From a virus (lineage: Duplodnaviria; Caudoviricetes), in the IMG/VR virus record IMGVR_UViG_3300037424_000434, positions 64,001 through 128,000 of that record: a stretch of 64,000 nucleotides of DNA; one strand, 5' to 3'. Shown here piece after piece: positions 1-64,000 of this stretch (position 1 is the first letter of the stretch; every line of letters begins with the position of its first letter). The notes under the pieces were generated by a model that was not told the DNA's origin, made no database searches, and was given only the letters and a program-made list of their open reading frames with translations. Position numbers and translations under genes: made by a program.

Positions 1-61
1 CAAAGAATTGTTCGTTTTATGAAAACGAATATCAAATATAATACTCCAAAGGAAACTATCC

Positions 62-262
62 ATGACCGAAAATGAAAAAATTCCCCTATCTGATAAAGTA
101 CATTACAATTGGCCAAAATCATCAACACACTGTATCGAATATGACATGTATGTCGATAGAGAACGTATGATGTCCGAATTATTAGCTCACCCAAAATCCG
201 TCACAAGAAACAAAGCCATTAATGTGCTCAAGGAAATTATCGAAAGATATGATAATCAATGA
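62..262 (+). CDS. Hypothetical protein
   Basis: ATG ORF of 66 aa on the same strand as its neighbours; no recognised motif. Confidence 0.5.
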   Translation: MTENEKIPLSDKVHYNWPKSSTHCIEYDMYVDRERMMSELLAHPKSVTRNKAINVLKEIIERYDNQ

Positions 263-456
263 TAATAACATCGATCCCCTCTGTCCACTCTCACCACGAC
301 TTGATTAATATGTTCAAAGAAAACCCCAATAAATCCAAGTAGTTAAATGTGCGTTTATGGAATCACTATAGGTCGAACTAATAGTTATACTCACGTCTTC
401 TATATATGTAGATAACTCCCATCACCATTCAAAAGACTTATGAGAATATAAGTCTT

Positions 457-747
457 TTGAACTTGACAATGACTTGTTTGTGTTGTAGAATAATACCATA
501 CACTCTTGCCCAAGGAGATATCCCTATGACGCACTGTGACCCCGAGACCTTCCTCGAAAGATCTCTGAAATGCCAAGAACTCGAATTCCATGCCAATAGA
601 TTACCAAAACTTCATGAGAATTTCTCCGGCTGGATCAATATGTACTGGGTTGAAGGCGTTGTTGTCGAAGTCTACTACGCCGGTTGGAACTCCTATGCTA
701 TCATTAAAACTGTAGATAATAATTTCTTCAAATATTATCCTATATGA
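457..747 (+). CDS. Hypothetical protein (start uncertain)
   Basis: 96-aa ORF; GGAG before internal ATG (MTHCDPE) suggests a later start. Confidence 0.45.
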   Translation: MNLTMTCLCCRIIPYTLAQGDIPMTHCDPETFLERSLKCQELEFHANRLPKLHENFSGWINMYWVEGVVVEVYYAGWNSYAIIKTVDNNFFKYYPI

Positions 748-795
748 AATCAAAAAATCAATTCGATAATATCCTCTTCTCAGTGGAATAATACC

Positions 796-1086
796 ATGAA
801 TACTGTTGATGAACATTTTACTAGATCCTCTATCTATAAAAATACCCCTCTGCCCCCCAATTCAAACCTCTTACTTGTGAAAATATTAATGGGTGAATCC
901 TATAACTATTCCAAACATGTGATCGGTGAAATTTGTGTTGTTACGCCTGCGCGAGATACTGTCTATTATCGTTTTGTTGATTCACATACTCTTACCCCAC
1001 TCAATGCATATGTTCATATATCTCACTGCAATATTATCCCACAAATTATCGCCTCTCTTCTCCCCGATGATTTATTCATCTTGTAA
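796..1086 (+). CDS. Small protein with C-terminal LPDDLFIL tail
   Basis: Ends in the family motif shared with several other ORFs in this window. Confidence 0.65.
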   Translation: MNTVDEHFTRSSIYKNTPLPPNSNLLLVKILMGESYNYSKHVIGEICVVTPARDTVYYRFVDSHTLTPLNAYVHISHCNIIPQIIASLLPDDLFIL

Positions 1087-1090
1087 TTAT

Positions 1091-1098
1091 TATAAATA
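1091..1098 (+). promoter_or_regulatory. T4-type late promoter TATAAATA
   Basis: Exact consensus 38 nt upstream of ORF 1136. The same octamer occurs at 2522, 4975, 34435, 35991, 36485, 44641 (+) and 23130, 29323, 30824 (-). Confidence 0.75.
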
Positions 1099-1135
1099 TA
1101 CATGTACTTAACCTCAATCTATTCACAGGTCTTTT

Positions 1136-1594
1136 ATGAAATTTAAACAATTTATTAATGAAAAATATCTTACCACCTTCTCCAATGCCGGAAATAACAT
1201 CGAAGTCTTCCTTAACCCCTCATCCAAAGAACTTAGAGATATTCCCTCCTTCCCCGCATATAGATTCTTGATCAATTTCAAAACTAAAGAATTCTATGCT
1301 TGGCATGTCAACACCTTCCACGATAACATTATGGACTTTGTCTCTTCCAAAAATCTTGCAAAATTTCCCAAGTTTAAAGAATATTGGTATGGTCACAAAA
1401 ATAATGACTACATCTTTACTGGTTCTGTTGACCCGGATGGCTCCGTTTACTCTGATCATATGTATACTCTGAAAAAAGATGGCGATAACCTCAAATTACT
1501 TAAACATGACTTCTCTTGGCTTAAACACTTCATTAATATCAACAAACTTAAAGATCTACTCCTTGCTGATGATATACATATTGTCGATGATTAA
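1136..1594 (+). CDS. Putative capsid-internal protein, paralogue family A
   Basis: N-terminus MKFKQFINE, late promoter upstream, core VFLNPSSKELRDIPSFPAYRFLINFKTKEFYAWHV shared with 2666..3118. Confidence 0.7.
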   Translation: MKFKQFINEKYLTTFSNAGNNIEVFLNPSSKELRDIPSFPAYRFLINFKTKEFYAWHVNTFHDNIMDFVSSKNLAKFPKFKEYWYGHKNNDYIFTGSVDPDGSVYSDHMYTLKKDGDNLKLLKHDFSWLKHFININKLKDLLLADDIHIVDD

Positions 1595-1755
1595 ATAATA
1601 CACTATTTTTTTATCTCTTATTCCTTTACTTTTCATACCCAATATGATATCCTCTTAGTAATCAATAGGAAACTTTCCTTTTTACACCACTAAAAAGCTT
1701 TGTATGAGAACCTTCGAACTGATCATTAAACCATTTACCCTAATAGAGAAACAAC

Positions 1756-2034
1756 ATGAAATATTCATTCAATATTGATGATAAAGTCAAACTGACTACC
1801 ATACAATATCATGACTCTGAATATAACCCTATATGGAACGGCATTCATGGCCAAATTGAGGGAACAATATCTGAAATCTATGAGTTTGTCTGCGGCATTA
1901 GGTATAGAGTTTTATGGGATAATAACATTGCCAATTCATATTATGCAGAAGACTTGTCTCTCATTAAACCTGTCAATATATTACTCTTTAATCCTGTCAA
2001 TATGTTACTGAATGAAGATCTATTCACTTTATAA
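1756..2034 (+). CDS. KOW/SH3-like small protein with LNEDLFTL tail
   Basis: FNIDDKVKL...G(T)I...RVLWDN...SY pattern resembles a KOW/SH3 barrel; family tail motif. Confidence 0.7.
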   Translation: MKYSFNIDDKVKLTTIQYHDSEYNPIWNGIHGQIEGTISEIYEFVCGIRYRVLWDNNIANSYYAEDLSLIKPVNILLFNPVNMLLNEDLFTL

Positions 2035-2186
2035 AATATATTTAAAATAGTGGGGCAAAATGCCCCACTAGTTCCTTTACATGTCCCATAATATATGTTA
2101 CCCTATATATACTCTTGCTCTGTAAAAGATAAAACAGTAAATAATGTTTTTTAATATTCACTCTTTAACAAAAGGCTCTATTCCAT

Positions 2187-2471
2187 ATGAATTTTAATAT
2201 AGGCGATAAAGTGGTATTATCCAAAGATGTCCTAGATGAAATATATTCACCGGGTTGCGATTATATCGAGGAATTCGTTGCTCATGTCAAATCTCAAGAA
2301 CATCCCATTTATACTATCACGGGGTTTGATGGTGGCATGTATCGTACCGATGCCAAACGTTCCATTCTCTTCTCCATTACCTTGTTTTGGCTATTTCATG
2401 AACACGAAATTGTTCATGTGTCGAAATATTTTGACACGGTTCATCTCCCGGATCATCTGTTTACTTTATAA
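2187..2471 (+). CDS. KOW/SH3-like small protein with LPDHLFTL tail
   Basis: FNIGDKVVL start; family tail motif. Confidence 0.7.
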   Translation: MNFNIGDKVVLSKDVLDEIYSPGCDYIEEFVAHVKSQEHPIYTITGFDGGMYRTDAKRSILFSITLFWLFHEHEIVHVSKYFDTVHLPDHLFTL

Positions 2472-2665
2472 TTCCTATGTATCAATATGGTACCATTACT
2501 TCTCCCTTCATATATTCTTTATATAAATACAAGTAACATAAATAAACTATATACACCAAAAAATATAAATGCTCTATTATCTCAAGGTTGGATATGGACT
2601 GATAACTATCTTGTTACTAAAACTATACTAAAAAATAATCAAAATAATCAAAACAAAGGCTTAAT

Positions 2666-3118
2666 ATGAGACTATATAACTATCTATATGAACGGTACCT
2701 AACATCTGTTGAAACTAACCACAATATGGAAATATTCCTTAATCCATCTGCGGAAGAATTAAGAAGTATACCCTCCTTCCCAGAGTATAGATTCTTAATC
2801 AATTTTAAAACTAAAGAATTCTATGCTTGGCATGTCCAAATGTTCCATGTATCTGCTATGGATTGGATACGACATGAACATCTCTCCTTATTGCCAGACT
2901 TTAATCAATACTGGAATGGTAAAAATAATGACTTTTTGTTCACTGGTTCTGTTGATCCAGATAAAACAATACACTCTGATCTCATAACTAGTGTTATAGA
3001 AAATGGCGATAATCTCAAATTACTTAAATTTGACTTCAAATGGATGAAACAATATATCGATATTAAAGAACTCGAATATCTATTGCTACATGGTGATAAA
3101 AAGAAAAAATGGCGATAA
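2666..3118 (+). CDS. Putative capsid-internal protein, paralogue family A
   Basis: N-terminus MRLYNYLYE; clear paralogue of 1136..1594; TATAAATA at 2522. Confidence 0.7.
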   Translation: MRLYNYLYERYLTSVETNHNMEIFLNPSAEELRSIPSFPEYRFLINFKTKEFYAWHVQMFHVSAMDWIRHEHLSLLPDFNQYWNGKNNDFLFTGSVDPDKTIHSDLITSVIENGDNLKLLKFDFKWMKQYIDIKELEYLLLHGDKKKKWR

Positions 3119-3174
3119 TCCCTTGTCTCTACCCCCCTTTTATGTTATCATTGTCTTTAATATAAACTATTTAC

Positions 3175-3450
3175 ATGGAGATTCCTTTGGATAACATATT
3201 CATAATAGGTGATAGAGTCATTCTTACTTCTAATACATATCCCGATAAAATTTCCAATCCCAGATGGAATGGATATTTTGGCCAAATTATTGGATCTGTA
3301 ACTCACTCTTTTACTCCAAGTATTAATGTTCTTACCGTTTTTGTTGAATGGGATAATGGAGCACATAACTCATATTATCCCTTTGACTTGTCTCTATATC
3401 AAAATATGTCCCCACCTATTCAGTTCCCTGAGGATCTATTCATTTTATAA
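3175..3450 (+). CDS. KOW/SH3-like small protein with FPEDLFIL tail
   Basis: IGDRVIL...NPRWNG...VEWDNGAHNSY; paralogue of 1756..2034. Confidence 0.7.
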   Translation: MEIPLDNIFIIGDRVILTSNTYPDKISNPRWNGYFGQIIGSVTHSFTPSINVLTVFVEWDNGAHNSYYPFDLSLYQNMSPPIQFPEDLFIL

Positions 3451-3915
3451 ACCCTTATTTGAAAATAATATATTCTACCTATTCCTTCTCTAGTCTACGG
3501 AACAATATTGCCCCATGTCAAAAAGTCTGTCTATACCCCCCCCCCACCTAAACCCTTTCTAATATGTCTAACTTATTAATATCATTAGAAAAATATCACA
3601 CTACATATGATATAAAATAATGGGGCATTTTGCCCCTATTCAATGAAGGTATCTATTCCTCTCCCACTCCTATGTACTCTTTGTTTATATATAACTAATA
3701 TTGTTGTATTATTTCCTGATGCCAATAAATTCTTTGATACCAAAGAATAAAATATCTGTTTTTTAATGATGATTTTATAATTCCTTTGATACCAAGGGGA
3801 AACAGTGTGTCAACTGTTATAAAGTTAAACGATCCCATCGAGTCCGAGTCATTTTGAAAAATATTTTTCTCTCAACCCTACATTTAAAACTAGACATTCA
3901 ATTTTTCATATACAC

Positions 3916-3981
3916 TGATATTTACTGGGTCAAGTGAGGTTTTGCACCTAGGCCGGATACAACTTTTAACCATATCTGGTA
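3916..3981 (+). repeat. 66-bp perfect direct repeat, copy 1
   Basis: TGATATTTACTGGGTCAAGTGAGGTTTTGCACCTAGGCCGGATACAACTTTTAACCATATCTGGTA, identical to 4882..4947. Confidence 0.95.
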
Positions 3982-4262
3982 TATTCATATCATTAAAAAT
4001 CTAGAAAATGGAGGTAAAAATATACCATGAATGGTTGATATCATTAGAAATTATCTTAATGAAAGTATAAATTAATGAAAGGAAAGAGGGGTTAAGTGAG
4101 GTTTTCCCCTAGGGAAAGTATGATACATATATGGTATATTATAACATAGAAGGTAGAGGAAATATAAATATAGGAGAGAGAGAGAGAGAAAATTAATAGA
4201 AGTTGTGAACCTCGGAAAAGCTGGGGGCAGGAGAATTAATGAATATATAAGGGGGAAAGAGA

Positions 4263-4493
4263 ATGCCACATAGAGAAATGACCAGTATGAGGAAATATTA
4301 TGTATATTGGAAACCGATCTTATCTGAAGAAGATTGGGTAATGATACCAATACCCTTTTATACAACCCTCGAAGAAGCATGGAAACGTGCTAGACGTTGT
4401 AATGAATTATTCCCCCAGAATGAACATGTAGCAAGTTTTGCTAATGAGCCTCCTAGACGCAGCTCCTATCTGGATTTAGATATTTTTGATTAA
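4263..4493 (+). CDS. Hypothetical protein
   Basis: 76-aa ORF with purine-rich leader. Confidence 0.5.
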   Translation: MPHREMTSMRKYYVYWKPILSEEDWVMIPIPFYTTLEEAWKRARRCNELFPQNEHVASFANEPPRRSSYLDLDIFD

Positions 4494-4535
4494 AGATAAA
4501 TACATATAACATTAACACAAGGAGAACATATCCCA

Positions 4536-4703
4536 ATGAAATTCAATGAATATCTTACTGAAGGGTATAATAGAAGAACGGTTGACAAGGCGATCAACAT
4601 GTTTTTTGATATGTTGGATAAAAAGGAAACGTCAAATCAAGACATACAAGATCATATCGAATGGATAGTTGCTGAACTAAAATTACAAGCAAAACATAGA
4701 TAA
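4536..4703 (+). CDS. Putative capsid-internal protein (55 aa, below the ORF-track cutoff)
   Basis: AGGAG RBS; translation MKFNEYLTEGYNRRTVDKAINMFF...QAKHR; GATAAATA upstream. Confidence 0.65.
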   Translation: MKFNEYLTEGYNRRTVDKAINMFFDMLDKKETSNQDIQDHIEWIVAELKLQAKHR

Positions 4704-4727
4704 TAAACATTCTCATAGGTCACTTAT

Positions 4728-4778
4728 AAACCGAATGAAGTATATGTCTTCTCTAAAAGAAACATTCTCATTCGGTTT
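4728..4778 (+). terminator. Long hairpin followed by T-tract
   Basis: AAACCGAATGA/TCATTCGGTTT 11-bp arms downstream of ORF 4536; homologous to 5276..5327. Confidence 0.65.
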
Positions 4779-4881
4779 TTTCTTCTACAACCTCAAATAA
4801 GCTTTCTTAATATCAACCATACACTATATATAGTATGCCCCCCATTCTATCTAATTAATACATATAAAAAAACATATACAT

Positions 4882-4947
4882 TGATATTTACTGGGTCAAG
4901 TGAGGTTTTGCACCTAGGCCGGATACAACTTTTAACCATATCTGGTA
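4882..4947 (+). repeat. 66-bp perfect direct repeat, copy 2
   Basis: Identical to 3916..3981. Confidence 0.95.
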
Positions 4948-5011
4948 AATCTATATCACAGAAAATCGAGAAAATATAAATATACAAGAGAACAGAATAC
5001 AGGAGAACGCA

Positions 5012-5245
5012 ATGATTAATGAAACAGTAGAGAAGTATTTGGTCGAAGGAAATGATCCTACAGGTGATTTCCATGGAACAGCGAGAAATGGTGTGTGGAG
5101 ATATTATGGGATGAATAACCAACAAATAGAATTTAAGTCCATGAATGGGGAACATTACCCAGAGAAGATGACAGCAAAAGAATTGATTGCATTAAAAGGT
5201 AAAGTAAAGAACTGGGAGTATTCCCCTAGAGGAAGTTTGTTCTAA
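5012..5245 (+). CDS. Putative capsid-internal protein
   Basis: AGGAG RBS, TATAAATA at 4975, N-terminus MINETVEKYLVEG. Confidence 0.65.
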   Translation: MINETVEKYLVEGNDPTGDFHGTARNGVWRYYGMNNQQIEFKSMNGEHYPEKMTAKELIALKGKVKNWEYSPRGSLF

Positions 5246-5275
5246 ACAGAACAATCATCTGACAAACAAGACATT

Positions 5276-5327
5276 GACCGAACAGTGTATGTATTCTCCC
5301 TAGAGGAAATACATCATTCATTCGGTC
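5276..5327 (+). terminator. Long nested hairpin followed by T-rich tract
   Basis: GACCGAA/TTCGGTC outer arms, ATGTATT/AATACAT and CTC/GAG inner arms. Confidence 0.6.
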
Positions 5328-5377
5328 TTTTCTTTATCTCACCGAACAAAATTATTTTGATTTGTGTACGATTTTGT

Positions 5378-5411
5378 TTGACTGAGCTGGACGTTGCGTG
5401 GTATAATGGAA
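5378..5411 (+). promoter_or_regulatory. Sigma70-like promoter, left arm of a 34-bp inverted repeat
   Basis: TTGACT-N18-TATAAT with TG extension; reverse complement (2 mismatches) of 5734..5767. Confidence 0.7.
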
Positions 5412-5430
5412 TTGACGACCTAAAATTTTT

Positions 5431-5720
5431 ATACCATATCTTATGTATTATCTATAGTTAGATATTACAATTATAAATCATGCCAAAAGTTATTCACACC
5501 CTATAACACATAACGTCGTATAACGTATATTATGTAAACTAGAGAAAATTAATTTAAATCACAAACCCGCATAAACACTGGGCTAGCGAGGACACATTAT
5601 ATGGTATATAATAATATACATAGCTCATATTGAATATGTTGATATCTTTTGGTGTATTATTAGAGCATTACTCTATATGGTATACTCATGATATGGTATA
5701 TACATACTATATATGGTATC
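5431..5720. repeat. Iteron-like (T/G)ATATGGTAT repeats
   Basis: Copies at 5598, 5674, 5690 and 5710 (+) and 5431 (inverted), all between the two convergent promoters. Confidence 0.7.
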
Positions 5721-5733
5721 AATAATCATTCAC

Positions 5734-5767
5734 TTCCATTATAACACACAACGTCCAGCTCAGTCAA
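5734..5767 (-). promoter_or_regulatory. Sigma70-like promoter, right arm of the 34-bp inverted repeat
   Basis: TTGACTGAGCTGGACGTTGTGTGTTATAATGGAA on the minus strand, converging on the 5378 copy. Confidence 0.7.
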
Positions 5768-6451
5768 TCATTCAATGATTATAATCCTTTAATGTGATAT
5801 CATGCCAACTATGATTAATATATAGTTATAATAATCTCATTAAGAGACTAAAGCTACGCCTTGGGGGCCAATAACATATATGAGAGAAAATACCACAAAA
5901 AACAGAGAAAATGAAGATATTTTGTATATGTGAGCTATGGTATAGACTATCATACAAGGTAATAAGATAATATATACAAGAAGTTGTATGAATATATGCA
6001 AGAAATGGACTAGACATTGAACTAGACATTACATATAGGGTAAAAACGCATCATATAGGGGTGGAAGGGGTGTATAGGGGGTATATCGTTCAAAAACGAA
6101 ACAGAACCCTGTTAATTGAGGACGAATAGGGGTCCCATGTGGTATACTCAATGTATGTCAACTTTTTTGACTTCATCTCTCAAAACTTTTTTTGATACAT
6201 CTAGAACACAAGAGGCATCCACAGGGTTTATAGGTAACCCATACTTTTTAAAAACAGATTAGTGTTCATATATAAAAACGTATTCTAATCTAGGATATTA
6301 AAAAATTTTTTGGGGGGATTTTTTTCATTGAAAACCCTAAAACTTTTTCTGGAAAAACACCAGTTTTTCTAAAAGAATAACCCTATAACTACCCGGAATC
6401 ACTAGGGTTATAGGGTTAAGAAAAAAAAAAGGGGGGGGGGGGGGGGAGGTT

Positions 6452-6943
6452 TTATTTCACCTTAGTCAAGACCCGAAGGTGGAGGCATTGCACGTTATAG
6501 CCGCCCGCGCGAATGGTGTTAATCGTTACGCGCTTTGTACCGGCATTGGTATTCACCTCAAACACGCCGTTGAAGCCGTCATGGGTATGCGTGAATTCTT
6601 CGCTTAAGACTTCGGTAACGCCAGCTTTGTTAAGTTTGGCGGCAATGCTGGCATTGCGTTTATTGGCAATTGCTTTGCAATTTTTGGTTACGAATTCTTC
6701 AATCATTGCGGCGTTACAACCGTTGAAAGCCTTGTACCAAGTCTTACCGCCCGCGATAGCATGAAGTTTGCTGTAATAAGACCATTGGTCGCCGCGCAAA
6801 TTTTGGCCTTCTTCCGACGCTTTGAATTCGCGAATTGCCTGAACCCGACCCTTTGCCCATTCTTGTGAAGCGGTCAAAACTTCGGCATCCATCGGGGCGA
6901 AGACTTCTGCAAGTTTAGTGATAATTTTTGTGGAAGCGGTCAT
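6452..6943 (-). CDS. Conserved phage early protein (AGGYNxQxLHxR C-terminal motif)
   Basis: GGAG RBS before MTASTK; C-terminal TIRAGGYNVQCLHLRVL resembles a widespread phage hypothetical family; visibly higher GC than the flanks. Confidence 0.7.
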   Translation of the reverse strand: MTASTKIITKLAEVFAPMDAEVLTASQEWAKGRVQAIREFKASEEGQNLRGDQWSYYSKLHAIAGGKTWYKAFNGCNAAMIEEFVTKNCKAIANKRNASIAAKLNKAGVTEVLSEEFTHTHDGFNGVFEVNTNAGTKRVTINTIRAGGYNVQCLHLRVLTKVK

Positions 6944-6980
6944 ATTCGTTTCTCCTTCGCTGTATTGTCTCGATAATTGA

Positions 6981-7008
6981 ATTATATCATATAACGAAAC
7001 CATGTCAA
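6981..7008 (-). promoter_or_regulatory. Sigma70-like early promoter
   Basis: TTGACA-N16-TATAAT with TG extension upstream of 6943. Confidence 0.7.
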
Positions 7009-7405
7009 GAACTTTTTAAAGTCGGGCAAAAACCCCACCCGAGTTCTGTTTCTGATTTCACCAATTGTTTATGTGTCATAATTCAAGCATCCACTGGGGA
7101 TATGGGGATATGCGGTTCCAATGAGGCTATATAGAATACCCTTATTTGTGTCACTGGAAAATTTTTCATAAGAATATTTAATATTACCAACAGTCCCCTT
7201 GAGGACAATGCCAGTTAACGAATCAGCCAAAATATGAGCAACAACAAATGAATCGACATTATATTCATATACAGGCAGGTATTTGGTTGGCAGGGTACCA
7301 GAGATCCAGAGGCAGGCGGGACTTTCAAGAAAACAAGCGTTATATGGTTAAATACTTTTTTGACACGAACAAAACTTTTTGAAAGTTTTTATGGAATATC
7401 AACAA

Positions 7406-7774
7406 TTACGTGGGTTTTTTTAATGTTTCCGTGATATGCCTTACGAGGGACCAGCGCAACCTTCCATATACAGTTTGACGACTGAAGGTTTCGCCTTTTC
7501 TAGCGGCGTCACAGAAAGAGATATTGGCTCTTTGAATCCCCGGAAATTTTATTGGATACAAATAGTTGCCTGAAAATTTATCCCAGCTTTGATAGGTACT
7601 ATCAATCATTCTCAAAACACCCCCACACGAGACAATATCAAAATACTTTTCGAGATTTCCGCAAATACCTGTATGGGGATTTGGAGAGACTTCACCGGAC
7701 AACCATGACTCTAAAATCTTGATCACAAGTGTTTTCTGTTGTATATCGAATATATCAAATGGGGATTTGCTCAT
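7406..7774 (-). CDS. Hypothetical protein
   Basis: 122-aa ATG ORF in the leftward early array. Confidence 0.6.
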   Translation of the reverse strand: MSKSPFDIFDIQQKTLVIKILESWLSGEVSPNPHTGICGNLEKYFDIVSCGGVLRMIDSTYQSWDKFSGNYLYPIKFPGIQRANISFCDAARKGETFSRQTVYGRLRWSLVRHITETLKKPT

Positions 7775-7873
7775 TCGTATTTTTCAGGCTCCCCGCAAAA
7801 TCTGCATTTTCGTTGTCCATGTGGGTCGAACTGGTTCTCAAAAAAGTGTCCGTATACCCAACATAATTTAGCT

Positions 7874-8101
7874 CTAGCCCTGCTCCATTTGCTTGCCATC
7901 CCTATCTCCTTTGTCCGCCGCCAGCATTGACCTATTGGTTGTCTTATTGGGATCATCAGGGTGATAGTTATCATACCCGTGCCGCAAAATTTTACCGATG
8001 ATTTGTTGGGCTTCGCCCAACTCTTCGAGAAGGTGCGCCAGCCGCTCTGTTTCTGCTGGCGTCAATTTGTTGTAATGATCCATTTTGCTTCCTTTCGTCA
8101 T
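7874..8101 (-). CDS. MazG-like nucleotide pyrophosphohydrolase, probably C-terminally truncated
   Basis: ERLAHLLEELGEAQQIIGKILRHG matches the phage MazG-like EExxE helix; a second acidic motif is not seen. Confidence 0.5.
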   Translation of the reverse strand: MTKGSKMDHYNKLTPAETERLAHLLEELGEAQQIIGKILRHGYDNYHPDDPNKTTNRSMLAADKGDRDGKQMEQG

Positions 8102-8337
8102 TTATTTAATACGAAGTTCTTCTTCCAGTAGACAGAACTGATGCTGAATTTGGTTGAAGTCCTCTGCAACATAAGCCATAAACTGGCCAGCGTGTTCACG
8201 CTGCTTGTTCTCAGCAACCATCCCCTCGCGGGTGGTGATCAACGCTTCAAATTTACAACGGAACATCAATTCTTGACGAGCGGCCTTCAACTCTTTTTCT
8301 TTTTGAAATTCAACCAGTGCCAATTCTTTTTAAGCAT
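8102..8337 (-). pseudogene. Early gene with a -1 A in its 5' A-run relative to paralogue 9610..9843
   Basis: Leader and first codons match 9819..9862 but with A5 instead of A6; restoring one A gives MLKKELALVEFQKEK. Confidence 0.55.
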
Positions 8338-8389
8338 GACTTTCTCCTATTGGTTGTGAGAGCAAGCTCTCTCGGTATCCTTTAACTAA

Positions 8390-8418
8390 AGCATACATCA
8401 ATATAAATTTAATGTCAA
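8390..8418 (-). promoter_or_regulatory. Sigma70-like early promoter
   Basis: TTGACA-N17-TATGCT. Confidence 0.7.
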
Positions 8419-8476
8419 CAAAAAATAAGAGGTTCGTCGTCCATGTTGTTTTCCCGGTGTATCAGGCTCAGTTATC

Positions 8477-8833
8477 TCAATCATTTATTTCTTGCCCATG
8501 TTCGCAGAATCTGCATGGGAACTCGTTGGTTTCTGTATTGTTATGTTTGCAGTCAATACATTGCCCCCATATCCCCTCGTCATAGGAACCCTCATTATGG
8601 AAACCAAACGGTTCGTGTCTATTTTTGTATTTAATTCTATGGTGACAACAGGGGCATTCTCTATATTGAGTTGTTTGTGGGGAGACACTGGATGTCATTG
8701 CGGTGATAGCGGCATCGGCCACAAGGGCATAGTCCTGCCATCGTTTTTCGTTGCCCCTAGCATCACCAGCGGTATCTGGTGATTCGTCACAGGCAATACA
8801 TATCGCTCTCGCCACGGCTTCTCTTGTTTCCAT
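8477..8833 (-). CDS. Hypothetical Zn-ribbon protein
   Basis: Start METREA; CPCC, CIDC and CRFC motifs. Confidence 0.55.
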   Translation of the reverse strand: METREAVARAICIACDESPDTAGDARGNEKRWQDYALVADAAITAMTSSVSPQTTQYRECPCCHHRIKYKNRHEPFGFHNEGSYDEGIWGQCIDCKHNNTETNEFPCRFCEHGQEIND

Positions 8834-8844
8834 TTTTCTCTCCT

Positions 8845-9126
8845 TTACATATAAGTAACAGTGGTTACTGTGCATCCGGGGAACATTTTCCTTGCAATCT
8901 TTTCAGCTTTTTTGTGGTTACATTTTTCTTTTGCGCCGTTTTTAATTTCAATCGTTATCACTTCGATATGTGATTGAACCCAATAACCATCATTCCCCCG
9001 GTAATTTAATTTGACTTCGTATGATTCACGGAGAACAATTTCTTTATGTTTTTTCATTATGGGTATATCAGTGCTCCTCTTGTGTCGGTCTATATAGCAA
9101 CTTAAAATATTGTTGAGCTTTTTCAA
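8845..9126 (-). CDS. Hypothetical protein
   Basis: ORF in the leftward array. Confidence 0.5.
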   Translation of the reverse strand: MKKLNNILSCYIDRHKRSTDIPIMKKHKEIVLRESYEVKLNYRGNDGYWVQSHIEVITIEIKNGAKEKCNHKKAEKIARKMFPGCTVTTVTYM

Positions 9127-9141
9127 GTGCTTTTAATACGG

Positions 9142-9306
9142 TCATAATTCCTTATGATTTACCGTAAAAGTAATATCTTCGAGAAATTTTTTGAATTCGG
9201 GATTGGTGAAATATTCGCGGCAAATTTCTATATTTGCTATCTGGTCCGCATTTTTCGAATTTTTTATTGCGTTGTTAAAAATTTCTTTTGCTTGTTCTGT
9301 TGTCAT
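9142..9306 (-). CDS. Small hypothetical protein (54 aa)
   Basis: GGTGAG RBS; MTTEQAKEIFNNAIKNSKNADQIANIEICREYFTNPEFK. Confidence 0.5.
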   Translation of the reverse strand: MTTEQAKEIFNNAIKNSKNADQIANIEICREYFTNPEFKKFLEDITFTVNHKEL

Positions 9307-9609
9307 GATTCTCACCTATTTTATGGGGGCAATGTTATATGATTTCGTTGTCTGCGATAAATTCCGATCCGCAAGGGGTCCATAGAAGGTCGTCCAAGTT
9401 GTTATAGTCAATCACAACAGAACCTGTCAAGCAACTATCGCAAACCCAATTCCTCAATTCCTCAACCAGTTCCACCTCGCTATCGAATCTCTTCGACCAT
9501 CCGGGGTTGGAGCATTTATGCAAACATAGTCTTTCCACTGAACCTCCAAAACACAACAATTACTTCTGTGGGATTGTTGACCGTTCAACCAATCCTTTAC
9601 ATGGTTATT

Positions 9610-9843
9610 CTAACTTCTGTGCAAATTTCCGTGCAACCCACAGTGATCAGCCCAGCAAGTGCAACAGCCATTACTTTGAGCGACCTTCAACGCTTTTTCG
9701 TGAAATTCAACCAGCTCCAGTTTTCCTCTTTTGAGGAGAGCGATATATTCACCGTGACCTCGTTCTGCGAGTGCTACGGCTTGGCTACGGCTCAGGTGGT
9801 TCATCACAGTAAAGATATCCAGTGCCAATTCTTTTTTAAGCAT
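9610..9843 (-). CDS. Early hypothetical protein (MLKKELAL cassette)
   Basis: AGGAG RBS; promoter TTGACA-N17-TATAGT at 9893..9921. Confidence 0.65.
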   Translation of the reverse strand: MLKKELALDIFTVMNHLSRSQAVALAERGHGEYIALLKRGKLELVEFHEKALKVAQSNGCCTCWADHCGLHGNLHRS

Positions 9844-9993
9844 GTCTTTCTCCTATTGGTTGGGGGATTGTCTTGTCGTTTACTATACACAAACTATACA
9901 CCAATAACTATTTGATGTCAACACAAAACAACCAAAGTGGTTTAGATCCACGAACATCAATGATGTCCGTGATGCATTCCTCGTTATTAAAGG

Positions 9994-10335
9994 CTAGTTA
10001 TTTGGACGCGATAGTTCTATACGATCATATAGGTCTTCTAGACTGTTTGTTTGGTCTCTTAGTCTAGTAGATATATAATCAATATCCGAGGCCAGTGGTG
10101 TAAGAAAACCGTTTTCACCTGCTGCATCTTCTTCCGTAGAAACCGGAAGTGCGGGCCTAGTCACGCTTGTTAAAATGTCATTCAGGTGTCTGATAATGGT
10201 TTCATTTCGTTCCAGAGCGGAATAGAGATTGCCCATCGCCTGTGTAATTTCTGCTGTTTTGTTGTTTGTAACTTCCCCTGCCGGGGAGTGGTTTTGTTTT
10301 GTCTTCACGATGCTGTTAGGATCTAGCGTATACAT
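9994..10335 (-). CDS. Hypothetical coiled-coil protein
   Basis: GGAG RBS; 113 aa. Confidence 0.6.
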   Translation of the reverse strand: MYTLDPNSIVKTKQNHSPAGEVTNNKTAEITQAMGNLYSALERNETIIRHLNDILTSVTRPALPVSTEEDAAGENGFLTPLASDIDYISTRLRDQTNSLEDLYDRIELSRPNN

Positions 10336-10359
10336 AAAATTTTCTCCTCTCTAAATATA

Positions 10360-10560
10360 TTAATTAATTTCTTCAAAATTGTCAATAAAATATTGACGTG
10401 CGACATACCACAAATCGGAATGGTTCTTTGGATTCCGGGCTATCATTCCCATATCAGTTTCAGGGAAATCAACATCAGACACAGAAATACCGGTCATATT
10501 CTCTCCCTGAACATACTCTCTCATTTCTGCTACATTGGTCCTTCGATATTTTTTATACAT
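10360..10560 (-). CDS. Conserved small phage protein
   Basis: GGAGG RBS; KYRRTNVAEMREY...MIARNPKNHSDLWYVARQYF resembles a common phage hypothetical family. Confidence 0.65.
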   Translation of the reverse strand: MYKKYRRTNVAEMREYVQGENMTGISVSDVDFPETDMGMIARNPKNHSDLWYVARQYFIDNFEEIN

Positions 10561-10648
10561 ATTTGTACCTCCTTTGTTATTTTCTTTGTCATTAAAGCAA
10601 TCCTTTTGATAACAACATTAACCAAGACACATGTTTTATTGCTATGGT

Positions 10649-10948
10649 TTATTCAGAATCGTCTTCATGTACATATAATGTTTGTTCTAGATACGATCCA
10701 ACACGGTGCTTTAGACCACATGTACAAGTTTTGTCATAATACCCAAAATCACACGAAGATGGATGTTCAAACTCAAAATGGTTAGGCATGTCCAGTATGG
10801 CTTTTTGTAGTTTTTCGTTTTGTTTTTGAAGAACGTCCAGCTCATCCAAGGCCATAGCAATAGCTTCACTTGAAGTTGCCGAATGACCTTCACCGCAGCA
10901 CACCATGGAACTTAGCATACCTATAGCCGTGCGTATTTTGTCTCTCAC
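10649..10948 (-). CDS. Hypothetical protein
   Basis: GGAG RBS; 99 aa. Confidence 0.55.
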   Translation of the reverse strand: MRDKIRTAIGMLSSMVCCGEGHSATSSEAIAMALDELDVLQKQNEKLQKAILDMPNHFEFEHPSSCDFGYYDKTCTCGLKHRVGSYLEQTLYVHEDDSE

Positions 10949-11036
10949 GTTTCAATCTCCTTTAATGTTTTTTGATAACAATCTTTTAATAAAAAACAAA
11001 ACCTACTCTTTTTCTGTTTATCAACAAATTAGAAAC

Positions 11037-11549
11037 CTAAACTCCCGCACGGTGCTTCTCGATCCGGTCGAAAATCTCATAAACAAACGCCTCGTGTTCG
11101 TCTTTAAGATTTATTTTTGCTTTATTGAATTCATAGTATTGTTGGGCTGTATTTCCGAACTTGTAGCCCATCGCTGTCCAGTCAATAACCATATGGATAA
11201 CATCCATATAATTTTCAGCGGTTTCGTGGTGGTGGTGATTCTTCTCTTTGTGATTTTTCCACGCAGAATCAAAGCCACTGGATCTCTTGTCTTCGTCATT
11301 CACTGGGGAGAATGATGCCCTATACTGGACAAATTCTTCCTTACTGAATTTCGATAAATCGTGCGCTATCACTTCGGCCCGAAGAGTATGCCAACCACAA
11401 TCATCCCCAACCCACAACATGTCACCACAAGCGTTTGATATTTCAATAAACGCTAATCGCACATTTTCAAGATGATCTTCGAGGTAGTCTAAATACTGCC
11501 GTGTTTTGTCGATATAGTCTTGTCCTGCCATCCGATCTATAAAAGCCAT
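11037..11549 (-). CDS. HD-like (DUF5662-type) protein
   Basis: AHDLSKFS..EF..YR...AWKNHKEKNHHH..MVIDWTAM; GGAGG RBS. Confidence 0.65.
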   Translation of the reverse strand: MAFIDRMAGQDYIDKTRQYLDYLEDHLENVRLAFIEISNACGDMLWVGDDCGWHTLRAEVIAHDLSKFSKEEFVQYRASFSPVNDEDKRSSGFDSAWKNHKEKNHHHHETAENYMDVIHMVIDWTAMGYKFGNTAQQYYEFNKAKINLKDEHEAFVYEIFDRIEKHRAGV

Positions 11550-11616
11550 AATTCCTCCTTTCTGGTATCAAATATTCAGTCCATTTTCGTGTTATTGAAT
11601 TTGCTTGTCTCGGGGT

Positions 11617-11841
11617 TTATCGATCTTTTCCTTTGGTTCCCTTGATATAAGCTTCTTTGTTGAGCCTGATTTGTTCTACTGTTGCTTGTTCAGATCCGCA
11701 GTAATCACAGACAGCATAATGAAGATCCACAACAATAGGAATCCCATCAATCGTCTCATCCAATACATGTTTAGTTACCAAGTAGTCTACGTAACCTATA
11801 AAACAGATTGGGCATTTGGTTGACTCTGTTTGATTATTCAC
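11617..11841 (-). CDS. YgiT/MqsA-type zinc-finger protein without an HTH
   Basis: CPIC...DGIPIVVDLHYAVCDYCGSEQ matches the YgiT-type Zn-finger layout. Confidence 0.55.
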   Translation of the reverse strand: MNNQTESTKCPICFIGYVDYLVTKHVLDETIDGIPIVVDLHYAVCDYCGSEQATVEQIRLNKEAYIKGTKGKDR

Positions 11842-12093
11842 CGAAGTTCCTTTGGGGTTTAGTTTGTCTTGCTTGGCATGGAGACGGTTGATTGTGTTGC
11901 ACCCGAGGGAATTTAGATAAAGCCAAGTGACGCTACCCCGAATTCATATGCAGACCGCCATCCACACCACGCATCTTGAATTGACGGCAACACATAATCG
12001 CCATGTTCGTTGCGTCTCATTGTATGCTTGTTTCCCCTGAGATGGTACATTTCGAAATCCTCGCGAATTTTTGCTTCATCCATTACTATCTCC

Positions 12094-12297
12094 TTATATC
12101 TTGAACAAATCGCCATCAAAATATTCCACAACACTACTCTTTTTATGTTTGGCCAAACATCTTTTACAGGTTATATTGTCAACAACAAGCGTAAGTTTCA
12201 AGCCCTTGCCTCTTGCTCGTTTTGTTTTGCAGAGGGCTTCGTTTATGCCGTAATGTATCACCGGAACATACTCTCCGAATTTTCTCCATAAATACAT
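12094..12297 (-). CDS. Small Zn-binding protein with FDGDLFKI tail
   Basis: HY...ALC...ITCKRC motif; tail variant of the EDLF family. Confidence 0.55.
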   Translation of the reverse strand: MYLWRKFGEYVPVIHYGINEALCKTKRARGKGLKLTLVVDNITCKRCLAKHKKSSVVEYFDGDLFKI

Positions 12298-12326
12298 AAC
12301 TCTCTCGTCTCTGTCATGAACAATGG

Positions 12327-12536
12327 CTAATCGTTTTTTCGTCTATCCCCACCAATATCTTCGGTTCTGGAATATCGGCGTTTAAACGCATAACAATCAT
12401 CCCACTCATCAAGTTCCCATTTCTGAATGACCCGAACTCCCTCCCAATGTCCTTTTGAACACCAAGCCCATGGGCTACTCAAATTATACTCAGTTAGTTC
12501 TTCGCCCATTCTATACATGCATTCATCACATTTCAC
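12327..12536 (-). CDS. Cys-rich hypothetical protein
   Basis: CDEC...WCSKGHW...DC motif. Confidence 0.5.
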   Translation of the reverse strand: MKCDECMYRMGEELTEYNLSSPWAWCSKGHWEGVRVIQKWELDEWDDCYAFKRRYSRTEDIGGDRRKND

Positions 12537-12592
12537 AAATTTTTCTCCGTTGTTTGGTGATATCCAATCCTATTGTCAGCGAAAAGGGGGAA

Positions 12593-13165
12593 TCACACAA
12601 TTTGGCAATGGGAGGGCACTAAACAAACAACACCTTTCTTTTTTATAAAAAGAGCTTGTCGGTTGAAATTCCAAACAAACAATGTACTGTTATTTGGTTT
12701 ATCTGTGAGTACATCCATAACCCAAGTGTATGGCACTCCACAATCAAGATCGTCAATGTAATTATTAATATGGGCTGGTTGTGGTTCGGGGTCAGGTTCC
12801 TCTTTGTTTCCACAGGTACAATTCCCCCCACATCCCTGCCCTCCAGAATTGTTGGGTGGTGTGTTTACTTGCTCCCCTGTTGACGAGGTAAAACCTGATG
12901 GTGGGGTTTTGTGAAGAGTAGAGTCATTAGTTTCGATGTTTTTCCTATCACTTTCTGTACATGGTGATTTTATTTGTTCCTCAAAAATGTATTCTTCTTG
13001 ATTACTCGGTTCCACCTCAATCCCAAACTCTGACAATTTGCTTTTCAGTCGGGAAATATAAGATAGCTGGTCTTGCACCAAGGCATCCAGACTTTCGTTG
13101 AGTTTTCGGGATTCTTTGAGTCCGGCTAATAGTTTGCGGATTGTTGCGGTTTGGTCAATAGACAT
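12593..13165 (-). CDS. Hypothetical protein (coiled coil plus disordered linker)
   Basis: AGGAG RBS; 190 aa. Confidence 0.65.
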   Translation of the reverse strand: MSIDQTATIRKLLAGLKESRKLNESLDALVQDQLSYISRLKSKLSEFGIEVEPSNQEEYIFEEQIKSPCTESDRKNIETNDSTLHKTPPSGFTSSTGEQVNTPPNNSGGQGCGGNCTCGNKEEPDPEPQPAHINNYIDDLDCGVPYTWVMDVLTDKPNNSTLFVWNFNRQALFIKKKGVVCLVPSHCQIV

Positions 13166-13277
13166 TTGTTTCTCCTAAGCAGGATTAAGGACATAGTTAA
13201 TGGTCGTAAAAATTATATCATAACATTTCCGGGTTCTACATGTCAACAAGTTTTTGTAGATTTTTCGACATATCACA

Positions 13278-13538
13278 TTAAAGAAATAAAATCAGCCAAG
13301 CTAGAAGCTTGCACACGATATATGATCCAGTCAGCGCCGTTGGCACAGAAATCAGCCACACCACCAAATCACTCCGAAACAAACGTTGAAGTTTAGAAAA
13401 AACAAATACGAAAATAGGGACTGCAATGAAAAGAAATACCAAAAATTCAAACACAGAACTATCTCCGCTCCAGAGAAGTTTGTCCAACTCCATTTCAGTA
13501 CGTGACCTATATAAAATTATCGATCCACCATTTTGCAT
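13278..13538 (-). CDS. Putative membrane protein
   Basis: Two hydrophobic stretches. Confidence 0.5.
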   Translation of the reverse strand: MQNGGSIILYRSRTEMELDKLLWSGDSSVFEFLVFLFIAVPIFVFVFSKLQRLFRSDLVVWLISVPTALTGSYIVCKLLAWLILFL

Positions 13539-13676
13539 TTTGTTTTCTCCTTTTCTGTCTGTGTTTGTTTGTATTGACGAAGTTCTTTTTTTAATTGTTT
13601 ACCGGCGATGCAAGGCTTTTTGCATTCTCCCCCACATGAACAATCAGATTGATAGTTCATAATAAATCCTTTCTAA

Positions 13677-13949
13677 TCAATGTAAGGTTTTCAGGAAAAC
13701 CTCTCCTTTGCCTGAGAGGTAATAATAAGGGGTAAAAGATTTATGAGCATATGACCATCTCAGATCTTCTGCCAGATATCCTTCAGAAACGGCGACATGG
13801 ATGCTAGTTGATTTGAAACCATGATATTCAAGTGCTGGTCCGAAATTACATCCACCTTTACTGATGGTTTGAAGCAAGTCAACAAGATCCCTGTATGCCT
13901 TGATTTCGGTAATATTTTCTTTCCGTTTTTCTTGACTCAGTGTATTCAT
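13677..13949 (-). CDS. Hypothetical protein
   Basis: GGAG RBS; 90 aa. Confidence 0.55.
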   Translation of the reverse strand: MNTLSQEKRKENITEIKAYRDLVDLLQTISKGGCNFGPALEYHGFKSTSIHVAVSEGYLAEDLRWSYAHKSFTPYYYLSGKGEVFLKTLH

Positions 13950-14997
13950 ATGTAGTATCTCCTACCAAAGTTGGGGCCAAAAGTCAAACACAATCTAAAA
14001 TTTTTGCTTGCAGCACATCAACCCATTGTTCTGTATCCATATCGTTCAACCGATACACCATGACCATGCTGTCATCTAGCATGGGAACAGATTTGTGAAG
14101 TGGGTGAAAATAAAAGTATCCACATCCACGAACCAACTCATATCCTATGTCGGCTATTCGGTCGTTGATTTTTTTGAGTGTTAATTTCATGGATACTCCA
14201 TTGTTTCCTTTCAACAATATACCACCACGCCCTCTAAAAGTCAAGCCAAAAACGAATAACCCTCTCACATAAGTGGTGAGAGGGTATTTTTCTATTAAGT
14301 TATATGTTTATTATGTTATATTAGGGGGTTATTTAACGGGCCATCTCTGATACTATTTGTTTTTGACCGGTGTTGATGCATTTGATGTTCCTTTGGCAAA
14401 GTAAAGTTTTATTAAGTAACGTTATTGACCGTCAATACTTCAAATCATCCGCAACAAAACCACAGCTATTTGCAGAATACCCAAAATCATTATCACAAAG
14501 TCTTGCTTGTATAAAGTTGATTTGTTCCATCATGGTCTCCTATCACACGCGGGATTATATGGACACTATATCATATGTATTTTTATCAGTCAAGCTTTTT
14601 TGTTTGAACAAGAACGTTTTGTATTTGATTTTAATGCAATCAGTCCACGCCAAATCCCATACCAGAAACCACCAAAGATGGCTGTATCTTCAACGACAAT
14701 CTTTGTCGTGTCTGTCCTGACTACACAAACAGCTTCTCTAGATTCTGTCTGTTCGTTTAACTTTTTTAGTGTTTCAAGACCGTGCATACTTTTATCCTTT
14801 TTTTATAAAATAGAGGGTATAGTAAAAATAGGGAGGTACTGGCCGAGTCGGCACATATACTCCACAAAATAGATGAATCAAAATGTATGGCACACAATAT
14901 CCATATTATATTGACCAAAGATGCTTTCGCCAAAAGGTTCATTTGTCGTTAAATTCGTTGTCCAGTGAGAGTCTTGTTACGGGATATTTATATTTAT

Positions 14998-15026
14998 ATG
15001 CTACCAAGGTTACCTATGAATGTCAA
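14998..15026 (-). promoter_or_regulatory. Sigma70-like promoter containing an AGGTTACCT palindrome
   Basis: TTGACA-N17-TAGCAT with the palindrome in the spacer. Confidence 0.6.
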
Positions 15027-15070
15027 GCAAGTTTTTGAACTGATATCGAAACAGTAAGTTTACGAAGTAA

Positions 15071-15268
15071 TCAGTCCTTCCATTTCTGTTTATAGGTGTC
15101 TTTTATTTCTTGGATATTAGCGGTTGTCGTGGGCATCATAACAACATTTAATATGTATATTATGTGATCAATTAGACACGGACCCATACCAACATCTGGA
15201 TTAGAATCATCATATAATTTCCGGTATCTTGTGGCAACAGCCAAAGCTCTCACCAACTCATCAGTCAT
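15071..15268 (-). CDS. Hypothetical protein
   Basis: 65-aa ORF. Confidence 0.5.
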   Translation of the reverse strand: MTDELVRALAVATRYRKLYDDSNPDVGMGPCLIDHIIYILNVVMMPTTTANIQEIKDTYKQKWKD

Positions 15269-15495
15269 TGTATTTCCTGTTAACTCTCATTGCTTCATAC
15301 ATTTCTTCGAGAAGTTTACGGCGAGGGCATCTATAGCACTCAGCAAAAGTTTTGTCCACACATTTATCAAATGGTCTGTTTTCCGTTGGACAAAATACTC
15401 TTCTTCGCATCGACCCCCCCCTTTTTTATTTTTGAGTCATCTTCCCGTATAGATATCTGGTACAATTTACCGCAATGCCAGATTCCACGTTATCC

Positions 15496-15843
15496 TCATT
15501 TGTCCAAAAATCTCTCAAGCTCGTGTATATCCTCGATGGACCAGTCACGAAGATTAAGTTCTTTAAACATTTTTGTCACGTGATAAATAGCCAAGTTTTT
15601 TTCTTTTTCCTTGACCAGCAATGCAACCATTGACGGCGTAACATGTTCTATGGATTCTCTAAACCAGACAGAATCGCCGATCCGTATCCCTGATGTTTTG
15701 TTGTACCGTGACGCCCCGATGATCACTTGCGTCTTTGTGGTTCGATCCACAATTTTTAGTTGTTTAGAGTTTCCCGCATTGGTTGTGACAACAACATAAT
15801 CTCCGGCCACCAAATCCTTTGTCTCTTTTTGCCCATCTTTCAT
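15496..15843 (-). CDS. Hypothetical protein (SH3-like N-terminus)
   Basis: AGGAG RBS before MKDGQK; DLVAGDYVVV...VDRTTKTQVIIG..RYNKTSG. Confidence 0.6.
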   Translation of the reverse strand: MKDGQKETKDLVAGDYVVVTTNAGNSKQLKIVDRTTKTQVIIGASRYNKTSGIRIGDSVWFRESIEHVTPSMVALLVKEKEKNLAIYHVTKMFKELNLRDWSIEDIHELERFLDK

Positions 15844-16071
15844 AACAACTCTCCTTTGGTTATATTCTCTTAGATCTACATAAAAATCCACACACAACAT
15901 TACACCCGATAGACACGGTTAAATATAAAACAACAATGAATGTGGAAAACAGCATAGGAGCTCCAAAACAAGCCAACGAGGCGTTTATTATCACACACGC
16001 TACCGACCATACCCATGAGACATATGAGCCCGCCAAAAAGCCTCTCAGGAGGCTTTGGCGTATATTTGGAA

Positions 16072-16287
16072 TCATAGTGTAAATAGATCCTCGGTTAAAC
16101 TTATTTTTCTTTGTTCCCCTACCATAACTTTCCACTCAATCCTATATGCGGATTTGTTACAATGCAAGCAAGGCATTGGTAGAAAGTCACAAGAGCTTAT
16201 ATTACCATATCGACCCATGAAATGTTTATCAAGGTCCGTTTGGGACACCGGGCGTTTACAATGCGGGCATATCACGAATTTGATCAT
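16072..16287 (-). CDS. Zn-ribbon protein with LTEDLFTL tail
   Basis: CPHC, CLHC; family tail. Confidence 0.65.
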   Translation of the reverse strand: MIKFVICPHCKRPVSQTDLDKHFMGRYGNISSCDFLPMPCLHCNKSAYRIEWKVMVGEQRKISLTEDLFTL

Positions 16288-16633
16288 TTATGTATCCTAC
16301 ACCAAAAATGTTAGGCGTTACTTTATCCTGAACCACTTACAGGCCAGCATCACTATAATGCACAGCACCGGCCCTCCAATGAGTGTCATAAAAATAAACC
16401 ATATTTGAAATTCGCGGCTATATTCCATAGCGTTTGTAAAACTCCATAATCGAAATCTCAGCCCTACCACCACACTCGCTATCCCGGTATCTTGCATATT
16501 TAAAATACAGTGATTTCAATTCGTCCACGCTTAAGTGTTCCATTAGTAATTAGCCCCCACTGTAAACATTATTTCATCAAACCGTTTATGCGTTCTCAAA
16601 TAGATTTTTGTTGATCTGAAAATCCGTTTTCGA

Positions 16634-16945
16634 CTAAACCTCAAACAAGTCTTCTTGGTCAACAAAAGCATTGCTGGCAACAAGCTCGAACCAATCTTCG
16701 TGCCACTTTTGGTCACATGGATCAGTGTGTAAAGTTACAACGGGAATGTCTCCCAAATCATAGCTCAATGCAGTGACTCGCATTAAACCCAGTCCTACCA
16801 TATTACAGATCCATTCTCTAGGCCCACCCCATTGACTGTACAACCTGAAGATTTGTTTGTGGTTGATGATGCGTTCTTGGAGATTGCTTTTCAGTCTAAC
16901 CAAATCTCCCACAGCAAATTTATGTTTTTTGGGTTTAGTTGTCAT
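16634..16945 (-). CDS. KOW-like protein with DQEDLFEV tail
   Basis: KFAVGDLVRLKS...WHEDWFELV; family tail. Confidence 0.7.
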   Translation of the reverse strand: MTTKPKKHKFAVGDLVRLKSNLQERIINHKQIFRLYSQWGGPREWICNMVGLGLMRVTALSYDLGDIPVVTLHTDPCDQKWHEDWFELVASNAFVDQEDLFEV

Positions 16946-17012
16946 GTCGAATCCTTTGGGTGCAAAACATATAACTTACCATACACCACCTCGGCTCGGT
17001 AGTCAACAAAAA

Positions 17013-17441
17013 TTATATTAACTGTTTTTGTGGTTCAGACCTTGTTGGCGGCGTACTTTCTTTTTCCTGTCTCAACCGTTCCATAGCGTATTCATTTCTG
17101 GCATTATCAAGAAGAATTTTTACATCATTATACACTTTTTTGAGAGTGTCGTTGACCTCATCTTTCGTTGCACCCAGTTCAACCAAATGATTTGCTAACA
17201 AAGTAACGGCAGGTTCACACGGCTTTAGCGAAGAATCCAAAGAGAACTCAGTGGTGAAGCCATATGGGATATATGCTGTGGCCCACTTGATCAAACATAG
17301 ACCAAGAATATTGACATCCAATTGCAGGGATTCCGATTGTTCGGGGGTCAGATCAGGTAGAATCTCTACTTTTGCCATAACAGACTGGACAAACATGAAC
17401 GACAACACCAACAGCACAACAAAAATCTTAATGCTTTTCAT
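17013..17441 (-). CDS. Secreted/exported protein
   Basis: GGAGG RBS; Sec-type signal MKSIKIFVVLLVLSFMFVQSVMA. Confidence 0.7.
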   Translation of the reverse strand: MKSIKIFVVLLVLSFMFVQSVMAKVEILPDLTPEQSESLQLDVNILGLCLIKWATAYIPYGFTTEFSLDSSLKPCEPAVTLLANHLVELGATKDEVNDTLKKVYNDVKILLDNARNEYAMERLRQEKESTPPTRSEPQKQLI

Positions 17442-17628
17442 ATAAACCTCCTTTAATGTTTGGTTAATGATCAGAATCAGCGGAGATTTTAATGCACTTT
17501 TTTAAGATCTGCGCCTTTTCCTTATCTGAAAGCCTAGGGAAATTTTTATTGACTAGCTCAATTATTTCGCTGAATTGCTTAACTGCTCCAAACGTAGTTT
17601 TCATATAAAACTCCTTTAATGTTTGTGT

Positions 17629-17994
17629 TTAAAATGGTATATCATCATCTAATAAAAATCTTCGTGCTTGTATTGGGGTAGGAGAGATTCTGGGTCGAGA
17701 ATTTCGCCCAGACCTAGCTGGTGTGGGCTGTCGCGCTGGTTCAGCAGAAGAACCGACCGACATGTCTTTGATCTGATTTTTCGTGAATCCAAGACGCAAC
17801 AATGCCTCATCATCAAGACCCGTATCTTCTCCCTTCTCAATAAAATCAAGATAGTCATATATTTCTTGGATATGCATAACAAGTTTGTGTATAACAGCAC
17901 CCTCGGAAGGTCTTGTTATTTTAATCTTTTCAGAAAGTTCTAATATTTTGTTGTATTTTTCGTTAGATATTCTTGTCGGTTTATCCATCACCAA
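17629..17994 (-). CDS. Hypothetical protein with SSB-like C-terminal DDDIPF
   Basis: Helical N-terminus, Pro/Arg-rich linker, terminal LLDDDIPF. Confidence 0.7.
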   Translation of the reverse strand: MVMDKPTRISNEKYNKILELSEKIKITRPSEGAVIHKLVMHIQEIYDYLDFIEKGEDTGLDDEALLRLGFTKNQIKDMSVGSSAEPARQPTPARSGRNSRPRISPTPIQARRFLLDDDIPF

Positions 17995-18416
17995 TATTCC
18001 TCTCGGTCATCTCCTTGACCAAATGTATCTTTCTTGTGACATGCGCCAAACAACCACTAGCTGGCTTTTTTGACCTTGAGCTTGAACCCGATAGTGAACC
18101 TACCACCCGAGTTCCATTTAACCAAAGCTTTGGCTTGGGCAATCTTTATAGGAGCATCTTTGGTAGTCGTAACGGTTCCCAGAAACTCGCCTCTTGATGT
18201 TTCGACATTCCAGACCTGTAATTCCAACATAGCGTTCTCCTTTGCTGTTTAGTTAACCCACTACCACATCTTATCCCAGACAACACACAAAGTCAAGCCA
18301 TAAATAATTGAGATATTCTTTTCCCACAAAGTCTACAAACATAACTTGATTTACCGTTTTTGATCTTGTTGTGTTTGGTGGATGATAACACATGAACACG
18401 ACATGCGCACCGGTAT

Positions 18417-18848
18417 TCATGTTGTTTTTTGCTTCGTATTTTGACCGGGGGTGCCTGTAATTTTACCCAATTTCATGAGAGCATTGGAAAGATCCATCGA
18501 GTGACATCGATCTGGTTTGGCCCCAAAGGATTTCATTACATTTTTCCATTCACGTCCATGGGATCTTGTTTCTCCCCAAACAAGATCTTGCACCAGATGA
18601 GCGAATTCGTGAACCACAGTTTCTTCAATATAATTCTCACTATATTCCAAAAGAGCGGCTTCGTGTAGATGCATGATGAATTTCTGTTGTTCTACTATTG
18701 TAACCGCCATTCCCGCAACCCTCGTACCCGCGAGATCATATTTTACTTCTACATTCGGAATCACAACACCGTAAATAACTGTGGTTTTTTTATTCAGTTC
18801 ATGTATACGATCCCAAACCTTCATCTTCAGATCATCAAGTCGCTTCAT
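18417..18848 (-). CDS. SprT-like zinc metalloprotease
   Basis: ETVVHEFAHL (HExxH), HGREWKNVM and RCH motifs of the SprT family. Confidence 0.85.
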   Translation of the reverse strand: MKRLDDLKMKVWDRIHELNKKTTVIYGVVIPNVEVKYDLAGTRVAGMAVTIVEQQKFIMHLHEAALLEYSENYIEETVVHEFAHLVQDLVWGETRSHGREWKNVMKSFGAKPDRCHSMDLSNALMKLGKITGTPGQNTKQKTT

Positions 18849-19062
18849 TTTGGAATCCTTTCTGTTGACGTATATACTATATCAAAAGGATGAATGAATG
18901 TCAAACAAAAAGGGATGAGCAAAAACCTATCCCCCCCCTAGTTCACTATTTGTATATCTTGAATTTTTTGAAGAATTTCCTGTTATCACCATAAAATCGG
19001 TTCTATGGCTAGTGCGGGTCGTGCTGCCGGGGGACTTCCGGTCCCCTCTCTTTTTCCGGCTT

Positions 19063-19305
19063 TCATACGTCCAACCCTCTGTTTCTGAGCCAGAGCAGTT
19101 CGTTTTCCTTTTTCTTTTCTCGGTTAGTCGGGTGGGCCATTTCGGCGGATACCAACTCGCGGCGGGCAACGGTTAGGAAGGCGTCCGCCGCCTCCCATTC
19201 CTGCAAATTTTCGTTTTTTTCGGCGATGCGTACCGCTTTTAGGGCTTCTTCGTATCTCTTTTTAGCTTGGATTCTTTGTGCGATCATTGTCTTGTCTCCT
19301 TGCAT
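19063..19305 (-). CDS. Hypothetical basic helical protein
   Basis: GAGG RBS; 80 aa; follows a TTGACA...TATACC-type promoter region. Confidence 0.55.
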   Translation of the reverse strand: MQGDKTMIAQRIQAKKRYEEALKAVRIAEKNENLQEWEAADAFLTVARRELVSAEMAHPTNREKKKENELLWLRNRGLDV

Positions 19306-19613
19306 TGATTTGCCCTCAATATAGGTATACTATAAACCCCCTTTGGTTTATTGTCAATAAAAAACACAAATAAGTGATTATCAATCTTTTACTTTTTAAA
19401 AAACTTTTCTTTTAAAAGATCCACAATTTTTGTTTGAATCTCTGTTAAATTTTTTCCAAAGTTCGGAAATATCGCATAAACAACAGCCGTTCCCACGAAA
19501 CCTAATACCAGAGTACCTAAATATGATAACATAAACTACCTCCTACAAAAAAATAAGTCCAAAATTATTTATGTTTTATTTAGGTTTTTGGCTACAACAT
19601 AATCGACTTCAAC

Positions 19614-19975
<362 letters not shown>

Positions 19976-19979
<4 letters not shown>

Positions 19980-20191
19980 GAAAACACCTTCCAGTTGATT
20001 ATAGTCACATCACACACCCGTTTTAATGTTTTTCTGTCTACTACAAGTTCATCTATTATTTGTTCTTGTAACGCCCGAATATCATCCATTCCCGAAATTT
20101 CTGGGTAATATATTTCTATGTTTCCTAAAAATCTATTGCCATTGGATTCTATTGCTTCATATGAAACGAAATATTTACAATATGGCAACAT
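19976..20191 (-). CDS. Hypothetical protein
   Basis: 71-aa ORF in the operon. Confidence 0.5.
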
Positions 20192-20378
20192 AGACGCCCT
20201 CTTCGTTTGGAGTCAATACGATGATCCCAACAGGGGCATATTCATTTCCGATAAAAGACGAATAATCAAATCCATCATATTTCAGATACAATGCAAGCTC
20301 GGGGTCAACATATCCAATAAACTCTTCCATGATAATCTCCTTTGTTTTTCGTTACGGTATCATAAATGATTCTATACG

Positions 20379-20675
20379 TCAAGGTAGTTTTCTGTTTTGG
20401 GGTTTCATCGTTTCCATGGTATCATATTGTGTTGGCCCAGTTTTCCTCTTATTCCAAGGAATGACAGCACGGGCATACAACCTAGACCACAACCTATTAA
20501 AACCTTTGCTGTAATAGGTGGGTAGTTCAACCCGAGGGCCACATGAATGACATTCGTCACATTGCACGGCATAGACTCCCCCACTATATATACCGAAATA
20601 GGCTTGTCCTCCGCAATGAGGGCATGGTTTTACTCCCTTAGTGAATCGAAACACTTTAATTCCTATCCCAAACAT
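20379..20675 (-). CDS. Lar-like restriction-alleviation family Zn-finger protein
   Basis: KPCPHCGG...VQCDECHSCGP...AVIPWNKR pattern. Confidence 0.6.
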   Translation of the reverse strand: MFGIGIKVFRFTKGVKPCPHCGGQAYFGIYSGGVYAVQCDECHSCGPRVELPTYYSKGFNRLWSRLYARAVIPWNKRKTGPTQYDTMETMKPQNRKLP

Positions 20676-29666: not shown

Positions 29667-30274
29667 TATAGAGCGTCCACTTTTTTGTAATCTTTATCCA
29701 ATCCCACCAGAGATATGATGCCTTTCATGTGATGTATTAATTTGTTTTTGATTTCTGGTAAGGCGTTTTTTGCAACATCAATTAAGTTTTCTATTGCTTT
29801 GGATGCTTTATCCACACTAGCTCCGGCAGCTTCTTTGACATTTGCCCACAAGTGCCATCCGGTGATAGCGTCAATGGTATGGATCGGGCCTGTAATTACA
29901 TGTAGAGTAGCCATATCCAAGTTTAACAAAAAAGCCAACACATCTTCTTTTTTTATTTCAGTATTAGCCAGTTCTTTGACTTTGGCTATCGCCTCTTTAT
30001 CCCCTGTGGCGGATTTTAGAGCATACCAAACAAACTTTGCTAATACAGTGCCACCCTTCATTGCTTGTTGGACAAGACCGTCTCCTTTATGTAGATGTAG
30101 ACCTGCTTTAGATAATAACTTCCCAGCGGTATCTGCTAGGTCTTTCAGTCCAAAAGCCTCATCCAATCGATTAATATCCGCTTCCATAAACATAGAAAGC
30201 TCCAACAAAGCGGTCATATCTCTAAGTTCTTCGATGGTATACTGGTATTGTGTTAATTTATGTATAATGTCCAT
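29666..30274 (-). CDS. Hypothetical late protein
   Basis: GAGG RBS; MDIIHKL...LDEA; coupled to the next gene. Confidence 0.7.
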   Translation of the reverse strand: MDIIHKLTQYQYTIEELRDMTALLELSMFMEADINRLDEAFGLKDLADTAGKLLSKAGLHLHKGDGLVQQAMKGGTVLAKFVWYALKSATGDKEAIAKVKELANTEIKKEDVLAFLLNLDMATLHVITGPIHTIDAITGWHLWANVKEAAGASVDKASKAIENLIDVAKNALPEIKNKLIHHMKGIISLVGLDKDYKKVDAL

Positions 30275-30297
30275 TACAATCCTCTAATTAATTATTT

Positions 30298-30783
30298 TTA
30301 TGGGTATATTTCAATGACTTTCTCGCCAGCAACATAATCTTGAGACGCAACGGCGGAATTTGTGTCGGGAATTCGGCCAACAACTCTATATGCTTCACCT
30401 GAAACCACGTCCGGGGTGTTTGTTACAAATACAGTATATAGGTTGGTGGATACGTCATAGGTAACATCCGATACTTCACAAAAAACCCCACCAATATCCA
30501 GAACAAAAATACCATGACCTGTATCCATTCTTGCTTGTCCATCAAAATTTACGGTTTTGGATGCAAACGAAGCTACCGCAGATGCTGTTTCTGATGCATA
30601 CACGTATAATCCGGCATTCTTAAACTCGGTGAATTCAAGCGGAACCGCGCCGACAACCCCCACGAACTGTACAGGAGCTATCACAGACAAGGCCGCTCCG
30701 TTTGCAATGGTTGCTCCGGTAGGGCAAATAAAAGGTTCTGTGTACCCTGTATATGAATATCCGTTCTTTGGTACTATTGCCAT
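30298..30783 (-). CDS. Putative virion structural protein
   Basis: GGAGG RBS, TATAAATA at 30824; beta-rich composition. Confidence 0.7.
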   Translation of the reverse strand: MAIVPKNGYSYTGYTEPFICPTGATIANGAALSVIAPVQFVGVVGAVPLEFTEFKNAGLYVYASETASAVASFASKTVNFDGQARMDTGHGIFVLDIGGVFCEVSDVTYDVSTNLYTVFVTNTPDVVSGEAYRVVGRIPDTNSAVASQDYVAGEKVIEIYP

Positions 30784-30891
30784 TATGTTAATCCTCCATC
30801 ATATATTGCATGATCTTCATATGTATTTATAAAAACATAAATACCAGTAACCATGACTGGTTTGAAGAAAATTAAGTAACGAGGTGGTAAT

Positions 30892-31227
30892 ATGGACATT
30901 ATAGAAAAGATAGATTTATTGGTAGGAGAAGATATCAATGAGAGTCAGGCACTGCAAGCGATGTCAAACATTTTAGCTGACATTAACTCTTCATCAACAG
31001 ATGCTCAATTGACTGCCGCAGCAATGAAAGCAGAAGACCTTATAAATAAATTTGGAAAGAAGAGTTTGAGTTTATCTATTGCTCGTTTTTTTGGTGGGAA
31101 AAAGAACAACCCAAACGCAGAAGAAATGTTTTCTAGGTTCGAAAAAGCCGTAGCACGAAGACGTGGAGACTTGGACGCAAGAGAAATGAGAAAAAATTAT
31201 GAAAAGTTCAAGTATGATAATCTATAA
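30892..31227 (+). CDS. Putative capsid-internal protein
   Basis: GAGG RBS, CATAAATA upstream; MDIIEKIDLLVGEDINES. Confidence 0.7.
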   Translation: MDIIEKIDLLVGEDINESQALQAMSNILADINSSSTDAQLTAAAMKAEDLINKFGKKSLSLSIARFFGGKKNNPNAEEMFSRFEKAVARRRGDLDAREMRKNYEKFKYDNL

Positions 31228-31484
31228 TGGATATATTAGACCGCATTAATATGGTATTGGAGGCAGAAAATAAGCCTGACTCCCGTACCGATAAATTGAA
31301 ATTAAAGATTCAAGGTCTTCAGAAGGATCTGGTTGATCAGAACGAGCGAATGGGGTACATGAACTCAAAAAAAGAAAATGCTGATGAAAAAGAGATAAAC
31401 CATCTTGACCAAGAGATTGCAAGGATGGCACAGAAAGCGGATAGAATCAAAGAAGAGATTGCAAGACTTAAAGGAAAGCTATGA
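31227..31484 (+). CDS. Putative capsid-internal coiled-coil protein
   Basis: MDILDRINMVLEAE; overlapping TAATG junction. Confidence 0.7.
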   Translation: MDILDRINMVLEAENKPDSRTDKLKLKIQGLQKDLVDQNERMGYMNSKKENADEKEINHLDQEIARMAQKADRIKEEIARLKGKL

Positions 31485-31717
31485 ATCTTGATGATGTTTG
31501 TGTTCAATTGGACAAAGAAAGTGATGGGGTCATGGATATATCCGAGTGTACAAAAAAGATTCTTTTGTTATTAGCTGAACAGGATTTAATAGAAGAAGGT
31601 ACATGTGAATTGATCGATGGATAGACGTTCGATAAAAAGACATATCAGGAAATCCGATATACTATACACCCCGGTATATTATGAAAAATATGTAGGGAAA
31701 CCATTAGGAGAATGTAT

Positions 31718-32533
31718 ATGAAGTGTGAAATATGTAATCGAGATGTTAAATCTTTTGGTTCTCTTGCGCAACATGTAAACAAGACACACAACATATTATC
31801 GGAAGAATATTACAAAAAATATCTTTTGGTTGATTGTTTGTGTGTTGTTTGTTCCAATCCAACACCTTTTATAAATCTATCAAAAGGATACCAGAAAACG
31901 TGTTCCAGAAGTTGTTCGATTAAATATACTAGAAAAAAATTAAAAGAAAATCCTGAACTGCACAAAAAGTTTACCGAAAAAGTTTCATGTAATATGAAGG
32001 AATTGTGGAAAGGGGATGAGATTGGAAGAATTAACCGAATGACAAAAACAAAACAGGTAACCATATCAAATATGTCAGTGGAAGAAAGAAGTGAAAAGTT
32101 TGGTTGGTTGAACAGTGTTCCAGATAATAAAAGGGAATATTATATAGACAGAATTCAAGTGGGGTTAAAACAATGGCATAAAGATGCGTCTGATTCTGAT
32201 TTAAAAGAATTATATGAAAAGGTACGAAGAACAAAATTGGGTGATAGATATTGTGATGAAGTTATGAGTAGATTTTATATGTATAGACAAGAGGTAAGAT
32301 ATTTGACCGAAAAAACATACAAAGAATATAAAGCCATAATAAACCCAAACAACCACGCACGAAGTAAGAATGGTTGGCAATTAGACCATAAATATAGTAT
32401 TGTTAAAGGTTTTGATAACAAAATAGAACCAGAGATTATGGCATCAGTTACAAATCTACAAATATTATCAGCACTTGATAATAACAAAAAGAGTGTTAGA
32501 TGTGATATATCTATAAAAGAGTTATTGTTATGA
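31718..32533 (+). CDS. Free-standing HNH-type homing endonuclease with an N-terminal C2H2 finger
   Basis: CEICNR...LAQHVNKTH; C-terminal LDHKYSI...NLQIL...NNKKS. Confidence 0.75.
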   Translation: MKCEICNRDVKSFGSLAQHVNKTHNILSEEYYKKYLLVDCLCVVCSNPTPFINLSKGYQKTCSRSCSIKYTRKKLKENPELHKKFTEKVSCNMKELWKGDEIGRINRMTKTKQVTISNMSVEERSEKFGWLNSVPDNKREYYIDRIQVGLKQWHKDASDSDLKELYEKVRRTKLGDRYCDEVMSRFYMYRQEVRYLTEKTYKEYKAIINPNNHARSKNGWQLDHKYSIVKGFDNKIEPEIMASVTNLQILSALDNNKKSVRCDISIKELLL

Positions 32534-32997
32534 TAGGTAATATAAAAAAACAGCCATCACATTGTGGATATTATACCCCAGTTTATTATGAAAAATATAC
32601 AGGAAAATTACCGATTAGGATAATGTCATCTTGGGAGGCGGCGTTTTGCCGTTGGGCTGACTATTCTCAGGCAATTGTGAGATGGGCCAGCGAAGATATT
32701 ATTATTAAATTCCAAGATCCCATTGAGCCAGTAAAATACGGAAAACCTCACTGGAGGAGCTATTACCCAGATTTTACAATAGAAACAGAGAAAGGTGAAA
32801 TATTTTTAATAGAAGTAAAACCATTAAAGCAAACAAAACCGCCAGTACGTAGTTCAAAAAAAAGTCAGAAGACATTGTTGTTAGAAATAAAAACATGGAG
32901 AACGAATCAGGCAAAATTTGCTGCCGCCGAAAACTATTGCAAACGCCGGGGCTGGAAATTTAAAATAATAACCGAGAAGGAGTTATTCGGAAAGTAA
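32530..32997 (+). CDS. gp4: Head completion nuclease (T4 gp4-like)
   Basis: SSWE..FC.W.D, WASE, YYPDF, IEVKP..QT..P, NQAKF.AA...C...GWKFKIITEKEL. Confidence 0.9.
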   Translation: MIGNIKKQPSHCGYYTPVYYEKYTGKLPIRIMSSWEAAFCRWADYSQAIVRWASEDIIIKFQDPIEPVKYGKPHWRSYYPDFTIETEKGEIFLIEVKPLKQTKPPVRSSKKSQKTLLLEIKTWRTNQAKFAAAENYCKRRGWKFKIITEKELFGK

Positions 32998-33857
32998 TGG
33001 CGCTAATTTCGGATAGAGATAAGGGGAAATCGACAGCACAGTTTATATGTGATGAATGCTCATCTGTCTTTAAAGGGAACTATTATGTGTTAACAAAAAA
33101 GTATACATTTGTGCAGGAGTTGTTCGTGTAAAAATGGATGGAATCTCAAACATCACAAAAATGGAAAATATTTAACAGAAGAACAGAAATCGTTTATTGT
33201 ATGTTTATATGGAGACAACCAACTAGATGAACATTTTCCTAAAACAAAAACAAATAAACTGAGAATCAAGTGTGGCAAATGTAGTTTGGAGTATGACACC
33301 AATAACTATGATTTTCTTGAAAAATTTCCAAACAATATATGTTCATCGTGTATACAGAAGAGGGTGTGGGTGGAGAATTATGATCAATTTTGTATCACAA
33401 GAAATACCCCGGAATATAAAATCAATATATGTGATTCAGTAAAGACCTCATTAAAACATATTGCATCAAGAAAAACTCTGCCGCAAAAGCCGTTGAGTAT
33501 TGGAATAACGTTAGAGGGTTCACTCGTGAAGAATTGTGGAGTGAATATATGTTGTATAAAAAAATTACTTATAATATGACAGAAAGAGTATACAGACAAT
33601 ATATAAATAAGATAAACCCGAATAACCTAAACAGAACTGACTATCATCTCGATCACATATATTCAATATTAGAGGGGTTTAAAAATAACATACCACCATA
33701 CATTATATCTGATTTATGTAATTTGCAGATGATACCTCGAATTGATAATATCAGAAAAAACTGTAGATGTGATATGACAAAGGAGGAATTGATGATCAAA
33801 ATTTTTGATAAGGAGGACGCGATGGTAGCGGAACAATATAATGGCCTTAAGTGTTAA
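32997..33857 (+). pseudogene. HNH-type endonuclease gene broken by two compensating frameshifts
   Basis: MALISDRD...CDEC (frame 0), shift in the A-run near 33095, CRSC...CGKC (33109 ORF), shift back in the A-run near 33470, LDHIYSI...NLQMI...NIRKN (33534 ORF). Confidence 0.6.
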
Positions 33858-34375
33858 TTACGACAAAAGATTCAAAGGGATTAACTGGAAGTCGGGGCAT
33901 ATTTATAAGTTCCGCTACTCTTGAGTCTGCTTGGGCGCATGACCCTGAGCCTGTTATTATATTAATGTACTCTTTTAGTGGAACTCACCCAAAGACAATG
34001 CATGAATGGCATTTTTTTCAGGGCATCAATTTCACATACATACCTAGGAAAGATAGGGCACAATTTGCTCAAAGATGGATGCAGGTGTGGCAAAAATCAA
34101 ACGGCAACATACAGTTTACTTGGGGAACAGTTCTACAGGAATATCCATATCTCAAACACGCTGTAAGACGCTATTTTTACAAACCAAATTATTATATATC
34201 AAACCCTATAGAAGTTCCCATGGAGGACATGGATAAAGTTGTGGTAAGCACATGGTCCAAGGACTTCAGTAAGAAACTGAGAACCAGTCTGGTCCAAAAG
34301 TTCAAAAAAGCCAAACAGGGCATAGACCGAATGAGAGATTCTATTTCCCCTAGAGGAAAGAAGATGAAAAAATAA
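33851..34375 (+). CDS. gp2: DNA end-protector (T4 gp2-like)
   Basis: GHIYKFRY...HDPEPVI...GINFTYIP...R...KHAVRRY; next to gp4 as in T4-like phages. Confidence 0.7.
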   Translation: MLITTKDSKGLTGSRGIFISSATLESAWAHDPEPVIILMYSFSGTHPKTMHEWHFFQGINFTYIPRKDRAQFAQRWMQVWQKSNGNIQFTWGTVLQEYPYLKHAVRRYFYKPNYYISNPIEVPMEDMDKVVVSTWSKDFSKKLRTSLVQKFKKAKQGIDRMRDSISPRGKKMKK

Positions 34376-34502
34376 TAATTAACAATACCAAACATAAATG
34401 TATATAGAAATCAATATGTTCTTTTTGTATAAAATATAAATACATGTAACCTGTTTCGGTATAGTCGAAACGGTTACCAAATACAATACTTAGGGGTTTC
34501 GC

Positions 34503-34877
34503 ATGTCGGATAGGAATCAGATAGATTCTGGTCGTGCAGGTTGGGATGCATGGGGAAACCACGTCTTAACCACACTCGAAAAACTGGAAAAAAAAGTAGA
34601 CGTACTTGAGGATAAAGTAGGGCTCCATAGAGAACAGACACTTGTAGACATAGCTACATTGAAAGCAAAAGCCGGGGTATGGGGGTCTGTTGCGGGGGTC
34701 ATTGCCTCCTTGATAACGTCTTTGATAGTGGGTTTATTGGTATATCAACTAACACATAATACTATGGATAAAACAACACCTCAACCACGCATCCCTGTTA
34801 CAGGAGAAAGCGTGATACTCCCAAAAGATGATCTATTGGGGGAGTTTCGTCTAAATGTTCATGAGGGGGATGTATGA
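34503..34877 (+). CDS. Single-pass membrane coiled-coil protein (holin/XhlA-like candidate)
   Basis: Coiled coil then the hydrophobic AGVWGSVAGVIASLITSLIVGLLVY; TATAAATA at 34435. Confidence 0.65.
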   Translation: MSDRNQIDSGRAGWDAWGNHVLTTLEKLEKKVDVLEDKVGLHREQTLVDIATLKAKAGVWGSVAGVIASLITSLIVGLLVYQLTHNTMDKTTPQPRIPVTGESVILPKDDLLGEFRLNVHEGDV

Positions 34878-35983
34878 AATGGATTGATAATCTGTCAGAG
34901 AAATTGGCTTCTCATATCGTAAAACATGGGAGTGATCATGTCAAAGACATTAAGATGGAAGGTATTTCTCAAGAAATTGACATATTACGAGAGTTGAAAG
35001 ATGAACTTATCCGAAAAGAATCCGAGCTCGAGTTGTCAAGAATTGAGTGGGATAAAACGTTCGATTCTATAGTAGATCATATAGTCATAATAGACTCTGA
35101 CCTGACCATATCAAAGGCAAACAAATCGTTTATCCAGTACGTCAAAGAACGCGGGGGACCATGGGAGACTTTACTGGGAACTTCTTGGTCAGAGTTCAAG
35201 AAGCACATGGAACTTCCTGATGATATATGCGTTGTGTCTGATTGTTTCGATACCGGCCATCCCATAACAAACAAAATAGAAACCAATGGAACCGTATTCT
35301 TAGTTACGGCTAATCCCATTTTTGGTGACAGTGTTGATGGTCTCGTAGGGGTGGTAAGAATATCTCGAAACATCACAAATTCTGAACAACAATCAAAAAA
35401 ATTAGAACGACGTTCAAGAATATATCATGCTATCTCAGAGATGAGCAAAACACTTGTTAATCATGCGAACTGGAACGATGCGGTTAAACAGATTTTGCGT
35501 GACCTTGGATTGGCTATAGGCGCTAGTCGCGTTTATATATATAGAAATATTGATAGAGAGACAAGAGTATGTTCTGTTTTACAGCACTGTTTCCATAATG
35601 ATAAATATCGTGATTGCACAGCAGGGACCATAAACGAGTGTCTGAATTATGATATGATCCCTGAATGGGAAAAATTAATGACAAAAGGCCAGTCCGTGAC
35701 CGGCACTTTGGTTGAATGTCATATATGTCCGCTAAAACACAATTGCACCTGCACAGATGATGTTGTCGTGGAAGCCGTGCCTATATTTGTTGATGGCAGG
35801 TGGTGGGGTTTTATTGGGTTTGATTATATGAATGGAACCCGTAAATGGAAAGATGATGATGAGACTCTTCTTCGAATAGCGGCTGATGTGCTGGGCGGGG
35901 TGATCTACCACCGGGGCAGATATTGGGATACCATAGCAGAACTTGAAGGATGTGAAGAACAGCTAGAAGTAATAAAAGAATAA
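34874..35983 (+). CDS. PAS-GAF sensor protein without an output domain
   Basis: PAS start EWDKTFDSIVDHIVIIDSDLTISKANKSF; GAF ILRDLGLAIGASRVYIY...AVPIFVDGRWWGFIGFD...W...E..LLRIAADVLG; stops after a short helix. Confidence 0.85.
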   Translation: MKWIDNLSEKLASHIVKHGSDHVKDIKMEGISQEIDILRELKDELIRKESELELSRIEWDKTFDSIVDHIVIIDSDLTISKANKSFIQYVKERGGPWETLLGTSWSEFKKHMELPDDICVVSDCFDTGHPITNKIETNGTVFLVTANPIFGDSVDGLVGVVRISRNITNSEQQSKKLERRSRIYHAISEMSKTLVNHANWNDAVKQILRDLGLAIGASRVYIYRNIDRETRVCSVLQHCFHNDKYRDCTAGTINECLNYDMIPEWEKLMTKGQSVTGTLVECHICPLKHNCTCTDDVVVEAVPIFVDGRWWGFIGFDYMNGTRKWKDDDETLLRIAADVLGGVIYHRGRYWDTIAELEGCEEQLEVIKE

Positions 35984-36075
35984 AAAATATTATAAATAAC
36001 TAAACTTTTATCGTTTACATATTACCATATATGTATTAAGATGTAACATAAATTAAACTGTTGGAGGTATATTAT

Positions 36076-36429
36076 ATGAAATTTCAACTCGGAGAAATCC
36101 GTAACATGAAAGACCCGCTTATCAAACTATTGGAGAAAGAGATTCCAATCAAATCTGCATGGAAACTAAACAAACTGGTCAAAGAGTTTGATAAAGAGTT
36201 ACAAGAAATCGAAGAATTTCGTGTTGGTCTTGTTAAAAAACTAGGAGTAGCCGACGAAGAAGGAAACGTACAAGTCCCCGAAGGAGCAATGAAACAGTTT
36301 GTCGATGAGTTTAATGAACTGTTGGTGGCAGAGGTGGAGATAGGTTATGAACCTATTGAGATTGATAGCATCGGCGATATCCAAGTCAGTGCAAAAGAAC
36401 TTTTGATATTGGACAGGCTTTTCAAATAA
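36076..36429 (+). CDS. Conserved phage protein (DUF1617-like)
   Basis: GGAGG RBS; IPIKSAWKLNKLVK...F..E.NELL..EVEI...I; terminator at 36456..36485. Confidence 0.7.
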   Translation: MKFQLGEIRNMKDPLIKLLEKEIPIKSAWKLNKLVKEFDKELQEIEEFRVGLVKKLGVADEEGNVQVPEGAMKQFVDEFNELLVAEVEIGYEPIEIDSIGDIQVSAKELLILDRLFK

Positions 36430-36530
36430 ACACATTTTTAATTATAACGGAATATAAGGGATACCATCTTGGTGTCCCTTTTTTTATAAATACACTATAG
36501 ATAATAAAATATTATTTGGAGACATATCAC

Positions 36531-37208
36531 ATGGCTGACACCGATTACAAATTTTTTGTGCGAAATACCGACAACACAGGTTGGATAAACGTACTACAAG
36601 ATACTTATATGGCGGTAGATGACCCTGATAATTACTTTATAGGTAACCGTTTAGATGAAATTCTGTACGAATTAAAGGATGCTATTACCGATGTTGGGGG
36701 AGGTGGTCCCGGTTATCTAGGAGAAGCTATTCACGTTCTAGACACAAATGATTCAAGCGCGGCCAACGATGAGACAAGTTCGTTTTCAACTCGGGGTGGG
36801 ATGTCTATCGCAAAGTCTTTGTTTGTTGGTGTTGATTTGGTCGTTGACGGCAACTTCTCAATTGTTGGTACTTTTTCTTCCACAGCAGGCAACTTTGCGT
36901 CATCGTTGATTTCCGGGGCTGTCGCTTCGGTGTCAAAGGATACGGGTGCCCTAATAGTAACACAGGGCGGATTAGGGGTGGAGGGTGATGTTTTTGCTGG
37001 AGGTTCTGGAAATTTTGATACATTAAATATCACTAATGGGATAGCGCTAAGTGGAGGCATCACTATTTCTTCTGGTGTGGGTTCTCCTGAGGGGGTTGTT
37101 AGCTCTCCTATTGGATCTTTTTACACAGACAGTAATGGTGGGGCTAACACAACCCTTTACATTAAAGAATCTTCTCCCACAGCTTCGACGGGTTGGGTTG
37201 CTAAATAA
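36531..37208 (+). CDS. Tail-fibre-associated virion protein
   Basis: Late promoter at 36485; GALIVTQGGLGV repeat and GVGSPEGVVSSPIGSFY...LYIKES.....GW module typical of fibres. Confidence 0.7.
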   Translation: MADTDYKFFVRNTDNTGWINVLQDTYMAVDDPDNYFIGNRLDEILYELKDAITDVGGGGPGYLGEAIHVLDTNDSSAANDETSSFSTRGGMSIAKSLFVGVDLVVDGNFSIVGTFSSTAGNFASSLISGAVASVSKDTGALIVTQGGLGVEGDVFAGGSGNFDTLNITNGIALSGGITISSGVGSPEGVVSSPIGSFYTDSNGGANTTLYIKESSPTASTGWVAK

Positions 37209-37242
37209 ATAAAAGTTATAACGTGTCTTCGGAGAAAGAATT

Positions 37243-38673
37243 ATGAAGTATTATGGGATAGATATGCAGGGATCACTTCTTGTAGAAGAAAAGGCCACCT
37301 TATCATGGGTAACAGGTGATGATAGAAGACTTGTCAGGAATTCAGTGACTGATAGATTGTATATCGGATCATCCTCTTCTTTCAAAGAGTTATTACAAGA
37401 TATTAATTATGTTACGGGTGGAGGGTTTCCTGCAAACTTCAAAACAGCATTGGACACAACATACCATCCATTAGAAGATCAAAATGTTAGTACCACAGAT
37501 ACCCCCACCTTTACCGGAATAGCAGGAGTGTCAAGAACTGGCGTTGTTGGTGATATCCATATAGGGGTGTCTGCGGGTGCGAGTTCCACAAATACATTTG
37601 GAAGTAATGTTGTTATTGGGTGGGAAGCAGGTGAATTACAAAGCGGTAGTAATGGCGGAAATGTCTTTCTTGGGTACAGGGCAGGGAGACTGTGCTCTAA
37701 TGGAGACAATACTGTTACAACTGGATGCAATGTGGCTATAGGCAGGCTTGCTGGATACAATCTACATGATAGCACTGGAAACTTTTTTGTTGGATCATAT
37801 GCTGGATATTCAAGTGCGGGATCTAATAATATTGGCATTGGATTTAATAATTTAAGTTATAGTTCTTTTAGTGGATCGAATAATATTTCTATTGGCAAAA
37901 GTTCAGGAAAAATATTATCAACCGGGTATGACAACGTTATAATAGGGGATAATGCAGGCACGTTTATGACCACGGGTTACTCCAATACGTTGGTGGGCCG
38001 TTATACTGGTATTAACATAATATCCGGAAGCAAAAATATATGCATAGGTTATGGTGCTAAACCATCATCGGCAACATCATCCAACCAATGTATTATAGGT
38101 GGAACTGGGGCTGATGTAGTGAATGTGGGGATCGGTGGAAACGATAATCCGGCTTTTGCTCTTGATGCCACGGGCGACGTGAATGTGTCCGGTACTTTTA
38201 GAATACTTGGGGTTGATGTGATTGGTTCTTTAGGGGTGTCAATTGTTCCGACAGCGGCTGTCATGGCATTTGCTACAGTGACAGTCCCTTATGGTTGGTT
38301 GCCATGTGATGGGGGGACATACTCCAACACTACTAGTGGTGGTCTATACAATGCTCTGTGGTTAAAAATTGGAACAACATATGGTGGTACTGGGGCAACA
38401 AATTTTAAAGTTCCTGATCTCAGAGGATACTTTGTGAGGGGATCTGACGCAGGCAGAGGAGTTGATACAGGTAGAACTTTTGGGTCAAACCAGACGGATG
38501 GATTTAGAGCACATACACATACATATCAAGACATCAGTACCGGTCCTGCAGGGGGATATGATGTAACATCAAGTTCTCCTACTCAAGGACTGAAAATACT
38601 TGCAACCAGTAGTGCTGGTGGTACAGAAACAAGACCGTATAACATTGCATTACAGTATTGTATAAAATATTAA
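37243..38673 (+). CDS. Tail fibre protein with a C-terminal tail-collar domain
   Basis: N(V/I)xIGxxAG repeats; PTAAVMAFA...GWLPCDG...FKVPDLRGYFVRG...ETRPYNIALQYCIKY. Confidence 0.88.
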   Translation: MKYYGIDMQGSLLVEEKATLSWVTGDDRRLVRNSVTDRLYIGSSSSFKELLQDINYVTGGGFPANFKTALDTTYHPLEDQNVSTTDTPTFTGIAGVSRTGVVGDIHIGVSAGASSTNTFGSNVVIGWEAGELQSGSNGGNVFLGYRAGRLCSNGDNTVTTGCNVAIGRLAGYNLHDSTGNFFVGSYAGYSSAGSNNIGIGFNNLSYSSFSGSNNISIGKSSGKILSTGYDNVIIGDNAGTFMTTGYSNTLVGRYTGINIISGSKNICIGYGAKPSSATSSNQCIIGGTGADVVNVGIGGNDNPAFALDATGDVNVSGTFRILGVDVIGSLGVSIVPTAAVMAFATVTVPYGWLPCDGGTYSNTTSGGLYNALWLKIGTTYGGTGATNFKVPDLRGYFVRGSDAGRGVDTGRTFGSNQTDGFRAHTHTYQDISTGPAGGYDVTSSSPTQGLKILATSSAGGTETRPYNIALQYCIKY

Positions 38674-38739
38674 CAATTTAAACATAAATATATATGTGAA
38701 CATGTGATCAAAAAATTGTAAAACGTATACGGAGAGAAT

Positions 38740-40317
38740 ATGGCAAAATGGTATGATAATTTGTTTGGAAATCAACCACATAGGATTGACGAGCAAATAG
38801 AAGCTTTTAAAAAAGTAGGAGATAACAAGAATCAATCCAAAGCAAGACAAGGCGAAGGGTTTGAGGATATTGATTTCATTCTCCATGGTCAATACAATTC
38901 TCTTGGGTTTAATAGTTTTTACAACACATATATTAATAAGTCTTTCGAAAATGAACTACAAAGACTTAAAGCATATCGCGAAATGTCTGCTTATCCAGAA
39001 ATCGCTGATGTTATTGAAGACGCGGCTATGGAATCCACCCAAGAAGATATGAATGGCAGGGTGGTAGAACTTCAAATAGTTGATGAGGATCTACTATCAA
39101 ACAAAAACGTTGTCAGTAATGTACAAAAAGAATTCCGTGAATTGTTCTACAGAAAGACAAAGATTAAATGGGAAATATGGAATCTAATGTACAACTATTT
39201 CGTTGATGGTAAAGTATATTTCGAACATTTAGTTGACCAAAATAATCCAAAGGGAGGGTTAATTGGGATAAAAAGGTTACCTTCGGAGACGATGGATTTT
39301 GAATATGATCCTATAACAGGTAACATTGTTGCATATTATCAATATCTGGCACAACGTCCTAGACAGAGACCACCGACAGTAAAAGATGCTAACGAAGATC
39401 CCACCATAATAGTATTTTACCCTGAACAGATAAGTCTGGTTCATTATGGATATCAAGGAGCAACTAAAAGAGAATTTCTAGGTTACCTTGAAAAAGCAAA
39501 ACAACCATACAACAATTTACGATTATTGGAAACATCTGTTGTGATTTATAGGTTGATTCGTGCTCCCGAAAGATTCGTGTTTCGTATTGACACGGGGAAC
39601 ATGCCCAAAGATAAAGCCATGAAGTACGTGGAAAAAATTAAACAAAAGTTTCAAAAAAGGCAAACGTATGACGCGGAAACTGGTCGTTTGACCAATGATC
39701 CTGAGGTATTTTCCATACTTGAGAACTTTTTTTTGCCACAGTCTGCTGATGGTCGTGGGTCTCAGGTCGATAGTGTTGGTGGTAATCCCAGTGGATTTGC
39801 CGAGCTTGACGATCTTTACTATTTCCAACGGAAGTTATACAAATCACTTAAATATCCGGCATCTCGGGTGTCATCCCTACAAGAACGTGCTGAGTCCGAC
39901 ATTATGTTTAACAGCGGACAGATGGGGGAAATAACTCGTGATGAGATTAAATGGGCCAAATTTTTAGAGCGCCAACAAATGCGATTCTGTGATGCCTTTC
40001 TGAAAATGTTTCTGACCCACTTAGAGCTGATAGGAATGAAGAAACAATATGACTTGGATGAGGACAAACTACGTATAATCATGACATCCCCTAACAACTA
40101 TAGGGACCACATGAAACAGAAATTACTCGAACAAAATTTCACCAACTATCAATCATTGTCAAGAGAGGAAGAATTCTCTAAATACTATCTAATGAAGAAA
40201 TATCTTGGATGGAATGATGATGAAATTGAGGCGAATATTGCTGGATTCAAGATGGACAAAAAACTTAAACCAGAGGAACCGGAAGGGGATGGTGAGGGTA
40301 GTAAGTTCAATTTTTAA
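38740..40317 (+). CDS. gp20: Portal protein (T4 gp20-like)
   Basis: YREMSAYPEIADVIED, VIYRLIRAPERFVFRIDTGNMP, LENFFLP...GRGSQVDSVGG, YFQRKLYKSLKYP.SR, ITRDEIKW.KF. Confidence 0.96.
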   Translation: MAKWYDNLFGNQPHRIDEQIEAFKKVGDNKNQSKARQGEGFEDIDFILHGQYNSLGFNSFYNTYINKSFENELQRLKAYREMSAYPEIADVIEDAAMESTQEDMNGRVVELQIVDEDLLSNKNVVSNVQKEFRELFYRKTKIKWEIWNLMYNYFVDGKVYFEHLVDQNNPKGGLIGIKRLPSETMDFEYDPITGNIVAYYQYLAQRPRQRPPTVKDANEDPTIIVFYPEQISLVHYGYQGATKREFLGYLEKAKQPYNNLRLLETSVVIYRLIRAPERFVFRIDTGNMPKDKAMKYVEKIKQKFQKRQTYDAETGRLTNDPEVFSILENFFLPQSADGRGSQVDSVGGNPSGFAELDDLYYFQRKLYKSLKYPASRVSSLQERAESDIMFNSGQMGEITRDEIKWAKFLERQQMRFCDAFLKMFLTHLELIGMKKQYDLDEDKLRIIMTSPNNYRDHMKQKLLEQNFTNYQSLSREEEFSKYYLMKKYLGWNDDEIEANIAGFKMDKKLKPEEPEGDGEGSKFNF

Positions 40318-40357
40318 TAAAAAATGTGAAAACATAAATACTAGGAGGTAAACTGTT

Positions 40358-40564
40358 ATGCCGATTGACAACACAGAAATTAAAAAAGCTTTAGATGACT
40401 TTGAGAAAGAGGATTTTCTTGCGGCAAAGGATCGTATTGGTAAAGAAGTTAAGGGTGCTATAAGCGATTATTTTAAAGACAAACTTGAATTAAAAAATGA
40501 TTTGGTGCCAAAACCCGATGTGGTGGATACTAAAGTTGCTGCCGAGGTTGGTGCTGAAGATTAA
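40358..40564 (+). CDS. Prohead core protein (gp67/68 position)
   Basis: Small acidic protein between portal and protease, with a GGAGG RBS. Confidence 0.65.
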   Translation: MPIDNTEIKKALDDFEKEDFLAAKDRIGKEVKGAISDYFKDKLELKNDLVPKPDVVDTKVAAEVGAED

Positions 40565-40576
40565 TAGGAGAAACAA

Positions 40577-42289
40577 ATGAAAAAAGGTTATCTTATCACA
40601 GAATGTTCTCATGATCTAGAAATCAATGAGGATGGAAAAGATGGGAAGAGTTTGTATATTACAGGGATCTTTTCCTCTTATGGTCTTCGTAACAATAATG
40701 GTCGAGTCTATGAAGAAAAGACCATGAAACGTGAAGTAAATAAAATTTTAGAAAAGATCGGAAAATCTTCTTTGTGGGGGGAACTTGGCCATCCACCCTG
40801 TGTTTTAGGGGATACCGAAATTTTGACCAATAATGGATGGAAACAGATACAAGATATTGATGATGACGAAATAGTTGCAACTCTTAACCCCGATACTAGA
40901 TTAATAGAATATAACCAAATCACAAAAAAGGTTATAAATCCTTTCAATGGTAAAATGGTTAGATTTAAAAACAGGCAAATTGATATTGCGTTTACACCTG
41001 ATCATAGACACTTGTTGTTTGATAAGTATGACAAGCCTTATTTTGAAACCACGGATAATATCAAAAATTCGGAAACACTTAAAATAAGAAAATCGTATAT
41101 ACCTAAAACGGGTATATGGTTAAGTAGTGAACAAGATGATTCCACTATAACATTGAAAGGTCTTGATAGTGTGTCTTCATCTAACTACAATCATTCTGTA
41201 GATGTGGTTGTGGATTTGATGACGTATGTAAGGTTTTTTGGTATATGGTTGGCTGAAGGTAATGTCACAAAAAATAACAGAAACCGTGTCACCATATATC
41301 AAAATGAAGGCCCTACTGCCGATATGATTCGGGAAATGTTAAGCGGATTCCCAGAAGAAATGGAATGGGGAGAAACAAATGATAACGGAAAAATATCTTT
41401 TAGTTTATCTGATGGTAGATTGGCACAACATCTAAAACCACTGGGTACATGCTACACAAAATATATACCAGAGTCGGTGAAATGTCTTGGTATAGAGTAT
41501 CTTGAGGAATTGTTGTATTGGTTTGGTCTTGGAGATGGTCGAGGTTTTTTGAATAACGACACAAAAAAAGACATTTTCTCTGTATCAGAAAAATTGGTTG
41601 ATGATTTTCATGAGGTCGCATTTAAATGTGGAATGTCTGCTAGAAAAACGGTTAGTCATTGTACTAACGATTATATTTTTGCAGGGAGAGTTATAGAGTC
41701 AATCAATAAATCTCCTTTGTACCATCTAAAAATATATACAACAAGTCGTATATATACCGATGATAGATTTATGGGATTTGAAGAGGAGGAATACGAAGGG
41801 CTTGTTTATTGTGTACAAGTACCCAATCAAAACTTCTATATAAGAAACAATGACAGTGTATCATTTTTTACGGGTAACTGCCCCGAAGTGAATATGGATA
41901 AGATTGCCATCAAACTTGAATCCCTTGAGTGGCAGGGAAAGGATCTATACGGAAAGGCAAAAATTCTTGATACTCCTATGGGTAATATTGCAAAGACTTT
42001 GGTTAGAGAGGGTAATATTGGTATATCCTCACGTGGCCTCGGAACCGTAGCAGAAGATGGAACCGTCAATGAGGATTATAATCTTTTAACATGGGACTTG
42101 GTGACAGACCCATCGAATAACCCTAGTTGGGTAAAAGGTATATATGAATCAAAGACTTGGGATATGGGTGATCGATTTGGCGAGGCTGTAGTCGAACAAG
42201 AAGAAGAGACTATATCAGAGCAATACGCAAAGAATGAATATTACAAATATATTCTTGAGAATATCAGGAAAATAGAAAAGAACTTGTAA
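40577..42289 (+). CDS. gp21: Prohead protease (gp21-like) containing an intein
   Basis: RNNNGRVY, WGELGHP, GKAKILDTPMG, GISSRGLG, DLVTDPS; spliced product 210 aa. Confidence 0.95.
   Translation: MKKGYLITECSHDLEINEDGKDGKSLYITGIFSSYGLRNNNGRVYEEKTMKREVNKILEKIGKSSLWGELGHPPCVLGDTEILTNNGWKQIQDIDDDEIVATLNPDTRLIEYNQITKKVINPFNGKMVRFKNRQIDIAFTPDHRHLLFDKYDKPYFETTDNIKNSETLKIRKSYIPKTGIWLSSEQDDSTITLKGLDSVSSSNYNHSVDVVVDLMTYVRFFGIWLAEGNVTKNNRNRVTIYQNEGPTADMIREMLSGFPEEMEWGETNDNGKISFSLSDGRLAQHLKPLGTCYTKYIPESVKCLGIEYLEELLYWFGLGDGRGFLNNDTKKDIFSVSEKLVDDFHEVAFKCGMSARKTVSHCTNDYIFAGRVIESINKSPLYHLKIYTTSRIYTDDRFMGFEEEEYEGLVYCVQVPNQNFYIRNNDSVSFFTGNCPEVNMDKIAIKLESLEWQGKDLYGKAKILDTPMGNIAKTLVREGNIGISSRGLGTVAEDGTVNEDYNLLTWDLVTDPSNNPSWVKGIYESKTWDMGDRFGEAVVEQEEETISEQYAKNEYYKYILENIRKIEKNL
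40799..41878 (+). mobile_element. 360-aa LAGLIDADG intein in the prohead protease
   Basis: Begins CVLGDTEILTNNGW, ends VYCVQVPNQNFYIRNN...TGN followed by Cys; FGIWLAEG and FGLGDG motifs. Confidence 0.93.
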
Positions 42290-42323
42290 GAATCGCGATT
42301 GCATAACTCCTTGTAAACAAAGA

Positions 42324-42360
42324 GAAAACGTGAAGTCAATTAGAATGACTTCACGTTTTC
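42324..42360. repeat. 15-bp perfect inverted repeat before the scaffold gene
   Basis: GAAAACGTGAAGTCA/TGACTTCACGTTTTC. Confidence 0.85.
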
Positions 42361-42418
42361 CTAAATATATGTAGGGATTAAGGCAAAGTTTTACTATTTT
42401 ATAGGGAGGAATTAATTA

Positions 42419-43204
42419 ATGGGTATTAAACAAATTCTTGAAATGCTCGGAGTCGAAAAAATTGACGAGTCCAAGCAAACCGAAATCAAAGATACGCTCA
42501 CAACTATTATTGAAGCAAAAGCACAAGAACTTGCTGCTAGTAAAGTTGAGGAATCTTTGAACGCGGAAAAAACTAAACTGGTCGAGGAATTTGAGGCTAA
42601 ATTCGAAGACTATAAAGAAGATGTCACCTCAAAATTTTCTAATTTTGTTGACGGTATTCTTGAAGAAGAAATGGTTATTCCAGAAAAAATTGTACGATTT
42701 GCTCGTTTGGGTGAATTGTATGAAGACCTTATCGAGCAGTTCAAGGTTCGCCTTGCAATTGATGAAGGTCTGCTTAACAACGAAGTCAAGGAAATGTTGA
42801 AAGAAGCAAAAGAAGAAATTCAACACTTGCGTACTCTTTGTAATGAATCCACTGGAAAAACTCTGGAGCTAGAAAAAGATGCCCGCGAAATGGCCAACCA
42901 CATATATCTTCGTCAGAAAACTGATGGATTGACCGAATCACAAAAGAAATCGGTTCTTGGTATTCTCGAAGGGGCCAGCAAAGAACAGATCGACAAAAAG
43001 TTCGACATTGTACTTGAGTCTTTGAATGTCGAAAGTCAAAAAGAAACAGTTGTTGTCGCGGAAGCGGTTGTAACTGTTCCTGCAAAAGTAGTAGTAACAG
43101 AGTCTGTTACTGAGGCATCGACCACAGTGCAGAAACAAACCCTTGGTGAAAACAACATCATGGACACATGGAAAAGAATGATTCGCGAGAATCGTATCAG
43201 TTAA
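42419..43204 (+). CDS. gp22: Prohead scaffolding protein (gp22-like)
   Basis: Acidic coiled coil between gp21 and gp23; TIIEAK, VDGILEE. Confidence 0.88.
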   Translation: MGIKQILEMLGVEKIDESKQTEIKDTLTTIIEAKAQELAASKVEESLNAEKTKLVEEFEAKFEDYKEDVTSKFSNFVDGILEEEMVIPEKIVRFARLGELYEDLIEQFKVRLAIDEGLLNNEVKEMLKEAKEEIQHLRTLCNESTGKTLELEKDAREMANHIYLRQKTDGLTESQKKSVLGILEGASKEQIDKKFDIVLESLNVESQKETVVVAEAVVTVPAKVVVTESVTEASTTVQKQTLGENNIMDTWKRMIRENRIS

Positions 43205-43231
43205 GACATTTAATTCTAGGAGGAATGAATA

Positions 43232-44545
43232 ATGAGTAAATACGTTGATCAACTCGTCAAAAAGTGGGACGGAATTCTCGCAGAAGGCGAAAGTATTGGT
43301 AATAAAAAGGTAAAAAAAGCTACTGCTATTATGCTTGAAAATCAGATGAACTATCTGACCGGTAATGCTGGTGGTAGAGACTCCATGAACGAGACTACCG
43401 CTTCCGGTGGTATTATGGGTGGTGGAGATGCATACAGTTCTGATGTGTTTGGCGCTGGTAATGCAGGAGATTATAAATCTAATGGTGAATTCCACAAGAT
43501 CGCTATCCCTATGGTTCGTCGTACTTTCCCCGAGCTTATTGCTCACGACATCGTAGGTGTTCAGCCATTGACTGGGCCTGTTGGTTTGGCGTTCGCGTTG
43601 CGTTTCCGTGCTGATCAATCTTATGCTGGTGTGGCTGGACAAGAAGTAGGGTACAACACTGTTGATCCTTACTACACAGGCGACGGTACAAAACAGTCAG
43701 CCATGGACATGACTCAAGGCGAAGCCCTTGGTTCCCGTGCATCTGACACCACTACTAATGGGTATCTAACTCAAGGTGGATCAGTGCAAACTGCTGGTGA
43801 CCGTGGTATTGGTATCGGGACCGGTAAACAAATCAAAGAATTGAGCATGACCGTTGAAAAAGCCCAAGTAGAAGCGGGAACACGTAAGTTGCGTTCACGT
43901 TGGAGCATTGAGGTAGCACAAGACCTTAAAGCTATGCATGGTCTTGACCTCGAAGAGGAAATGATGGACGTTCTTGCATACGAGATTACGGCAGAAATTG
44001 ACCGTGAACTTATCAACGTTATTCGTAGCGTTGCATCTACAAACGCATCGTCTGCTGTGTGGGATTATGCTGTTGCTGATGGCCGTTGGGAAGCTGAGAA
44101 GTACCGCAACTTCTACAACTTGATTATCCGTAAGGCTAATCGTATCGCAGTTGACACTCGCCGTGGCGCTGGCAACTTTGTTGTTGCTGCTCCTTCCTTG
44201 TGTGCTGCATTGGAAACCACTTCTTCTTTCACTATTCAGCCTGTGAATGCTGACGTGAACACAGCAGTAACCGGTGTTTCCAAAATTGGTTCACTTGATG
44301 GTCGCATGGCTATCTATCGTGATACTTTTGCTACCCTTGATGATATCGTCATCGGCTACAAAGGCCCCAGTGAATATGACACTGGTATCATCTACCTACC
44401 ATACATTCAGTTGTTGGTATCCAAAGCTGTATTTGAAGATTCTTTTAATCCTACTGTTGGTTTGATGAGCCGCTATGCAATCCATCAACACATCTTCGGA
44501 GCCGAGAATTATTACATTCAAGTGGCAGCTCAGAACCTACCTTAA
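43232..44545 (+). CDS. gp23: Major capsid protein (gp23-like)
   Basis: IPMVRRTFPELIAHDIVGVQPLTGPVGLAFALR, KAQVEAGTRKLRSRWSIEVAQDLKAMHGLD, EITAEIDRE, YLPYI. Confidence 0.98.
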   Translation: MSKYVDQLVKKWDGILAEGESIGNKKVKKATAIMLENQMNYLTGNAGGRDSMNETTASGGIMGGGDAYSSDVFGAGNAGDYKSNGEFHKIAIPMVRRTFPELIAHDIVGVQPLTGPVGLAFALRFRADQSYAGVAGQEVGYNTVDPYYTGDGTKQSAMDMTQGEALGSRASDTTTNGYLTQGGSVQTAGDRGIGIGTGKQIKELSMTVEKAQVEAGTRKLRSRWSIEVAQDLKAMHGLDLEEEMMDVLAYEITAEIDRELINVIRSVASTNASSAVWDYAVADGRWEAEKYRNFYNLIIRKANRIAVDTRRGAGNFVVAAPSLCAALETTSSFTIQPVNADVNTAVTGVSKIGSLDGRMAIYRDTFATLDDIVIGYKGPSEYDTGIIYLPYIQLLVSKAVFEDSFNPTVGLMSRYAIHQHIFGAENYYIQVAAQNLP

Positions 44546-44574
44546 TAGTAATATTAGGTAGTTAGATTGAATTT

Positions 44575-44608
44575 AAAGGGTGGACTTTCGGGTTCACCCT
44601 TTTTTTTA
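44575..44608 (+). terminator. Intrinsic terminator after gp23
   Basis: GGGTGGACT-TTCG-GGTTCACCC followed by a T run. Confidence 0.9.
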
Positions 44609-44677
44609 TTAAGTCATTAGACCAATACATTTACATTTTATATAAATATCTATATAATAAAAGTATAGGGGATTATA

Positions 44678-45526
44678 GTGTCTAATATCACATCAAAACA
44701 AGAAGCATCTAATAAGTTCAACGAGACTCTATTATTTAAAAAATGTAAACTTCTATCTACATATAAAAATAATAGAACACCTGTTGATTTGGAATGTATA
44801 AACGGTCACATATTCAAGAAAACCCCTTCTGATTTTAGACGAGGGAGTGGGTGTCCTAAATGTTCCGGTAAATGTCCCGAACAGGCTAAAATCAATTTCG
44901 TTGAATTATTAAACAAAGAAGGTTATGATTTGATCTCTCCTTATGTAAAAGCATTATCATGTGTCAGTGTTAGATGTTCAGTTGGTCATATTTTTGATAT
45001 GAGGCCTAATAACTTTAAAATGGGTCATAGATGTCCTAAGTGTGCGGGACTGTGTTCAGAACAATCAAAAGAACATTTTATCATAAATTTAAAAGATAAT
45101 GGATATGAATTACTATCAAAATATATAAACATTTCAACTAAAGTGAACCTGAAATGTCCAGAGGGTCATATATGGAAGGTTACACCTAATGATTTCAAAA
45201 ATGGTAACAGGTGTCCTCATTGTTCTGGTTCTACCGGACAAAGAATGTTACAAGAAATGTTATTAGGTCACATCAAAAGTCCAGTAATCTACAATGACCG
45301 TAAGACATTAAATGGTTTGGAATTGGATATCTATTATCCAGAATTAAATATAGCTATAGAATACCAAGGTAATTACTGGCACAACTTACCAGAAAAAAGA
45401 GAAACAGACAGAAGAAAGAAAAGTATATGCAAAGAAAAGGGTATAAAATTATTGGAAGTATGGGATAGTGATTTTTTAAAAAACAAGGATGTTGTTGTTG
45501 ATAATATAATTAAGGAGATATTATGA
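44678..45526 (+). CDS. Free-standing endonuclease: tandem Zn-ribbon repeats plus a Vsr/DUF559-like domain
   Basis: Three CxxGH...RCPxC repeats; LELDIYYPELNIAIEYQGNYWH; own late promoter at 44641. Confidence 0.8.
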   Translation: MSNITSKQEASNKFNETLLFKKCKLLSTYKNNRTPVDLECINGHIFKKTPSDFRRGSGCPKCSGKCPEQAKINFVELLNKEGYDLISPYVKALSCVSVRCSVGHIFDMRPNNFKMGHRCPKCAGLCSEQSKEHFIINLKDNGYELLSKYINISTKVNLKCPEGHIWKVTPNDFKNGNRCPHCSGSTGQRMLQEMLLGHIKSPVIYNDRKTLNGLELDIYYPELNIAIEYQGNYWHNLPEKRETDRRKKSICKEKGIKLLEVWDSDFLKNKDVVVDNIIKEIL

Positions 45527-46926
45527 TATTAGGAGTTGTTGATGGTACCTCCATAGAGAAACTTACAAATGGTAGCCAGAAAAAAATTATATTTGAGTGT
45601 GATGTTTGTCATGATAAAGTAGAACAATCATACCGTAATTATTTAAAACAAAATAACGGAAAATTTTGTAGAACCTGTAGAAATACACATACATCCAATA
45701 GACCAGATGTGAAGAAGAAGATATCTGATAATAGTACAAAAATGTGGTTAAATCCCTCTCATAGGAAAAAAATGGTTGAAGATGGTCTTATATCAAGGGC
45801 CGTTAAAAAATCTTGGAATAATGGCAGGAAACCAATAAATAATATTTTTGTAGAGAACACCACAAAAAAACGGGAATTGATTGAATTGGTTAATGGACTT
45901 GGATATGAATATATTAATTCATATATTAGAAAAAATAATGGAACGTGTATTAAAGTAAAATGCAAAGAAGGTCATATAACAATAAAAAGATTGTGTTCCA
46001 TTAGATCAGGCAAAATATTATGTGTTGAATGTTGTAAACATTTTTCTCAAGCAGAACGAGATTTATCTAATTATATAAAATCTCTTGGTTTTGTTGTAGT
46101 GGAAAACGATAGGACAATCATCAAACCATTAGAGTTGGATATTGTTATTCCTGAAAAGAAAATAGCGATTGAATATTGTGGTTTGTTTTGGCATGGAGAA
46201 ACCAAAGGCAAACACAATAAATATCATCTTAACAAATTGGGGAAATGTGAGTCGGAAGGATATCGACTAATAACCATATTTGAAGATGAATGGGCTAATA
46301 AACAAGATATTGTTAAGTCTAGATTGAAGTATATATTAGGTCAAGGTGGGAGAACGGTATATGCTAGACAATGTGTTGTCAAGGAGATATCACCAAAGAT
46401 AGCCAATACATTTATCAACAAATACCATTTACAAGGTTCAACGGGTAGTTCTATTAAATTAGGTCTTCATCACAACGGTGAACTGATTGCTGTTATGACA
46501 TTTGCAAAACCATCAATATCAAAAGGCAAAAAGTCATTTAATGATATATATGAATTATCAAGGTTTTGTTCTTCCTGTCAGGTTGTTGGTGGGGCGTCAA
46601 AATTATTATCCCATTTCAAGAAAAATTATGAATGGAATGAAATATTTACTTTTGCTGATTTAAGATGGTCGGAAGGTAATCTATATAAGCAGATAGGGTT
46701 CAATCACACAGGGGAGACAAAACCTAATTATTGGTATTTCAACACACAAAAACTAGGTGTGAGTAGGAAGCACAGATTTAATTACAGAAAAGACAGATTA
46801 CCATCTCTGTTTGGTAATGTTGATATGTCTATGACCGAATGGCAAATCATGCAGTCTCAGGGATTTGATAGAATATGGGATTGTGGAAACTTACGATATA
46901 AAATAACCAATAATGTGATTGGATGA
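45523..46926 (+). CDS. Putative homing endonuclease: Zn ribbon, Vsr-like domain and C-terminal conserved phage domain
   Basis: CDVC...CRTC; LELDIVIPEKKIAIEYCGLFWH; YARQC...ELSRFCS...GGASKL...FADLRWS...RIWDCG. Confidence 0.75.
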   Translation: MILGVVDGTSIEKLTNGSQKKIIFECDVCHDKVEQSYRNYLKQNNGKFCRTCRNTHTSNRPDVKKKISDNSTKMWLNPSHRKKMVEDGLISRAVKKSWNNGRKPINNIFVENTTKKRELIELVNGLGYEYINSYIRKNNGTCIKVKCKEGHITIKRLCSIRSGKILCVECCKHFSQAERDLSNYIKSLGFVVVENDRTIIKPLELDIVIPEKKIAIEYCGLFWHGETKGKHNKYHLNKLGKCESEGYRLITIFEDEWANKQDIVKSRLKYILGQGGRTVYARQCVVKEISPKIANTFINKYHLQGSTGSSIKLGLHHNGELIAVMTFAKPSISKGKKSFNDIYELSRFCSSCQVVGGASKLLSHFKKNYEWNEIFTFADLRWSEGNLYKQIGFNHTGETKPNYWYFNTQKLGVSRKHRFNYRKDRLPSLFGNVDMSMTEWQIMQSQGFDRIWDCGNLRYKITNNVIG

Positions 46927-46934
46927 ACTGACGC

Positions 46935-46964
46935 AAAAAGGAGCCTCGAAAGGCTCCTTTTTTT
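46935..46964. terminator. Bidirectional terminator between convergent units
   Basis: AAAAGGAGCC-TCGAAA-GGCTCCTTTT. Confidence 0.85.
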
Positions 46965-47015
46965 ATGTAATGTTTTTATGGAAATAAATAGTTGTTATAT
47001 TAGGTGTTTAGACGA

Positions 47016-47330
47016 CTAATTCTCAACACGGTCAAAAACTTTGATCATACTGTGATCATAACCGCAAAGATTTTTGACAGCGTTGCCGAAGCGAGAGTCA
47101 CAGGTTCCCGCGTAATTTCCGCCAGACATTACCCAGTCATCCTGATTTTTAACAGGAACTAATCTCATACTATTCATTGGGCCAACCCGTAATTCGACCG
47201 CAGGATAATCTTCACTGGGTTCAAACGGCCCATCAACGTTGATAACAGTAAGACCTTTGGCATATTTGGAAACGCCATTGTTCGTACAGTCCCCGAGTGG
47301 ATTACGGTAGATCGAAAGATGTAAACCCAT
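47016..47330 (-). CDS. Conserved phage hypothetical protein
   Basis: GGAG RBS before MGLHLSIYR; DCTNNGVS...GGNYAGTCDSRF; promoter TTGATT-N17-TATGGT upstream. Confidence 0.7.
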   Translation of the reverse strand: MGLHLSIYRNPLGDCTNNGVSKYAKGLTVINVDGPFEPSEDYPAVELRVGPMNSMRLVPVKNQDDWVMSGGNYAGTCDSRFGNAVKNLCGYDHSMIKVFDRVEN

Positions 47331-47400
47331 GATTAACTCCTTTGTTTGGTTGATTGTAAATACACCATACCACAGATTCCTCGACGAATCAAGCACAAAA

Positions 47401-47721
47401 TCAAAATCCTTCGATGATCAATACTTTTTGTTCATCTGTTAGTTTGGATCTACTCCTATCTGCACATTCATATATTGGATATTTTTTTATTGTGACAAAA
47501 ACACAGGTAGCGGGTAGATCGACTTCGTACATATACGAAGCATCTAAATAGTACGTCCAACTTCTCCAACCTTTACTGTTCATCATTTTATACACTGTCC
47601 CTTTATATGCGGGACAGGTTACCTGCTCAAGTTCTATTGGATACCAAAAATAATCCACTCTTGATGTATTATCAGGAGCACATCCAATCACCAACAACAC
47701 AAAAAATATTAAAAATTTCAT
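47401..47721 (-). CDS. Putative lipoprotein
   Basis: GGAG RBS; MKFLIFFVLLVIG-C lipobox-like signal. Confidence 0.6.
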   Translation of the reverse strand: MKFLIFFVLLVIGCAPDNTSRVDYFWYPIELEQVTCPAYKGTVYKMMNSKGWRSWTYYLDASYMYEVDLPATCVFVTIKKYPIYECADRSRSKLTDEQKVLIIEGF

Positions 47722-47732
47722 ATTTTCTCCTT

Positions 47733-47948
47733 TTAATATTTTTTCCCAAACAACTTGTTGTATTCGGTCATGTGGGCGATAGAAAAGTCTTCGCATGATC
47801 TATTCTCATCTAACGCATCAAAGTCATAGGCGATGGACCACATACATTTTAGATCAATAAACGAATCAAGATAAGAAACAGCCTCCGCGTGATCCTCTAT
47901 ATTGGCAATCAACTTCACTTCATCCAGAACTTCCTCATAGCTTCTCAT
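47733..47948 (-). CDS. Hypothetical protein
   Basis: GGAGG RBS before MRSYEEV. Confidence 0.6.
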   Translation of the reverse strand: MRSYEEVLDEVKLIANIEDHAEAVSYLDSFIDLKCMWSIAYDFDALDENRSCEDFSIAHMTEYNKLFGKKY

Positions 47949-47961
47949 GATTCCCTCCTTT

Positions 47962-48867
47962 TTAAATTCCATTAGATTCGACAGGCGTATTTTCAGCCTG
48001 ATTTTTCTTCTTTCTACCACCTCTTGCACCGTAAGCATTGAAACAATCACTGAACTTTTGTTTTTTTCTATCCAAAAACAAAGTAGAATTACTTGAATAA
48101 ATGTAATTGAAGAATGCTTTTAATTTTTCTACCCCATGAACCCTCAACTTAAAAACTTTTCCATACGGTATGATTTTTCCCTCAACACAGCTATACTCAA
48201 CAATCTTTGACAAAACGTCTTCTGTCCCTACAATAACAATTTCACTTGAATATGAATCCTTACGATTATCTTTTGAATAGCTGACACAACCATCTCCATC
48301 AAAATAACCTCTAATGAAATCAGAATAAAACTCCGACTTTAGGTTATGTGGAAATTGATTTGTAAAAGTTTTTCTCTCCGTTAATCCATACTCTAATGGC
48401 GTAACAGAAAAATTACTAAGCGAAACTCGAAGCTGGTAATTCTCTAAACCGCTCATATTTTTACCCGCCTTGCAAATACTTAGGTCAGAACACATCGAAC
48501 TTTTTATCTTTTCAAGTATATCTTTATCAATCAATTTTAACGATACCTGACCTTTTGTTATACAACCGTCAGCACTCAACAATCCCAAAACATAAGCCAT
48601 ATCGCTTGATTGAATTTTAAAATAGTCCTTATTGATTTCAATTCTTGGATTGCCCTGACACCCTCTTGAACAGTAACTTCCACGATTGGGGTTTTGATTC
48701 AATCGCCACTGTGGAATATAAAACTCCCTTCCGCATGATAAACAAGTTTTTAAAATACCACTCAACGGACGACCCCCTTTTTTGCCATTCTCACGAGAAG
48801 AATTTGCTTTTTTATTGGTCTTTATAGAACCTAAATATGACATTGTTTTTTTAATTTCATTATTCAT
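47962..48867 (-). CDS. LAGLIDADG homing endonuclease, C-terminally fused to the displaced tnpA tail
   Basis: YVLGLLSADG and FIRGYFDGDG motifs; N-terminal CLSC...CSRGC finger; ends YGARGGRKKK. Confidence 0.85.
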   Translation of the reverse strand: MNNEIKKTMSYLGSIKTNKKANSSRENGKKGGRPLSGILKTCLSCGREFYIPQWRLNQNPNRGSYCSRGCQGNPRIEINKDYFKIQSSDMAYVLGLLSADGCITKGQVSLKLIDKDILEKIKSSMCSDLSICKAGKNMSGLENYQLRVSLSNFSVTPLEYGLTERKTFTNQFPHNLKSEFYSDFIRGYFDGDGCVSYSKDNRKDSYSSEIVIVGTEDVLSKIVEYSCVEGKIIPYGKVFKLRVHGVEKLKAFFNYIYSSNSTLFLDRKKQKFSDCFNAYGARGGRKKKNQAENTPVESNGI

Positions 48868-48873
48868 ACACAT

Positions 48874-48902
48874 AGTATAACCTATCTGTTAGGTTTTGTC
48901 AA
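48874..48902 (-). promoter_or_regulatory. Sigma70-like promoter of the inserted LAGLIDADG gene
   Basis: TTGACA-N17-TATACT; ATG at 48867 lies 7 nt downstream. Confidence 0.8.
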
Positions 48903-49460
48903 GTCTTTTTTGTAATATCTTGCTGAATAACAGGTGAGTATTTTCATAATATCCTCTGCTAATTCTTCTTCATATTTCTTCTCTTTGGTTTCTATTATCT
49001 CAACTTCAATTTCAAGATTCGTAAAAATTGCATCAAGGTATTCATAACCAAATCGTGCAAGTCTGTCTTTATATTCAATCAATACTCGTTCAACCTTACC
49101 TTCAAAGCACATCTTGATTAACTTGTGTATGCCGTTCCGCTTCTCATTTATGCCGCTGGCAATCTCATCAATCAAAACGTACTTATAATCTTTGGTTTCT
49201 GCGTGTTTTCTTAACCTGTCTTTCTGCCGTTCAAGATTCTCTTTTTGTTTTGCCGTTGAACATCTTGCGTAAATCACAGTCAACTTTTCTTGCTTCTCTT
49301 TCTCGACCCCCATGTAAGCATCTAAATCTTCTTGGCGAAAACGCCGATGCTCACCAGTAGTCTTGAAAGACTTTATCTTTCCGTTGTTAGCAAGCGTCTT
49401 GAGAGTGTTTATTGACACCCCAAGATAATCGCTTGCTTCTGTGATTTTATAGATTTTCAT
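48882..49460 (-). mobile_element. tnpA: IS607-family serine recombinase TnpA, 3'-interrupted, no tnpB
   Basis: MerR-like HTH (ASDYLGVSINTL...GEHRRF), VIYARCS...QKENLERQ, DEIASG, EYKDRLARFGYE, EELAEDIM.I...YSARYY. Confidence 0.9.
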
Positions 49461-50155
49461 ACGCTATACCTAAACAACTTTTCTATTGCCTTTTTACTTC
49501 CTGTGTTTTTAGTAAGGCTACTATTCACTTTTTTTTCCCAAACACATTTAAAATCATTCGGGGCATTATATTCACTTACAAATACAATGTGTCCTTCATT
49601 TTCTCTATCTCTACACCACTGCCAAAATTCCACATGATTAAAATCCATAGCGTATTTAGTAACCCCACCATACGGTGGGTCGCAATAAATCAAACTATTT
49701 TCAGGTATTTGTAAATTTAAATAACTTTCATTTACCAATCTAACACCATTCAATCGTGGGCTTTGGTTTATTGCATTTTTATAGCTTTCCTTCACATAAT
49801 CTCGTTTATTTAAACTATCCCTACACCATCCTCCAAGCCATTTACCACTATAACTGAAAGCAAACCCAGCATAGCCTTTGTATTTGTAATTATCGCTTTT
49901 TCGCAGCTCCTTATAGTTTTCTTCAGTAAACTCTTTGTTGTTTTTAGGTAGTTGAGTCACACAATCTCTAATTGCAATCAAGGCATCAATTAAATAAGGG
50001 TTAATGTCAGCCCCTATTCGTTTGCCTTGCACTTTGTCAATCATGTTTGCGCCGCCTACAAAAGGCTCCACCCAGAATTGTTCAGGGTTTCTTTCCGCAA
50101 GCATGATTGGCAGAATGTGCTTCGCTATTCTATTTTTGCTTCCCATGTATTTCAT
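49457..50155 (-). CDS. DNA adenine methyltransferase (Dam/D12 class)
   Basis: YMGSK, EPFVGG, DIN, IYCDPPY, FVSEY. Confidence 0.9.
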   Translation of the reverse strand: MKYMGSKNRIAKHILPIMLAERNPEQFWVEPFVGGANMIDKVQGKRIGADINPYLIDALIAIRDCVTQLPKNNKEFTEENYKELRKSDNYKYKGYAGFAFSYSGKWLGGWCRDSLNKRDYVKESYKNAINQSPRLNGVRLVNESYLNLQIPENSLIYCDPPYGGVTKYAMDFNHVEFWQWCRDRENEGHIVFVSEYNAPNDFKCVWEKKVNSSLTKNTGSKKAIEKLFRYSV

Positions 50156-50787
50156 TGTCTTTCAACTCCTTAATTAATTTCTCGTTTGCATCCACAATCT
50201 TCTGCATATCCTCAACAGATATTTCTTTTTCCAAAGGCTCGAAGAAATAAACCTTTTCGTCCTCTGTCTGGAAATACTCTTTCGTTACGTTGATGACTTT
50301 CATATTTCACTCCTTAAGTATACACTATTTCTGGTTAAAAAAGCAAGTGATTTTAACCGATTTCTTTTGATTTTGTTGGATTTTCATAAGCAGTTAAAAC
50401 CTCCTTTTTGTTTTTGTATTATTAGAAAATACTCAATAATTCTTTAAACGCTCTTCGTATTTTAATAGTTGGTTTGTGTAATTTCTTCTCTGACAATACC
50501 AACACTCATAGATGACTCATTGTTTGATGTGTTCCTTATTACAGTTACATAGTACTATAGGTTACTTATAAAATCAATAGAAAAGAATTAAAAAATAGCT
50601 TCACATCATCTTTTATCCTACGGAGAAAGAAAGGACTCCTCAACTACGTTTCGTCATCCTTTCTTTCAATTAATTTTCTTAAATTTACATAAATATGAAT
50701 GAAGGTGAAAAGATAATAGGCAAAAAAAGAGCTTAAATGGGTGTATAGGTAACTTCAACATATATTCAACTTTTCATATATGTTATA

Positions 50788-50851
50788 CTATTATTAATCT
50801 ACCTTTGTCGTTTATAAACGATAGTCTACACCAAAAAACTCAATATGTCAA
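50788..50851 (-). promoter_or_regulatory. Sigma70-like promoter plus conserved 40-nt element, copy B (antisense to the terS leader)
   Basis: TTGACA-N17-TAGACT then ATCGTTTATAAAC..CAAAGGTAGATTAATAATAG; matches 21471..21536. Confidence 0.7.
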
Positions 50852-50867
50852 CTAGGAGAATCATAAA

Positions 50868-51404
50868 ATGTCGGAATACGGTGAAGACCGAGCTAACTCA
50901 CAAGTCAACGAATCCATTCTTGAACAAGAGTTTAATTTGAATACAGCAGATAGAAGACAAGACGAACTTGATCAGATACGGGCTATGAGATTGCAGTTGG
51001 ATGCAATTGACGGAGAAGACCCCGATGATATCCTATATAAAAACATCGAGAGGGCTAACACCCTACTGGATACCGCACAACAAGCAACTGAAAGAGGGGG
51101 TGAAACTAATGCTCGTCTATACGAGGTCTGCGCTCAGCTTATCAATGCAATCACTACCGCTGCAAGTTCAATACAGACAGGTGCCTTTGGAAATTTAAAA
51201 CATGAGTATAATATGAAGATGCTTGAGGTCAAAGAAAAAGAACTCGTTGTCAAACAAGCCATTGCCCAAGGAAAACTCATGGGCGCAGTACCCTCCACGG
51301 GGGGTGTTGTTGTTATGAGTCGGGAAGACTTGTTGAAGATGATTGACGAAGATGTAAAGGAGGTTCAAATAGATTCTGCTACACAAAATACTAACGAAAA
51401 TTAA
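50868..51404 (+). CDS. terS: Terminase small subunit (gp16-like)
   Basis: AGGAG RBS; NARLYEVCAQLINA and MSREDLLKMI resemble T4-like gp16; upstream of terL. Confidence 0.75.
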   Translation: MSEYGEDRANSQVNESILEQEFNLNTADRRQDELDQIRAMRLQLDAIDGEDPDDILYKNIERANTLLDTAQQATERGGETNARLYEVCAQLINAITTAASSIQTGAFGNLKHEYNMKMLEVKEKELVVKQAIAQGKLMGAVPSTGGVVVMSREDLLKMIDEDVKEVQIDSATQNTNEN

Positions 51405-51424
51405 GGAAAAAGGAGTCCCTCTAT

Positions 51425-52609
51425 ATGAAGAAAAATTATGTTCTGGATACAAATGTACTATTAGAAAATGAGAATTGTATTAAGATTTTAAGGAATGGAG
51501 AAGAGAATGGTATATACATTCCTGCCACAGTTATTGAGGAACTGGACACCCTAAAGAGAGACAAAAGAAAGAGACATCAGGTCATGAGAGCTATACACGC
51601 TCTCAGTGAATACAAAGACTATATCACCATTATACATAATGGCACTAAACATGAATCCCCTGATAACTTTATCCTAAAAGAAATTCAAGCCAATATCGAT
51701 AAGATAGAGAATCCCATATTCGTGACAAATGATAATCTTCTACGGTTTAAAGCAGAAAAAATGAACATACCCTCCGAAGATTTTAAAGATAGCAACCCAT
51801 TCCAATCAGAATCCCAGAGATATACAGGGTTTGTTAATGTAGATGACGGTGAAATCTTGGAAAAGAACTGTTACTATTGGAAAGAAGGAAAACTGCATTT
51901 CAACAATCATTACGGTGAAGAGAGTTTGGTTGTTGACAGAGAAGTATGGAAGGTCGCTCCTCGCAGCCAATACCAAAAAGCAGCAATGGATCTGATCATG
52001 AATGATGATATTGATCTAGTAACAATCCAATCTGAGGCAGGCTTTGGGAAAACATATTTGACCCTTGCTGCAATGTTTGATCAGGTGTTTGAAAAGAAAA
52101 AATTTAAAAAGATTTTTGTATTCAAAGCAAACATCGAAATTGGAAATGAGCTTGGATTTTTGCCGGGAGATGTGGGGGCAAAAATGTATCCATATTTTCG
52201 ACCTATCCAAGATTTAATGGAAAAGCTCCATGATCTTCGACCAGCCAATAGAGCATGGGAAGACCCAACAGAAAACACTCCATTACTTAATCGCAAATGT
52301 GTTGAGATGTTGCCGATCAATTTCTTGAGGGGCATGAATATCGATAACGCTATTGTTCTTATAGACGAAGTTCAAAATCTAAGCAGAGACGAATTGAGAA
52401 CAGTTCTTTCTCGTATGGGGGAGAATGTTAAGGTCATTTGTACAGGTGACGTTAGACAAATAGATAATATCCATTTAAATCAAGAGAATAATGGATTGAA
52501 TTGGATGGTGAGACTGTTTAAAGGGCAAGATAATTATGGTCATATAGTGCTTGGAGGCAGTAAATCAAGGGGTCCAATAGCAGATTTAGTGCGCGAAACA
52601 AAATTATAA
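51425..52609 (+). CDS. phoH: PIN-PhoH protein
   Basis: PIN YVLDTNVL; AGFGKT, GFLPGD, INFLRG, LIDEVQNL, VICTGDVRQID. Confidence 0.93.
   Translation: MKKNYVLDTNVLLENENCIKILRNGEENGIYIPATVIEELDTLKRDKRKRHQVMRAIHALSEYKDYITIIHNGTKHESPDNFILKEIQANIDKIENPIFVTNDNLLRFKAEKMNIPSEDFKDSNPFQSESQRYTGFVNVDDGEILEKNCYYWKEGKLHFNNHYGEESLVVDREVWKVAPRSQYQKAAMDLIMNDDIDLVTIQSEAGFGKTYLTLAAMFDQVFEKKKFKKIFVFKANIEIGNELGFLPGDVGAKMYPYFRPIQDLMEKLHDLRPANRAWEDPTENTPLLNRKCVEMLPINFLRGMNIDNAIVLIDEVQNLSRDELRTVLSRMGENVKVICTGDVRQIDNIHLNQENNGLNWMVRLFKGQDNYGHIVLGGSKSRGPIADLVRETKL
52515..52573 (+). repeat. phoH 3' segment, duplicated at 53656..53714
   Basis: 53/59 nt identical by manual alignment. Confidence 0.9.
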
Positions 52610-52619
52610 TATCACACGA

Positions 52620-53708
52620 TTGGATCAATGTCTAGATATGAAAATAGATTATTCGCATAGATTCAGGGATAACGTTGAACTTGTTGGATACGAAATGATA
52701 GGAGAATATGTTAATAGTAGTGTTCTTGTGAAATTAATATGTGATAGTGGTCATATATTTTCAATTAGACCAAATAACTTTAATAATGGACAACGTTGTT
52801 CTGTGTGCTCAGGGAAGAACAGAGAATATGCAAAATCCTCTATGGTCGAGTTGTTATATAAAGAGGGATATATGCACAAATCTGAGTATATAAACTCCAA
52901 TACAAAAATGAAATTACTTTGTCCAGAAAATCATGAATGGAACGTAACCCCGAACGATTTCAAAAAAGGAATTAGATGTCCTAAGTGTGGGAACAAGTGC
53001 AAAGAACAATCTAAACAAGATTTTATTAATTTGGTGGAGGAGTGTAGTTATACATTGCACGAAGAATATACTGGAGTGATGAATCGAGTGCTATTAGAAT
53101 GTGATAGAGGCCATAAATATAGAACAAGACCAAACGATTTTAAAAAAGGTTATAGGTGTAAAAAATGTTATACCGAAAACGTTATACAAAAATCCTTTGA
53201 AGGTTTTAAATTTATATTAAATGAGAATGGATATAAATTGAAAGATGATTATATAAATTCGACGACAAAAATATACATCATATGCCCCGAAGGTCATGAT
53301 TGGTATGTAGCTCCAAATGATTTTATTAACCACAATACACGTTGTCCCCATTGCCAAGGAAGTTCTGGTCAGAGAAGATTACAAGAATTTCTGACAAAAC
53401 ATATAGACAGAGATGTAGTATACAATGACCGCAAGACACTAGATGGATTGGAATTAGATATATACTATCCTGATCTAAAAATAGCAGTGGAATATCAAGG
53501 TGATTATTGGCACACACTACCAATGGCCCTAATAAGAGATAAAAGAAAAAGAATGTTATGCGAGAAAAAGAACATAAAACTAATAGAAGTATGGGAAAAA
53601 TATTATGTTACAGATGAAGATAATATAAACAATGAAGTGTTGGAGAATATAAAATTGTTTAAAGGTCAAGATACTTATGGTCATATAGTGCTTAGAGGCG
53701 GTAAATAG
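52620..53708 (+). CDS. Free-standing Zn-ribbon-repeat/Vsr-like endonuclease ending in a PhoH-derived tail
   Basis: Four CxxGH/NH...RCxxC repeats; LELDIYYPDLKIAVEYQGDYWH; ends LFKGQDTYGHIVLRGGK. Confidence 0.8.
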   Translation: MDQCLDMKIDYSHRFRDNVELVGYEMIGEYVNSSVLVKLICDSGHIFSIRPNNFNNGQRCSVCSGKNREYAKSSMVELLYKEGYMHKSEYINSNTKMKLLCPENHEWNVTPNDFKKGIRCPKCGNKCKEQSKQDFINLVEECSYTLHEEYTGVMNRVLLECDRGHKYRTRPNDFKKGYRCKKCYTENVIQKSFEGFKFILNENGYKLKDDYINSTTKIYIICPEGHDWYVAPNDFINHNTRCPHCQGSSGQRRLQEFLTKHIDRDVVYNDRKTLDGLELDIYYPDLKIAVEYQGDYWHTLPMALIRDKRKRMLCEKKNIKLIEVWEKYYVTDEDNINNEVLENIKLFKGQDTYGHIVLRGGK

Positions 53709-53805
53709 AGGGGTAGACGGTAGACGGTTTTTAATAGAGAACATACAAAATAAAATAAAATAAAATAAAATAAAGTATTAGGGAAGGTGTGTTATTGCAG
53801 GTAAT

Positions 53806-54138
53806 GTGAGATATGACGAATATGTTAAACGACCAAACGAAGAACATGAATACACAGAAGAACAGATTCGAGAGGTTGTTAAATGTAAAACCGATTTGAT
53901 GTATTTTATACGCAACTATATATATATTGTACATCAGGATTCGGGCGTACAGTTGTTTGATCCATATGACTATCAGATAGATTTGTTAGAAAAATTTCAA
54001 AATCATAGATTTAACGTATGTCTATTATCTCGACAATCGGGTAAATGTTTAGAGGGTGATACTGTCATAAAACTTCGTAATAAGACCACGGGCGAAATCA
54101 AAGAAATAACAATGGAAAATTTTTTTAACCAAACATAA
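53806..54138 (+). CDS. terL: Terminase large subunit fragment 1: extein 1 (80 aa) plus IntN-1 (30 aa)
   Basis: YFIRNYIYI...YDYQ..LL...RFNVCLLSRQSGK then CLEGDTVIKLR...; IntN at 54046..54135. Confidence 0.93.
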   Translation: MRYDEYVKRPNEEHEYTEEQIREVVKCKTDLMYFIRNYIYIVHQDSGVQLFDPYDYQIDLLEKFQNHRFNVCLLSRQSGKCLEGDTVIKLRNKTTGEIKEITMENFFNQT

Positions 54139-54239
54139 ACCCGATTACTAGGCTAATAAAAATACAGTAAATTTTGGTATTATTGGTTATTGAGAGATAG
54201 ACAAAGAAAGTGTGATTAAAGAATGTTTGGAGTATTTGA

Positions 54240-54947
54240 ATGGCAGAATTTGTTGAAGAAAAATATAGTGATGAATGGGAAGTAGAAACACCCGATGGAT
54301 GGAAAGATTTTGGGGGTATAGGGAAAACAATAGAATATCAAGTATATGAGGTTTGTTTTACTGACAACACTTCTATTAAATGCGCCGATACTCATATTTT
54401 TATATTAAATGGAGTCGAAGTTTTCTGCAAAGATTTGGTATCAGGTAATGTAATAGATTCCATTGAAGGAACCTGTAAAGAAATATCACATATTATCAAA
54501 ACAAAAGATTGTGATAATATGTATGACTTGTTGGGTGTTGATGGTTCAATATATTATACTGACAATGTTGCTTCTCACAACTCAACTATTGTTGCCGCTT
54601 TTGCTTTATGGTATGCATGTTTTCACGGACACAAAAATATCGGTATAGTCTCGAACAAAGAAGAATCAGCAAAAAACTTTCTACATCGATTAAAGTATAT
54701 GTATGAACTAATGCCGGGTTGGTTGAAGCCCGGTGTACCCGGTTGGGCGCAAAAGACTGTTGAATTCGACAATCATACGAAAATTTATACTGCTGCAACA
54801 TCCAAAGATTCATTCCGTGGTGAGCCGATGGGGATGTTGATTTGTGTGACTGGAGATAACACCGTGAAATTACGGGATAAAATCACTGGTGAAGAGGTGA
54901 CAATGACAATGGAAGAACTGGCCAATGACCTGAGAATGGATTCATGA
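54240..54947 (+). CDS. terL: Terminase large subunit fragment 2: IntC-1 (114 aa), extein 2 (87 aa), IntN-2 (34 aa)
   Basis: ...YYTDNVASHN|STIVAA (junction 54581/54582); ...FRGEPMGMLI|CVTGDNT (54843). Confidence 0.93.
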   Translation: MAEFVEEKYSDEWEVETPDGWKDFGGIGKTIEYQVYEVCFTDNTSIKCADTHIFILNGVEVFCKDLVSGNVIDSIEGTCKEISHIIKTKDCDNMYDLLGVDGSIYYTDNVASHNSTIVAAFALWYACFHGHKNIGIVSNKEESAKNFLHRLKYMYELMPGWLKPGVPGWAQKTVEFDNHTKIYTAATSKDSFRGEPMGMLICVTGDNTVKLRDKITGEEVTMTMEELANDLRMDS

Positions 54948-55807
54948 CTACATACAAAAGAGACTACAAAGAAGAGTTCAACGATTTGGTTGAAAGTGAA
55001 GGTTATGTCCTTTTATCTGAGTACAAAAAAGACAAAGAACGTGTTGGTATAAAGTGTCCGAATGGTCATATCTATAAAATAAAACCAAATACTTTCAAAA
55101 ATGGTTGTAGGTGTTCATCTTGTCCTACAAAAAGACAAGTAAAATCAAAACAAGAATTTTTTGATATGTTATATGTTGATGGTTATGTTATCACAACAGA
55201 ATACGTTGATGTAAGAACAAGGGTGGGTCTGATGTGTCCAAAAGGTCACGAATGGACCACTACCCCTCATGGATATAAAAAGGGGTATAGGTGTTCGATA
55301 TGTGCAGGAAATAATCATAGTTACGCTAAAGACGAATTTTTAGGGATGATAGAGGAAGAGGGTTATAGTTTAATATCAGATTATATCAACTCAACAACAA
55401 GAATAAAAATTAAATGTCCAAATGGACATGAATGGGATGCAATACCATCCGAATTCAAACATCAATATTTTAGATGTCCTATATGCGCGGGTAGTTCTGG
55501 CCAAAGATTATTACAGGAAATGTTATCAGAACATATTGATGATGAAGTGGTTTATAATGACCGCAAAATTCTTGGTGGACTTGAGTTGGATATATACTAT
55601 CCAAAATTGAATATTGCAATAGAATATCAGGGTAATTATTGGCATTCATTGCCAGAAGTTGTTAAACGAGACGAAAGAAAACGACAATTATGTGGTAATC
55701 TTGGTATCAAGTTAATAGAGGTATGGGATACTGATTTTTTAAACGACAAACAAACTGTTATTAAATATGTTAACGAGGAAAGGTGTTTATGGAACAGGAA
55801 TTCATAA
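54944..55807 (+). CDS. Free-standing Zn-ribbon-repeat/Vsr-like endonuclease between IntN-2 and IntC-2
   Basis: CPNGH/CPKGH...RCxxC repeats; LELDIYYPKLNIAIEYQGNYWH; overlaps both flanking terL ORFs. Confidence 0.85.
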   Translation: MTTYKRDYKEEFNDLVESEGYVLLSEYKKDKERVGIKCPNGHIYKIKPNTFKNGCRCSSCPTKRQVKSKQEFFDMLYVDGYVITTEYVDVRTRVGLMCPKGHEWTTTPHGYKKGYRCSICAGNNHSYAKDEFLGMIEEEGYSLISDYINSTTRIKIKCPNGHEWDAIPSEFKHQYFRCPICAGSSGQRLLQEMLSEHIDDEVVYNDRKILGGLELDIYYPKLNIAIEYQGNYWHSLPEVVKRDERKRQLCGNLGIKLIEVWDTDFLNDKQTVIKYVNEERCLWNRNS

Positions 55808-57813
55808 AGAATAGTAGGTATGAGATATATGGGGAGTCTGGTTGGGAGAATTTTGATGGTGTTGTTGTTAATACAGGAGACTTTGATATTTATGAAATAA
55901 AAACCGATAACCATTCAATAAAATGTACAGATAAGCACAAAATATATACCAGCGAGGGCGTGAGTACAGCCGATGAGGTGGAAAGGGGTGACATTTTATT
56001 TATACAGGGTGGCATTACCGAAGAGGTTATATCAACACAATATACAGGCAAACAAAACACTACATACGATATATTCAACAGTGATTCACATAAAGTCCAT
56101 ATAAATCAAATACTTACGTCTAATTGTGACGAATTTGCGTTTGTTGAGCCGAGCTGGAAAGCAGAAGAATTTTGGGCATCAAACTACCCAACCATTTCAG
56201 CCGCAGAGACTTCTAAAATTATTATCATCTCATGTGTTGCGGGGGATACCTATGTTTACACAGATAATGGCGTAAAACAAATATCCAATATTATCGGTGA
56301 TAGATGTGTTGGTGGCCATGAAATAGAATCCTATGGGGTATTGGGTAAAGATAAGATAAGAGGTGGCCGTTTAATCGTCAATAGCGGTATTACAAAAACC
56401 AGAAAAATCATCACAACAAATTCGGAATTGGAGGGCAGTTTAGACCATAAACTATGGTCATCAAAAGACGGTGTTATTGGTTGGCATAAAATATCTGAAC
56501 TAAATGAAGGAGATTATGTTTCACTGCAATATGGAATGAATGTATGGGGTAATAATGATCATATTGGATATGTATCACAGAAGAGAAGAAATAAACAAGG
56601 GAAAAGTTTAAATGTCGAAAATATAACAGAGGATTGGGCATATTTATTTGGATTATATATATCAGAGGGGTGTGCTGATAAGTACAGACTCAATATTTCA
56701 TGTGGCGATGATATATCGGATATTTTTGATAGACTGGGGCTTTCATATTCATGCAGTGATGGTATGCATTATGTTACAAGCAATCTATCATTAATAGAAT
56801 TATTAGAGCACGTTGGGTTCGATATAGCTAAAAACGCACCAGATAAAATAATACCAGACAGATTGATGTGTATGTCAAAAGAAAATATAGCGGCAATGTT
56901 GAGTGGGATTTTTGATGGTGATGGCTTTTCTCGAAAGGACAAAGGAACCATAGGAATAGGATTGTCTTCAAAAAAACTCGTTCAACAGATACGAGTGTTG
57001 TTAATGAACATGGGTATGTTGGGTGAGTGGTATGAGGTGGAATCAAAACCAACAGATAAGGTCAAAGTCCATTCAATACAACACAGATATCATTTGGATA
57101 AATCTTCATCTAAGAAGTTTTATGAAGAAATTGGTTTTAGACTAAAAAGAAAACAATTAAATGAGAACATTTTAGGTAAGGTCAATGAACCAAAAAATGA
57201 CATTATACCATATTCAAAAACTTTTATTGACGGTAAAGGTATAGTCAAGGATGTCGAACAAGTTTTGGGTTCATATGTATATAATAGAGGATTGTCTGAT
57301 AACATTTCAAGAGGATTGATGATTAGGATAAAGGAATCCCTTGGTGATACATTCAGCGAAGAGATTCATGAATATTTTAACAGGAATGTATCAGAAAACA
57401 TCAAGTGGTGTAAAATAAAAAGCATAGAAGAATCAAAAAATACGGTTTATGATTTCTCATTACCCGATAATATCGATGATGAGTGGTGCCATTCAGTTAT
57501 ATATAATGGATTTATAGGTCATCAGACACCTAACGGTCTGTATAATAAATTTCATGAAATATACAAAAACGCAGACGAAAAAACCAACTCATTCATAGCA
57601 ACTCGATATGATTATTCAGCCGTTCCGGGCAGGGATGCTGAGTGGGCTAAAGTTCAGAGAATGAACCTAGGGCCAATCAAGTTCCAACAGGAATTTGGAT
57701 GTTTTTTTCAAGATACTGTAATCACTATACAAAATGAAGAAACAGGTTTAATCGAAAATATTACCATAGGGGAACTAAATAAACGAATGGGGCAAGAGAT
57801 TGGTCATGAATAG
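55783..57813 (+). CDS. terL: Terminase large subunit fragment 3: IntC-2, extein 3, contiguous intein 3, extein 4, IntN-4
   Basis: ...ILTSN|CDEFAFV (56124/56125); KIIIIS|CVAGDT (56233); FIGHQ|TPNG (57525/57526); FQQEFG|CFFQDT (57700). Confidence 0.93.
   Translation: MFMEQEFIKNSRYEIYGESGWENFDGVVVNTGDFDIYEIKTDNHSIKCTDKHKIYTSEGVSTADEVERGDILFIQGGITEEVISTQYTGKQNTTYDIFNSDSHKVHINQILTSNCDEFAFVEPSWKAEEFWASNYPTISAAETSKIIIISCVAGDTYVYTDNGVKQISNIIGDRCVGGHEIESYGVLGKDKIRGGRLIVNSGITKTRKIITTNSELEGSLDHKLWSSKDGVIGWHKISELNEGDYVSLQYGMNVWGNNDHIGYVSQKRRNKQGKSLNVENITEDWAYLFGLYISEGCADKYRLNISCGDDISDIFDRLGLSYSCSDGMHYVTSNLSLIELLEHVGFDIAKNAPDKIIPDRLMCMSKENIAAMLSGIFDGDGFSRKDKGTIGIGLSSKKLVQQIRVLLMNMGMLGEWYEVESKPTDKVKVHSIQHRYHLDKSSSKKFYEEIGFRLKRKQLNENILGKVNEPKNDIIPYSKTFIDGKGIVKDVEQVLGSYVYNRGLSDNISRGLMIRIKESLGDTFSEEIHEYFNRNVSENIKWCKIKSIEESKNTVYDFSLPDNIDDEWCHSVIYNGFIGHQTPNGLYNKFHEIYKNADEKTNSFIATRYDYSAVPGRDAEWAKVQRMNLGPIKFQQEFGCFFQDTVITIQNEETGLIENITIGELNKRMGQEIGHE
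56233..57525 (+). mobile_element. 431-aa LAGLIDADG intein with C-terminal Gln
   Basis: CVAGDTYV start, LFGLYISEG and LSGIFDGDG motifs, VYDFSL...NGFIGHQ end, +1 Thr. Confidence 0.92.
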
Positions 57814-58906
57814 CATGACAGAAGTAATTAGCAACACAAAATATAAAATTCTAACCCCCACAGGATTTCAATATTTTTCTGCAATACAAAAACTAAAGAA
57901 ACCAACCATTAGGTTTATATTTGAAGATGATTCTGATTGTACCGTGTCCACAGGCCATAAATTCTATATTGATGGTAAAATATTATTGTCTGATGACGTG
58001 GTGATTGGTGATAGTCTCTACCACCAAGATAAATGGTATACCAAAGTTGTTGGTATAGAGTATTTAGGGGAATCAGATGTATATGATTTAATGGACGTAT
58101 CCAATGGTAACTTGTATTACGGAAATGGTATTTTGTCTCATAATTGTGAGTTTATAGGATCAAGTAACACTGTCATTGATGGAAAAACTCTTGAGAGGCT
58201 TATGAAGCACCGTAAAGAGCCCGAGTCGTTGGATATGGGGGGTAAGCTGCGTATATGGGAGAAACCCAAGCAGGGGGCAACCTACGTCCTTGGAGTGGAT
58301 ACATCCAAGGGTATTGGTGGTGATTCGAGTGTAATTCAGGTAATAAAGATATTAGGTGTCAATCCAATCCAAATGCGACAGGTGGCGGTGTGGGAAGATA
58401 AATTTACAGATGTTTACAAATTTGCCGAAGTTGTCAATAAAATGTCGTATTATTATAATGATGGATATTTGATGGTTGAGAATAACGCCGAGGGGTCAGT
58501 AGTTGTTCAGAGACTGTGGTGGGAATACGAGAACCAAAATTTGATAAATACAGGTGGTAAAGTCAAAGACCTTGGTATTCGCGCTACAGGTAGCACCAAA
58601 CCTCGGGCCGTTCTTCTCATGAAGAAAGTTCTTGAAGACAGAATGATCGAAATATATGACGAAAGAACTGTTGCCCAGATATCAGACTTTCAAGACTTGG
58701 GTGGCAATAAGTTTGGTGGCGTTAATATAAACGACGATTTGGTTACCTCTTTGTATTGGGCTATATATGTCATTGAGATGCAAGTATTCGACGAGTCATT
58801 TACTTTTTCGGAAGAACAGGACGAGGAAGATGATTTCTGGGGGGATTTTTTGAGCGACTGGGAAGACGAGGCCCGCGAGGTTGATTGGTCATGGCTTCAT
58901 GATTAA
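57806..58906 (+). CDS. terL: Terminase large subunit fragment 4: IntC-4 plus extein 5 (nuclease domain, 253 aa)
   Basis: KILTPTGF...YYGNGILSHN|CEFIGSS (58144/58145); YVLGVDTSKGIGGDSS, MVENN, NDDLVTSL. Start may be 57806 or 57815. Confidence 0.93.
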   Translation: MNSMTEVISNTKYKILTPTGFQYFSAIQKLKKPTIRFIFEDDSDCTVSTGHKFYIDGKILLSDDVVIGDSLYHQDKWYTKVVGIEYLGESDVYDLMDVSNGNLYYGNGILSHNCEFIGSSNTVIDGKTLERLMKHRKEPESLDMGGKLRIWEKPKQGATYVLGVDTSKGIGGDSSVIQVIKILGVNPIQMRQVAVWEDKFTDVYKFAEVVNKMSYYYNDGYLMVENNAEGSVVVQRLWWEYENQNLINTGGKVKDLGIRATGSTKPRAVLLMKKVLEDRMIEIYDERTVAQISDFQDLGGNKFGGVNINDDLVTSLYWAIYVIEMQVFDESFTFSEEQDEEDDFWGDFLSDWEDEAREVDWSWLHD

Positions 58907-58933
58907 TGATAAATAATAACAGAGGAATTGGAA

Positions 58934-59239
58934 ATGAAATTTAAGGATTTTTTGAAAGAAGGCGTCTATAAAACAGATAACTGGAATCTCGAAGACATTA
59001 CTTTCCGGTTGGAACAGGCCCGCGCTCAGCTCAAATTCATTGAAGCCGAAATGAAGGTTCTTTCAAAAAAACCTATACCTCCCGGTGACATGAACAAGAA
59101 ATTGGCGTGGGATAATAAAACAGAGGCACTTGAGGCCAGATATGAAGCAACAAGAACAAAAATCAAAAACTTCTCAGAAAAGTTGGCTAGACACCAAGAG
59201 AAAATGAGGGGTGGTTCTGACCGGAGGGCGAGTCACTAA
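58934..59239 (+). CDS. Putative capsid-internal protein
   Basis: MKFKDFLKEG; GATAAATA at 58908. Confidence 0.65.
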   Translation: MKFKDFLKEGVYKTDNWNLEDITFRLEQARAQLKFIEAEMKVLSKKPIPPGDMNKKLAWDNKTEALEARYEATRTKIKNFSEKLARHQEKMRGGSDRRASH

Positions 59240-60984
59240 TGGGAATTTCACGTAGTCAACTTATAGGCAAAGTTCGCAGACGTTTAGGTGAGCCTATGGT
59301 GAAGGTCGAGCTTTGTGATGTGCAAATTATCGATCATATTAATTATGCCCGCCAGAAGTGGCTGAAATGGGCGACCAGTAATGCCACACAGGACGTATAT
59401 TTTACTGTTCTGCTTCAGGCAGGGAAAAAGTTTTATGATCTTCCTGCGGGTATTCTTGATGTTATTGCTTATGATGATGAACCTATACAGTCAGGTGGAA
59501 TCAATACTCTATTCACAATAGACAATATGATGTTCTCAAGTGGGTTTTATGGGAACATGTTTTGGGGTGGATATGATTTAGTGAGTTATCATTTGGTTCA
59601 GGATTTCATGAAGACCATGAGAAAATACCGTGCAACCCCATATAATTGGAGATACCATAAATCAACAAATCAATTGGAGATCAATCCGACTCCCGGCACA
59701 AGCAATGGATTATTGGATGTGCAGTGGACAAATCCCAGCACAGGTATAGTTGATACAGTGGCTGTTGATTCTCCGGGATGGATTATGCTCCGTTGTTTTA
59801 CTGCATCAGGGGCTACTCTCCCTAATTATTCTCCCGCATGGAGTGATGTGCTTAAGGAAAAAAAGGTTATAGTCGAATCCATCACAGTATCAGCACAAGA
59901 CGTGGTTAACAAATATGTTACATTAAAACATACTCCAGCACCATGCCCAAGTGATACCACTGATTATAATATAATAGAAGATACGAGTGTTTCTGTTGGT
60001 GGTCTCACTAGAACAAAAACCATAGAATGGGATTTTTATACAAAAAATCTTCGGGTTATCACATGGGATGGGTTTACTCTTGATGGTGAAATTTCTGCGG
60101 GTGATATAATCAATGTCAAATATCCCGTAATATTTCAATCACAACTATACCAAGACGAGGATTGGACGAGTGTTTCTGAAACGTGTGTTGAAACAGAACA
60201 CTATCAATTATATCCAAATGATATTGTCGCAAAGGAAATCACCTTGCAGCGTACTGTTTGGGAAGATAATATAAGAGTCTCTGTCGGAAAAGTTGATCAT
60301 GTATATTCTGTTGATTATATAGTAAACCCTTATGACAAAAAAACTATATCATGGGCAGATCTTGGACTAGAAAATATTGTTGTCGAGGGTGATATTATAG
60401 AGATAACATATGTTCATGCTACAGGAACGGTCATAACAGATCCGTCATATACTGGCGGGCAGTCAATGATAAAACAATATGTCACAAAAATAGAAAATCT
60501 CACAGTATCCGCTCAGAATGTTATTGATGGGTATTTGACCGTTCTTGATGATACTGTTGCGGTGGGAGATGGGGTTAAACTTTCTATCGGCGGGATGAGC
60601 AAAGTCTACAACAAAGACTACACAATAGTTAACGATGAAATAAACAACAAGTTCACTGTTAGGTGGGTTGGATATGCCATGGCACCCCTTGTCGCAGAAA
60701 ATGATTCTATAATCATGACATACACTTCATCTGTTCCCATTATGTCAGAGCTTGATGAGTCACTGTACGACGAAGATTGGATTTTTGATTATGTAACAGC
60801 GATGTCTAAGATATCTCTAGGGTTGATTAGACGTAAATTTTCTAATTTTAGTTCTTTGGGAAATCAAGGAATTACAATGGATGGTGATTCACTGGTGAGC
60901 GAGGGAAACACAGAAAAAGAGTATCTGGAACAGACCCTTAGAGACGAAGAACCTTTCGAGGGGTATGGGATTGAACTTGCTTGA
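59239..60984 (+). CDS. gp13: Neck protein (gp13-like) with three inserted repeat domains
   Basis: RRLGEPMVKVEL...I..A; DEDWIFDYVTAMSK..LG..RRKF...G.GITMDGD.L..EG..E...L. Confidence 0.85.
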   Translation: MGISRSQLIGKVRRRLGEPMVKVELCDVQIIDHINYARQKWLKWATSNATQDVYFTVLLQAGKKFYDLPAGILDVIAYDDEPIQSGGINTLFTIDNMMFSSGFYGNMFWGGYDLVSYHLVQDFMKTMRKYRATPYNWRYHKSTNQLEINPTPGTSNGLLDVQWTNPSTGIVDTVAVDSPGWIMLRCFTASGATLPNYSPAWSDVLKEKKVIVESITVSAQDVVNKYVTLKHTPAPCPSDTTDYNIIEDTSVSVGGLTRTKTIEWDFYTKNLRVITWDGFTLDGEISAGDIINVKYPVIFQSQLYQDEDWTSVSETCVETEHYQLYPNDIVAKEITLQRTVWEDNIRVSVGKVDHVYSVDYIVNPYDKKTISWADLGLENIVVEGDIIEITYVHATGTVITDPSYTGGQSMIKQYVTKIENLTVSAQNVIDGYLTVLDDTVAVGDGVKLSIGGMSKVYNKDYTIVNDEINNKFTVRWVGYAMAPLVAENDSIIMTYTSSVPIMSELDESLYDEDWIFDYVTAMSKISLGLIRRKFSNFSSLGNQGITMDGDSLVSEGNTEKEYLEQTLRDEEPFEGYGIELA

Positions 60985-61048
60985 TATGGCCCTCCAATAA
61001 AAGAGCACAGGATTTGGATAGTAATAGATCGGGTAGAGGAGTTATGAC

Positions 61049-61282
61049 ATGACACAATTAGATCCCAAATGGATAAAATTAGACGACACCAAACTTGCGT
61101 TGTTTGATAACAATGGGGTTAACGAACTTTCACTGAAAGATGATATTATTCTTGCTGGTATTAACGTTGAGTTGGTTAACAGTGGCAAAATACAGGTCAG
61201 ATATCTATCAGAAGGTGCCCCCACAGAAGATGTCAGGGACATGTCCAGAGACTTCTGGATTCAAGTGCCCGATCAAGTATAA
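61049..61282 (+). CDS. Hypothetical late protein
   Basis: GAGG RBS; 77 aa between gp13 and gp14. Confidence 0.55.
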   Translation: MTQLDPKWIKLDDTKLALFDNNGVNELSLKDDIILAGINVELVNSGKIQVRYLSEGAPTEDVRDMSRDFWIQVPDQV

Positions 61283-61292
61283 GGAGTGTTGA

Positions 61293-62726
61293 ATGGCTAT
61301 TAGTTGTCCACCAAATTGCATTAAAGGCACACCTCTCTGGAGTCTGTATGATGTAACAGACACCAATCCAGAGTTTTGTCTTTTTGATTCTGTGATAGGT
61401 GAGTATACTGATATTGCCGGTTTCCCTGTATTATATTATAGAGCAAAATCCAAGCTAGACAGGCTGTACGGGGAAGATGCCAATCAAGATTTTTATGAGC
61501 CCCAGAAAACCAAATTATACTATCAACCAACAGAAGAGCCAAACATTATAGACGGTATGGGTATTCGATCTGATGAGACCCTGCAATACTCGTTATTGCC
61601 CAAATCAACCTTTTCAAGGGACATTGGGGGTTCGGTCTCGGGTGTACCAGCGTCAATTAATAATGCTTACGGTGGGACCAGTTACTCTACAAGACAATCA
61701 GTGTTAACAACAGGTGGGAGCGGAACAGGTCTACGTGTTGATATTGTCACTGGAAGTGGAACCATAACCAAGATAACAATCAATGCATATAATCCCGGTA
61801 GTGGATATATGGTTGGGGATACTATATCAATAGTCGGTGGGGATTCAAACTCTACATTTGACATTGCTAGCGTAAAGACCGTGGATATTGGGCCTATGCC
61901 CGGTGATGTTATAAAAACATTGTGGAACAATAGAAATTATGAAGTGGTTGATATCGGCGCAGAACAATCCATTTTTATGGGCAGAAAATTAATATGGGAA
62001 TTTATTCTTAGACCATTTAGATTCAGCGAACAATCACTTAAAGCAGAAGAGATTTACCGCAGCAAGGTTACTTGGAACATGGTTTATATATATCCTGATG
62101 GACTTACTGCTGATGTAACGTATGCAGACGGTACGGAAGTATTGGGCGTTCCTTTCGATGAGTTGGGTATAGACGCAAGTGAACTTGCATGTGGATCAAC
62201 ATATCACAGAAATTCAGATGGCAGCTTCGACATAATGACTCCTTCGGTTGATGTTGAAGAAGACTATTTCCCACACCCTACATATGAACTGACAGCCAAG
62301 CCAGTGGAGGACAAACTTATAACATCATTTGGAGATAATGAATTCGTGGAAACAGAATCAAACAGAATTGATGGATACGATAATATAGACGATATAATGT
62401 TTAGCTATGCCAACTCCACACCTGTTGTGTATGGTACATCTGTTAATGCGGTTATAACACAAACTGATATAAATGGTTTCTCTCAATTCAACTCAATTGA
62501 AGGAGAGAAATACACCCTTGAGTTCATATTGGATGCTAGTTATCTTTATATAGTTACTCCAGTATCTGTTAATTTGTATGAATATATAATCAATGGTCTT
62601 GCAGTGGTATTCGAAGAAACAACAGATAACTTTTTGTTTGATGGAGAGGCCTATACTTGTACAATACACAAGTCTCAATATAAAATAAACGGTAGAGTCG
62701 TTCTAGATTTGATACCGGTAGGGTAA
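61293..62726 (+). CDS. gp14: Neck protein (gp14-like) with an inserted GxGY module
   Basis: E.TDIAGFPV.YY...D.LYGED...F; MGIRSDE; PMPGDVI; position after gp13. Confidence 0.75.
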   Translation: MAISCPPNCIKGTPLWSLYDVTDTNPEFCLFDSVIGEYTDIAGFPVLYYRAKSKLDRLYGEDANQDFYEPQKTKLYYQPTEEPNIIDGMGIRSDETLQYSLLPKSTFSRDIGGSVSGVPASINNAYGGTSYSTRQSVLTTGGSGTGLRVDIVTGSGTITKITINAYNPGSGYMVGDTISIVGGDSNSTFDIASVKTVDIGPMPGDVIKTLWNNRNYEVVDIGAEQSIFMGRKLIWEFILRPFRFSEQSLKAEEIYRSKVTWNMVYIYPDGLTADVTYADGTEVLGVPFDELGIDASELACGSTYHRNSDGSFDIMTPSVDVEEDYFPHPTYELTAKPVEDKLITSFGDNEFVETESNRIDGYDNIDDIMFSYANSTPVVYGTSVNAVITQTDINGFSQFNSIEGEKYTLEFILDASYLYIVTPVSVNLYEYIINGLAVVFEETTDNFLFDGEAYTCTIHKSQYKINGRVVLDLIPVG

Positions 62727-62728
62727 AT

Positions 62729-63169
62729 ATGGCCAACTTAATAGGAACCAGAGTAGTTCAGCCAATAGTACCCAATAATTCAGCAGATACTTATCCTACA
62801 CATTACGATGAGTATGGAAAAGGTGGGTATCAGAGTGTAGACACTTTATATGACAGAGACAATATACCAATAGATCGACAGAAACTGGGTATGGGTGTAT
62901 TCGTTAATGCCACCCAAAAATTGTACATACTTATTTCCAAATCAGAAACATTATCAGATTTAAATTGGTTTATTTTTGTTAGTAGTAGCGGTACCGGTAT
63001 TATTATATCAGAAACCGAGCCACTAAATCCAGAAATAGGGGCACTATGGCTCAACTCTTTGACAAACGATATGTCATTGTATATTGGTGGATCATGGGTT
63101 CTGTTTGTATACAAAAGCACTATGGCATCCGATACAGGAGATCTAGTGTTGAATGGTGGATACTTTTAA
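62729..63169 (+). CDS. Virion/fibre-associated protein
   Basis: GGYQSV....RDNIP..RQKLGM.VFV module; ISETEP....GALW.NS; ends LNGGYF. Confidence 0.65.
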   Translation: MANLIGTRVVQPIVPNNSADTYPTHYDEYGKGGYQSVDTLYDRDNIPIDRQKLGMGVFVNATQKLYILISKSETLSDLNWFIFVSSSGTGIIISETEPLNPEIGALWLNSLTNDMSLYIGGSWVLFVYKSTMASDTGDLVLNGGYF

Positions 63170-63214
63170 TAAATATAATTAATGAAATGTGATGTGATGT
63201 AAAGGGAAAAATGA

Positions 63215-64000
63215 ATGGCTAATACTATTAAAATCAAAAGATCGTTGGTTACTGCTTCTCCGGCAACTCTGGCAGAAGGCGAACTAGCATATTCAGAAGT
63301 ATCCGGAACTTTGTTTATCGGTACAAGTGGTGATAATATAGCCGCTATAGGCGGAACCGGGGCTTTAGGAACATCATTTAATACCATATCAGTTTCGGGT
63401 CAAAATGATGTGGTTGCTGACACGTCCTCTGACACCCTGACCCTTATAGCCGGAACAAATGTCACCATTGCAACAAACGCCACAACCGATACTATAACAA
63501 TATCATCAACTGATACAACATATACTGCGGGGACCGGTATTACATTGACAGCGGGGCAGTTTGATGTAGATCTGTCAGAACTGTCAATCTCTGTTACTGA
63601 TGCTGATGGCGCATTTTTTGTGGTGGTCGATTCTATAGGGGATCAACGTAGATTAACAAAGGCTAATGTAAATTTAACAGGATTTAATAATGATGGTGGA
63701 TGGACTTCCAACACAGGAACCGTTACATCTATCGCTGCGGGTAATGGTCTTGATTTTACCACAATTACCACTTCTGGATCAATAACACTGGGAACCCCAA
63801 GCACCGTATCAGATATCACTACCAACTCATTGTCGTTGAACAGTCACACTCACGCTGTTGCCGGGTTTGTACCGTCATCATATCTTGATACAGATGTAAC
63901 TCTTGCGGCCAACTCTGATACCAAAGTTGCCACTCAAAAAGCAATCAAAACATATACCGATAACATAATTGCCGCTGCTAATGCAACGATATATAAAGGG
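63215..64000 (+). CDS. Tail-fibre-like protein, truncated by the window end
   Basis: MANTIKIKRS...PATLAEGELAYSE; ADTSSDTLTLIAGTNVTI; YTAGTGITL; Thr/Ser-rich; open to 64000. Confidence 0.8.
   Translation, partial: MANTIKIKRSLVTASPATLAEGELAYSEVSGTLFIGTSGDNIAAIGGTGALGTSFNTISVSGQNDVVADTSSDTLTLIAGTNVTIATNATTDTITISSTDTTYTAGTGITLTAGQFDVDLSELSISVTDADGAFFVVVDSIGDQRRLTKANVNLTGFNNDGGWTSNTGTVTSIAAGNGLDFTTITTSGSITLGTPSTVSDITTNSLSLNSHTHAVAGFVPSSYLDTDVTLAANSDTKVATQKAIKTYTDNIIAAANATIYKG

Follow-up and report, generated by a model that had tools for sequence, protein, structure and literature searches.

The terminase gene is encoded by four open reading frames

The window analyzed here is a 64,000-nt stretch of the genome of an uncultured 236-kb phage. 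At positions 53806-58906 it holds a TerL gene encoded as four adjacent ORFs on the same strand (F1-F4). In our best explanation, which taken as a whole we consider very probable, this is a T4-type large terminase made as four polypeptides. The gene is interrupted by three atypically split inteins and one contiguous LAGLIDADG intein. F1 (53806-54138) comprises extein 1 (80 aa) followed by IntN1 (30 aa, 54046-54135) and a stop, and F2 (54240-54947) comprises IntC1 (114 aa), extein 2 (87 aa) and IntN2 (34 aa). F3, which starts at GTG 55783 or ATG 55789 and stops at 57811-57813, contains IntC2 (112 aa), extein 3, the 431-aa contiguous intein, extein 4 and IntN4 (37 aa). F4 starts at ATG 57806, 8 nt ahead of the F3 stop, leaving split 4 without a spacer. 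The features are as follows (a slash marks an extein join).

53806..54045, + strand: TerL extein 1, 80 aa, ending in Walker A ..SRQSGK; aligns to the L013 TerL up to SGK/STIV
54046..54138, + strand: IntN1, 30 aa, starting CLEGDTV, plus stop codon; about 40 loci have a homologous IntN at this TerL site (..RNKxTGEI..)
54139..54239, no strand: spacer between the intein 1 halves, exactly 101 nt; comparison of TerL loci
54197..54244, + strand: endonuclease 3' remnant IDKESVIKECLEYLNG, 16 codons; last 16 of the 338 profile positions of ROS/MucR+DUF559 homing endonucleases
54229..54232, + strand: candidate Shine-Dalgarno motif GGAG, 7 nt before the IntC1 ATG; inside remnant codons L-E (TTG GAG)
54240..54581, + strand: IntC1, 114 aa, block B CADTH, ending ..ASHN, +1 Ser; IntC alignment; PDB 6dsl_B CatC, E=2.6e-8
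54582..54842, + strand: TerL extein 2, 87 aa; Pfam Terminase_6N and L013 alignment
54843..54947, + strand: IntN2, 34 aa, starting CVTGDNT, plus stop codon; junction alignment and comparison of TerL loci
54944..55807, + strand: free-standing Vsr-like homing endonuclease, intact, 287 aa, between the intein 2 halves; Pfam DUF4379, CapR
55789..56124, + strand: IntC2, 112 aa, ending ..LTSN, +1 Cys, ORF start possibly GTG 55783; IntC alignment and extein junction
56125..56232, + strand: TerL extein 3, 36 aa; junction alignment
56233..57525, + strand: intein 3, contiguous, 431 aa, nested LAGLIDADG domain, ending ..GHQ, +1 Thr; Pfam LAGLIDADG_3, E=1.5e-11; junction IIIS/TPNG
57526..57699, + strand: TerL extein 4, 58 aa; junction alignment
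57700..57813, + strand: IntN4, 37 aa, starting CFFQDTV, plus stop codon; junction alignment and comparison of TerL loci
57806..58144, + strand: IntC4, 113 aa, ending ..LSHN, +1 Cys, start overlapping the IntN4 stop by 8 nt (ATGAATAG); PDB 6dsl_B CatC, E=1.3e-16
58145..58906, + strand: TerL extein 5, 253 aa, nuclease domain, plus stop codon; Pfam Terminase_6C

When the five exteins were joined (514 aa) and aligned to the intein-free, syntenic TerL of L013, they were 69% identical, and the joins were seamless (SGK/STIV, GMLI/CDEF, IIIS/TPNG and QEFG/CEFIG). The locus thus has the organization of a fractured gene: adjacent same-strand ORFs, here four, that carry split-intein halves at single insertion points. 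These points lie at Walker A (site 1), ..GMLI/CDEF (site 2) and ..QEFG/CEF (site 4), and the lengths of the halves (IntN 30, 34 and 37 aa; IntC 114, 112 and 113 aa) are those of the atypically split class.

In the alignment of IntC1, IntC2 and IntC4, the block B His and the block F Asp are invariant, and the terminal Asn is present in IntC1 and IntC4. The ..LTSN end of IntC2 was placed from the extein junction, as the alignment stops one residue before its Asn. Intein 3 has Cys1, the LAGLIDADG_3 domain and a +1 Thr, with a C-terminal Gln in place of Asn. Because IntC2 has no penultimate His (..TSN) and the last residue of intein 3 is Gln, slow or impaired splicing steps are possible. The GHQ/T end of intein 3 also occurs in the orthologue L097; the orthologue L101 has no intein 3. 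Splicing is known for inteins ending in Gln (PMC4031507).

Judging from the conserved blocks, the TerL inteins are probably capable of splicing: the three atypically split inteins would rejoin the TerL pieces by protein trans-splicing and intein 3 would remove itself in cis. Complex prediction for IntN1 with IntC1 gave a score of 0.55 against 0.02 for the best of three controls, a result that may reflect memory of the solved, similar complex 6DSL; contact agreement between runs was at least 82% and partner pLDDT at least 69. Of 78 solved complexes, 51 reached the mark set for such predictions, as did 2 of 108 mismatched pairs; at scores of 0.60 or below, those reaching it were only 5 of the 78 solved complexes and all 4 passing mismatches (of 180). 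The prediction therefore lends weak support to an association of the two halves.

The three splits differ in what lies between the halves: an intact endonuclease gene at split 2, a 16-codon remnant at split 1 and nothing at split 4, where no endonuclease or endonuclease remnant was detected, including by the tail profile. The split-2 endonuclease has three treble-clef zinc ribbons and a nuclease core, with a Pfam MTES_1575 match below cut-off and a match to PDB 3r3p_A (I-Bth0305I; E=1.6e-4 over residues 186-273). It has paralogues elsewhere in the genome and an orthologous gene in L097 and L103. It overlaps both the F2 stop (ATGA) and the F3 start; an endonuclease 3' end overlapping a downstream start is thus found at split 2 (end 55807) and, in the form of the stub described below, at split 1. 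An earlier note on this DNA had described the halves of intein 1 with their 101-nt spacer and out-of-frame stub (54194-54256), the free-standing ORF that splits intein 2 and overlaps both its halves, the internal LAGLIDADG of intein 3 and the spacerless overlap of the intein 4 halves. All of these were confirmed.

The spacer at split 1 contains the 3' end of an endonuclease gene

The frame of the stub opens after a TGA at 54191-54193, reads EIDKESVIKECLEYLNGRIC to a stop over 54194-54256, and overlaps the IntC1 ATG at 54240. Full-length endonucleases of other phages supplied 14 non-redundant tails for a tail HMM. Run against the complete six-frame translation of the genome (12,429 peptides), this HMM matched the stub with 27.8 bits (E=9.4e-7); the sole other match is itself an endonuclease remnant, and the next unrelated match had E=0.43. 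The full-length endonuclease HMM places the stub at positions 323-338 of 338. In shuffle-controlled DNA alignments, the stub reached z=12.3 to a remnant in the helicase gene of the same genome and z=8.5 to L072. This second remnant is of the same endonuclease type, is frameshifted and ends in QDQESVIKECLEFIHA and a stop; its tail shares 30 of 35 nt with the stub, although identity between the two IntC halves is just 28%.

Counted from the IntC1 ATG, the stub is read in the phase that the intact genes have in L103 and L027. Its open frame extends over 54194-54256 because the ancestral stop was lost, a GCT to GCA change that is synonymous in IntC1 having turned TGA into AGA. It has no start codon and lacks a complete nuclease core and the catalytic motifs (..D.. 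/ ..E.xG.YWH..); with the stop upstream at 54191-54193 and the original stop lost, it is a remnant and not a functional Vsr-like/DUF559 endonuclease. Tail similarity, common phase and intact members at the orthologous site together trace its origin to this family. For the 5' 58 nt of the spacer there was no detectable homologue. RNA structure in the spacer was not significant (z=0.36), and no fold, promoter or terminator signal was found there.

Relatives carry intact, truncated and nearly erased copies

Comparison of orthologous loci had been set beforehand as a test. Orthologues at split 1 have F2 68-74% identical to that of the window. In L103 and L104 (F2 71% identical), split 1 holds an intact 358-aa ROS/MucR+DUF559 gene that ends in CVIKECLEFMNG, its stop overlapping the IntC1 ATG. 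The nearest orthologue, L102, has a 170-nt spacer with a 53-codon remnant ending in KQDKESVIKECLEFLNG and a stop, to which DKESVIKECLE of the stub is identical at 11 of 11 residues. In L101, KECLEFING and a stop stand immediately 5' of the ATG. At this one site there is thus a series from intact (358 aa, L103) to 53 codons (L102) to 16 codons (window). A further ~25, more distant viral contigs have endonuclease genes of 320-410 aa at the split 1 position.

Across at least eight independent contigs the remnants are nested, with the 3' end always kept. The retained profile positions are 219-337 (L031), 252-337 (L076), 251-338 (L048), 277-338 (L083), 303-338 (L059), 309-338 (L072), 322-338 (L018) and 323-338 (window). 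Two allele pairs capture deletions: the flanks of L078 and L083 are 99.6% and 98% identical, L083 being without ~826 nt inside the endonuclease gene, and a 957-nt deletion separates L053 from L055. The contiguous stage at site 1 is represented by mini-inteins of L011, L020 and L057, whose linkers do not contain the stub-like sequence. The closest large relative, L097, has a 342-aa CapR-type endonuclease at split 1 that ends 24 nt before the ATG. This gene sits upstream of an apparent 8-codon stub.

Origin of the stub

The earlier note had likened the stub to the tails of the window's own Vsr-like endonucleases. A remnant of that zinc-ribbon (CapR/DUF4379) type, now found at split 2, would account for the facts that the nuclease cores form one superfamily (window paralogues match the site-1 endonuclease profile at 258-336 with 29-35 bits), that L097 has its CapR-type gene at this very break, and that stub DNA aligns to the split-2 gene with z=4.0. 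That alignment, however, scores 29 where shuffled sequences reached up to 30; the other two paralogues score no better than chance (z=0.2 and 1.4), and with the tail HMM the window's own endonuclease obtains 4.9 bits compared with 27.8 for the stub. The likeness is therefore weak. The 11 of 11 residues are shared with a DUF559-type remnant, the L097 gene, with its end 24 nt ahead of the ATG, is not the source of this tail, and no orthologue was found with a CapR-type endonuclease ending ..VIKECLE[FY]LNG and overlapping the IntC1 ATG. We consider this origin very unlikely. By its sequence the donor is of another subfamily, the ROS/MucR+DUF559 type, of which this genome has no intact gene.

The block could also be a leader owned by the intein, that is, a ribosome-binding region of IntC older than the endonucleases, into which inserted ORFs came to read, so that the stub is no remnant. 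The block does hold the GGAG and the ATG of IntC and is conserved more than the surrounding inteins. Yet it is missing from the contiguous mini-inteins, and Pfam DUF559 and MTES_1575 align through the tail to their last profile positions; on the intact L103 gene DUF559 runs to position 108 of 109, and the tail therefore belongs to the nuclease fold and not to the intein. Moreover, the remnants of L102, L031, L048, L076 and L083 reach 30-100 codons deeper into the nuclease core, including ..DYWHG.., and the recent deletion pairs show the direction of change. An intein-owned leader is thus highly improbable. Least credible, to the point of being negligible, is a chance or compositional similarity in AT-rich DNA, with the 101 nt a plain intergenic spacer produced by a stop and a start in the intein linker. 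The stub is only 16-20 codons long and its spacer is featureless, but this reading was refuted by the tail HMM (E=9e-7 over the whole six-frame genome, the sole other match being a remnant), by the DNA shuffles (z=8.5-12.3) and by the orthologues, whose intact genes have the same phase relative to the IntC ATG.

We are left with the spacer at site 1 as, in all likelihood (again as part of the explanation as a whole), the residue of a deleted homing-endonuclease gene that split a mini-intein. A free-standing ROS/MucR zinc-finger + DUF559/Vsr-like endonuclease gene would have entered the mini-intein just after its first beta-strands and thereby split intein 1. Later deletion of this gene would leave the 101-nt spacer with its last 16 codons, and the upstream stop together with loss of the original stop would have broken the frame of the remnant. 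What is observed directly is the anatomy of the locus, the homology of the stub, the series of orthologues and the nesting of remnants anchored at the 3' end; the most economical order would be contiguous, invaded, deleted. The proposal of the earlier note that endonuclease invasion splits the intein and that the endonuclease later decays is supported by the intact gene of relatives at split 1 and by the significant similarity of the stub. Its reading of the gene as containing all stages fails for intein 3 as an earlier stage: with an in-frame LAGLIDADG at the canonical insertion site, intein 3 is an alternative outcome or side branch and not a stage of the atypical splits. The model itself is already published (Dassa 2009, fractured genes), and the window is a clear new example with new detail. 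Its coding remnant is direct sequence evidence for the origin of split inteins proposed in 2009.

Retention of the 3' end

The GGAG is conserved 7-8 nt upstream of the IntC ATG across loci. The block TGTTTGGAGTT keeps its distance to the ATG in L027, L029, L031, L036, L039, L043, L044, L072 and the helicase locus, and L091 has GGAG at that distance within ATGGAGTT. Position and conservation suggest that GGAG acts as Shine-Dalgarno sequence for IntC1. With GGAG within the codons for C-L-E-F and the IntC ATG overlapping N-G-stop, the endonuclease 3' end would double as the translation-initiation region of the downstream intein half. Since TerL is essential, only deletions sparing this 3' module could survive. 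Decay would then be constrained, each remnant retaining the 3' end that carries the GGAG and the ATG of IntC. Conservation of the tail could instead reflect recent horizontal spread of the endonuclease.

We give about even odds to co-option of the 3' end of this endonuclease class as an obligatory translation-start module of the downstream intein half. If it is correct, a selfish gene decays only from its 5' side and is never cleanly removed. The fossil would mark endonuclease-free, atypically split inteins as descended from invaded ancestors and not from spontaneous breaks, a reading that would extend to the numerous metagenomic gaps of 14-380 nt and possibly to inteins of the AceL-TerL type, which serve in protein engineering. 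The spacer would also be open to re-invasion, as by the second endonuclease type of L097, giving a full homing cycle inside a permanently split intein.

Comparison with known systems

Fractured genes were described by Dassa, London, Stoddard, Schueler-Furman and Pietrokovski in 2009 (PMC2677866) as split inteins whose halves flank a free-standing homing-endonuclease gene. Their Figure 5 model has mini-intein invasion (step II) and endonuclease gene loss (step III, one locus, gp41-7); they proposed that the 3' end of the element provides the downstream initiator Met, and one terminase locus in their list has an unusually long C-half. As in those loci, a conserved phage gene is broken here by a split intein, and the 3' end of a Vsr-like ORF overlaps the downstream start. 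Unlike them, the window gene has three such breaks plus a cis intein, and remnants of its type are nested and 3'-anchored across many contigs. At gp41-7 the loss is seen as absence only and the upstream hairpin is kept, whereas here loss is documented by a coding remnant and an orthologous series (intact, 53, 16 codons) and the spacer has no significant structure.

GOS-TerL, AceL-TerL and the engineered Cat are atypically split TerL inteins (PDB 6DSL; reviewed in PMC11766414). The inteins of the window share with them a short IntN (about 25-37 aa, block A only) and a long IntC (104-115 aa, within about 104-122 aa for the class; blocks B, F and G) in phage TerL with Cys+1. The resemblance to CatC is closest for IntC4, which has the same +1 Cys-Glu (E=1.3e-16, compared with 2.6e-8 for IntC1). 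The insertion points at site 1 (Walker A, +1 Ser) and site 2 (+1 Cys, CDEF) are different ones, and the IntC there are only ~23% identical to IntC4.

I-Bth0305I belongs to the Vsr-like (EDxHD) homing-endonuclease family (Taylor et al. 2011, PMC3239194; PDB 3R3P). The split-2 endonuclease matches 3r3p_A, and Pfam assigns the same core to the donor of the stub (DUF559, MTES_1575, Vsr). The N-terminal DNA-binding modules differ, with treble-clef ribbons in the split-2 type and ROS/MucR fingers and repeats in the donor type; the genes here lie in inteins and not in a group I intron, and the stub has no catalytic residues.

In the homing cycle, reportedly set out by Goddard and Burt in 1999, selfish endonuclease genes pass through invasion, fixation, degeneration, loss and re-invasion. 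Likewise, related genomes here have intact, truncated, frameshifted and nearly erased copies at one site, and L097 has a different endonuclease type at the same break. Unlike in that cycle, loss would be constrained: because part of the host gene would depend on the 3' end of the element for its translation, precise excision would not be possible and the intein would stay split.

Anatomy of the fractured terminase gene

The source record is a single 235,765-bp IMG/VR virus (39% G+C, an estimated 98% complete), of which the window covers bases 64001-128000. A blastn search with positions 53700-59000 against 50,697 deposited phage genomes gave no DNA match. Positions 53806-58906 encode a T4-type large terminase, TerL (Pfam Terminase_6N and Terminase_6C), with a PIN-PhoH gene upstream and structural genes downstream. 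Gene order is the same in L013, a related viral contig whose TerL is unbroken (520 aa). In the window, TerL is divided among four ORFs, in which IntN and IntC denote the N- and C-halves of split inteins.

Terminase ORFs and the endonuclease ORF at split 2
53806-54138, same strand as F2-F4: F1, extein 1 and IntN1
54240-54947, same strand as F1, F3 and F4: F2, IntC1, extein 2 and IntN2
54944-55807: endonuclease ORF of 287 aa between IntN2 and IntC2, overlapping both
55783/55789-57813, same strand: F3, IntC2, extein 3, a contiguous 431-aa intein (intein 3), extein 4 and IntN4
57806-58906, same strand: F4, IntC4 and extein 5

Removing each intein from its Cys1 through its terminal Asn (Gln in intein 3) leaves five exteins that join into 514 aa with 69% identity to the L013 TerL, and all four joins are exact against it (SGK/STIV, GMLI/CDEF, IIIS/TPNG and QEFG/CEFIG). 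All three split inteins are atypical, with N-halves of 30, 34 and 37 aa and C-halves of 114, 112 and 113 aa in which blocks B, F and G are present. Though they interrupt one protein, their C-halves are mutually divergent (~23% identity). Cys1 is found in all four inteins and the +1 residues are Ser, Cys, Thr and Cys; IntC2 ends in ..TSN and lacks the penultimate His. Intein 3 contains a nested LAGLIDADG domain (E=1.5e-11) and ends in Gln, not the usual Asn (junction ..GHQ/TPNG, 57523-57528), a feature kept in the orthologue L097. Inteins ending in Gln can splice, some slowly (PMC4031507). The orthologue L101 has no intein 3, which is thus polymorphic among relatives. The endonuclease at split 2 combines treble-clef zinc ribbons with a Vsr-like core and matches I-Bth0305I (3r3p, E=1.6e-4); it has at least three paralogues in the window and further copies elsewhere in the genome.

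An endonuclease remnant in the spacer of split intein 1

The earlier note had described a 101-nt spacer in split intein 1 with a stub frame at 54194-54256, and overlapping halves without a spacer at split 4. All of these observations are correct, and the overlap at split 4 is 8 nt. Its core reading, that an endonuclease splits an intein and later decays, is supported by relatives and by a profile of endonuclease tails but needs correcting in two respects. The likeness it saw between the stub and the tails of the window's own endonucleases is weak: the split-2 gene gave z=4.0, only the top of the shuffle distribution, and DNA alignments to two other paralogues in the window were at chance level. 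Nor does the gene hold all stages of one process, since intein 3, whose endonuclease domain is in frame and sits at the canonical site, is an alternative outcome and not a precursor.

Scanning viral contigs with a C-half alignment gave 80 loci out of 326 candidates, most of them TerL genes in which an intein of this kind interrupts the same Walker A position. At ~25 of the 80 loci the gap holds a 320-410-aa gene that ends ..DY.NDK...I.KCLEFLNG and whose stop overlaps the IntC ATG (TTA AAT GGC TAA). These genes encode ROS/MucR-type zinc fingers and a DUF559/MTES_1575/Vsr-like core. The Pfam DUF559 model extends through this tail to its last positions, which makes the tail the last helix of the nuclease fold.

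A tail HMM of 24 columns, made from 14 non-redundant tails, was run on the complete set of 12,429 six-frame peptides from the entire genome. It gave the stub 27.8 bits (E=9.4e-7) and a single other peptide 28.9 bits; the hit after these had E=0.43, and the intact endonuclease in the window itself reached 4.9 bits. A full-length profile places the stub at positions 323-338 of 338. No intact gene of this endonuclease type is left in the genome. The linker of contiguous mini-inteins at site 1 (L011, L020 and L057) is unrelated to this block, which therefore belongs to the endonuclease and not to the intein.

A graded series of deletions

Orthologues of F2 were found in the protein database at 68-74% identity, and their contigs were compared with the window.

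Split 1 in orthologues
L103, L104: intact 358-aa ROS/MucR and DUF559 gene, ending ..CVIKECLEFMNG at the stop
L102 (nearest orthologue): 170-nt spacer with a 53-codon open-frame remnant, ending ..KQDKESVIKECLEFLNG at the stop
L101: starts KECLEFING and stop directly before the ATG

The endonuclease stop in L103 and L104 overlaps ATG GCT GAA (M-A-E), the same IntC1 start as in the window. The L102 remnant retains part of the ..DYWHG.. core motif, and 11 of 11 residues (DKESVIKECLE) are identical to the stub. Across loci, the break at split 1 holds an intact gene, remnants of 119, 87, 53, 30 or 16 codons, or nothing, and spacer lengths are graded (380, 368, 282, 240, 176, 113, 101, 98, 41, 28 and 14 nt).

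Positions of the 338-position endonuclease profile retained in remnants
L031: 219-337
L076: 252-337
L048: 251-338
L083: 277-338
L059: 303-338
L072: 309-338
L018: 322-338
Window: 323-338
L065: 324-338, faint

Every scored remnant ends at the 3' terminus of the endonuclease gene. Their 5' limits differ, implying several independent deletions. Two allele pairs capture such a deletion directly: L078 and L083 have flanks that are 99.6% and 98% identical, L083 lacking ~826 nt inside the gene, and L053 and L055 differ by 957 nt, the tail being left fused in frame to IntN.

In the window the endonuclease frame is broken. Codon 2 of IntC1 is GCA in place of GCT, a change that is silent in IntC1 and turns the endonuclease TGA into AGA, so that the dead frame runs 3 extra codons past the lost stop; an in-frame TGA lies just upstream of the stub. 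Thus, the host frame has been maintained and the endonuclease frame has not. Gapped DNA alignment extends degenerate homology perhaps back to ~54168, which is not significant alone. Alignments of the 5' 58 nt of the spacer to the L102 spacer, to L103 (full endonuclease gene and 5' UTR) and to L097 split 1 all scored at chance level. RNA folding of the spacer gave z=0.36 and no hairpin of the gp41-7 kind, and a promoter and terminator scan of 53600-58950 showed nothing above shuffles in the spacer.

A search of split 4 for an endonuclease remnant found none; this site may reflect complete endonuclease loss or may never have been invaded. In L101 and L097, split 4 holds a 365-aa DUF559-type gene. 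In L097 (8527-9770) a new IntN4 lies upstream of this gene, which is followed by a 40-codon ORF like an older IntN4 tail (..ITIGELYERMEQEI..). That ORF resembles a half-intein that was duplicated or displaced; IntC4 is not the gene that follows, and the locus stops short of the point where TerL would resume.

A proposed reason why the 3' end persists

At most loci the C-L-E-F codons are TGT TTG GAG TTT, so that GGAG precedes the IntC ATG by 7-8 nt; this ATG overlaps the N-G-stop codons of the endonuclease tail. The window has GGAG at 54229-54232 and the IntC1 ATG at 54240. Dassa et al. (2009) suggested that the downstream part receives its initiator codon from the invading element (PMC2677866), and the nested remnants fit this proposal. 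Because TerL is essential, only deletions sparing the GGAG/ATG module would survive, and the intein would stay split. The ribosome-binding site and ATG of the downstream half offer a plausible reason for the failure of the break to heal. The tail could also owe part of its high conservation to a recent lateral spread of the endonuclease: the stub DNA is 71-76% identical to L072 and to a remnant in the helicase gene, while the adjacent IntC is only 50-54% identical.

The helicase remnant and possible endonuclease mobility

The helicase remnant, at genome 19777-20172 and beyond the window, is the only other match to the tail profile. The gene around it encodes a DnaB/gp41-like helicase and has two fractures of its own (genome 19047-23000). 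At its Walker A break, an atypical IntN continues as a fusion into endonuclease repeats, the catalytic central part of the endonuclease is missing, and a frameshifted 3' piece comprises the last 47 profile positions, ending QDQESVIKECLEFIHA at the stop. The helicase tail and the stub are identical at 30 of 35 nt, versus only 28% identity between the IntC halves, a pattern that fits an endonuclease moving between related inteins independently of them. The other helicase break is of the classical split type and holds an intact endonuclease of 371 aa (genome 21475-22587).

Split 1 of L097, a 217-kb relative, holds a 342-aa CapR/DUF4379-type gene ending 24 nt before the ATG. These 24 nt and the start (KFMEFIDG and stop) are identical to L103 at 22 of 27 nt, and resemble the old tail, though too short for a tail HMM score; this may be a second invasion upstream of an older stub, a suggestive reading only. 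In L019, the 1492-nt split-1 spacer contains a TnpB-type gene (2710-3906; Pfam OrfB_IS605 and Cas12f1-like TNB, E ~1e-26) adjoining a 30-codon endonuclease tail remnant (..NTCLEFLNG and stop); here an insertion-sequence gene occupies the split-intein gap.

The same atypical intein and endonuclease type breaks other P-loop genes after GK (L016/L061, 4554-7131; L053-L055; L063/L064), including a clamp-loader-like AAA gene (..GPGSGK/C), a ..GPKAGK/C gene and a ..ETGCGK/C gene. Walker A sites seem to be a general target of the element. TerL genes with 2-3 atypical split-intein C-halves occur in L081, L093, L029-L031, L049, L072 and others; such genes are common among the 80 viral contigs, so this phage is not alone in having a multiply fractured terminase.

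Other endonuclease genes near the locus

A 362-aa zinc-ribbon Vsr-like endonuclease gene lies between phoH and terL (52620-53708) and is missing in the syntenic L013. Its end (..LFKGQDTYGHIVLRGGK at the stop) repeats the C-terminal region (..LFKGQDNYGHIVLGGSK..) of the PhoH upstream (51425-52609; tblastn E=1.3e-4 over 65 aa), as if part of the target gene had been duplicated and brought along with the endonuclease insertion. A 467-aa ORF at 45523-46926 joins a Vsr-like endonuclease core to a C-terminal Mom-family domain (PF25680, E=3.4e-7). Similar C-terminal domains (..RIWDCGN..) occur at genome 150681-152327 and 154661-156199 and in L011.

Predicted splicing

The four polypeptides are probably made separately, each short N-half docking on its cognate C-half and completing the HINT fold; the 514-aa TerL would then result from three splicing reactions in trans and one in cis. 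IntC4 and IntC1 match the solved engineered Cat TerL intein (6dsl_B; E=1.3e-16 and E=2.6e-8, respectively). Complex prediction for IntN1 with IntC1 gave 0.55 versus 0.02 for the best of 3 controls, a pass that may reflect the prior existence of a like solved complex, 6DSL. Of 78 solved complexes 51 pass the mark used, as do 2 of 108 mismatched pairs; the passes at scores of 0.60 or below comprise 5 of those 78 and all 4 passing mismatches (of 180). Contact agreement among runs was at least 82% and partner pLDDT at least 69. The model thus lends weak support to association of the two halves.

In practical terms, this one protein carries three mutually divergent natural split inteins whose N-halves are short, a type in demand for peptide-based protein labelling and multi-fragment ligation.

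Comparison with known systems

GOS-TerL, AceL-TerL and Cat are atypical TerL split inteins already characterised as tools (PMC11766414). The origin of split inteins is usually explained by the fractured-gene model of 2009, in which a mini-intein is invaded by a free-standing endonuclease that is later lost, with one endonuclease-free locus as evidence (PMC2677866). The fractured genes of that study have the same organisation as the window TerL, and intein 3 corresponds to step IIa of the model; a hairpin was reported at its gp41-7 locus, and the window spacer has none of that kind. A literature search did not find reports of endonuclease remnants in split-intein spacers, which proves little about their absence. 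Relative to the 2009 study, the window has three atypical breaks and a cis-splicing intein in one gene. Sequence comparison adds a coding fossil of the lost endonuclease, still recognisable, with an orthologous series from intact gene to fossil, and the rule that remnants are anchored at the 3' end. The loss step of the model thereby gains sequence-level evidence, from the remnant series and from near-identical allele pairs that differ only by deletion. The locus is a well-documented example of a known system, with a modest mechanistic addition.
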